A DNA stretch of 61,579 nt, filler included, from Bipalium vagum (taxonomy: Eukaryota): assembly GCA_037834085.1 (NCBI GenBank). It is 3 parts of 3 records of this genome, joined end to end, with 100 filler letters (N's around TTAATTAATTAA, not from the genome) between each part and the next. Parts side by side here need not be neighbours in the genome. Positions count along the whole stretch, not along the records: positions 1 to 22,090 come from JBBMKC010227101.1; 2 more parts are not named here. The stretch is one strand, 5' to 3'. Made by a program: the position numbers and the translations under genes. Each line of letters starts with the position of its first letter. Within the stretch, counting starts at the first letter, position 1. Below the pieces are notes generated by a model. The model saw only the letters and a program-made list of their open reading frames with translations, had not been told where the DNA came from and ran no database searches. Shown here piece by piece: positions 1 through 61,579 of this stretch.

Positions 1-207
1 CTTGATTGCAATCCTCTAGACTATTATGTGTGGAGCATGGTTGAGAAGGATGTTAATCAACATTACCACACATCTGTTGACTCTCTAAAAATTAAAATAC
101 AAGAAGTGATGACGAATCTCGATAAAAAGGTGCTGGTCAAGGCATTCCAGAGGTTCAGAGGCCGTATTGAGGCTGTATTCGCAGCTGAAGGAAGTTTTAT
201 TGGATGA
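1..207 (+). mobile_element. 3' end of maT (DD37D-like) Tc1/mariner transposase, truncated by window edge
   Basis: Frame 1 reads LDCNPLDYYVWSMVEKDVN...FQRFRGRIEAVFAAEGSFIG*, matching the SPDxNPLDYxVW motif and C-terminus of maT transposases. Confidence 0.8.
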
Positions 208-292
208 ACCTTTAAATATGTTTTGACCTATTTAATCAATGAAAGATTTACATTTATATAATAAAAAATAAAAAAGCGAATACTTATTACCA

Positions 293-650
293 AATGGGTT
301 CATTACTACATAACGGAAAGCAAATCCCAATCTAAGCAGTGAAAACATCGGAAAACCCCACCTCCAAGGTTAAATCTGTTAAATCTGCTGGATAGGTGTT
401 GGCATCTATATTTTTGGATGCAAAGGAAATCTTATGGAGAGTATTACGTAAAACTATTGGAAAAAATGGATACCATCATTGGAGAAAAATAAAATCATTT
501 TTCATCAAGATAATGCACGTCCACACCCGACATTAAGAACAATGGCAAAAATCAATGAATCAAATTACGAACTTCTTCATCATCCAACATATTTACCCGA
601 TTTGGCTGCCTCTGACTTTCACATGTTCCCAAAGTTGAACATGTTTCTTG
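293..650 (+). mobile_element. Degenerate mariner transposase fragment
   Basis: WVHYY..ESKSQSKQ, SAG*VLASIF, FHQDNARPH and HPTYLPDLAASDFHMFPKL motifs, with stops and frameshifts. Confidence 0.85.
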
Positions 651-1289
651 TGCACTAACTTTATCTTTTCGCCTAACACAATCCAATGTCTAAGACTTTA
701 CTGGTTCTGTTTAATTAAAAATGTTCAGTAGCACATGTTTTGAGGTGACAATGTCTCCTCTTTGTATGCATAATTAAATTGATAATTCAATTGATAATGA
801 TATTAGCTTGTATTATGGTGATCGTTGACACTTTAATTTGAATTTTTTAAAATAATTCTAACTAATATATAGATCTTTTTTAGTGTTATGAATACTATTT
901 TTAATAACATATATCTTTTGATTGAAATCCCGCTTTGTTTAAGAGAAATATTTAGAATTGTCATAACTTTAGTTAATGAGAATGTTAATAGTTTTCTTTG
1001 GATTTTACAATTATTGATTGTAACAAAGGTAACATTTTTTTAAAAAATTTAAGGTCATGAATATAATGGAGACATTTATTGTAAAACCTAAAACATTTTC
1101 TTCAATTAAATAGTTGATTTCTGTTTTTTCATATTGAAGAATATTGAATATATCTTGTATATTTGTATAAGATGAACCCACAATATATTAGGTTGTTCGG
1201 AAATAAATAAGCGTTTTTTATAAGGCAACTTTCGATTATTTTATTGTATATAAAATACGTATGAATGGCATTGTTAGTTGAAAATTAAT

Positions 1290-1361
1290 TGGAGATACCG
1301 GGATTCGAACCCGGGACCTTCACATGCACATGGAATGCTCTGACCCCTGAGCTATATCCCC
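1290..1361 (-). tRNA. tRNA-Ala-derived sequence in the 3' LTR (TGC at anticodon position; probably not a functional tRNA)
   Basis: GGGGATATAGCTCAGGGGTCAGAGC...GGTTCGAATCCCGGTATCTCCA; 7-bp acceptor stem with G3:U70 alanine identity pair, A box and B box intact, anticodon stem mispaired. Confidence 0.8.
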
Positions 1362-1386
1362 CGACTAACTTTCAATTTATCTCACA

Positions 1387-1398
1387 CCCCCCTCCTTT
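1387..1398 (-). other. Polypurine tract of the TRIM
   Basis: AAAGGAGGGGGG immediately precedes the TG of the 3' LTR on the minus strand. Confidence 0.88.
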
Positions 1399-1497
1399 AA
1401 AGCTCACATCCATACCCTTAACCACCCGAGACTCTTTACTTCTATTTCCATTCAATTCCTTTAGATTTTTACTTCCGAGACCTCGTCCGTGGTTGGT

Positions 1498-1515
1498 GTC
1501 CTGGTGTGGTCGCCA
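1498..1515 (-). other. Primer-binding site of the TRIM (likely tRNA-Arg)
   Basis: TGGCGACCACACCAGGAC directly after the CA of the 5' LTR; its complement GTCCTGGTGTGGTCG-CCA resembles metazoan tRNA-Arg 3' ends. Confidence 0.8.
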
Positions 1516-1533
1516 TGTTAGCTGAAAATTAAT

Positions 1534-1605
1534 CGGAGATACCGGGATTCGAAATGGGGACCTTCACGTGCGCATAGAATGCTCTGACCGCTGAGCTACA
1601 TCCTC
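1534..1605 (-). tRNA. tRNA-Ala-derived sequence in the 5' LTR (CGC at anticodon position; T-stem damaged)
   Basis: Second copy 244 bp from the first: GAGGATGTAGCTCAGCGGTCAGAGC...ATTTCGAATCCCGGTATCTCCG. Confidence 0.7.
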
Positions 1606-2729
1606 CGACTAACTTTCAATTTATCTCACAGGCATCATATGATATTCCAAATTGATGCTTAGATAATAAGGATTCATATTCTATATTAATTTTACTGCTT
1701 TAAATTAAACCATATTTTGGCACAGTTTAAAAATGTTAACAAACCAGCAAATTAGAGCAATATATCTCTACGAATTTAAACTTGGAAATTCTGCGGCAGA
1801 TGCAACCAGACATATAAACAGAACTTTCGGAGATGTTTATGTAGCAGAATCAACTACCCGTTAGTGATTTGCCAAATTCTGTATTGGAAAATTTGATCTC
1901 AGTGATGCAGAGGGTCGTGGGAGGAAAACTTCAGTGAACAATGATGATTTGAAGACAATTTTTGAATCAAACCAACAGAATACAGTAAGAAATTTATCCA
2001 AGCAACTATCAGTATTCTATTTCAACTGTTTCTCAACACCTTAAGGAAATTGGCAAGGTTAAAAAGTTAAATAAGTGGATACTGAAAAACAAATGAGATA
2101 TGATATTTCCTCAAAACTGATTCAAAGAAATAAAAATAATCCATTTTTGCACAGAATAATTACGTGTGATGATAAATGGATTCTTTACGATAACCGTAAA
2201 CGTCCATCTGAGTGAGTAGAGCGTGGTTCAGTTCCAAATTGTTCTAATTGAAAAAACGCTAATTTATTTCCGAACAACCTGATATTTCTAAAAATAAATA
2301 TATTTTATTCACAATCTAATAACCACATAGATTTATGACAATCAATACTTGGCCCTGATGAGAACTGATACTTTGTTAACAAATAAATAGCAATAAAATT
2401 TATTAACTTAATATAATAAATAAAAATTGAACAATTTTCAAAACAATATGTTATTTTATCTTTAAAATAACCATAATTAGTCCATTAAAACAACACGAGG
2501 CCAAACCAATTTTAATCCTTTTTTAAAATAATATTTAATTTTTATAAGTAATATATTAATTAAATTAAAAACTATAAATGCTACATATTTTCAGAGATAA
2601 ATGAAAATAAATTAGGTAATTTACAGGTACTAAAAGCCTTAAATATTACTACGTCGAAATGAAAGTATTTTTAGATTAATCACGGATTAAAGAATTAATA
2701 ATAATTAAATATTATTAACATAATACAAT

Positions 2730-3440
2730 AATATTAGGAATGTGTCATGACTTCAAAGGAGGAAATAATTCCTTAACAGGTCGGCTTAAATGAAAAGAAT
2801 TCAGAGAAAAATGCTTCTTAAGGAATAATTTTTTCTAATTTGAATTATTTTGATTTCATCCAACATTCTCTTCAGATGAGCGCGGTTTCCTTTTATTATG
2901 AATATTTTCTGTTTCTTTATTATCATCATTTTGGTAAAAATGTTACTACTTCTCTGAATGTTGGCTGTTTTGAGAAAGCCTTCAAAACATAATTATTTCG
3001 AGAAAAATCATTTCAATTAGGGAATATCCAAAATTTTCTGGAAAATAACGACGATCGTTATTAATATTAAGTTGGCAAGGAATTAATGGGGAAAATTGAA
3101 AAATCAGCTAAATCTTTTCATTCATTAAAATATTTGCAATTAAGATGCACAATCAAAACAAAACATATAGCTCCAATCTAGCGACATCGGATTTCCGCTT
3201 ATTCCTACTAATGCTACATTGTTTGTTGTATGATTTTTCCGACGGATATTGTAGTATATTCGTCGTTCTATACACCAGCTGTTTCAAGAAGAAATATTAT
3301 TATTTGAATTAAAGATAACAATAAACCATCTAAGCTAATAAAGAATATTTAATCTAATTTTTTCACATACCAAATATTTTTATAGTCTTCAATACTATCA
3401 TAATAATATCATAAATCAAAACTTTTTGGTGTCACACTCT
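2730..3440 (+). mobile_element. Highly decayed mariner relic
   Basis: YSSNLATSDFRLF near 3165-3205 resembles YSPDLAPSDFHLF; boundaries approximate. Confidence 0.5.
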
Positions 3441-6400
3441 TTGTGATGTGACAATCTTCGTTGATTAATGCAATGATTTCGTCATAATTGGTTTCTGTTG
3501 GTTGATCAATGCTGACTCATCTTTCAGTGGCCAATCATCACTGAATGATTAGAGTTAAATTCTTATATATGAATAAGATACGTTTTCTATTCTTTCATAC
3601 TACAACCAAAGACGAGGAAAATAATGTTAAAAAATAAGTTATCGATTAATCACTATTTTGCAGTCATAGTTAAACAATTATCTTACTTGAAATATATAAA
3701 TAAAATGCAGTAAAACAAGCTTTTATGGTAAAAATAATTATTATTAATTGGAGAGATTTTAAAGTTAATTTATGCAAATATTTTGCATAATAAATTTTAA
3801 TCAATACGGATCGAAAATTATGTTATACTAACGTAATATACAAATAGAATTTACGAAAAGTTAAAAGTAAAAAATATAAAGGTAAACAATTTCTCATAAG
3901 AAACCAACAAAAGTAAATACGAATGTTGATTGGCTAATAATAAATAAATAAATAAAATCAATATATACATTTTGAAAATTGACAAAATTTGCTGATCAAT
4001 TTAAATTAATGATGAAAATTATAGTATTAATTATAATATTTATTAATAATTTTGTGAATTAATAGTAATTTTTATAAAATTTTAATTAATAATATTTTAA
4101 ATGATTTTTTCTTTTTTCGTCATGAAATGATTTCTCCGTGAAACTCGATCGGCCAGTGGAGACATTTTGCAAATGATCATTTCAACTTTCCATCTTTTGC
4201 CCTTATAGCCTTTATTTATACATTTTTGAAAACGAGACGTTTAATTCACAATTGATTATTAATTAATTAGAAAATTAAGTAATTGAGGAAAATTTTCCAT
4301 TAAAATGTTCCATTTTTTATAGTAATTATTTNNNNNNNNNNNNNNNNNNNNNNNNNNNNNNNNNNNNNNNNNNNNNNNNNNNNNNNNNNNNNNNNNNNNN
4401 NNNNNNNNNNNNNNNNNNNNNNNNNNNNNNNNNNNNNNNNNNNNNNNNNNNNNNNNNNNNNNNNNNNNNNNNNNNNNNNNNNNNNTATTAGTAATACTAT
4501 TTATTATTATTTATATTATTACTATTTATATTTATTATTATTATTATTTTAACTATTCCTTAGTTTTATTAATTATATTCATCATTACCATTTTTAGTAC
4601 TTAATAATAATATTATTATTTATTATAATTACCAGTAGTACTATAATTATTATTTTTATTATTATTAAAAGATTGCAAATGTTATTTAAAGCTAAACATT
4701 ACAAAATACAATTCTTTTTGCTGACGAGTCTGTTTCGTATAGCTTGATAACAGACGATGTCGATGTATATTCCTGGAGAACATTTCTTAATCTGTTTACA
4801 ATCGTCGCTAGGATATTTTAAATATTCAATCATAATAATAATAATGATAATAATATTTTCTCCATCTAAATTATCTGCGTTTTTTATCCACAGTTTTCCT
4901 AATAATGATGGTACAAGAATATAGAGAACAGCTTTATCTGCATATTGATGACGACGTTTTCATTGTTCCCATACCCTTCTCTCTTCATTGACATTCGCAA
5001 AGCATCAATAAGAAATCGACAACTGTTCTGTTAAGCTTGTAACCCTGGCAATATGGGAGAATTTAATGATATTTATTGGTTAATATTTTGAACAACCACA
5101 AAATTAATTACCTTAGAATTTAATAATTAATATCCAAATGGTCTTTACTTTGAAACATAATATAATTTTGTTTTTTTTATTATTTTAAATAATAAATGAA
5201 ATTACTTATGAATCACCCTAATAGTATTATACATAGTATTTATTTATATATTATATTTACATACATACTTATTTTTAAAATATACTTATTATTATTATTA
5301 TTTTTAATATATTTATTTATATATTATTTATTATATATATAATTATTTTACTAATTAAAACAAGATTAATCGACTCTTATTATTCTTTACGGCAGTTCAG
5401 ATAAATGTTTTCACTATGTTTAACTATTTCTATTATGATCCTCTTGCTGTAGAAGTAAAAACAACGTTACGAATCCGTTGAAAAAGGCTCGACCTTCAAC
5501 ATAATAATCTATAAATTATTATCATGACCCTTTCCAGCGTTACACCATTCAAACTTTGCTACTAAGTGGAAAGATGCATCATTTTAAACTGTTCATCGCA
5601 TTATTTGTTTAAATATAACAAACACATAATATGATATCATTAAAAGTATAACACGGAGGTATTAAACAGGTGAAAAGATAATATAAAATCGAAGAATAAA
5701 AACAAACATTAATGTATTAAGGGTTTTCCTTTCCTGGTCGTATTATTGGTGTTGTTTTCTTTTTATTATGAAATACTTTACCATTATGTTATACGTGGGA
5801 TATTTAAAAAGGAAATAGGGGTAACCAAAACGAAGGAAGACACGTAGAGATGCATTATTAATATATTTTTCATTAAATAAAACAAGAGAAATAATATATT
5901 TTCCATGTTAATACTATTATCATAATGGTTTTTAATATCAAGCCCTGAACACCTCATGAGGATATTAGTACAGAAATAATTCCATGTTGGGGTGGATTAT
6001 TAAGGTGGGTTATATTTATTCAAGCTAACTAAACCCTTTTTTTTGCTTTCTTACCGGGTTTTATGTTAAATGTTACTACTTACAGTGTTTAGTGAGTAAG
6101 ACATAAAGCTCGGTATCTCATAGTTGTATTAAGGTGGACTATCGAAAGAAACAACCAAGAGCTCAGGAAATGCAATATCGTCTTGATGGTATTCGTGTTA
6201 TTATTTTGTTTTTCTTTTAACTTTATTCCCCAATCTAATTTCACAAAGATATTGCCAAGTACTCGACCGTCTCCAATTGTCACTTTGGACTGTGATAAGG
6301 CTTACAGGTCACCAGCACTCCACAAATAGTGATTATAACCGGATTAGGATTAATTATGTTGTTACGTTTATAAGCCTTGTCCTGAAAAATTCTTATACCA

Positions 6401-6599
6401 GCAATTTATATCAATTCAAACAAAAAATTTCTTGTTTCAATGGTATAATGTTAGTAAAGCAAACCCTCGGATTTAATCTGAAGTATTCGAAATATGTAAA
6501 TAAAACTAATCTCTCTTTAAAGGAATAAAAATATTATTTTTTATTATTAAAGGAATATTATTTTTTGGTAAAAGAAACGTTTTGAAATTTGTATTAGAC

Positions 6600-7090
6600 T
6601 TTTTTGGCAGCAATACAATTAACCTTGATTACGAGAGCATCAATGACCTACCTTTCGTTGGAAATTACATTGAAATATTACAAAACCATGTACTTCCTTG
6701 CTTGGAATCTAATGTTTCAATATGATGAAGCCAAAATGTTATAAATTTTCTTTATGCTCACTATATTCAGGTGATGGGGTCATGGACAGACATTTCACCT
6801 TACCTCAATCCCATTAAAAATTGATGGTCTAAACTGAAGATAAATGTCTCTGAACTGCACCCAACCTCATTGAATGGTTTTAAATATATTATTCTCAGAG
6901 ATGAAAATAATATATTATCAATGATTATTGCTAAAAATTGATTGAATCAATGCCTCGTTTTGTTGATGTTATCTTAAAGTCTAAAGTCTAAACACACTAA
7001 ATATGCTGGATAATCGTTTGTATTTTTGTTTAATCTAAATGAATTTTTTGGTGGAAAGTTGCTCTTCTAAATTTTGATCACAACCATTAA
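6600..7090 (+). mobile_element. Decayed Tc1-like transposase 3' part
   Basis: WTDISPYLNPIKN*WSKLK near 6783-6840 resembles WPxxSPDLNPIENLW. Confidence 0.7.
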
Positions 7091-7989
7091 GTATTCCTTA
7101 TTCCAAAAAAATAATAGTGGGCTCATGGTTAAATTCATACATCGTTTGTTTGTTTATCATTTCTACAAATTTATTGTTTTTTATTAAATTTCTGTAATAA
7201 AAAATTATTAATTACGTATATTTCATAAAATCGCCAAATTACTAATGATTTTAATATAGTAAAACAAATCTGTATTCAAATAAATGTTAACTATTATAAA
7301 AAACGACATAAGTTTTGGGACGGCCTATTTAAAATTGTCAATTTAATTTTTGTTTATCTTATGTTAAATAAATTAAATTATTTAATTTTAGTAAAAAACT
7401 TAAGAAAAACAAAATAAATTATTTCTTGAATAAAAATAACTTTTCTACAAACTAAGAGAAAAATGTCAATTATTAAAAAGCAACAAAATTCCTAAGATTT
7501 TTGTGAAAATTATGACAAAAATAAATATTCTAAAAATAAACAAAAACAATTTTCTAACTTCAAAGAAGAGTTTGAGAATTATATAAATAAAATATATATA
7601 TATATTATTATTTATAAATATCTTTTCATAAAATCTGTCGGCAAAGCTAAAAATTTATATTTTAGAAAGTCACAGAAAACTTTTCATCTGTTATTTTAAA
7701 CTGAAAATATTTAACTGAGAAAAAATAATATTTTTAAATATTAATAAATAAAAAAATGGCAAAATAATAAAAATATTTTTCACCTTCTATCCTTTGTTTA
7801 AATTGAAGTTATTTTAGTAACTCATTATCCTTAGATTAAATATCAGGAAAAAGATATATTTAATGTATATTAAGTTATGTTACTAATTACGTTAGTTATT
7901 TTAATCTCTTGAAAAATTCATCAAAAAAATTAAATATTATCTCACTAAAAATATAATAATTAAATACATTTGAATTAAAAACTATTAAT

Positions 7990-8340
7990 TATTATATTTT
8001 TCCAATTGAATGTAAATGATTATCTTTGACCACGTCAGTGCATTTCAACTTCTTAGGAAGTTCTCGAGTAATTTGTCGAGGATCTGTGTGAATGACCTTT
8101 TTAAAGTCATCATCATTTATCTTTTCAAGACATCCTCCATACTTATCATCTTTCAAATCTTCATTTCCATGATTTAATCGTGAAACCATATCTTACATTG
8201 ACCATTACTAATAACAATGTCAACACACATCGTATATTGTTCAGTATGGTTCTATGGCAGTCTTTCTTATTTGAAATCATAGCACATACAATGGCGAATA
8301 TTGTATTTTTGATCATCTATATTTCTATGCTTATTTTCCA
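7990..8340 (-). mobile_element. Mariner transposase N-terminal relic
   Basis: GNEDLKDDKYGG...DDFKKVIHTDPRQITREL...NHLHSIGK, the mariner HTH region. Confidence 0.75.
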
Positions 8341-8854
8341 ACTATTCATGAATGACATAAAAGATGGTATTAATAAAATATTATAAATGAAACAAATATA
8401 CATAATTAAATTTAAAACGCGCGCTATTTTGGTGATTTATGTTATAATAAATGTTATTCATTAAAACACGCATTTCAAACCTTCTTAAATATTGATCTGT
8501 ACAAGATTATAAACAAGGAATACATGTAGAATTAATGGTTAATTTGAGTGTTACACATTCATTAAGTAAAATCAATTAGAAAAGAACGAAGAGGTTATAT
8601 TTATTCATTATTTATTAAAATTTATAATATTATTATGAAGAAAAAAATAAATCACAATTCACCTTACACTTAAATTGAGTGGAATATTAATTTCTTTTTT
8701 GTAACATAATTTTTCGAGATTTTAATATTTTATGATTTTGTTTTACGTTATCATATTTACTTAATATCAAGTAGATTTATTTGACAGATATTTTTCTAGT
8801 CTACAAAAGTAGAGTAAAATTTTAGGATGAAATTTAATCCTATCTGAATTAGAT

Positions 8855-9200
8855 AATGTCGAAATAAAGGTCCAAGTTTATCTAAAACATTATTTTCAAC
8901 ACATATTGCTATTTAATTTTAATAAAGGTCAGAAAGGTGCAAAAGCGTTCAGGAGGTTTTTAATGCGTGAGAAAAACATAATTTGTTCGTGACTTCTGCA
9001 AAATATTGATAGGAGAAATTCTGAAGTAGTACGCTTATTCTACAGACAATCCATATACTGTAGACCACAAAATTTCAATGATAACGAATTGATCACATTT
9101 GTAAAAGAGCACCCCTGTCAAACATAAAGAAATCTGTCTCAAAACATGAACAGAAATTCATTGATAGTCTAATGGCTTCGACAAACTAGTGGAAACAGGA
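8855..9200 (+). mobile_element. Mariner transposase N-terminal relic
   Basis: HYFQHILLFNFNKGQKGAKA and RPQNFNDNELITFVKEHPCQT segments. Confidence 0.65.
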
Positions 9201-10086
9201 ATAAGTTCTAAATAATAACGAAAATTACATTATCGATTGAGTTTTCACTACGATTTGAAAATAAATATTTTTATTGTTTATTTTTTATAAATATATATTA
9301 TTTAAAATCGAGATAAATTATGTTACAATCTTATAAATACTGTTACAAATTTAATTATCGATGTTTCTATTTTTTAGTTTTGTTTAACTGTTCTATTGTC
9401 TGCTATACGATAATGTGTAATATTTGAAATTGCAAGATAATTATTGTCATTTTATGTTATACAATGTTAAAAATTTGTACACTTAAATATAAATTTAACT
9501 CTGGTGTATGAAACCAGGATTAAAATTATAATCCACCGACCAGGAGAATGATCAACACAACCCTTAACCAATTTTTAAAGACAGAGAATATCGCAAATTT
9601 GCCAATCCAATACGGAGGAATAGCAAAATTCTAAATGAAGGTTTTTCGGGAAAGTTAAGTCCCTGTATTCGACTGTGTTAGTCTACATAAAACAGTCCGT
9701 AAAAAGCATTGAAGCATTTTAAGATAAACACACCCATAATGATACAGTTATTCATAGATGATTATGACAAATACTAAAGGTATTGTGAGCAATTTCCGTT
9801 CGAATAAAGGATTTTTCCAACTTTGTTTTACTATTTAAAGAATCGAAACTAAATTACATTTTAGTGACTGTTGGAACAGATTCGACTGATTTTATTGGTT
9901 TTACAAAGCCCCAACTTGATGAATGGAAGGTTTGTTGGCCTGGTTCTGCCAGACTTCCATGTTGTAATGAAGGTAAAGGTGAACAATTTGAAAATAAGTT
10001 TTTGGCATCTAATTTTCTTTGCTTTCAAAGTAAAGATATAAATTATGTCAAAAAGTTTTTAATCAGCTGATAAAGTTCTAAAAGTA

Positions 10087-10338
10087 TTGGGTTGTAAAGT
10101 TCAAAATCCAACTAATACAATTTATTTAAAAAAAGAATTTTTACATAGGTAAAATAAGAAACTTCTTAAAATTAATTTTATCTAATTATTTAAAATGTTG
10201 CAAAATTATTAAATCAAACTAATCAGTAAAACAACGTGTTACTAACATTAAATAAATAGTAATTATAAATTTATTGTTGAAAAATATGGTCTCAAAAATT
10301 AGTTTATAAGAAGATGGATTTTGAACTTTACAACCTAA
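10087..10338. mobile_element. 252-bp mariner-type MITE
   Basis: 24-bp TIRs (ttgggttgtaaagttcaaaatcca / tggattttgaactttacaacctaa) with TA on both sides. Confidence 0.85.
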
Positions 10339-11207
10339 TAGTTAGATTAATTCTTTATGGCCAGTTTACATTATTTTATTAATTATTACAACATTACGTA
10401 GAATTCGAAGTTTTAGGGTGTTGTAAGTTTTGGTTGAGAGCTGTTTTAGTTTCTCTTATAGTATAATTTTTAAAAAATGTATGACAATTTCATCCTACAC
10501 CATGAGGAAGTGTTATTGCCAGACCCCTACTTAGGTCACCATACTCACACTATCGATATTATTCTCACTTTTTTTTCAGTCCTGCAAGTCTTGTTAAATT
10601 GTTATTCGATTTTCCATTTTAATATTGTGAAAAATGTCAATCATAATTTTATTTTTCAATCAAATTTAATGAGGAGTGATTCTCGGCAGATATGGCAATA
10701 TCGTCATCGTTCTTCACATTTGGGAATTTCAGTCTTATTTCGGGGGCTAAGTTTAATTGATGTTCGTTTTCACGAAATTCCCCTTCAGAATATACCGACA
10801 GCCGTATGTGGTATATGTTATGGAAAAGGATATATTTCTAATTTTTGCTTTGCTTCTTCCTTGAACCGTGATAATTTGCCACTGGAAACGTTGGAACTAA
10901 TTGGATTTTTCTTTTACTTGGGTACAAATATGAAATTCGGAAATAAATTCAATTATGCTCATGAAAATAGAAATATTGTTTTGTTACTTAATTAAGAAAA
11001 TATTTTTTCCTATTATATTATATTTTCTTCTTATTGATTTCATTTGTTTTATTGTATTAATTATAATTTATTATTTATATTTCCAATACTTAAACTGAAA
11101 GATTTTATGATTTTTCTCAAAACTTCTTATAAAATATAAAATCATTATATTTTTATTTAATTACACGTTTTTATGAAGAATTTTTTTATTACGGAATCTT
11201 TATTTTA

Positions 11208-12130
11208 TTAGGTGCATCGGAAAGTAATGTCGCTTTTTTACATAAAATTCAGACGAATAAAATTTGAATAATTATTTTTTTAATCAAAGACATAATCAGT
11301 CCCCTTATTAATAACCTTTTGACATCTGCTATGCAATTTTTCAAACCCGGATCGATAAAAATCAATTGGTTTTAGAGCGAAATATGTCGATAGAGCATTT
11401 TGAATATCTTCCAAATTTTCAAAATTTTTCCCTCATTGAAAATGATGTAGTTATCAGAATGAATGGAAATCCGTTGTTGCAGTGTCAGTATAATGAATGA
11501 GACAGACTCTCACTCCAATTCATTAGTTTTGTCCAAGGTTCGTCTTGCACAGTGCTGTCTTGCATTGTTATGCTGCAGAATAACTCCTTTTCTGTTGACA
11601 ATCACTGATAATTTTTGAGTAAAGTTTGATTTACTCTTTCAAATAGTTCACAATAAAGCTCTGCATTTACAGTTTGTCCGCGTTCCAGTAGTTCAAAATA
11701 AACGATTCCGGAAATACCCCACAAGCGCACCAAGCACCTTTTTTGGTTGCAAACCTGGTTTAGCAGTACATAATGGAAATTCATTCAAACCAAAGGCTTT
11801 TTTCGTTAAGTATTATTATTTAAGATCCATCTGCTGCGATCATAAGATCAAAAAACATTCCTGCACTGTATTGTTGAAAAAATAACTAACATGTGTTCAT
11901 TGGATTAAATTTATTGACTTCGGAAAATTTAAGAGGCATCCAAACATTTGCTTTTCTTACTTTGTCAATCTGACGAAAATATTCTTGGATGATCGACCAA
12001 GATTGATTAAGTGTGTTTGATATTTCCTTAACCGCCTGACACTTACTTGTCTCTACGTTCGCCATTAAGGTGTCATTATCAAAAGTTGTTGCTCTTCCTG
12101 ATCGATACGAGTCTGAAAGATCCAAATTAT
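11208..12130 (-). mobile_element. 5'-truncated mariner element with pseudogenised transposase
   Basis: TIR ttaggtgcatcggaaagtaatgtcgc after TA; ORF pieces DLSDSYRSGRATTFDNDTL, NVWMPLKFSE and GIVYFELLERGQTVNAELYC. Confidence 0.9.
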
Positions 12131-12229
12131 TTCACTATTGAGCAATATCAAAGCATGTTATATAAAAGAATGTATAAAAAAATTTATATGCACAATTCAA
12201 AGAGACTGTAGGTGTTTATGCTCTTTGAA

Positions 12230-25582: not shown

Positions 25583-26365
25583 TTAGGTCATCTATTAAGT
25601 TTTTACTGAAAATATGTATAAAAAAAAAATTGTTTTTATAAAAATTCAAGAATATTTTATTCGATAAAATAATGCCCATCGTTATCAATTATCTTTGTCA
25701 AACGCAGAGATGGTAATGTGGACAGCGCATTTGCAATTGAATTCTTTTTCCTTTAAGAAGTGGTGTAATGAGTTGAAAAGATAATCCGTTGAAGCCATAT
25801 CTGGACTATATGGTGGGTGAGGAAGAAGTTCCCAGCCAAACTCTTAGTTTCTTCCTGGTCATTTTTGGTGTGTGCGGTTTTCCATTATCTTGTTGAAGAA
25901 TAACGCCACGTCGATTAAGCAGAAATGGTCTGGTAAGTTTCAATTTATCACGTAGTTCACTTAATTGCCGACCACAGACCTTACTAGTGATGTTTTCACC
26001 CATATTGAGGAGCTCCATATAAGTTATTCCCTTCATATCCCACCGCACACAGAGAAGAATTTTTTTCGGATGAAGACCTGGTTTAGGTGTTGGGATGGGT
26101 TTTTCACTAGAACCTAACCACTGATTTTCACGCTCAGCATTGTCAATAAAAACTATTTTTCATCACAGCAAACGACTATTTCTAAAAATGGGTCTAGATC
26201 ATAGCGAGTGAGAAAAACGTGCAAACTATCACCAGATTCAAAAGTTGCTGTTCATCTAGAGCATGTGGGATCCATTTTCCGCATTTGGGAGTTTTTCCAA
26301 TTAGAACTAAATGGCGATAAATGCATTTTAAGTATCCGTGAGTTTTGCCAATTCCCGTGTTATTC
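25583..26365 (-). mobile_element. Mariner pseudogene, 3' two-thirds
   Basis: TIR ttaggtcatctattaagttt; PKPGLHPKKILLCVRWDMKGITYMELL...GVILQQDNGKPH. Confidence 0.9.
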
Positions 26366-26378
26366 TACAATGATCTAT

Positions 26379-26465
26379 ATGGCTCAGTTATCGCTAGATA
26401 TTAGAGAATTAGTTATTCAAAAATTAAAAAACGGTTTGTCTCAGAAGAAAGTTGCAATGGACTTA
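26379..26465 (+). mobile_element. Tc1-like transposase N-terminal HTH fragment
   Basis: MAQLSLDIRELVIQKLKNGLSQKKVAMDL, cut off by the adjacent viral-like insertion. Confidence 0.65.
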
Positions 26466-26835
26466 TTGCATCAATTGCCAGCAATTTAAAACTTCACTGT
26501 TACAAAGGCTGATTTGCAGTTTTTGGAATTCACAATCACTGTAACTTTTATCAATGTTGCTTCCAAGAAACCTGGACTCCGCAATAATACTCAAACGTTG
26601 CCTTTTTAACGATGCACTTCTCCACATTTGACTTTTTAAACTCAGTTTCCAGATAAATTTGATAGTCAACATTTCTGCTGGTTAAATTCGTCGGGTACGC
26701 TTCTGGACATTCTTCCAAGTCTATCAATGAATATATTTTTCCAATTTTCGGCTTCGTACTATTGTATACCACCAGTGATTTCGATCTGTTCATCATATTC
26801 AAAAATATCATAACCATTATAAAGATCATGGACAT
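26466..26835 (-). pseudogene. N-terminus of a chuvirus-type envelope glycoprotein (endogenous viral element or LTR-element env)
   Basis: Signal peptide, then LVVYNSTKP...YSLIDLEECP...YQIY.E.EF..V.KC.V....EYYCG, matching the AYDC...SLLDVxEC...C.V...YYCG pattern; frameshifted and truncated. Confidence 0.7.
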
Positions 26836-28240
26836 CCATGAATCGTTTGCTGATCTCGATCCTTATCCTGATTGACTTTTTTCGTGGCTCTTCCTGGTGC
26901 TCCTATTGTCTTGTCTGTTTTCTGAAATTCTGGTTGTTCTTGTTGTATTTCGTATGATCCTGCTTCCAATTTTGGTGCTCTCTTTGTTCCAAGCAAACTA
27001 TACCACCATTGATTTAACTGAATAAATGTTCCGAAAAATTCACCAATCGTCTTATTAACGAATTAAAATTTCTGGATTCTGCATACTCCCGATTTACCTT
27101 ATTGACTCTCTTTAAGATTAACACTATGTCCACCATGGCTTTTTCTTTATCCATTCTACTTTCACATAGCTGTGTCAGTCATAATTTGTCACTTTTACTG
27201 TTTGGTTCATCCACAAAATTTTCGTCATCTCTACAAAGATTTCTAACGTCAGATCGACCGGTTCTCCTCTTGTCTTCATACCTGAATCCATTAACTCTAA
27301 CAGTTGCAATAATATCCCTTAATCTTTTCTAGTTTCTTCATCGTACTTGTCTTCTTCATGCTGCTTTCTGTATCTTTCAGCCAATCTTGTTAGATACTCT
27401 CTTCGTAGTTTCTTTGTGGTTTCTCGACTGATTCCTTGTGACCGTCGTGCCTTTGGATTCTTCTTTAGTCTTCCGACAGGATTATTTCCTGGTCTTGTCT
27501 TAATTTTCCTGGCTCTATCATCTTGATTGAGCTTGTGGTGAAATTTCTCGCTCTCCTCTAAGATCTTCATCAGATATTTCATAAAAATATACGGAATACA
27601 AATCCTCCACTTAGGTACTAGCTAATTCTTTAGTTTTCCGCGTTGTTTCAAGTAATTCTCTACTTATTGAGCCAGTTGGGTTCAATAGGTCATCATATCT
27701 GTTAATCTTGGTTGTCCAAATGGTGTACTTGTACTGCCATTATTACTGTTTCCTCATCTGCATTGCATTCACAAACACCATCATCCAGCTGATAATATCC
27801 CAAAACATTATAATAATCCATTCGTGACCTATCATTTGAGTCTCTTTCTCTTACTGTTCTTACTCTATCACAATAGTGCAAATTCAACTCGTAATCCGTC
27901 AAACTATTTTAATCTGTATCTGATTTAATCCTTTTAGCCACATTTATCTTTCATATCTTTTTAATAAGTCTCTTATTTCTGCTTGTAAAACTCCAAATTC
28001 TGTTAACCCGGTTTTATTACTTTTTTTATCCTCTCTAAAACCCCTGGATTTACTTTCAATTCTCTCACTTGATTCACATATTCATGATTCTGTCTATTTG
28101 TATCCACTTTCTTAGAAAGAATCATTTCTTGACAACACTCTGGTCTTATTGTCCAGTGATCTCGAACACAAAATTTTGATATATTACTTTTAATAATTTT
28201 AAGTTTAATTAGTATTTTACAGTTTACCTTTGCCAAACCA
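26760..28240 (-). pseudogene. Fragmented upstream ORF(s) of the same insertion, product unknown
   Basis: Purine-rich minus strand with serial ORF pieces (28003-28236, 27702-27902, 27319-27582) co-oriented with the glycoprotein; no evident introns. Confidence 0.5.
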
Positions 28241-29203
28241 AACAGATTTCATATATAAACTGAAAATTACCCTTACTAGCATTATAACGCTTAATGCTAA
28301 GAATTTCATTAATCAGACCATGTGAATTTTTAAAAAACTTTTATTGATTTAATTAATAAATTATTCCCAATTGTCGTGAACTTCAATAAAAATGTTGAGT
28401 ATATATACTGGAACGTGTCCTTTTAGAAAGAATTATTAGTTATACGAACGACCAACTGATGTAACAATGTTGACTTTCAAAATTCAAATAATCTTTAACA
28501 ATCTGAACTTCTAATTTAATTTTAGTTATCACTTGAATAAAGTTGTTTGTCTACCACTAAGAAACTAAACTGATATATTTAACAAATTTTAAATCTTTAT
28601 TTTGAAATTATTCTAAAATCACAGGAATAATTCATTGATTTCTGATTTCTTTATTCATCATCAGCTACTCACCGATCTTTCCATTTTTCTGAAATAGCAT
28701 GTCATCGACATCCTTATCAGTCATATCTGTTTACAAACACGTTTCATTTTCTCTCTTATATCAGTATCAAATATAATTAAAATAATATCAAGTGCGAAGT
28801 TCTTTGTGTTCACTCAATAAGTGCACGCAGAGAAAGGCTTCACATCCACGAAATATTTTGATTTGTCCACGAGATCAGATTGAAAAAAAATTTGAAAATT
28901 ATTTTTTAACCAATGGATTATTCTTATAATCGATTGATAAAATTGATTAAATGGACAAGGAAAACTCAAGATGTAGTCAACGAAGAGACAAAGGTGAATT
29001 AAAAAAATAATTTTAAATGTAAGAAACCGCCGACGGCAGCCAGAACTTAAATATTATCATTTCTATTGATTTGTAAACATAAAATCGAATACATGACTCA
29101 AAAATTAATCAATTACAACAACATAATGGAGGGCGGATAGTGAGAGACCGAGAGATAGAGACACGTACACAAACAGACAGACATACGCACACACATTGAC
29201 TCA

Positions 29204-29512
29204 TTATTGTTGCTCCATCGAATCCAATTTGCCATTATCATTATTATTATTGTTACTATTACTAGTAACATTATTACTATTATCATTATTATTATCTTTA
29301 TTATTATTACTATTATCATTATTATTATTATCATTAATAATATTATTATCATTATTTGGTTGATAACCGATTTGATCATCGGGTTTGAATTTCCACAAGT
29401 AATCCGAAGAACCACCTGCTCCCGTTGAAAAAATTCCATTGCCACTGTCTCCAGAAGACAAAAGGCCACTGGGAAGCAATATTCGCGCCAATGGATCGTG
29501 CTGACTGCCGGG
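29204..29512 (-). CDS. TMEM131: Probable terminal exon of TMEM131-like gene (poly-Asn tail)
   Basis: ttttcag acceptor, phase-compatible with the upstream exon, stop at 29204; assigned by splice continuity. Confidence 0.55.
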   Translation of the reverse strand, partial: PGSQHDPLARILLPSGLLSSGDSGNGIFSTGAGGSSDYLWKFKPDDQIGYQPNNDNNIINDNNNNDNSNNNKDNNNDNSNNVTSNSNNNNNDNGKLDSMEQQ

Positions 29513-29614
29513 CTGAAAACATGTAAGAGTTAAACTTGAAAAAAACAAAGTCAGAAAAAGAATGAAATGGTAAAAAAATTGAGATAGAGATTGAAGTCTT
29601 TATCATAAGCCAAC

Positions 29615-30056
29615 CTCAATTTGGTGCCATGGTTTGTCATAGGCCCAGAACTGGCTGTCCATACAGCTGCTGCGATTCCACAGCTTGTCAGTGCCTGTGC
29701 CCAATTGCGCCGCGGAATCGCAACTGAGACCGGTCGTGTCCCCCCAGTATGAGTTAAGAGAGTTCTGTTGCAAATTTGGGTAACTGTCTCGATACGAAGG
29801 CAGCGGAGACCCCAAGCTGGTATTGGCTGGACAGCAGCCATTGATCGAGAGCCACTCTGAGCTGTCTGTGACGGTCAGGTCCTTTTGGGTTCTTCTCTCG
29901 TACTCGAGCAGCGACTGCTTGCGACCGTGCGCGATTCCCGGCAGCTCCAGAGACATGAAGCTCGTTCCAGAATTGTGATGCATCGTGTCTTGGTTGAACA
30001 TGTCCGAGGCCGGCTTGAAATTGTTGCTGGAGCTCACGAACAGAGATGACGAGGTT
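29615..30056 (-). CDS. TMEM131: TMEM131-like C-terminal exon
   Basis: GC-rich open frame (ORF 29603..30037) bounded by AG/GT. Confidence 0.6.
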
Positions 30057-31150
30057 CTGAACGCGATTGAAAAGGAAATAATAAATCAATTCCTACCCCA
30101 GACATTTGAGTTTTGGGGCCTGGAACAATAGTGAAAAATATTTTGCTACATACACATATTAATGTTTAACATCGATTAAAAATTTTTTTTAAAATTATGA
30201 AATCAAAAAAAATTTTTTAAAAACAATAAATGATGATTGCAGAAAAGATAAGAAAATAAAAGACCAGATAGAAATCGTTACCAATTCTTACAGATCAATT
30301 TAAATTTCCAACAAGTATAAATGAATAGAACGCATTTTAAATTGAGTCAAAACAAAACATTGATAAAGTATGTATTATCAATAAGTATTATACAAAATAA
30401 TAATATTATTATTATCAAAATATATTCTGAAAAAAATAATTAATAAATTTAATTTAATAAAATAAAAGTATTTTATTTTTATTATTTTAAAAATATATCA
30501 AAAAAATTAATATTCAATTAATAAAACAGATCAGAAAAATGATATTAAGCAAAATTGATTTAAAATTAGTTAATAATCGGTGATCATTTTATTATTATTA
30601 TCAATATGAAACTATTAAAAATATACTCATATTTTTAATATTTATAATATAATCAGTTAGATTTTCTTTAGTGTTCATTAACGAAACTCGCTCCAGATTT
30701 AAAGAAAATTATTTAAACAAGAAAATTATATAATCTCAAACTTAATTAAATAACTTTTCTTAAAAAATCAATAGTCAAAATTATTTTATAAATAAAAACA
30801 AATTTTAAATTTTAATCAATAATACATGAAAATCGATATTTAAAAAGTAATTTAAAATATATAATAAAAAAATTAATTTAAAGACCATAGTAATTTAAAA
30901 ATCGATAATTTAAATCAGATAATTTAAATCAGATATTGTTATTAAAAACTGATAATTATAAAAAATTACAATCCATCTTTTAAATTTGTTGTTTTTTAAT
31001 AAATATTGATCAATTTAAAAATTAATTAAAAACTAAAAAAATCGATTATTTAAATTGACAATCCGAAAAAAAATCTTAAACGTGGAAAATAAGAAAAGAA
31101 ATAAAATCAAACTAAAATGCCATCACATTAACAACACACTAGAAACCCAC

Positions 31151-31827
31151 GCACCCAGTATGGTTTTGGATGAAATTATCCGAATTGTTGTTGGTCGTCA
31201 CACATGCGTTGTTGTAATAATTGATCAGTAATTGATCGGACGATGGCGACGACGACTGGCAGGCCATCATCTTCCCCCCCTGTCCTGCGCAATTGTCTCT
31301 TAGCGGCGAAACGGTGTCGTTCATTTCGTGGAGATGGAGTTGGTGAAGCTGATGTTGTCGATAAAGTAGATGGTCATCAGAGAAAGTGTGCTGGTGATAA
31401 TCGGCAAACGCTGACGGGGAACTGACGTTCTTTGTCATGTTCTGGTTCTGTTGGTGCTGATGATGGTGTTGGTGGTGTTGATGTTGAAGATGGTGATGGT
31501 TTTGATGATGGAGATGGTGATGGAGCTGGAGTTGGTGGTGCTGGTTGTTATTGCTATCCTCACCGGCGATCATTGTTAAATCTGCAATAGTCGCAGTCTT
31601 TGGCGATTTCGGAACGTTCTTCCGGAATGATAAGCTATTGGTCGATGAAAGCCAATTGTCAATTGTGCTTGTACCCGATGCGCCAGTCGATGTTGTTCCC
31701 ATAGACGATGAGCAGCCAGTTTCGGACATCATGGTGGTGGCGAGATCATTTTCGGGATTGATGTTCGCTTGCAGACCGATAAAACTGGAAAAGATTTCCG
31801 TTCGTTCCGAGAGCTTGGAAAAGTCTT
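31151..31827 (-). CDS. TMEM131: TMEM131-like C-terminal exon, His/Gln-rich (preceded by a small exon at 32061-32126)
   Basis: GC-rich ORF 31139..31864; phase-1 junction matches the CCAG|GTAAGT donor at 32060. Confidence 0.65.
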
Positions 31828-33809
31828 CTGCCATCAATGTTAATTTATATCGATTTATATTCAAAGAGAGAAAGATAAATTGAATTAATAAATATCGAAT
31901 TACTGGTATATTTATAATTAATTTCTAATTGGTGGAGTTTTTTTCACAAAATTAAAACTAGCACTAATTAATCAATAATAATCGAGCTTTTATAAGAATA
32001 TATAAAAAACGGAAAAAAACACCTAAGCAATAGAATGCTGCTGCCGGCACCAGCACTTACCTGGCAGAACCGATGTAACGGTCTCATTTTCCCATTGTAT
32101 CACCTCATTTGAATCAATTTCACTTTCTGAATACGATCAATATTTAAATCTCATACAACTTTCCCTTCATTAACAATCACAAAAAATTCTTTGATGTAAC
32201 CGATTAAGAAAATAGTTTTACAATCGATTTATATATTAATTTTAATAAAAATATTCTATATTTTATTGATTAAATATTATTAATATCCATTATCAAACTG
32301 AATCAATTTATATTACTAGTAATATTTATTGATGATTTATTCATATACTAAATTAAATGGTAATTTCATTAGTTGAAATAACCACAGCCATTTATTTTAA
32401 TATAAAGGAGTCAGTCAAGCGGTGACAAGAGTGCAGATTCCATTAAATAAAGAAAATCATGATATAGTGGATTGATTGAAGCAGAAAGACTTCAAAATCG
32501 TTTGATCTGTCGTCAATGACATTAGAATAAGTAGTTTTATAAAAGAAATTACACTGAAATGATTGGTGATGATAATGAGCGATGTTAATTTCATTACAAC
32601 AACAATAATAATAATAAAAATTTTTTTTTGAATTAAAAAAATTTTTCAATGTATATTTTTACAAAAAATTAATTAAGAATAATTCATTTAAATTATAAAA
32701 TTACTTATATTTTATAATCATCAATTGATAATATTAATATTAAATTAAAATATGAAAATTTTAACGATAAAATAAATAAATATTTATTATTATTGTTACA
32801 AATTAGAAATAGTTTTTAAGCCTTAGGTGTCGGGATCTTTTTCCTTACTGGTGATTGGTGTAAGCAATGACAATTAAAAATAATCAGTTAATCGATAAAA
32901 TTTTATTAATATTGATACAATGAATCGCACAAAATTCATCAAAGTACCGACCCCCGTTCTTCTAATCAACTGGTTTACACTCAATTTATAACTATCAATA
33001 TCAAAAGTGACTCAATTAATACTCATTAAATAGTACTTCAAAGGTAAAAACACAAATCGATCAGATCATTAAATAATTTTTATTATTAAACAATAATGCT
33101 AAAGTAAATCAATAATTTAAAATATAAATCGATCAAAATTTAAAAAATGGCGATATTTTTATAAAAGAAAGGAAAAAAAGAAAGCTTACCAATTAGTGAG
33201 TTTCAACCAACCCTTGGATCGTCATTGAGACTCGTTTAAAGATGACGGAACTCCAAAGAGTCGGTTGATTGTTCTTCATAACAAACAATTTGAACATATC
33301 AATTAAAAATCTTTTTCGATTATCCGACAAAAAATTAAAATTTCTCGCAAATTACAATTGTAACAGTGTTATTTCTTTCTGGTGAAAACATCTCAATGGT
33401 GTCTGCTTTCTATACTCAATCGCCCAGTGCCAAATTTTTGAGTAATAAAAAAACCTGAATATCCCTGAGTGGTAAGTACATTATTCAATATAGCCACCAC
33501 TCAAGAAATTCACAATGTCAATTAAAAAATTTAATTTTATTCCGTTATATGTATTATTATTATTATTATTATTATCGTTGTTATGACTGATCCTCATAGC
33601 GGTCCTTTTACCTCATCTTTGGCTTGCCTTGGGACGAACACAATATTATTGTTCTATTTTATAAGAATTATTTTATTAATAAAATAAAATCATAGATTAA
33701 ATAAAAAAGTATATATTAATATAAAATTTTTTAATAAGTCAATATATTATTAAAATAATAAAACATTAAAATACATTAAAAATAATATAAAATAAAAGCA
33801 AAATTTTAC

Positions 33810-33973
33810 TTGTTTCCATTTCTGAAATTCCATTATTGATTTCACTCATCAAATGAGAATTGGCTTCCAAAAACGAGTTTTCATTGTTATTGATGCTGTT
33901 GTTGGTTAAAATTATTTTTGACAATTGAGGCTTGAAATTTTTCAAAGTCTTCGAGTCTGTCTTTTCAATTTTT
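33810..33973 (-). CDS. TMEM131: TMEM131-like internal exon
   Basis: caacag acceptor (phase 2) and gtaaaa donor (phase 1) are compatible with the flanking exons. Confidence 0.55.
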
Positions 33974-35239
33974 CTGTTGAAAGTCAAGACACATACAAAC
34001 ATCAAAAAACTCGATAATAATAATAATATTAATAGTAATAAAATAAGGAAAACATAAAATTTTCACAAATCTATTTCAAGATATATTCGATTTCTGCTTA
34101 ATGAAATCAGTAAAAAAATCGAATAGGAATTTTTTTAACAAATTAAGATAATCAAAAAAACCAAAATTTCGCATTCACCACCTGCTTTGAATTTCCTTTT
34201 ATCCATAGCTAATTATAAAAGCAGTTTTAGCTTTATGTAAAAAAACAAAAACAAAATATAATCGATATATTGACTACATCTTTTCGATTATCGATTTATT
34301 TTAACGACAGTTTCATTAAAAAAAATTTTATTCAATGAAATAAGATCAAATGCACTATTGAAAAATTGAAAATATAATAATATCGATTATCATTGCATTT
34401 AAAATGTCAAAAATATTCAAAATAAACTAAAACGATAACAATTTCTTAATTTCAAATGTTTTATTGATTTGAAAGTATTATTTGTTATTATCTCTATTAA
34501 TTAAAAACGTGAAAAAAAGCTCTTATTAAAGTTGATTTCCTTTATTGAAATTATTGATAAAATAAGTGAGAAAGACCTTTATTAAGAATGTACAGTAACC
34601 AATTTTAAAACCTTTAATAATATTATAACAATAATATTAACATTGTGATAAAAATAGTAACAGAAAACTAAAAATATAAAATAATAATAATAAAATGATA
34701 TTAAAAATGATATAATAATAATAATAATAATGATAATAAGAATTAATAAAAAGTGTTAATTATTAAACAAATAGACAGATAAAGCAGTCTCCAGGATCAC
34801 TGTTGTCAGACAATTAATGAGTACATAGAAACGGTGAATATATTTCAATCGATAATATAATTTTCACAAATTTTCATTAAAGAACCATAGGTTCTTGTTA
34901 AGGTCACAAAAATGAATAAATTAAAATTGAATGAGTTATTGAGGAATATTTTTGTTATTTATTATTTTTCTCCATTTTTAACACCATCTTTATTTAAATA
35001 TGCTTTGAAGAGAAACAAAATAACAAAAACAAGACGTTAAAGAATAAAAAACTAAATATTAAAGATTTTGATCACTATAAATAATCAATAAACAACTGCC
35101 CATTAAAAATGTAACCAATCCGAATTTTAAATAAAAATATTTCAAAAAATAAAATTATAATATCTAAATATAATATAAAAATCTTATAGATAAAAATATC
35201 AAAAAATAACATTAAATATTACAAGGAAGTTTAACTTTA

Positions 35240-35933
35240 ACGAAAAAGATTAACTTTCATTCCGGAGGAGCACAATACCGAGGCGAGAATTGATGAAAGG
35301 GCCATTTACGCAGCGTCTCTCAGCATGGTAGCAGACAAATGTTTTCTCGATGAAACAGGCTTTAATATGCACACACAGAGATATTATGGCTATTCAACTA
35401 TGAATACCCCAGTTTATGTATCAGTTCCAGCAAATAAAAACGTTAACAACAGTTTGATGTGTGTTATATCTATACACAGAGTAATAGCTTATGAGTATAG
35501 ACGAGGAGCATTAAATTCAAAATTTTTCATTGAATTCATCAAAAACAAACTCGTTATATGTTTTAGAGACCATTCTAATCAAATTTTGGTCATGGATAAC
35601 GCAAACTTCCACAAATCTTCTTCGATTACGCAGGTCTTAAAGGAACATGGCATAGTATTTAAATATCTAGTCCCCTATTCACCCGCATTAAACCTTATTG
35701 AAGAATTCTTCTCAATGATTAAAGCAAGATTTAATTCTGCAAGAATAGAATTTCCTAATGAAACAATCTATAAATCTTTGGTGAGAATAATAGGAACTGA
35801 TTTTGATTTTTCTATGGAGTTGAGAGGCTTCTATTTCAATATGAGAAAATGGGTTGAAAAAGCAAGACAGGGGGAACCTTTCAATTTTCATTTTTTTTTA
35901 AATATGCAACTATTAAATTGCAATACCCTGTAA
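35240..35933 (+). mobile_element. IS630/Tc1-like DD34E transposase catalytic domain, in a TMEM131 intron
   Basis: FLDETGFN, LVMDNANFH and YSPALNLIEEFFS; 34 residues between the second D and the E; ORF 35325..35933 is open; N-terminal HTH absent. Confidence 0.9.
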
Positions 35934-35934
35934 G

Positions 35935-36240
35935 CCTAATGGCCACATCCTTGATGAAAATCCTTCGTTTGTTTACGATCAGTTGCTCGCACCATCTCTT
36001 TATATTTTCTTCATCATTTTATAAGAAGACCAGAGCGCTCCGCATCATAAACACTTTCTACCACGAGGAAACTCAGCAAACCAATAATAAGCAGTCGTTT
36101 TTGAAGAACATTTATCCCCGTAGAGATCGAATAAATAGTTGACTGTGAATATTGGCATTCGATTTTCTACACCAGACGAGAAAATTTTTGACACTTCTAT
36201 ATTTGATTGAATCCAACTTTTTTTAATTCACACGCTTATG
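35935..36240 (-). mobile_element. Mariner N-terminal relic abutting the IS630-like ORF
   Basis: IKYRSV, DLYGDKCSSK, TAYYWFAEFPRGRK and YDAERSG pieces across frameshifts. Confidence 0.7.
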
Positions 36241-36463
36241 TATTACAAAATAAATGGTAAATAAAAACAATTTTCATTTTAATTCCTATATAAATTGTTT
36301 TTTCAAATATAATCTATTCATCAATTTCCATTATATTTTTCAATAAATAATAATTAAAATAATTAATAATGAAATAATATTAAAATATAAAATCAATAAA
36401 ATTATTATTAAATAAAAAAGTGAAATAAAAAATTATTATCTCTAAAGTAAAATATCCTGGTAC

Positions 36464-37004
36464 CTCTCCAACGCCGTTCGTTGACCTGTGACCAAATTGT
36501 TATTTTGTTCGACATTCTTCATCAAAACTGAAGCTGTGGTGTTAGGATTTCGATGGAGACCACTGTCATTTTTCGATAATTTAAAACCGGTTTTCTGCAG
36601 AAAAAACAATAAAATCAATAACAAAAATTGTAGAAAAAATCAATAATTACATTTTTAGACGATTCAAAACCGGTCTCGTTGGATTTTATCGAGCAGACAA
36701 CAATATCTTCGTATTCTGACTGTCTCGTGCCCATAATGGTATTGCTTTCGTCAAGAGATTTATCTGACCAGCTGATATTACCAGACTTTTGTTGCTGAAG
36801 TCTGCGCCGAAAAATTTGCCGATAATGGAATAGAATATTAACAAATTGATTTTCAAATACCAAAAAAACCAACCCGTCCTTGTTCTTGTTTCCCTTTAAC
36901 GATACTGAACCAGAACCAGTACCGATAACACCCAGCGAACCAATGTTACCACTGTTACCAGATAACAATTTAGCATTGCGATTGTTTCCGTCGATATCTT
37001 TTAT
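36464..37004 (-). CDS. TMEM131: Three small TMEM131-like exons (36874-37004, 36651-36801, 36464-36594) separated by 72- and 56-nt introns
   Basis: Canonical GT/AG sites with consistent phases; ORFs 36615..36968 and 36442..36624. Confidence 0.65.
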
Positions 37005-37101
37005 CTGGAAAAAAGTATAAGTTATAACTTATTGTGCACGAATCCAAATATTAGAAAATAAGGTAAGGGCAGGGTACAAGAAAAAATCACAATATTGAGA
37101 C

Positions 37102-38404
37102 CTTTTCTTCCGTGCTAGAGTCAGTGCTAACCGAAATGCTATCGTCCATCCGCTGGGAGCTCTTTGCTTTCAATTGTTCCTCAGTGACCACTGTCGTGAT
37201 ATTGGTCTTTTTGCGATTTTTGTTACTGTTGCTATTGTTGTTGTTATTGACAACGACCTTTTTGCACCGGTGCACATCCAACGACGGAATATCTATAGGT
37301 GCAAAATTCAATGTGGCAATAGCAGAAGAACAATCGTGCTGTCGATTGGATTTCGATTGATTATTATTATTACTGACGAACGATGTGCAGTTTGATCGAT
37401 TTTTGTTGCTCTTCTTTGAATGATTTGTCAACTGTCCGGCAGCTGGTGGAGCTGGTGTTGGCAGATTGCTATTGTTATTGGTCGAAGGACCGGTATTTTG
37501 TGAAACGGCTCCTCCTCCTCCTCCTCCCGCTCCTCCAGAATGTCCCGATCCGGTTCCTGTTCCCAATCCGATTCCTCCTCCATTTGCAGCAGACACTGTA
37601 AGCTCTTGATTACAAAACAATATTTTTGACTTGTTGAAATTGACAATAGATTTCTGTGAATGTGAATGATTATCAATTTTTGTGTCTTCGGTCGACTTTG
37701 ATTGGCTTCCACCACTAAACATTGCAGAAGTCTTGATAAATTGTTGCTGATGTTGATGCTGATTTGGTTGTTGTCCTTCGGATTTGTAATTGAAATTGTC
37801 TTCCAGTCTCGGTTTCAGTGCCGTGTTCTGGTTCAATATTTGCGTGAACGATCTCATGGCCCACTGGACCAACCCTATAAACAGACCTCGCTTCTTCTTT
37901 TTCTTGTGAGACTGATGAAAACTATTATTATTGGACGACGATATAGAAGATGATGACGATGTGATTGGATTGAATCCGCTGTGATCGCTGTTTGTGTTGG
38001 CATTGGTGATATCTTCTGGAATACTTTTGCCACAAAATGATTGGGCAAACACCTTTTCCGCGACTGCGCTGTTCATTTTGTCATCGTGTTTCTTGCACAC
38101 ATTTACACGCTTGATCACTGATGAGTCACACTCATTTCGGTTATAAATGGATAGATATTCGTGAACAGATGATCGAGGCGACACAACGGGTGGCAACTGA
38201 TTGGCTGCATTGATGAAAGGAGAGTTTTTTGAGAACGTGCGAAAGTCGCAAATTCTATCACCGGCGGAATGCGGATAACTTCCTATGGCAACGGAACTCA
38301 AATGTCTATAGATCACATTGCTCGTAAAAAGTCGATCGGCTTCATAGTATGACATTAAAATGGCAGCCATAGTCACAATCGATATTACTACAATCACCAT
38401 GTAC
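37102..38404 (-). CDS. TMEM131: TMEM131-like exon: transmembrane helix plus low-complexity cytoplasmic region
   Basis: atccag acceptor completes Trp with the upstream exon; YMVIVVISIVTMAAILMSYYEA TM segment; 437-aa open frame. Confidence 0.85.
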
Positions 38405-39665
38405 CTGGATTTTATAATAATATTATAACATAATAATACAAATTTTCTTTCAATATACTTTTATTTATTAACTCGATTATTGATTTCATTATGATCATTA
38501 AAACTACTTTTTTTTAATTTAATAATAATCTCTTAATTTTGAAATTATTTTATTAATATATGCTGCAGAAAGTATTTTCTATTATTTATTATGACTTTAT
38601 TAGTTTATTGATATATATTTTTTTGTTATATTAAATCTTTTATTTCTGTTCCCGTTTTTCATTTTCATTTTCATTTTATCTGTCATTGATTTATAAGATT
38701 TTAATTATTTTTACTTTTTTATTAATTAAATATTTTTTTAAAAATGTATTAATTTTTTATTATATATATATCAACTATTTTTTTATATCTGTATCAAAAC
38801 ACTACTTTTATTATAATCATTAAGAATTCATAATTATATTAATGATTCTTTATTATCTCATTATTTTTAATTATATCATCATTTCTACTTTTATTTTAAC
38901 ATTAATTTTTATTATTAAATTTTTATAAAATATTTTATTCCATATTTTTCTTACGAGTTTTTTAAATTATCGTTTTCATATTTCTTTTATTATCAATATT
39001 TAATCTTTATCATAATAAACATGACATTTCATTTTTATTATTAACACTATTATTAGAACCGACATCGGTAACTGTGCACCTAACAGTAAAATGAACAGGT
39101 TTTCATTCTATTCATTCAAAATAAAGAATTTTCATCCACATATGAATAGTACAGACCAAAAATGCAAAAGAAAAATATTTAATATTCATCAGAATTCATA
39201 ATGGGTTTTGACAGATAAATGTCAAAATATTTTTTGGTGACTTCAGTGAATTGACGGACAATGAACAGCATATCCATTTTTTGTTAAAAATGTTTACATT
39301 GATAAAAATTTATCTTTTTTCGTCTACAAAAATTTAAACAGACATTCTCAACCATTTTACATTCAAGTTACTTTAGGACAAGGCCTATAACAGGTCAATA
39401 TTGATAATAATAACAATAATAATAATAATAAATAATAATAATAATAATAATAATCGAAAATAATTACTGATAATATGAAAAATTTATAATTTATAATAAT
39501 TAATTTATAAATTTAAAAGGAAATTAATCAAAGGATACGTTCAAATTTTTAATAGATTATTTGAAAAAATATAAAATCCAATATTTAATGAAGTGAGAAA
39601 ATCAATGGCAATTTTTTTCAGTACAAATCAAAAAAATCGAATATTTCTAGATGTTAAAAAATTAC

Positions 39666-40194
39666 CAGATCAAAACTTCACTGTCAGGCCGTGCCAGAGC
39701 TTGACTACACCGATGTAACATATGAGCCGGCAACGATGCTTGCACTGTGATATTGTACGGCCATTCACTGAGACTGGTGTGGACCTGCAGTTGCTGAATG
39801 ACTTTGTGGAGACTGAAATCGGGTGTGAACACAATCTCCAGCTTCAGCGTGTCGTTTACTTCCAATCGATAACCGTAGCATTCGAGAATTTCAAATCCGT
39901 AGCCGGCGCACCACAAGTTCTCTCCTTTATTTTCCACATCAGACTTGACGTTCTCTAAAATTGTAGGCAATGAACCCCCACCGCTTCCACCACCTCCAAC
40001 GCCCCCACCACCACTTCCACTGTTGCTGTTGGAATCGTTCCCCTGAAATTCAAAGTTCAATTGACTATCGACCGTATTGGGATTCACAAGAGGGCCAAAC
40101 TGAAACCCCATAATGAAAACTGGTATTTTACCAATGTTCTTTATAACGAAAGGCCTTCGAACAGTAAAACTTGGTATGATTCCTTTTGGTTGCG
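39666..40194 (-). CDS. TMEM131: TMEM131 conserved-domain exon
   Basis: PSFTVRRPFVIKNIG...CAGYGFEILEC...IVFTPDFS...ASLPAHMLHRCSQALARP matches TMEM131 (CEGYGF, FTPDFT, ASLPYHMLATCAEALPRP). Confidence 0.93.
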
Positions 40195-41065
40195 CTATTA
40201 ATTAGATATGAATGAACAATAGTGACATGGTCACAAAAACTAACGAAAATAAATAAAATCAATAACATTTTCAGAAAATAGTTATTAATTCACTAATTTA
40301 ATATTCATAAAGGATCAATAAAGAATAGAAGATAATTATAATTAAATAATTTCTAAATTCCAATCTTTATAATAAAATCGATAAATCGATTAAATTAATT
40401 AAATATTAATAAATTTTGTTAAAAATATTAATTTATTACGATTATTATTACTAAAATTATACGAAAAGAAAGTTATAATAATTATTTGAAATTTAATTAT
40501 AATAATTGATAATCACAAATAATAATATATCAATCGTCAATTTAATATTAACAATACATAATTTCTACATAAACAAAAAGAATTATTTATTTAATAGAAA
40601 ATAGAAATTGAAAGAAAATCGATAAAATTGAATAATAATGAGAATAAATATTATGAGAAAATTTCTTTTTCCACAAACAATTAAACAAACTTTGATGCAT
40701 AATTAAATGGTAAAAAACCCAATAAAAATTCATTTTAAGAATTTAATAACTATTCCGAGAAAATTATTCATTTCATCAATTTAGAAAATTAATAATTGTT
40801 CAATCTACATGAGTAAGATTTCAAAAATATTTTTATAAGCTATATTATTTATTTTTTTATTATTATTATTATTAATATTAATATTATTATTTCATTCTTA
40901 TTCCCTTAAAAACTTATCATTTATAGGAAATCTATAAATCTTAATTGATTTCACACAAAATCACAGTAAAACAATATTATTAAATTGATTTGTTTATTTA
41001 TATAATTATTGATCAAAGAACAGAGAGAAGAAGATACAAAAATATTAAATGAAAACCCAACTCAC

Positions 41066-41450
41066 AATCGCAACTTTTCAAGTGCTTCTCTGTCAATTCA
41101 AAATGAAGTATCGACGTTTCCTCTTGTAGATGGCCACTCTGAAACAGCAACTCTCCATACGTGCCCTGACCTTCCAACAAAACGGTTTCGATGCTCGTCA
41201 AATTGTTGCGCAACACGAGAACGGTGGACAAACGCTTTCCAACCGTTTCCGGAGACGGACTGAAGTAAACTCGTGCCTTCTGCCTGGTCCTAGGCAGCAA
41301 GAGAACCATTAGCGATTCATTGTGTGGACTGATGGACAACATGGTAGAGACTCTAGCGTTCTCTTTGGTGGCTTCGTCGTAAACGTGTTTCTCGTCCTCT
41401 TCATTCAGTTTTTGTTTCGGGTGCAAGGTGAACAGGTTGTTGTTGTAAAT
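41066..41450 (-). CDS. TMEM131: TMEM131 exon
   Basis: VLRNNLTSIETVLLEGQG...LHFELTEKHLKSC (cf. VRNNLTVMDAVMVQGQG); ttgcag and gtgagt splice sites. Confidence 0.93.
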
Positions 41451-41710
41451 CTGCAAAAATTGAGTTAACAAAAATGGTACCAAATGGAACATAGATAACT
41501 GTGATAGAGAGATATAGAGAAAGAAGAATTAAGATGAATAAATTATAGAGATTAGAGACAATAATAAGAACGTACAGAGAGAGAATTGAAAAAGTAAAGG
41601 ATGATAACAAAAAGAACCTAAAAGAGTATAGAATAAAAAAACAGAGAAAAAGAATAATAAACAAAAATTTAGGTATTTATTTGAAATGAGGGGAATAATT
41701 TTACTCCAAC

Positions 41711-42090
41711 ATCCTTGTCCGATATGCCTAACAGCTCGATCAATGAATACGGATCGTAATAATGAGAGATAAGGATCAGCTGCAAAATGAGGGGATTGTC
41801 CGATGGATTTTCCAAATAGATATCTCGAAAACTGAAATTCCCGATTTGAGTCAACGGAAATTTCGTCACTTTGGACGATAAGCTCAATATACTGGGCCAA
41901 ATCAACTGGGCCTGGACAGTGGTGAGAAATCCGTTGATATTGGACGTGTCCATTTGCATGGTGACATTGAACTGATGATTATCGGAGGCTTGAAACGATT
42001 CCCACTGCTGATGGATGCGTTTGTAGATAAATTTATCAATATCGAACGATTGAGAATTCATGTCTGTTGTTAGAAGCCACTGGTAACCCA
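41711..42090 (-). CDS. TMEM131: TMEM131 exon (most 5' one recognised; rest of the gene probably lies beyond the scaffold end)
   Basis: LIWPSIL...KFPLTQIG...IYLENPSDNP (cf. LSWPSIL...KFPLT...LENPADVP). Confidence 0.92.
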
Positions 42091-43966
42091 CTAGAAAGTT
42101 TTTCAAGTTAAAATTTGTAATTTTGACAAACAAAAAATCGATGATCAGTTTTTTTAGGTACAATTGTCAAAAGAAAATTTGATAACTTTTCAAAACAAAA
42201 AAATGACAAAAATAGATGATGTTTGAAAAAAACCAGTATTAAAATTTCAAAAAGAGTAAAAGAATTTACTACTAAATGAATAAATTATTTTTTGATTTTT
42301 TAGAATTTTGGTTACTAATTATTGAGAATGTCATTTAGAATGAAAAAAAAGTAGGAAAAAGGAAAATTTGGCCTTCGGGAAAAATGAAATAAAATTTCGA
42401 TACTTTTTAAAAACTATTAACGTTAGAAATATCAAAATATATAATACAAATCGATTTTCCACTAAAATCAGAAAAACAGATAAAATTAAAAAAATATTCT
42501 GAAATTATTTTTTGTTTTGATTGTGATTGTGATAAATTGATTTCTATAAAAGGTTGCTTAACAGTTTCTGCTTTTTTAGTAAAACGTTTTCAGTTTTCAG
42601 AAAAAACGAGAAAGTTTCCGTCACAGCTGCATAGGGATTTACGTCATCAACAGCAATATCAGACGCAGAAGCAATGTTTCCAACTAAATTTTGTATTTTT
42701 TCTTACATGAATGAAGTGAAGAGAAACATTTAGATGCTGTTATTGGGAAAAGAAATCTGTGATGAACCAATCCCCAAACGGAACGTTTATTATTATGTTG
42801 AATTTACACGTCAGCCAAAATTAGAATGTTTTAAATAACTTTTTAAATAAAATATCGAGATAAAATACAATTAAAAATAGTCGATAAGAATAAAGTTTAA
42901 TAATCGATACTGATAATAATAATATTATTGACATCAATCAAAACAAGTGAGAAAATAAAAGTTGAATATTTTTATGTCATTGAATTCTAGAAAAAATTTT
43001 GGAACATTTTGACCCGATTGATTTTAATTTTGAAAAAAAAATATACACAAAAAAGAAAAACAATTCAAAAATTAATAAAGAGAAATTAGAAAACTCTTCT
43101 AATAATTAGATGATCGGACCAACTGTTGACTTAAATGGAAAGATATTTCAAATAAGTTAAAAATCGTTGTCGAAAATTTTAATTTAAAATGAATTCTTCA
43201 AAACCCAACAATAATTCTAGGAAATAAGCGATGAAGTAAATTGATTTTTTCTGGAATAATACGTCATCCTATCTCAATAAATTTTGAAGCAGTGATTAGT
43301 TCAACCAAAACCGAGATTGATTGTTAAATGAAGAAATCAGCTCAAATATTGTGATAAACTATTCAACCATGAAATTGATAGGCAAAATTTGAAAAAAACC
43401 GATTTCTGCTGATATCGGCATAAAAAAAAAGAAATTTCTGTAAGGATTGATTTTAATAATAACATAAAATATGAATATTTAAACTGATTGTAGAAAGTTT
43501 AAAATTCTTATCTTAACTTTTAAAATTAACTAAACTTATATTAATTTATATTTTAAAGATTTATTTTATTAAATACTAAAATTATATTTTGTAAAAACTT
43601 ATGTTTGAAAATAAAAAAGGGAACATTATTTTTCTATAAATTAACTAATCTTAGTTACTTTTTGAGAAAAAAAGTTTTTTACAAAAGTTGTTTTCTCTTG
43701 ATATTTTGACTAATAAATAATAACAAAAATCAATTTAAATAAACCATGATTGAAAATAAAATAAATCAATAAATTAACTATTTATCAATTAATCTTAATC
43801 TTGTTAATAATATAAATTTATTTTTCGAATATACGCCTTTTATTAAATTAATACAAAATTTATTCAAATACATATTTTCATGAAACATATTTCGAACTTT
43901 TATTTTTCAGTTCTTCATCAGTCAATGTTTTTGATATTTACATTTTAAATCGCTAAATAACGGTAT

Positions 43967-44066
43967 NNNNNNNNNNNNNNNNNNNNNNNNNNNNNNNNNN
44001 NNNNNNNNNNTTAATTAATTAANNNNNNNNNNNNNNNNNNNNNNNNNNNNNNNNNNNNNNNNNNNN
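43967..44066. other. Artificial scaffold linker
   Basis: 44 N + TTAATTAATTAA + 44 N. Confidence 0.95.
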
Positions 44067-44839
44067 AAAGGAAATAATTAAACTCTATATATGAATATAT
44101 AGATATATATATATATATTTTTAATTTTGTTTTAATAAAATATTTATTTAAAATGGATGCTAGTAAAACCTGAAAAAACCTGCAGATTTATTAGATTGGA
44201 AGAACATATTCATTGAAATTTGATGCTCAATATGAAATTGGACACTCAAACAGGAAATTTCGGCTAATTTAAAGTTGTCTAGAAATACACTTGCTAAATG
44301 TTCTCAACGACTAAAAAGTTATGCTCTAGAGTAAAAGATAATAATGCAGAAGGAGTAAAAAAAGCAGTGAAAGAGATGAAGATCATATCGTAAAAAAATT
44401 TGAAGATAACAGATTTAAATATGCTTTCGAAATATAAAAGTAAATTTTCTATAATATTTATCCACCAACTGTAAGTAGACGACTTTGTAAAAATGTAATA
44501 TATACTTATACACCTGCATGGAAACCGAAACGTAATCAAAAATTGTAAGATAGAAAAGGTGAGTGCACACTGAATATTAGATGAAGGGCCTAAAATTTCT
44601 TTCAGTGATGAGAGATCAAGCACTGATGCTGTTCAATATGTGTGTCGATATATAGGAGAACGATATAATAAAAAAATATTTGCTTACTTATGTGAATCAA
44701 ACAATTGTATAATTTTGGATGCTTTTTATGTGATTGCTTATATGTCATAGTATCCATTTAGAGATAAAATGTTGAATTCAGAAAGGTATCAATAATTTCT
44801 TCAAACACAAACTTGTTTATGCACAAACCCGTACCAAAT

Positions 44840-45325
44840 GGAGGTCAATTTCAACAGGGCAATGGTCTTGCACATACCTACAGATCAGCAAAAAATTATT
44901 TGGTTTCATAATGCTATTGTCACTTCATGCTTTAGTAATATACGTCGGGAATCAGTCAAATTGAAGCATAATAAATAACTTATTAGTTATAAGACCGAAT
45001 TTCAATTTTTACAATTTGAAATGAAATCTCTAAGTGGTGTGTGACAGGTTTGTGAAAACTAATTTAGAAATGCAATGGAATCGTATGAAGAGCATTCTGA
45101 AAGAAGATTATAAGCTACCAACTGATAGTGACCAGCTATTCTTTACGCTGAGGAAATATGGAATTACATAATGAGCAGTACACAATATTGCCTTACTTTG
45201 AATTCATGATTGACTTTGTATAACATTTCTGGTGGTATAACAAGTTATTGGTTGGGTTTATTTTTAAAAAAGTGTAAAAATAAATCCATTTAAACAGGAG
45301 TGAATTTTTATTTTATACAACTGTC
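44840..45325 (+). mobile_element. Decayed Tc1-like relic
   Basis: FQQGNGLAHT (cf. FQQDNAPxHT) and a GGITSY C-terminal-like motif. Confidence 0.5.
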
Positions 45326-45429
45326 AAATGAACCCATAATAAATATATAAATAGGGTAAAAAACTGTTATGTTTTTGTAAGAAAATAAAAATATTGTTAA
45401 TCAGCAAATAATAAATTTAAAGTAAAAAA

Positions 45430-46030
45430 TACAAAAAGACGATCATTAATGAATGATTTGTTCAAAAATTCTTCTTTAGCTGCAATATTGCTTCAACTTG
45501 ACCACGAAATCTGAAGCAACCTTGAACAAGGTTAACCTTATCAAGTGATAAAAATACTTTGGTAATCATTACTTTTAAAGAGCCAATAGTAAAAATGAGG
45601 TTTTTATTAACATCTCTTTTGAAAACGCTTCACACATAATAATCTAAATAATTAATGTCAGGTGAGCTAGGAGGTCACACATCCTTTGGCCAGAACCCAA
45701 GAACATTAGGCCTGAGAAAATCTTGAACCATCTTGTTGGTATATATTCTTTCTTTATCCATGGCAAACCGATGTCCCGCAAAACCTCCAAGTATAACTCA
45801 TTGTTTATCTTTAAGAATTGGAAGAAGAAATACAGGTCCATAATATCCCCTTCAATGACTGTAGCCGGAAATTTTGTTTTCATCATTATTGGAATCTTAG
45901 TAACACTTTGACAGAGCCACGTGTTGTTTCTTCTGTCTACTTTCTGATCCTGCTGAAAGTTCTGTTTATCAGAGAAAAAAACAAGTGACTTTTTTTCTCG
46001 GTTTCTTTAATTTTGCTAAAAGTTTCCTAG
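45430..46030 (-). mobile_element. maT (DD37D-like) transposase pseudogene
   Basis: FSDK, MKTKFPATV, YLEVLRDIGLPWIK and WPKDV*PPSSPD...LDYYV; same clade as 1-207. Confidence 0.85.
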
Positions 46031-46632
46031 CTCTTTCCAATCTGAAGTAATTTATTAGAAGAGGAAAATAATAATGTTTAGTTTCCTAAGACAATTTCAT
46101 AACATGTTTTTTAATGATAGGGGATAATTATTTTTTAAATCGATTTTTAATTTTTTTTTAACTTTTTGTAATTTCTTTCTTTTCAAAAGTAATAAATTAT
46201 AATTTAAATAATATTATTAAATATCCATTAATATTTAATAATTTTTAATTTTACAAATAAAAGCATGTACATTATAAATTCTGAAATAATATAAAATTAT
46301 TTATATTTTTAGCACCTAAAAGAAAATAATACGTCTCCTATAATTTCATCTCTTCACTACACAATTTCATTTCGAAAACTTACTAAACAAATCTGACGTT
46401 TATGAAGATAAAATATGATAATATTTACATTATAGAAATTATATTTTTCAATTATCCAATTTCCAAACTTCATTCAGAATAGGTTTATTAAATTTAAGAG
46501 CGAAAACAATAAATAAAAATTCCCATTGATAAATAATGACGTTCAATTTTCATTTTAAATGAAAAGAAATTAAATTTTATTGTTTGTATTAATTAATATT
46601 AAAGTTTATTAAAATAAAACAGATTTCCATAC

Positions 46633-46825
46633 TTCCTGATTTGGTCAAAATTGCTACAGGCCTGGAAAAGGGTCCTTTTCCTATGCTGTTAACTGCTTGT
46701 ATAGTGATATGATGGACTTTATTTGGAGTTAAGTGGCTGATGAGAGAAGAATCCGTTTTGGAATCAAAATGACGCCAATGTTGGTTTGGCAAATCCGGAT
46801 GTTCCGTATAGAGAAGTATGTATTT
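46633..46825 (-). CDS. LAR-like receptor gene exon: second half of FN3 domain 2
   Basis: KYILLYTEHPDLPNQHW...LTPNKVHHITIQAVNSIGKGPFSRPVAILTKSG; ttttag and gtatgg sites; phase-0 join to 54257. Confidence 0.85.
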
Positions 46826-47542
46826 CTAAAAGCAGTCAGCAATGCACGATTGACAATGGTTGGAAAATTTATTTACAAATAATTTTATTTTGTTGGGAAA
46901 ATAGATTTTAATTTTTACACTGTGTAGTTCTAAATCCTCAATAATCGCCTTAACAAAAAGCCAAAAAATATTATCTTTATAAATTTGAAATAATACCGAA
47001 ATCCACATAATATCCTTACAAGTCTAATTGAAAAGATCATTTTTGACAGATTTTTAGAAAAATTATCATTTCACTGTTCTTAAATGGATTTTTATTTTCT
47101 TTTTAAAATATGAGACCAAAAAAGAAAGTATATTTGTTAACAGGAACTTCATTCAAATATCTTAAACTATAACTGATATATTAAATTATAACGGATGTTT
47201 TATTAATTTTAGCTGTGATAACATCGAATTGAGACATATTCTACAAAAATAATAACACAAACAAATGTTCAAAAATTTAAAAATCAATGTGCCTTTATTA
47301 TAAAAATTTTATAATTGATTAAATGTCATTGTAAATATTGAAGCATATTATCAAAAATTTAAAAATTCTAAAATCTGCTTAAATACACACACCTCTTTTT
47401 CAAAATTTATTAAAATTTTCCTAATTCTTTTCATTGTTTTTTCTCTATCAAAATTTACATATTTTCTAATTGTAAACTTTGTATATGGTTCTCAAAAAAC
47501 TTGAGTTAAATAAAATATTTGATCAAATGATGTGCGTTAAAT

Positions 47543-47695
47543 AAAAACCTTGTCATCAATGGGTTAAACAATGACGTAATGGCTTAAAAATCTTGTCATC
47601 AATGGGTTAAACAATGACGTAATGGCTTAAAAATCTTGTCATCAATGGATTAGAAAAAAACATGACGTAATGGGTTAAAAACCTTGTCATCACTG
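47543..47695. repeat. 43-bp tandem repeat (~3.5 copies), subterminal to a Merlin relic
   Basis: ttgtcatca recurs at 47550, 47593, 47636 and 47684. Confidence 0.9.
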
Positions 47696-47799
47696 GTTTC
47701 AAAAAATTATAGAAAATCATTTAAAAATTTAACAGAATTACTTTAAAAATTGGACAAGAACATCATTAATGTAATGACCGTATCATTTTTGAAAAAAAG

Positions 47800-48050
47800 G
47801 AGTGTTAGCAATCGTCGGTGATGAGTGATGAGTATAAAGGCTAATGCTCATTAACTAAGGAAAAATTCTACCCATCTCACAGTCAATCACAAATATAATT
47901 TTTTGAACATAGAGACCGGTGTCAATGTCCAGCAAATTGAATCTATCTGGGGAACATTAAAAACCAAGACAAAATGTTTGAGGGTAATATATGAAACGGT
48001 ACTAAAGTCTTAACTCGCCAAATGGAATTGGAGGCAAAATTTAAAAAAAA
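47800..48050 (+). mobile_element. Merlin (ISXO2-like) transposase fragment
   Basis: SDEYKG, then THLTVNHKYNFLNIETGVNVQQIESIWG...WNWRQ. Confidence 0.8.
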
Positions 48051-48460
48051 AAGGTCCTAGTGCATAATATTTGATTTCTTAAATAGGTTTGATTAATGAA
48101 TTGCTTTTCTATTATTTTTATTCATTTTGTCCGTTTAAAAAATAAATTAATTTTTTTAATCATTTTTTGGATTGGAAAAAGACGTGTTTGAAAATGAAAT
48201 GAAAAAGTTTTAAAATATTAAAAATGGTATTTTTAAAGTTTTTAAAATTAAATAAAGTTTTTTTCCCATAATAATGTAGATAATATTTTATAAAATCATG
48301 ATAGTGATATCATTTGAAGATAGACATCGAAGAAGAATAAAATTGACTGAAGAAGATCTGAAAGAATAGATCGAAACATGTTTCAAGATAGTAGTATAAA
48401 TACAATTTTGCGTATTCGAAAATAATTTTTAAAAAGCGTGTGCTTGAAAAAAAAAATATA

Positions 48461-49640
48461 CGAGGGTGGTTCAATAAGTCCGTGAAAAAATTATAACGAC
48501 TAATATATTTACACAAAACAAAGTTGTTTTTATAACATAATTTCCAAGTAGGTCATTCAACGTTTCTCAAGTTTATTAATTTCTTATTTAAAATAAGATT
48601 AATCCAGTTCATTAATATAATCACTTCATGAATGATTTCAATATCCGATTAAAATTTTCGACCTGCAAGCCATTTTTCATGTCTGGAAAGAGAAAATAAT
48701 CAGACGGAGTAAATTGGGGGAATATGGTGGATGTGATAGCAGTTGAAAGTGTATTTCATCTTAATCTCTTCATTCAAACGGATCAATAATCCATTATAAT
48801 ATTTTCCATTAATTGTTTTTCCTTTTTCAAGATAATCGGCTAGAACTACACCGTGCGCATTCAAAAAAATGACAACTATGACATTTCCAGCACATGCAAC
48901 AGTCTTTGCCTTTTTCGGAGCTGATTCACCTGGTTTTATTCATTGCTTTGATTGATTTTTAGATTCAGGGGTTTAGTGATGAATCCAAGTTTCATCAGCA
49001 GTGATAAAACGACGAAGAAATTCATTTGGATTGTCTTGGAATAAAGCCAAACCTTTGCTCCAAACTTCGCATACGCTCACGCTTTTGGTCAACTGTGAGC
49101 AAGCGCTGTACCCATCTCGCAAACAGTTTTCTCATTTCCAAATCTTTATGCAAAATTGAAAATGTTGATCCAACTGATTTACCAATAGCCTGGGCTGTCT
49201 CTCGCACTTTGATTCGTCGATCATTAAGAACAATATCGTGAATCTTTTGAATAATTTCCGATGTTTTCACTTCATTTAGACGACCAGACCGTGCGGAATC
49301 ATCTGTGCTTGTACGGCCACAACTAAATTCGGTAAACCATTTATGGATCACACTGACTGATGGTAAGGAGTTACCATAAAATTTAATGAGTCGTAAATTT
49401 GTTTCGCTGATTGTTTTACCTCTCAAAAAATAATGTTTCAGGAGGACTCAAAATTCGTGATTTTCTATTTTCATCTTGATAATTATCATTGACAACTTTG
49501 AAATGTGATATAGTTTAAAATAATTTTATGTATTTAACTGAAATTTCGGATTTTACATTTTTAATGTTCAAATTTTTATTAACAAAGTTTAAAAACACTA
49601 GTGCTAAAATTTTTTTTATTTTTCACAGACTTATTGAACC
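48461..49640 (-). mobile_element. Near full-length irritans-subfamily (Himar1-like) mariner pseudogene
   Basis: TIRs ggttcaataagtccgtgaaaa / ttttcacagacttattgaacc; GRTSTDDSARSGR...KIHDIVLNDRRIKV...MRKLFARWVQRLLT; HPPYSP. Confidence 0.93.
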
Positions 49641-50820
49641 GTGAAATAATAATGAAGATTATTTGTTGTTACTATATTCAGGTATACATACTTTTTAAAA
49701 TATTCATGATTGGAAATTTATTTCCATTTCATTTAACTGATTTAAACCACATACATTGCATGAATTTATAAATGTAAAAAGGTGAATGCAGTTGAGATTC
49801 TAAGAAACCCCTTTAGTCATCTAATATTTACAAAGAAATACAAAATGCACCATATATTCACATATGTTTCTTTACGAATTTAATATTCATTAATAAATAT
49901 CAGATAATACCCATTCGAGATTATGATGAGTATGAATTTAATTAAACTGAAATTCTTGACAGAATTAGGACAGATTATAAATTATGGTAAATTACATGTT
50001 CTCTGTCTAGCAGTTAAATAATAATTTTATTATTTATTATTTATTTATTTATATTTATTAAAGAATATCAACTGTGTTGAACAGAACTAAATAATCTTTC
50101 GATTTTCATGTTAGACAGATCTAAATATAAATTAAAATGGCTACATATTTATGAAGTTTTCAGGAAAACAAAGTTATCTTTACATATAGAATGGATCTAT
50201 CTATGAATATATTCTTAGAAAAACATTCAGTATTGTGCGAATGTTTTTTAAATTTTAAATGTTTTCGTAGTTCTGTGAAAAGTGTTATCTACTTTTTTGT
50301 CCTAATATTTAATGAATACCACCGTATTGCAGTCTACAGATTTAATGTTTTCGGTAAATGTTTAAGAAGTGTTTATTAAGAGTTTTATAAAGGCTGTATC
50401 CAGACTCTTGTAATCATTTTTTATTTTTATAAAAAGATAACCTATTTCTCCCGAGCAGAACAAAATGATTTTTACTTTATGTGAACGAACATCAATGACT
50501 CAAGCAGTTATTGCTAAAGAATATGGTGTGAGTTTGGGAACTGTAAACAACATTTTGAAACAAAAACGGACACAGGCACGATTGAGGTGAGTAGAAAAGT
50601 GTATATGGTGCTAGAAGATTAGCCACTTTCTCTTCTCAAAGATCAGATATTTTGAGAGATTCAAAAAGTTAACAGTATTCTTATACTGTTTCAATTTTAG
50701 AAATATTTTTTACATTTTATTTTAAAATAAAACAGCAGGATAGTAAATTTTGAGGCAGAATAATAACTTTTTGTTTTAATAAATTATAAAAGAAGGTTAC
50801 GAGACAATTGTTTATTTACG

Positions 50821-51192
50821 CAGTGCGCCTGTTAAGTACTTAGACTGAACAATAAATATACAACCGATTTTATTTAAACTTTAAATAACAAACATGTATC
50901 AGGTCTAAATTAAAAACAATAGTTCGGCCAATTTTGAATTCAATTTTAAATTGCTGCCTTCCAGGGACACTCACTGTTGTAAGCATCCTGTGGTTGTATA
51001 ATAATTATTATACAATTTTTTGCTTCAATTGCAGGAATTTGATTTCACTACGAAATTCAACTAAAAAACAAAAAGTTTAGAAAAGTAAAAATATCTTTTC
51101 ATTACTTATATATATTAGAAATAATCACTTACAATAACTTTTTTATGAATTAATTATTTCCTGTCGAGTCTAAATACTTAATGGGCGCACCA
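50821..51192. mobile_element. Tc1-type MITE
   Basis: ~26-bp imperfect TIRs cagtgcgcctgttaagtacttagact / agtctaaatacttaatgggcgcacca. Confidence 0.75.
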
Positions 51193-51267
51193 AGGATCTT
51201 TCATACATCTTATATCCTTATTCAAAATGGTTTCATAATTTTTTAATATTAGTTAGATATATATTTA

Positions 51268-51304
<37 letters not shown>

Positions 51305-52229
51305 TTTGATAATAAAACATTTTCTTATAAATATATAATATTTTGAAGTATTCGCAACATAATTGTAACAAATTGTAAATATTCTTCTGGCAGTAATGAA
51401 TTATTTTCTATAATTTTATTGCTAAATAATCATCGTTGTAAATTTCACTTCTCTTAAAACATTAACTGATGGGAAAAGAAAAATAAGTTATTAAAATAAT
51501 TAATTTAATAAAATAATTTTTATTAATTACATTAATTATTGGCAAATTAATTACTTTAATACAAAATTAAATATTTATATAATTAAATAATTGCATAATT
51601 AAAGTAGTTAAAAAAATAATGATAAAATTAAAATAAATTATACTTGTTCAAATAATATAAATAATTAATCAAGTTTCATCTGGGAAAATATGGGGATGTT
51701 AAAATAATTAATGAAAAAATTTGTTTAAATAGGAAAAATAAATAGGCAAACATTAAATTGCATAAAAAAATACCAAAATTTAAATATGCATTTTGAATGA
51801 ATTTTATTGTGAATTTTTGAAAATATATTAATAATTAAATTTTTCATCAAATATTTGTAGTCATAGGCTGTAGGTTTGTAAATGTTCAATAAATTAATAA
51901 ACAGAGCAAAATGAAAGAATGTGGAACATAAAGCTTGAATCAAGTTTCTAGGATTCGTAGAAAACTTAATTTATCATAGAGAACTTAAAAAGCATTTTTT
52001 CATTGAAATTTGAGAATTTCTAATGTAGCTTAATTCGTTGGACTCCAATATAAATGTAAGAGCTCTGTGTTGATTGTTTTAGACTCTTCAAAGAAATGAG
52101 GTAAAATTGAAAACGAAGATGACTGTACTATTATTTTTTTTCCTCTTTGATAGTACTTTATTTATTAAATCTTTTATTTTTACTTAAATTTATTTAAAAA
52201 CAAAGACCAATACATTGCGCGTGTTAGAC

Positions 52230-52647
52230 AGAATAATAATTATGCAGTATTCTTTATTCCTTTGTGGGACTTTTCGACATTCTTCGTCTTCAAAAACGGT
52301 TCTTGTTGACATTATTAAGGGTTTCATCTTTTCAAATTTTTCCTTTATTCGACTGATTGTCAGTCTTGTTGGAGGATCTATCTGAAATTCTTTCTTGAAC
52401 AGGATTTGCACCTCTTCTTAACTTTTCAAACTTGAAGTAAAATTCTTGATAATAAATTTTCGCTGCTCAAAGTTCAACCTACCTTTCATGATTCAACCAT
52501 TAAGAATAAATTTATAAGTTTAAAATAGCGATCATTTTTTACCAGTTATTCGAGTATTTAAAAATCTCTAAAACAAATAATAAGGTCATATAATTGCCTA
52601 ACGATTTATATTTATAGTGTGTATACATTTTTTGAGAAACCTTGTAT
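52230..52647 (-). mobile_element. rosa/Tc3-like element 5' end
   Basis: MKGRLNFEQRKFI and FKKEFQIDPPTRLTISRIKEKFE HTH segments; TIR-like end near 52620-52647. Confidence 0.7.
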
Positions 52648-54256
52648 ATTAGTCGCGTATATGTGAGTGCTGAAAGTGAGTCTATTTAATAACAATATGT
52701 AATTTTATTGAGCAAAGTAATAAAGCATTTTTCAAAAATATTCAGTACAAAAGTTTTTGATATTTCCGACATTTTAACCTAGTTTTACATTAAGTATTTA
52801 AACAGCAATTTACGCAGTGATTCTGTTGCACTTTAAAACATTTGATAGACAAACTCTTAAAATACTAAAATAGGGTATCAAAACTAATGTGCAAAAGAGG
52901 TTATGAATTTTTAGTGGAAGATAAAGAGCGTTTAGTTAAAAAATATAAATGTTAAGTAAATACCTTTGCAAGATACAAAAAATTCATATGATTGAACAAC
53001 AGTGATGTAATTTAAAATAAGACTTAACTAGACAATTACACAGTTGTACGGAAATCAAATAATTCGTGGCAGTAAGTTATTGAGTAAAAACAAGTCAGGT
53101 TATGAAATAAGGCAATGCAAAGCAATTTTCTGGTATGTCAATTTCCGACTTCATGTAATAAAAGGTTAGAAGATCTTTGGTATGACTGTGATCTGTTTCT
53201 TTCAGTAAATAACTCACCTTCCAAATAAGAATGACAACCAAAGAACTTTGTTTTTCGTCACAGAATTTATATATATCTTCAAAAATAGAGAAACTCGGTA
53301 ATACTCACGACTATTGTTTTAAATAATATATCATTCTTTTCTTAAATGAAGCAAGAAATTGTAAATAATGGTTCATATTCTATTTACACTGTCAATATAA
53401 ATTATGGAGTTTCAAAAAGAGAGCAATAAAAACATTGAAAATATCCACGGGTATTTATACTAAAAGAGGACAACTGAAATATATATTTATGAAAAACCAA
53501 AAAATATATACATTAAAATAATTCTCAATCAATCAAAAAAATTATAATCAGGAGATGCCATATTTGGATGTAGAATAATCATTTAACCTATGGAGTCCAA
53601 ATGGATTTGTATATTCTTGTATGTGTTACGTATTGTCCTGATGAAATATCACCTTATTTCAATTGGCTAAACTTAATAACATTTATCTTTTATGGATCCA
53701 TTCAATTGCGAACATTTACTTACAGCATATATGTTGAAAGCAGTTCATAATAATTCTTTTGATGACAATTTTCACACTTACAATGTTATGTTTTTTTGAT
53801 GTAGTTCTGATTTTTGAACTGCTACCACAGACTTATATTTATATATATTTCTCATACTGTTTTTATTGTATGTGATTGTGGAAATAATATTGATCTCTTG
53901 TAACATATTTTTTAAGTTTGAATAATTCTTGTTTCGATGCAGTAAGCATATGCATGCAGAATTCAGATGATTTTATATATCTTCCAATTGAGGAATGGTT
54001 TAGATTTAACATAATCACAATTCCAGTTTTGTTAAATGGAGTTTTGTTTTCGATTAATGAATTGATTTTTTTTATTACGAAGTGAAAATGTTTTGCGCAG
54101 TGGTGAGATTTGAAGCCTCATATTTGCAGCACAAAATTTGTTAGGAGATACTCGAAAATATTATACTTTAACTGCATTCTTTTTGTGAGTTTCATATTTT
54201 TCATCGATTGTTTCTGTAGAATATTTTCTTTTTAACGTAAAACTATATAATCTTAC

Positions 54257-54357
54257 TTTTAGTATACCGTTTATTTTACGCACAGGCTTCCATCTGACTT
54301 CAACTGCTGTATTACTGATAGCAGAAGCAGTTATTGCAGTTGGCGGTTCCTCTGGCA
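54257..54357 (-). CDS. LAR-like receptor gene exon: first half of FN3 domain 2
   Basis: PEEPPTAITASAISNTAVEVRWKPVRKINGILK; ctgcag and gtaaga sites. Confidence 0.85.
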
Positions 54358-55009
54358 CTGCAGAAAACAGTGGATTAAAGTGAAATTTAATAAATTCATG
54401 AAAGTTATTTATAAAACAAATATTTTAAAAATGTATTTATATTTTTGCTTTCTGAATTTTATTTGAGACTAATACATTCAAAAGACCCCTATTAAATTAA
54501 CTTATAAATTAACCCCAGGTATAATAAGGAAGCGAGTAGCGTTGGTAATGAAATATAGACAATACGATCATGCACTCTGGTTAAAAGTGTGTAAAAATGA
54601 TTTCTATAAAACGATTTTTATTTAATTGATTTATTTTTATACGCGAGGCTTGTTTATTGGATGAAAGCTTTATATAAAAAAAGACTGCATCACATTTCTT
54701 CATTATGAAAGAGAAAACAATTATTTGCCTAGATCTGAAGGCCAAAGAGATAAACATCCTGCCAAATTAATAATATGGTCCGTTATTTCTATCAAAGAGC
54801 TTAAAAACTTTATATTTCAAACGGTGACATGAATTCGCAACAGTACATGATACAGTCTTGATACCTCGTTATCTGTATCTTTTGATATTTCATCTAGTGG
54901 AGAATGGTCCTATAAGCTGTTCACAAACTTAAACAAGATATTCTACTATGACGCTCATATTTAAGTGTTACTAACAATTTATGTGACAGAAGCCCAAAAT
55001 ACTGCAAAA

Positions 55010-56110
55010 CATACAATGGTCATCTTTTAGGGCTAGTTCTGGCAGAATATTTCCGAAGCACTTGATCAATGACATCAACTCCAAATTTACAGTTTCAAAT
55101 TACTCAGAATCGCAGCAGAATTGTATTTCAACACTTATATGAAATTAAAGATGTACTATGAGATTTTCAATATTTTTAAATGGTTATAAAGAACCTTCTT
55201 TTCTCTAATTATTTCAGGGAGTTCTTTTTTCATTTTTCCAAATTGTACCAGCAATTTGATTTTTTTGTTTCCTTAATTGTTATAAAATATTTATGGAGGT
55301 GACGTAATTATCACAAAAGATATTATAACCTTGGCTTGTAATAGGTTTCATTAATTTTAGGGGAGATTGAATCATTTGCTGCTCTACCCTCATTTTTTCT
55401 TAAGTGTGGAAATGCATTACATAAGTATTTAATCAGAAAATCAACAGCTAACAAATTCTTCATATATATTAACAATGTATTGGATACACTTACATCCATC
55501 TTTACAAGGTAATAACTGATCATCAATTGTAATATTCACACCAGAAATATAGAGTTCTTGACAGTTCTCAATAAAATAATTCCAAGCGATAGAAGAAAAC
55601 TTTATTGATAAATTCTTTTTCCTTTGTCCTTTCACTTGTCACATAAAATTTCATTATATCAAATAATACGAGACTATCACTTGTCATAGTTTTGATTAAT
55701 AATGAACAACCCCAAAATTTATCCTACATAATTGAAATTGGTAAAATTCTTCCTTGAATAACACTTCTTGCATTTAGAAGACGAATAAATGTATCTAATT
55801 CACACAGAACTATTGATCATTGACCAATTTGTTTAACTCTTTAATATTCAATATCCATTTTATAATGTTTCTCAACATTCATAATGTTTCATGGAAAAGT
55901 ACTCGAAATTATAAAAGATAACTTTCTACATTGATTCTTGTAATAGAATATGAAGCGGTACTGTTTTGAAGCACATTTGGAACATTTTGGAACTGTCTTC
56001 TTCCAGGATCTGCGACATTTGCATTCAGTAAATTCCAGTTGGTACCAGTTTCATCATTCAAACTTCCTGAAACTTGCATTTAATTTTCCTCAGATCTTGA
56101 TTGAATTAAG
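55010..56110 (-). mobile_element. piggyBac-like transposase pseudogene
   Basis: NCQELYISGVNITIDDQLLPCK.GCKCIQY, CDNYVTSI and KFGVDVIDQ motifs. Confidence 0.85.
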
Positions 56111-56538
56111 ATAGAAGGATTTTGTAATGTCTCGTAGTGTTTTGATAATTGTTAAATAAATTAAACAATGATCCCACATAATTAATTATATGTATCGATA
56201 TTACAAGGTAAATGTTTAAAAAGTTCTTTAAGGATCAATTGACGTATTTAGTAATAATTAATTAGTAATTATTAGTATTTATTAGTATTTTAGGTAGTAA
56301 TCCATTTTTTGTTTAAATTATCATAGATTTTTCAGAAAAATCTGCAGAAATTTTAATTTTAATTAATCAAATTAAAATAAACTTTTGAAATTAGATATCG
56401 TTTTTAAGTTATTTCTAATTAGTTTTCCAAATGCGCCAAGAGACACATTCCGTACTTTCAGTGTTATCATCAATAAAAATAAAAGATTGTATATACATTT
56501 TATGAAGATTTTATACGAATTAAATATTTGAGACTCAC

Positions 56539-56844
56539 AATCTTCTAATGTATCGAAATATGAAATTTTCCCGGCCTCCGATTTTCCTATGGAATTCGAT
56601 GACACGATCCATGTTTTATATTTGGTGAAGGGCTGCAGATTTATTATTGTATAACAATCATATCCTTTAGAATTTTTGGATGTCTTATCAAATTTAATTG
56701 AAATGGAATTGTTTTCGGATTTTGTTTCATAATTGATGATAAAATCTTCAATAACTGATGAATTATATGAAAACGACCAACAAACAGTGGCGGATGATGC
56801 TGATATGTCAGTGATTGATACATTACTTGTACTAGAGGGGATGC
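56539..56844 (-). CDS. LAR-like receptor gene exon: FN3 domain 1
   Basis: ITDISASSATVCW...YTIINLQPFTKYKTWIVSSNSIGKS; phase 1-1 exon. Confidence 0.85.
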
Positions 56845-57048
56845 CTAAAACGAAAAGGAGTATCATTTAATAAGTATTTCTCAGCAAATAAAGGAAATGT
56901 CAGCTATATTTTACAAAACAAAAGAATTTTAATTAATTTTATTAAATAATTTAGGAACAATTAAATTTCATATATTCAGACCGAAATTTTTTATCGAGGG
57001 ATATTGCAGTGACATGAAATCGTTGTAATGAAAATATAATTAAAAATA

Positions 57049-57700
57049 CAAGTTATGTTCAAAAAGCCGTGTCAGTGATAGTAAGTAAATAATTATTAAC
57101 ACATTATCAAAACTTTTTTTGTTAAAACATTAATATTATTTGTCACCTACAAAATAATCACCATTGCAACGAACAAATTGTCTCAATCTTTAAACTAGGG
57201 TTCGAAAAACCTCTTTCGTATTCATCAGGTGTGACTATTCATCAATTTTTTCTTCCTTAATCTCATCATCGGTGGTTTGAATAAACTATTTCATAGCCCA
57301 TTTCATCTTTCTAAAAAGAAAGAAATCGCATGGGGAGAGATTTGGAAAGTATAGTGGATGTGCCTTTCTGACAAGAAATCGTTGATCAATACCGACGCAC
57401 AAGGTCTTGTATTATCGCACAGAATATGGAACTTCCTCGATTGCCACAAATCTGGTCTTTTCTTTAAAAATTTTTCAAATAATCTCGTGAGAACATCTTT
57501 GTAAGGAAATTGGTCGACAGTTTGGCCTCCAGGAACAAATTCGTAGTGAATTAACCCTCTAATATCAACATGGGTGATAAGCATTCCCTTGATTTTTGAC
57601 TTCGGTTTTTTTGCTGGTGAAAATTTGGTTTCTGGCTCGTAAGCAAAGATTCAAGCTTCATTACCAGTGACAATCTTTTCAATAAAAAATGAATCTTATT
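57049..57700 (-). mobile_element. Mariner pseudogene, 3' half
   Basis: IVTGNEA and DIRGLIHYEFVPGGQTV...KKRPDLW...ILCDNTRP motifs. Confidence 0.85.
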
Positions 57701-58288
57701 CAAAGACTTCCAGAAATTCCTCAAAATTTTTTTTATCTAGCCTTTTTCTGATTATCAAAGTAAGTAAAGTTTGGAATATTTATCTTGGTCAATATAAAAA
57801 ATCTTCGAATCTTTTTATAATTTTTAATTTAATTTGTACTTTCAATAAAATATTAATATTGAAAATAATATTATTAAATTATTAAAAGTAATTTATTGTT
57901 TTTATAATAACAATAAATAGGGAACAGTGACAAAATCTTCATAAAGTGCTTGGAAATGTCGTTTTGAATCAATGAGATATAGAGGTTATAAATAAAATAG
58001 CAAAATACTGAAATAAGATGTGTATTTTCTTCAAATTGACATGTTCAAAAAATAATTATAAATTATTTATCATTATATTTTATGCAAGTGGTAAAGAATA
58101 GCAATGTTCAGATCATTTGTTTAGATGTTTTTATAAATTCTGGAAAATTCCTATAGATCAAAAATGATAGGAAAATTGAAAACTCTCCTTTTAACCGTCA
58201 TCACACCGTCGTGGTAAATAAATAAAATATAAAATTTTTTAAAATATTAAAAATATTTTTAATTAAAAAATTATATTAATTTAATTAC

Positions 58289-58405
58289 TTGATACTTTTA
58301 TTATTAATGTCTGAGATAATTGTGCTCCCACATCGTTCACAACTAGACATTTGTAATTTCCTTCATCCTCCGGCAATACATGGCGAATATCAAGGGTCGA
58401 TACAC
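58289..58405 (-). CDS. Ig-domain C-terminal exon of the same receptor gene (not in the ORF track)
   Basis: Minus strand reads VSTLDIRHVLPEDEGNYKCLVVNDVGAQLSQTLIIKVS (D-x-G-x-Y-x-C motif); phase-1 donor joins 56844. Confidence 0.85.
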
Positions 58406-59508
58406 CTCAATGGAAAACATAATAAAGTAATAAATAATTTATTAGCAAATATTAAATTAGTTTTCCATTTGCCAATTTTTTCCAATATAAAAAGATCAAA
58501 TAAATTTAATAATTCTTGATAGTCATTTTAAGTGCAAAATTTAGTTATAATTGAAAGAAAAGTACATTTTTAACAAATATTTTTAATTTTTTGTGAGTGC
58601 TTTGAATTTAATTAATAATTTTTTTTTATTTCCAAGAAAATTAGTATTTTCGTAACATCATTATTATTTGCTAGCATTTATTATATAATTATAATTTGAA
58701 TATTTCTTTATTAATATTTTTAATTAATTAATTTTATTTCAATTGAATATACGGTGATTATTTTGAAAGTATGCTTGAAATATAATGTGAAATAATTTGA
58801 AAATGTAACAAAATATTTAAAATAAATAAATAATCAAATAAAAATATTCAGCAAATATCATTTTAATATATATTAGTAAGTTAAATTAAAAATAATTAAC
58901 ACTTCAAAACCTTAAACTTTCTCTTTAATATTTATAAAATTTATTCTTAAAAAATTTACTATGTGAAAATATTTTAAATTTTCATTTGAATTATTTCTAA
59001 TTAGTTAATTATTTCATTTTTAAATTCTTGCTTTTAATTAATAAATAAAAATACAATTTCATTTTTGGATTTATGTTTGTAACCTAAAACTTTTTTCTTA
59101 AATTCTTTACACAACATTTTCTCTGGCGTTTTCCGTTCTCTCTCCCCTTTTATATCTTTTTCTCTTATTTTTTTTTAAAAGAAAACTATCAAATCTAAAA
59201 AGATTAAGTACAGCTTTCCTTTCTATTTTCGTGCAGCATATTTTTCAATTCTTTGAAAAATATCTCAGTAAACAGTAAAAGAAATAATTACTCTATTGAT
59301 ATAAGTAATTTGCCTAAACATGTTAGACATAAGTTCTAATTTTAATAATTATAGGAAGTTCAGTCATACCACGAAAAGTGTTTACGTAAATATCATAATT
59401 TCAATTTTAATGAAATTTATTATGAGAATAATTTACAATAATAAGACTAATTTTAATCAGCTACAATGAAGATGATAAATATTTATGATTAAAATAAAAC
59501 TAATCAGT

Positions 59509-60158
59509 AAGGCAACCAAGAAATGCAAAAGTTTCCTAAAAAGTGCAAAATTTCTTAAGAATAATGCGAAAAATGCAAATAATTCTAAAAAATGTATTTT
59601 TATAATTTACTTTGCAAAAACATTGCAGAAATTTTAAAACCTATTTAGAAAATTTTTTATTAAAAATTAGATATGGATTAAAAACTTTATTCAACTGTTC
59701 AGATATCGATATTTTTCAATCCGTTAAAAAAGAACTAAAATAATTCCCGAGACTTTCTGGTTTAAAATGTCTCTGAGCTCGAAGAATGACTTTTAGCATT
59801 AAAAATATTCTTTCGATTTGAATTGAAGTTAAGGAAAATTTCATAATATTAGAGTATTGGCTTGGAGATATATTTTGATTTTCGTATCCCATAATTTTTT
59901 TGGAAATCGAATTTTTCTAATCTTGATTTAAATTTATTGGGTCTTTATCAAAATTCATTTAAATTAGTTAATAATTAATGATAATAACGTATTATTAATA
60001 AATCAATAATTATTACTTGTAATTATTTAAAATTTTACCTTTTAATATTTATTATTTAAACAAAAATAAATTTATAAATTGGATTTTTTGAATTTAATAA
60101 TGCAAAAATATTTCAAAATAATAATTCAAAAAGTGCAAAACATGCATTTGATTGCCAT
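59509..60158. mobile_element. Probable non-autonomous MULE-like element
   Basis: 10-bp direct repeat actaatcagt at 59499-59508 and 60159-60168; imperfect TIRs (ggcaacc..aaatgca / tgcattt..attgcc); internal aa(a/g)tgcaaa repeats. Confidence 0.55.
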
Positions 60159-61507
60159 ACTAATCAGTCTTTTATTTTAAATATCATATAATATTATGTA
60201 TAATTATATATATGTATGATTTTAATTAAAGAAGTATTTATAATTTATAATTAAATTACGTCAATAAATTTACAATAAAATAAGTTTAAAATTTTATGGT
60301 GTGATAATTAAAATCTGATTTGTGGTAGAAAATAAAATTATAAATTTTTAAAATGAAGGTGGTATTAATAAGAATTTAGAATATTTTTTTTTATAAAAGT
60401 TTATTTTTTATTTTAATAGAAAACAATTTTTTAAACATTCGCGGCTTACAAATCCACCATAAAATAAAAACTGTTTTATTTTACTAATTAAAAATTTAAG
60501 TTACGAAAATAAAATAATGATTTTTGTTATTTAATATAAAATGATATTTTCTTTATTTAATATATAATTTAATTAAATAACGATGAACACGGGAAAGAAG
60601 TTTAATTTTTCTGTCGAGTACTGAAGTATTTAAACAAAAAAAAGTTGGTTATTTTTCCGGTTTACTTACTTAAATATGAAATAAATGAAAATAAAAACAT
60701 TAATAGAAATACCAGAATAAAAATGTGAAATTGGTAAAATATTCAATAGTTATCAATTGATATATTTAAACAATAATTAAAGAATCTTCGACCAATTTTT
60801 CAATTTCATGAGTTTTATTAGTTAGGTTCAATATTATTAATTTGATTTTCAATTCTGATTACTTCAATATTGATTTAATTCTATTATTTAATTTCACTAT
60901 TTACCTATTAACGTTATTTTATTTTGAAAATTTTTGCATTTTACCAAATAAAAGTTTGCATTTCATATTTGACAACCTAATAATTGATATTATTTAGCTT
61001 ATGATTAAAAAATTAAAAATTCACATGGTTTGACAATAAATCTTTTTATTTATAAAGATAATGAAAAGTTAAATTGTAAACTTTAATAGAAAATTTTATG
61101 ATATTTATGAGGTAAAGCGTAAACCATTGAAAATTGAAAAGAAGTACTTTCATTATACATTTAAACAATGTATTTTATTCATAATAAAATTCAAAATCAG
61201 GTTTATTCGCGTAAGATAAAATCGCTAAAAGAAATAACAAATTATAAACCATTTAACACATCATTCCTTATTTCCTTGAACATTCTTACTTTATATTCTT
61301 TACCAAAATTTGGATGGTAATAAATAATACAATATGAAAGATACATGAAGACACTTTTCGCCGATTCCTTTATCCATATCAGGCATAAAGAATATTTACC
61401 ACATAAATTCAATATCGGAAATAGGTTTGTGGTTTTCATATTTCGTAACAACTTATCCATTTTTTATTCATTATTATTTATACTTTCAATTTTTTGTACT
61501 TAATTCA

Positions 61508-61538
<31 letters not shown>

Positions 61539-61579
61539 ATTATTATGATTATTATGATTATTATTATTATTATTATTAT

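Follow-up and report, generated by a model that had tools for sequence, protein, structure and literature searches.

Anatomy and mobility of the element

The window is the whole stretch of Bipalium vagum DNA that was analysed (61,579 nucleotides, filler included; assembly GCA_037834085.1). Near its left end a repeat search detected two direct repeats of 115 nt, 90% identical and 244 nt apart. These are the LTRs of an element that lies on the minus strand. Read on that strand from 1635 down to 1267, the order is ATGCC, 5′ LTR, PBS, interior, PPT, 3′ LTR, ATGCC. The 5′ LTR (1516–1630) runs TGTGAG...CAGCTAACA and is followed, with no spacer, by the PBS (1498–1515), the 18 nt TGGCGACCACACCAGGAC, complementary to the 3′ end of tRNA-Arg(ACG) with its CCA. 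At the far end the polypurine tract AAAGGAGGGGGG (1387–1398) adjoins the 3′ LTR (1272–1386), which runs TGTGAG...CAACTAACA. The interior as a whole (1387–1515, 129 bp) is purine-rich, with A 36, G 33, C 14 and T 17%, and is taken as non-coding since it is too short to code. The target-site duplication, GGCAT on the plus strand, occupies 1267–1271 on the left and 1631–1635 on the right. We conclude that 1272–1630, on the minus strand, is a complete 359-bp TRIM of the Helenus/TRIMp3 kind. With LTRs that differ at one position in ten, this copy is old.

How is so short an LTR built? It has three parts: a U3-like leader of 24–25 nt, a tRNA-Ala unit, and a 9-nt end, CA(A/G)CTAACA. The unit in turn comprises a tRNA-like body that contains the A and B boxes, then a trailer of 5 nt, then a TTTT. 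In the 3′ LTR the body, or module, lies at 1290–1361 on the minus strand, with its A box at 1354–1344 and its B box at 1311–1301; 5 nt past it stands a TTTT run (1281–1284) that resembles a Pol III terminator. The 5′ LTR carries a decayed module at 1605–1534 and the corresponding TTTT at 1528–1525.

The host of the TRIM is itself a mobile element, a Mos1-type mariner copy on the plus strand, recognized from Pfam, a piece of open reading frame and its repeated flanks. Its 5′ end lies near 1172, before the TRIM, and it continues beyond the TRIM over 1636–2215, where we find the transposase HTH (1733–1861; Pfam HTH_48, E 3e-10) and a mariner-like ORF piece (2075–2215). The flanks of the TRIM are repeated in their own right, and they occur without the TRIM in contigs of three public runs. 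These contigs join 1266 directly to 1631, skipping 364 nt (359 + 5), and the 5 letters at the joint fit both sides. This joint is the empty site, with a single GGCAT, in sister mariner copies.

Is this copy one of many? The findings go far beyond chance. Searched with the 369-nt query, this genome gave 3,162 first-look candidates; identity is 85–93% in the 40 of them that were scored, and most of 30 retrieved loci align from the first base of the LTR through the last. Among 20 full-length copies the target duplication is a perfect 5 bp in 14, matches at four of five positions in 4 and is absent from 2. The duplicated sites differ between copies; one pentamer, ATCTG, recurs on two contigs. The PPT reads AAAGGAGGGGGA in 12 of these 20 copies, and the form AAAGGAGGGGG(G/A) is conserved among them. 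We conclude that copying of the TRIM has occurred hundreds to thousands of times, and that the integrase responsible for its insertion was that of an LTR retrotransposon and makes duplications of 5 bp. The earlier note had described a complete LTR mini-retroelement flanked by a 5-bp duplication, and had called for further copies with shared ends at differing target sites and for a single GGCAT in sister mariners. LTR ends, PBS, interior, PPT and duplication all read as it had described them, and both the copies and the empty site are present.

Copy number was taken from a census of 31-mer patterns (at most 3 mismatches, controls 0) and not from contig depth. The LTR pattern has 2,162 matches in the genome, the LTR/PBS junction 443 and the PPT/LTR junction 385, so that about 400–440 interiors stand against about 2,160 LTR matches. 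In one public run, loose ends of contigs gather at exactly 1272 (116 contigs) and 1630 (118 contigs). Solo LTRs are commoner than complete copies, as these pattern counts and the contig joints of about 244 nt indicate; among the retrieved genome loci there was no solo LTR. Within single copies the two LTRs are 89.6–99.1% identical, and the copies at the upper end, at 99%, are young. With a precise empty site and many solo LTRs, the family could serve for insertion markers. Diverged pieces with the same ends also occur in contigs of a public run from another organism.

The tRNA-Ala module and the primer

What is the core of the LTR? ARAGORN calls a tRNA at 1290–1361 on the minus strand, anticodon undetermined, and the Rfam tRNA model scores 51.9 bits there against a threshold of 29. 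The module of the 5′ LTR is too decayed for a tRNA call. Rfam found tRNA alone, and no 5S, in the window. Folding by minimum free energy gave neither module a cloverleaf or significant stability (z of −0.45 and +1.37), so the grounds for the tRNA call are the covariance-model score and the identity to host genes. That identity, counted by eye on a typical copy, is 60/72 to two host tRNA-Ala(UGC) genes (C1178 and C268700), and the positions in common include the gene-specific GCATGTGAA(A)GGTCCCGGGTTCGA. In the copy in the 3′ LTR, G3 pairs with U at canonical position 70. Across the 40 LTRs examined the A box is intact in 33 and the B box in 20, and TTTT follows the module in 39. The anticodon arm is degenerate, indeed destroyed, and the tRNA-like part is therefore unable to serve as an alanine tRNA.

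To judge from its sequence, the LTR core derives from a host tRNA-Ala. Host tRNA-Ala genes have similar short trailers that end in T4–T5, for example TAATTTT and AATTTT. A core nearest the host's own tRNA-Ala(UGC), together with a gene-like trailer and a T4, suggests capture of a tRNA gene or a pre-tRNA rather than of a SINE.

The PBS points to a different tRNA. Host tRNA-Arg(ACG) genes end ...GTCCTGGCGTGGTCG and, with CCA added, match the PBS at 17 of 18 positions. CCA-tailed retro-copies have T at the discordant position, and the best preserved of them, L034, matches at 18/18; some TRIM copies carry a G version of the PBS, and here too the match is 18/18. Complementarity to tRNA-Arg ends at exactly 18 nt. 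The tRNA-Ala origin with its A and B boxes, the G3:U70 pair of the 3′ LTR copy and the Arg-type primer, all proposed in the earlier note, have thus been borne out by comparison with the host tRNAs and by direct reading.

Candidate helper and route of transcription

A Ty3/Gypsy-like family, here called family X, is a candidate for the autonomous partner that would supply reverse transcriptase and integrase in trans. A search for such a partner had been proposed; this one came to light in a search with nothing but the tRNA-Arg sequence, and the likeness of its LTR ends emerged afterwards. Family X is represented by at least 110 LTR/PBS junctions. Most of its LTRs run TGTGAG...CAGCTAACA, agreeing with the TRIM in the first 6 nt and the last 9 nt; next to them is a tRNA-Arg tract homologous to the PBS, mostly decayed (TGACGACCAACACCAG), and the PPT is G-rich (...GGGGGGA). 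Its gag carries CCHC knuckles and is followed by an aspartic protease. The nearest long homologues have the Gypsy order, protease – RVT_1 – RT_RNaseH – Integrase_H2C2 – rve, and related families have open frames of 959–1,138 aa. The family-X copies retrieved contain neither a second LTR nor long ORFs, and a motif scan of the retrieved loci found no reverse transcriptase. An apparent spacing of 4.9 kb was rejected, being a duplicated host region. Apart from the terminal 6 + 9 nt, the LTRs of family X show no significant likeness to those of the TRIM (for the 5′ end, as good a score came from 205 of 2,000 shuffles), and nothing in family X matches the TRIM interior. With family X this TRIM has a concrete candidate helper, one alike in LTR termini, PBS tract and PPT; most TRIMp3 families are without such a candidate.

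Taken together, we put a probability of about 85% on the reading that this is a non-autonomous TRIM of the Helenus/TRIMp3 kind, dependent on a helper in trans and replicated through a putative Pol III genomic RNA. In this scheme the internal A/B-box promoter in the 5′ LTR would drive transcription of the genomic RNA by RNA polymerase III. The transcript would read past the TTTT of the 5′ LTR and stop at that of the 3′ LTR, and family X would provide reverse transcriptase and integrase. The tRNA-like unit would then correspond to R, the last 9 nt to U5 and the first 24–25 nt to U3. Transcription driven by Pol III would be consistent with the A and B boxes, the TTTT after the module and interiors free of TTTT: on the sense strand, TTTT occurs in none of 20 interiors and AAAA in 19 of them. 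The shortage of T runs could merely reflect the purine-rich composition, since with T at 17% the expectation is no more than about 0.1 TTTT.

Might another autonomous LTR retrotransposon of this genome be the helper: a younger, intact Gypsy element, a second family (family Y) or a BEL/Pao element? We consider this possible, if on balance improbable. Every copy of family X that we read is broken and its PBS tract mostly decayed, which counts against its being the partner. Related families have long open frames, and some TRIM copies are young. Other LTR ends, for example ATAGCTGCTAACA, also precede a perfect TGGCGACC, and the tRNA-Arg PBS of family Y, at 22 nt, is a longer match than the 18 nt of the TRIM. 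However, the LTR of family Y ends differently (...AAAACT), the protease of family X shows no Peptidase_A17 (BEL) signal, and family X proved to share both LTR ends with the TRIM although it had been sought by tRNA-Arg alone.

What of the polymerase? The replicative RNA might be made by RNA polymerase II, from an LTR promoter or by read-through from a neighbouring gene. In that case the tRNA-like unit would either be carried along as a passenger or have another role, as a short Pol III RNA, a chromatin mark or a packaging structure. In favour of this is the TTTT that stands right after the module in both LTRs. It should end Pol III transcripts, many of them already in the 5′ LTR, before the PBS is reached, and so counts against the Pol III model. 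There is in addition a TATA-like ATAAAT at LTR positions 8–13, the B box is intact in just half of the LTRs, and most TRIMs are Pol II elements (PMC10886601). Against this, the U3-like part is very short and the LTR has no evident poly(A) signal; T runs are avoided in the interior on one strand only, the sense strand; and a whole Pol III unit, gene-like trailer included, is preserved in the module. For Cassandra, which is analogous, transcription from its own Pol III promoter has been reported (PMC10886601). On these grounds we think transcription by Pol II unlikely. Far less credible still is an immobile origin, in which two tRNA-like sequences in direct orientation, 244 nt apart, would be tandem tRNA-Ala pseudogenes formed by local duplication, or a dimeric tRNA-derived SINE. 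There are hundreds of copies with identical TG..CA ends, PBS and PPT and with differing 5-bp duplications, and an A-rich or LINE-like tail is absent. Both versions are ruled out by the duplications of the 20 copies and by the precise empty site.

Within the preferred reading, that of a helper-dependent TRIM with a Pol III genomic RNA, a more specific proposal may be offered, tentatively and with some doubt. R would be a complete pre-tRNA-Ala unit with its own TTTT, which is read through in the 5′ LTR and obeyed in the 3′ LTR. The source of the module would be a tRNA gene or pre-tRNA of the host, taken up directly, instead of a SINE, and the A/G at PBS position 11 would reflect re-copying from two tRNA-Arg(ACG) isodecoders. 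The family would then be the first Helenus-type lineage of a flatworm and the first in an animal with a 5-bp integrase. If this is so, terminator read-through is the Pol III counterpart of the poly(A)-signal problem of retroviruses.

Relation to other small elements

Helenus elements are TRIMs with a tRNA-like sequence in their LTRs and span 311–1,263 bp (Kojima 2024, PMC10886601). The present TRIM resembles them in being short and non-coding, in its two LTRs with an unusable tRNA-like core that keeps A and B boxes, in a PBS that fits the 3′ end of one of the host's tRNAs, in its PPT and in its solo LTRs. The candidate helper is probably of the Gypsy superfamily, which would agree with animal Helenus, and both tRNA-Arg primers and tRNA-Ala cores are known among the described families. 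Several features set it apart. In the available part of that source, Table S1 gives 4-bp duplications for every animal Helenus family of determined length, whereas 5 bp is the value of fungal and plant Helenus and is linked there to Copia; the 5 bp found here breaks this rule, so far as the available part states it. The host, moreover, is a flatworm, and that phylum lies outside the host list of PMC10886601. According to the same paper the LTRs of LTR-1_PTrit and Copia-9_PGr are not similar, and long shared LTR stretches are deemed unlikely; here, in contrast, LTR termini are common to the TRIM and its candidate helper.

Is this an independent lineage? In an exact-word look-up, words of 8–21 nt from the PBS, the LTR start and the 3′ part of the tRNA-like sequence were absent from the published Helenus sequences; a single generic D-arm 13-mer is present in a Helenus family of a rust. 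Membership does not require homology, for several separate origins are assumed for Helenus. It is reasonable to regard the present family as an independent lineage of Helenus-type TRIM, distinguished by its exact words, its duplication length and its host phylum. The earlier note had raised this possibility, and its mention of tRNA-containing TRIMs with 4-bp duplications in animals agrees with the available part of PMC10886601. With this family, tRNA-carrying TRIMs would seem to have one more independent origin, in a phylum from which none had been described, which supports the view that such a design arises repeatedly.

Cassandra, a TRIM of plants (Kalendar et al. 2008; PMC7215508), likewise holds a complete small-RNA Pol III unit in its LTRs, promoter and terminator included (PMC7215508). 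Both are present in many copies, with far more LTRs than interiors. The small RNA is 5S in Cassandra and a tRNA in our animal, and Cassandra is without a known helper. Long tandem arrays are documented for Cassandra; a few contig joints that lead backward hint at them here. The nemertean Ajax (PMC10886601) is an animal TRIMp3 that also makes 5-bp duplications, but it has a 5S-derived promoter fragment and a tRNA-Leu primer. Among flatworms, the taeniid tapeworms have a TRIM, ta-TRIM (Koziol et al. 2015, PMC4558846), which by the available part of its description, the basis of this comparison, is an ordinary one, without a reported small-RNA module.

A tRNA-derived internal Pol III promoter is familiar from tRNA-derived SINEs (SINE2), such as the tRNA-Gln-derived Sm-alpha of Schistosoma (PMC2770079). 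SINEs lack LTRs, PBS and PPT, depend on LINE machinery for their copying, and make duplications of variable length. What the TRIM shares with them is thousands of copies and inflated counts of tRNA pseudogenes. Some 2,000 LTRs with a tRNA-Ala-like sequence will inflate the predictions of tRNAs and pseudogenes in this genome, and will also scatter potential Pol III promoters over it.

Structure and copies of the element

How does the miniature LTR retrotransposon (TRIM) of the window lie? Its parts are read on the minus strand of window 1635–1267, where the outer 5 nt at both ends are ATGCC. Between these lie the 115-bp 5′ LTR, TGTGAG...CAGCTAACA (1630–1516), and directly after it the PBS TGGCGACCACACCAGGAC (1515–1498). 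The interior, 129 nt with the PBS included, continues for another 111 nt, the last of which are AAAGGAGGGGGG at 1398–1387; the second 115-bp repeat, the 3′ LTR (1386–1272), then leads to ATGCC. A repeat search of the window placed the two 115-nt LTR copies 244 nt apart, at 90% identity. ARAGORN found a tRNA-shaped sequence, its anticodon unassignable, at 1290–1361 (minus strand), and the Rfam tRNA model scored it at 51.9 bits (threshold 29). The tRNA-like module of the 5′ LTR gave no tRNA call, its T arm being broken. Every coordinate in the earlier note was correct. We conclude that its observation of a TRIM is confirmed and that its interpretation is supported, with the exception of the Pol III step, which is only predicted.

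Is this a single accident or a family? A first-look search of the same 440-Mb assembly with the 369-nt query gave 3,162 candidates. Identity to the query was 85–93% in the 40 that were scored, and in most of the 30 retrieved loci the match spanned the element completely, LTR end to LTR end. In 20 full-length copies, TGTGAG opens 33 of the 40 LTRs and CTAACA closes 38. The 5-bp target duplication is perfect in 14 of the 20, retains four of five letters in four and is absent from two. Target sites differ between copies, the sole recurring pentamer being ATCTG, on two contigs. Identity between the paired LTRs within one copy is 89.6–99.1%, so some insertions are fairly young; the copy in the window, at 90.4%, is among the oldest of those examined. 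A genome census with 31-mer patterns (≤3 mismatches; reversed-pattern controls all 0) counted 2,162 LTRs, 443 LTR/PBS junctions and 385 PPT/LTR junctions. This is a ratio of about 5 LTRs to one interior, hence some 1,300 LTRs in excess of two per interior. In contigs of the public sequencing run X1, seemingly from the same organism, equivalent LTR positions are joined across about 244 nt, the pattern expected of solo LTRs, and the unmatched contig ends accumulate exactly at 1272 and 1630. The TRIM is a mobile family and not a local accident, with the shared ends and varying duplications that the earlier note had called for. Loose ends at 1490, seen when window 1387–1490 is compared with contigs of runs X1 and X6, mark a subfamily whose interior differs in its 3′ half, also visible in the copies at loci L017, L018 and L026.

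The insertion target is a Mos1-type mariner whose repeat starts near 1172. It flanks the TRIM at 1172–1266 and 1636–~2900 (plus strand), with the HTH_48 domain of its transposase at 1733–1861 (plus strand, E 3e-10). A direct 1266→1631 joint occurs in contigs of X1 (n = 4) and of two other organisms (runs X10 and X9); it omits 364 nt, and five letters fit either side. These contigs are sister mariner copies carrying a single GGCAT, the empty site that the earlier note had asked for. The same mariner is present without the TRIM in the X10 and X9 runs, and a second mariner C-terminal remnant lies in the window at 28–658 (plus strand).

The two tRNAs of the element

From which gene did the LTR core come? 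A pattern search recovered genuine host tRNA-Ala genes, the UGC isoacceptor among them (contigs C1178 and C268700). By a count made by hand, 60 of the 72 positions of the module in typical TRIM copies agree with tRNA-Ala(UGC), allowing two 1-nt indels, which bears out the proposed tRNA-Ala origin. Identity is complete over the first 19 nt, both share the gene-specific stretch GCATGTGAA(A)GGTCCCGGGTTCGA, and scrambling is confined to the anticodon arm. The 3′ trailers of host tRNA-Ala genes read TAATTTT, AATTTT or ATTTTT, and ATTAATTTT follows the TRIM module, with CCA absent there. Since body, trailer and terminator are all present and CCA is not, the LTR carries an entire tRNA-Ala transcription unit, set between a stretch of 24–25 nt and one of 9 nt. 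For Helenus elements in general, an origin by way of a SINE has been proposed (PMC10886601); the presence of the whole unit favours instead a capture from the tRNA gene or its primary transcript.

The PBS points to a different tRNA. Host tRNA-Arg(ACG) genes (e.g. on contig C262788) read GGCCGCG...TTCGAGTCCTGGCGTGGTCG, then TATTTTTT. With CCA added, this tRNA is complementary to the TRIM PBS at 17 of 18 positions, and the complementarity stops exactly at nt 18. The sole mismatch is at position 11, A instead of G; a minority of copies (C14470, C25063, C26028, C28546) have G and fit at 18/18. The Arg-type primer is thereby established. CCA-tailed tRNA-Arg retro-copies adjoining LTR ends (L034, L038, L043) have a T that fits the common PBS; L034, the best preserved, matches it at 18/18. 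We infer a second tRNA-Arg(ACG) isodecoder with U66, none being among the genes seen. The copies with G at position 11 may mean that the PBS is re-copied from two primer isodecoders.

At L034 (=L050), L036, L038 and L043 (=L048), 35–70 nt of the tRNA-Arg(ACG) reverse complement, CCA included, stand in place of the 18-nt PBS, after LTR ends reading ...CTAACA or ...TTAACA; L038:109–181 is nearly the entire tRNA. It looks as if reverse transcription had run on into the primer tRNA and the product had been fixed in integrated copies. Another LTR family, Y, present on L035, L037 and at least five more contigs, has LTRs ending ...AAAACT and then 22 nt, TGGCGACCACACCAGGACTCGA, complementary to the tRNA-Arg 3′ end; open gag-like sequence comes next.

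Predicted transcription, candidate helper and comparison with Helenus

The copies document integration that duplicates 5 bp, priming signals of the tRNA-Arg type, a PPT and LTR–LTR recombination to solo LTRs. Which polymerase would provide the RNA? Pol III would start from the A and B boxes of the 5′ LTR and would have to read through the TTTT of that LTR, a difficulty for this model; a TTTT after the module is present in all but one of 40 LTRs. The Cassandra LTR has the same layout of promoter and terminator (PMC7215508). The interior is 69% purine and 17% T, the genomic G+C content being 26%, with TTTT in none of 20 copies and AAAA in 19. A tRNA unit kept whole, the TTTT of the module, a purine-rich interior free of TTTT and a length of 359 bp, within Pol III reach, are all consistent with Pol III. 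The odds between Pol III, our prediction, and transcription by Pol II or by read-through are about even.

The search with the tRNA-Arg 3′ end also matched LTR/PBS junctions of other elements, among them family X, with at least 110 such junctions in the genome. Its LTRs of ~220–257 bp start TGTGAGTATTTAAAC and end ...GATATCGCAGCTAACA; the first 6 and last 9 nt of the window's 5′ LTR are common to most copies. Beyond the termini the likeness is not significant, shuffles being as good in 205 of 2,000 trials (5′ end) and 19 of 2,000 (3′ end). In most copies the LTR is followed by a decayed TGACGACCAACACCAG, in some by TGGCGACCACACCAG..., and one copy has ...AAAAGGGGGGA immediately before the LTR, where the TRIM has GGAGGGGGA. 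Farther downstream, a gag-like frame carrying CCHC zinc knuckles precedes an aspartic protease (LLDTGD), after which a reverse transcriptase starts. The reverse transcriptase directly after the protease rules out a Copia gene order, and family X gave no BEL-type Peptidase_A17 signal. In an exhaustive HMMER search with a 259-aa piece of the protease, long relatives were 31–47% identical over the matched stretch and had the Pfam order protease–RVT_1–RT_RNaseH–Integrase_H2C2–rve, the Ty3/Gypsy architecture. Ends, PBS homology, PPT and the domain order of relatives thus make family X a Gypsy-like family with the right signals. On the other hand, every copy readable here is broken, and nothing in the family matches the TRIM interior. 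The search for an autonomous partner has produced a candidate: the chances that family X is itself the helper or closely related to it seem slightly better than even.

At L015 (contig C189039, 1403–2872) a TRIM copy (1449–1816, minus strand) lies 46 bp inside a family X LTR starting at 1403, with the protease at 2375–2872; the TRIM has inserted into its own putative helper. In most family X copies (e.g. L052, L053) an ATG across the LTR end (..CA|TG..) opens the gag-like frame MTTNTREFLAESL..., so that gag begins with codons from the decayed PBS; copies with an intact PBS are out of frame at the LTR/PBS boundary. MAPK15/ERK7-like protein kinase exons stand beside a truncated copy at L075:5543–6985. 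Two similar ORFs, at L074:2459–2899 and 5640–6239, are ~3.2 kb apart with a family X junction near each; this is a duplicated host segment carrying the insertion.

Is the element of a new kind? Kojima (2024) defined Helenus as TRIMs with tRNA-derived sequence in their LTRs, and proposed the name TRIMp3 for Helenus, Cassandra and Ajax together (PMC10886601). The Bipalium vagum TRIM has this structure. Published hosts are fungi, one lycophyte and six animal phyla, Platyhelminthes not among them (PMC10886601), so the host phylum here lies outside the list; our literature search found no paper mentioning Helenus and Platyhelminthes together. In the accessible part of Table S1 of that paper, animal families of determined length all have 4-bp duplications and are Gypsy-linked, whereas fungal and plant ones have 5-bp duplications, the fungal ones being Copia-linked (PMC10886601). 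The TRIM differs from those animal entries in its 5-bp duplication, from the published sequences in having no words in common with them by exact-word look-up (8–21-nt words of the PBS, the LTR start and the tRNA 3′ part), and from Helenus in LTR termini common to the candidate helper. Helenus is regarded as a design with many origins (PMC10886601); the TRIM therefore belongs to a known kind, apparently as an independent lineage, and is not a new kind. Host phylum and the lack of common words make the independence that the earlier note had suspected a reasonable reading.

Mitochondrial COX1

An intact mitochondrial COX1 on locus L031 requires TGA to be read as Trp and AGA as Ser, and AAA occupies four sites where asparagine is invariant (GGFGNW, PRxNNLSFW, xFNTSFFDP). 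The combination of TGA = Trp, AGA = Ser and AAA = Asn we take to indicate genetic code 9, 14 or 21, the codes of flatworms and echinoderms; a G+C content of 26% and the abundance of mariners make a flatworm the likely host. Among the COX1-like places (L031–L033 and 20 more), many are NUMTs, fragments interrupted by mixed stop codons on contigs that look nuclear.
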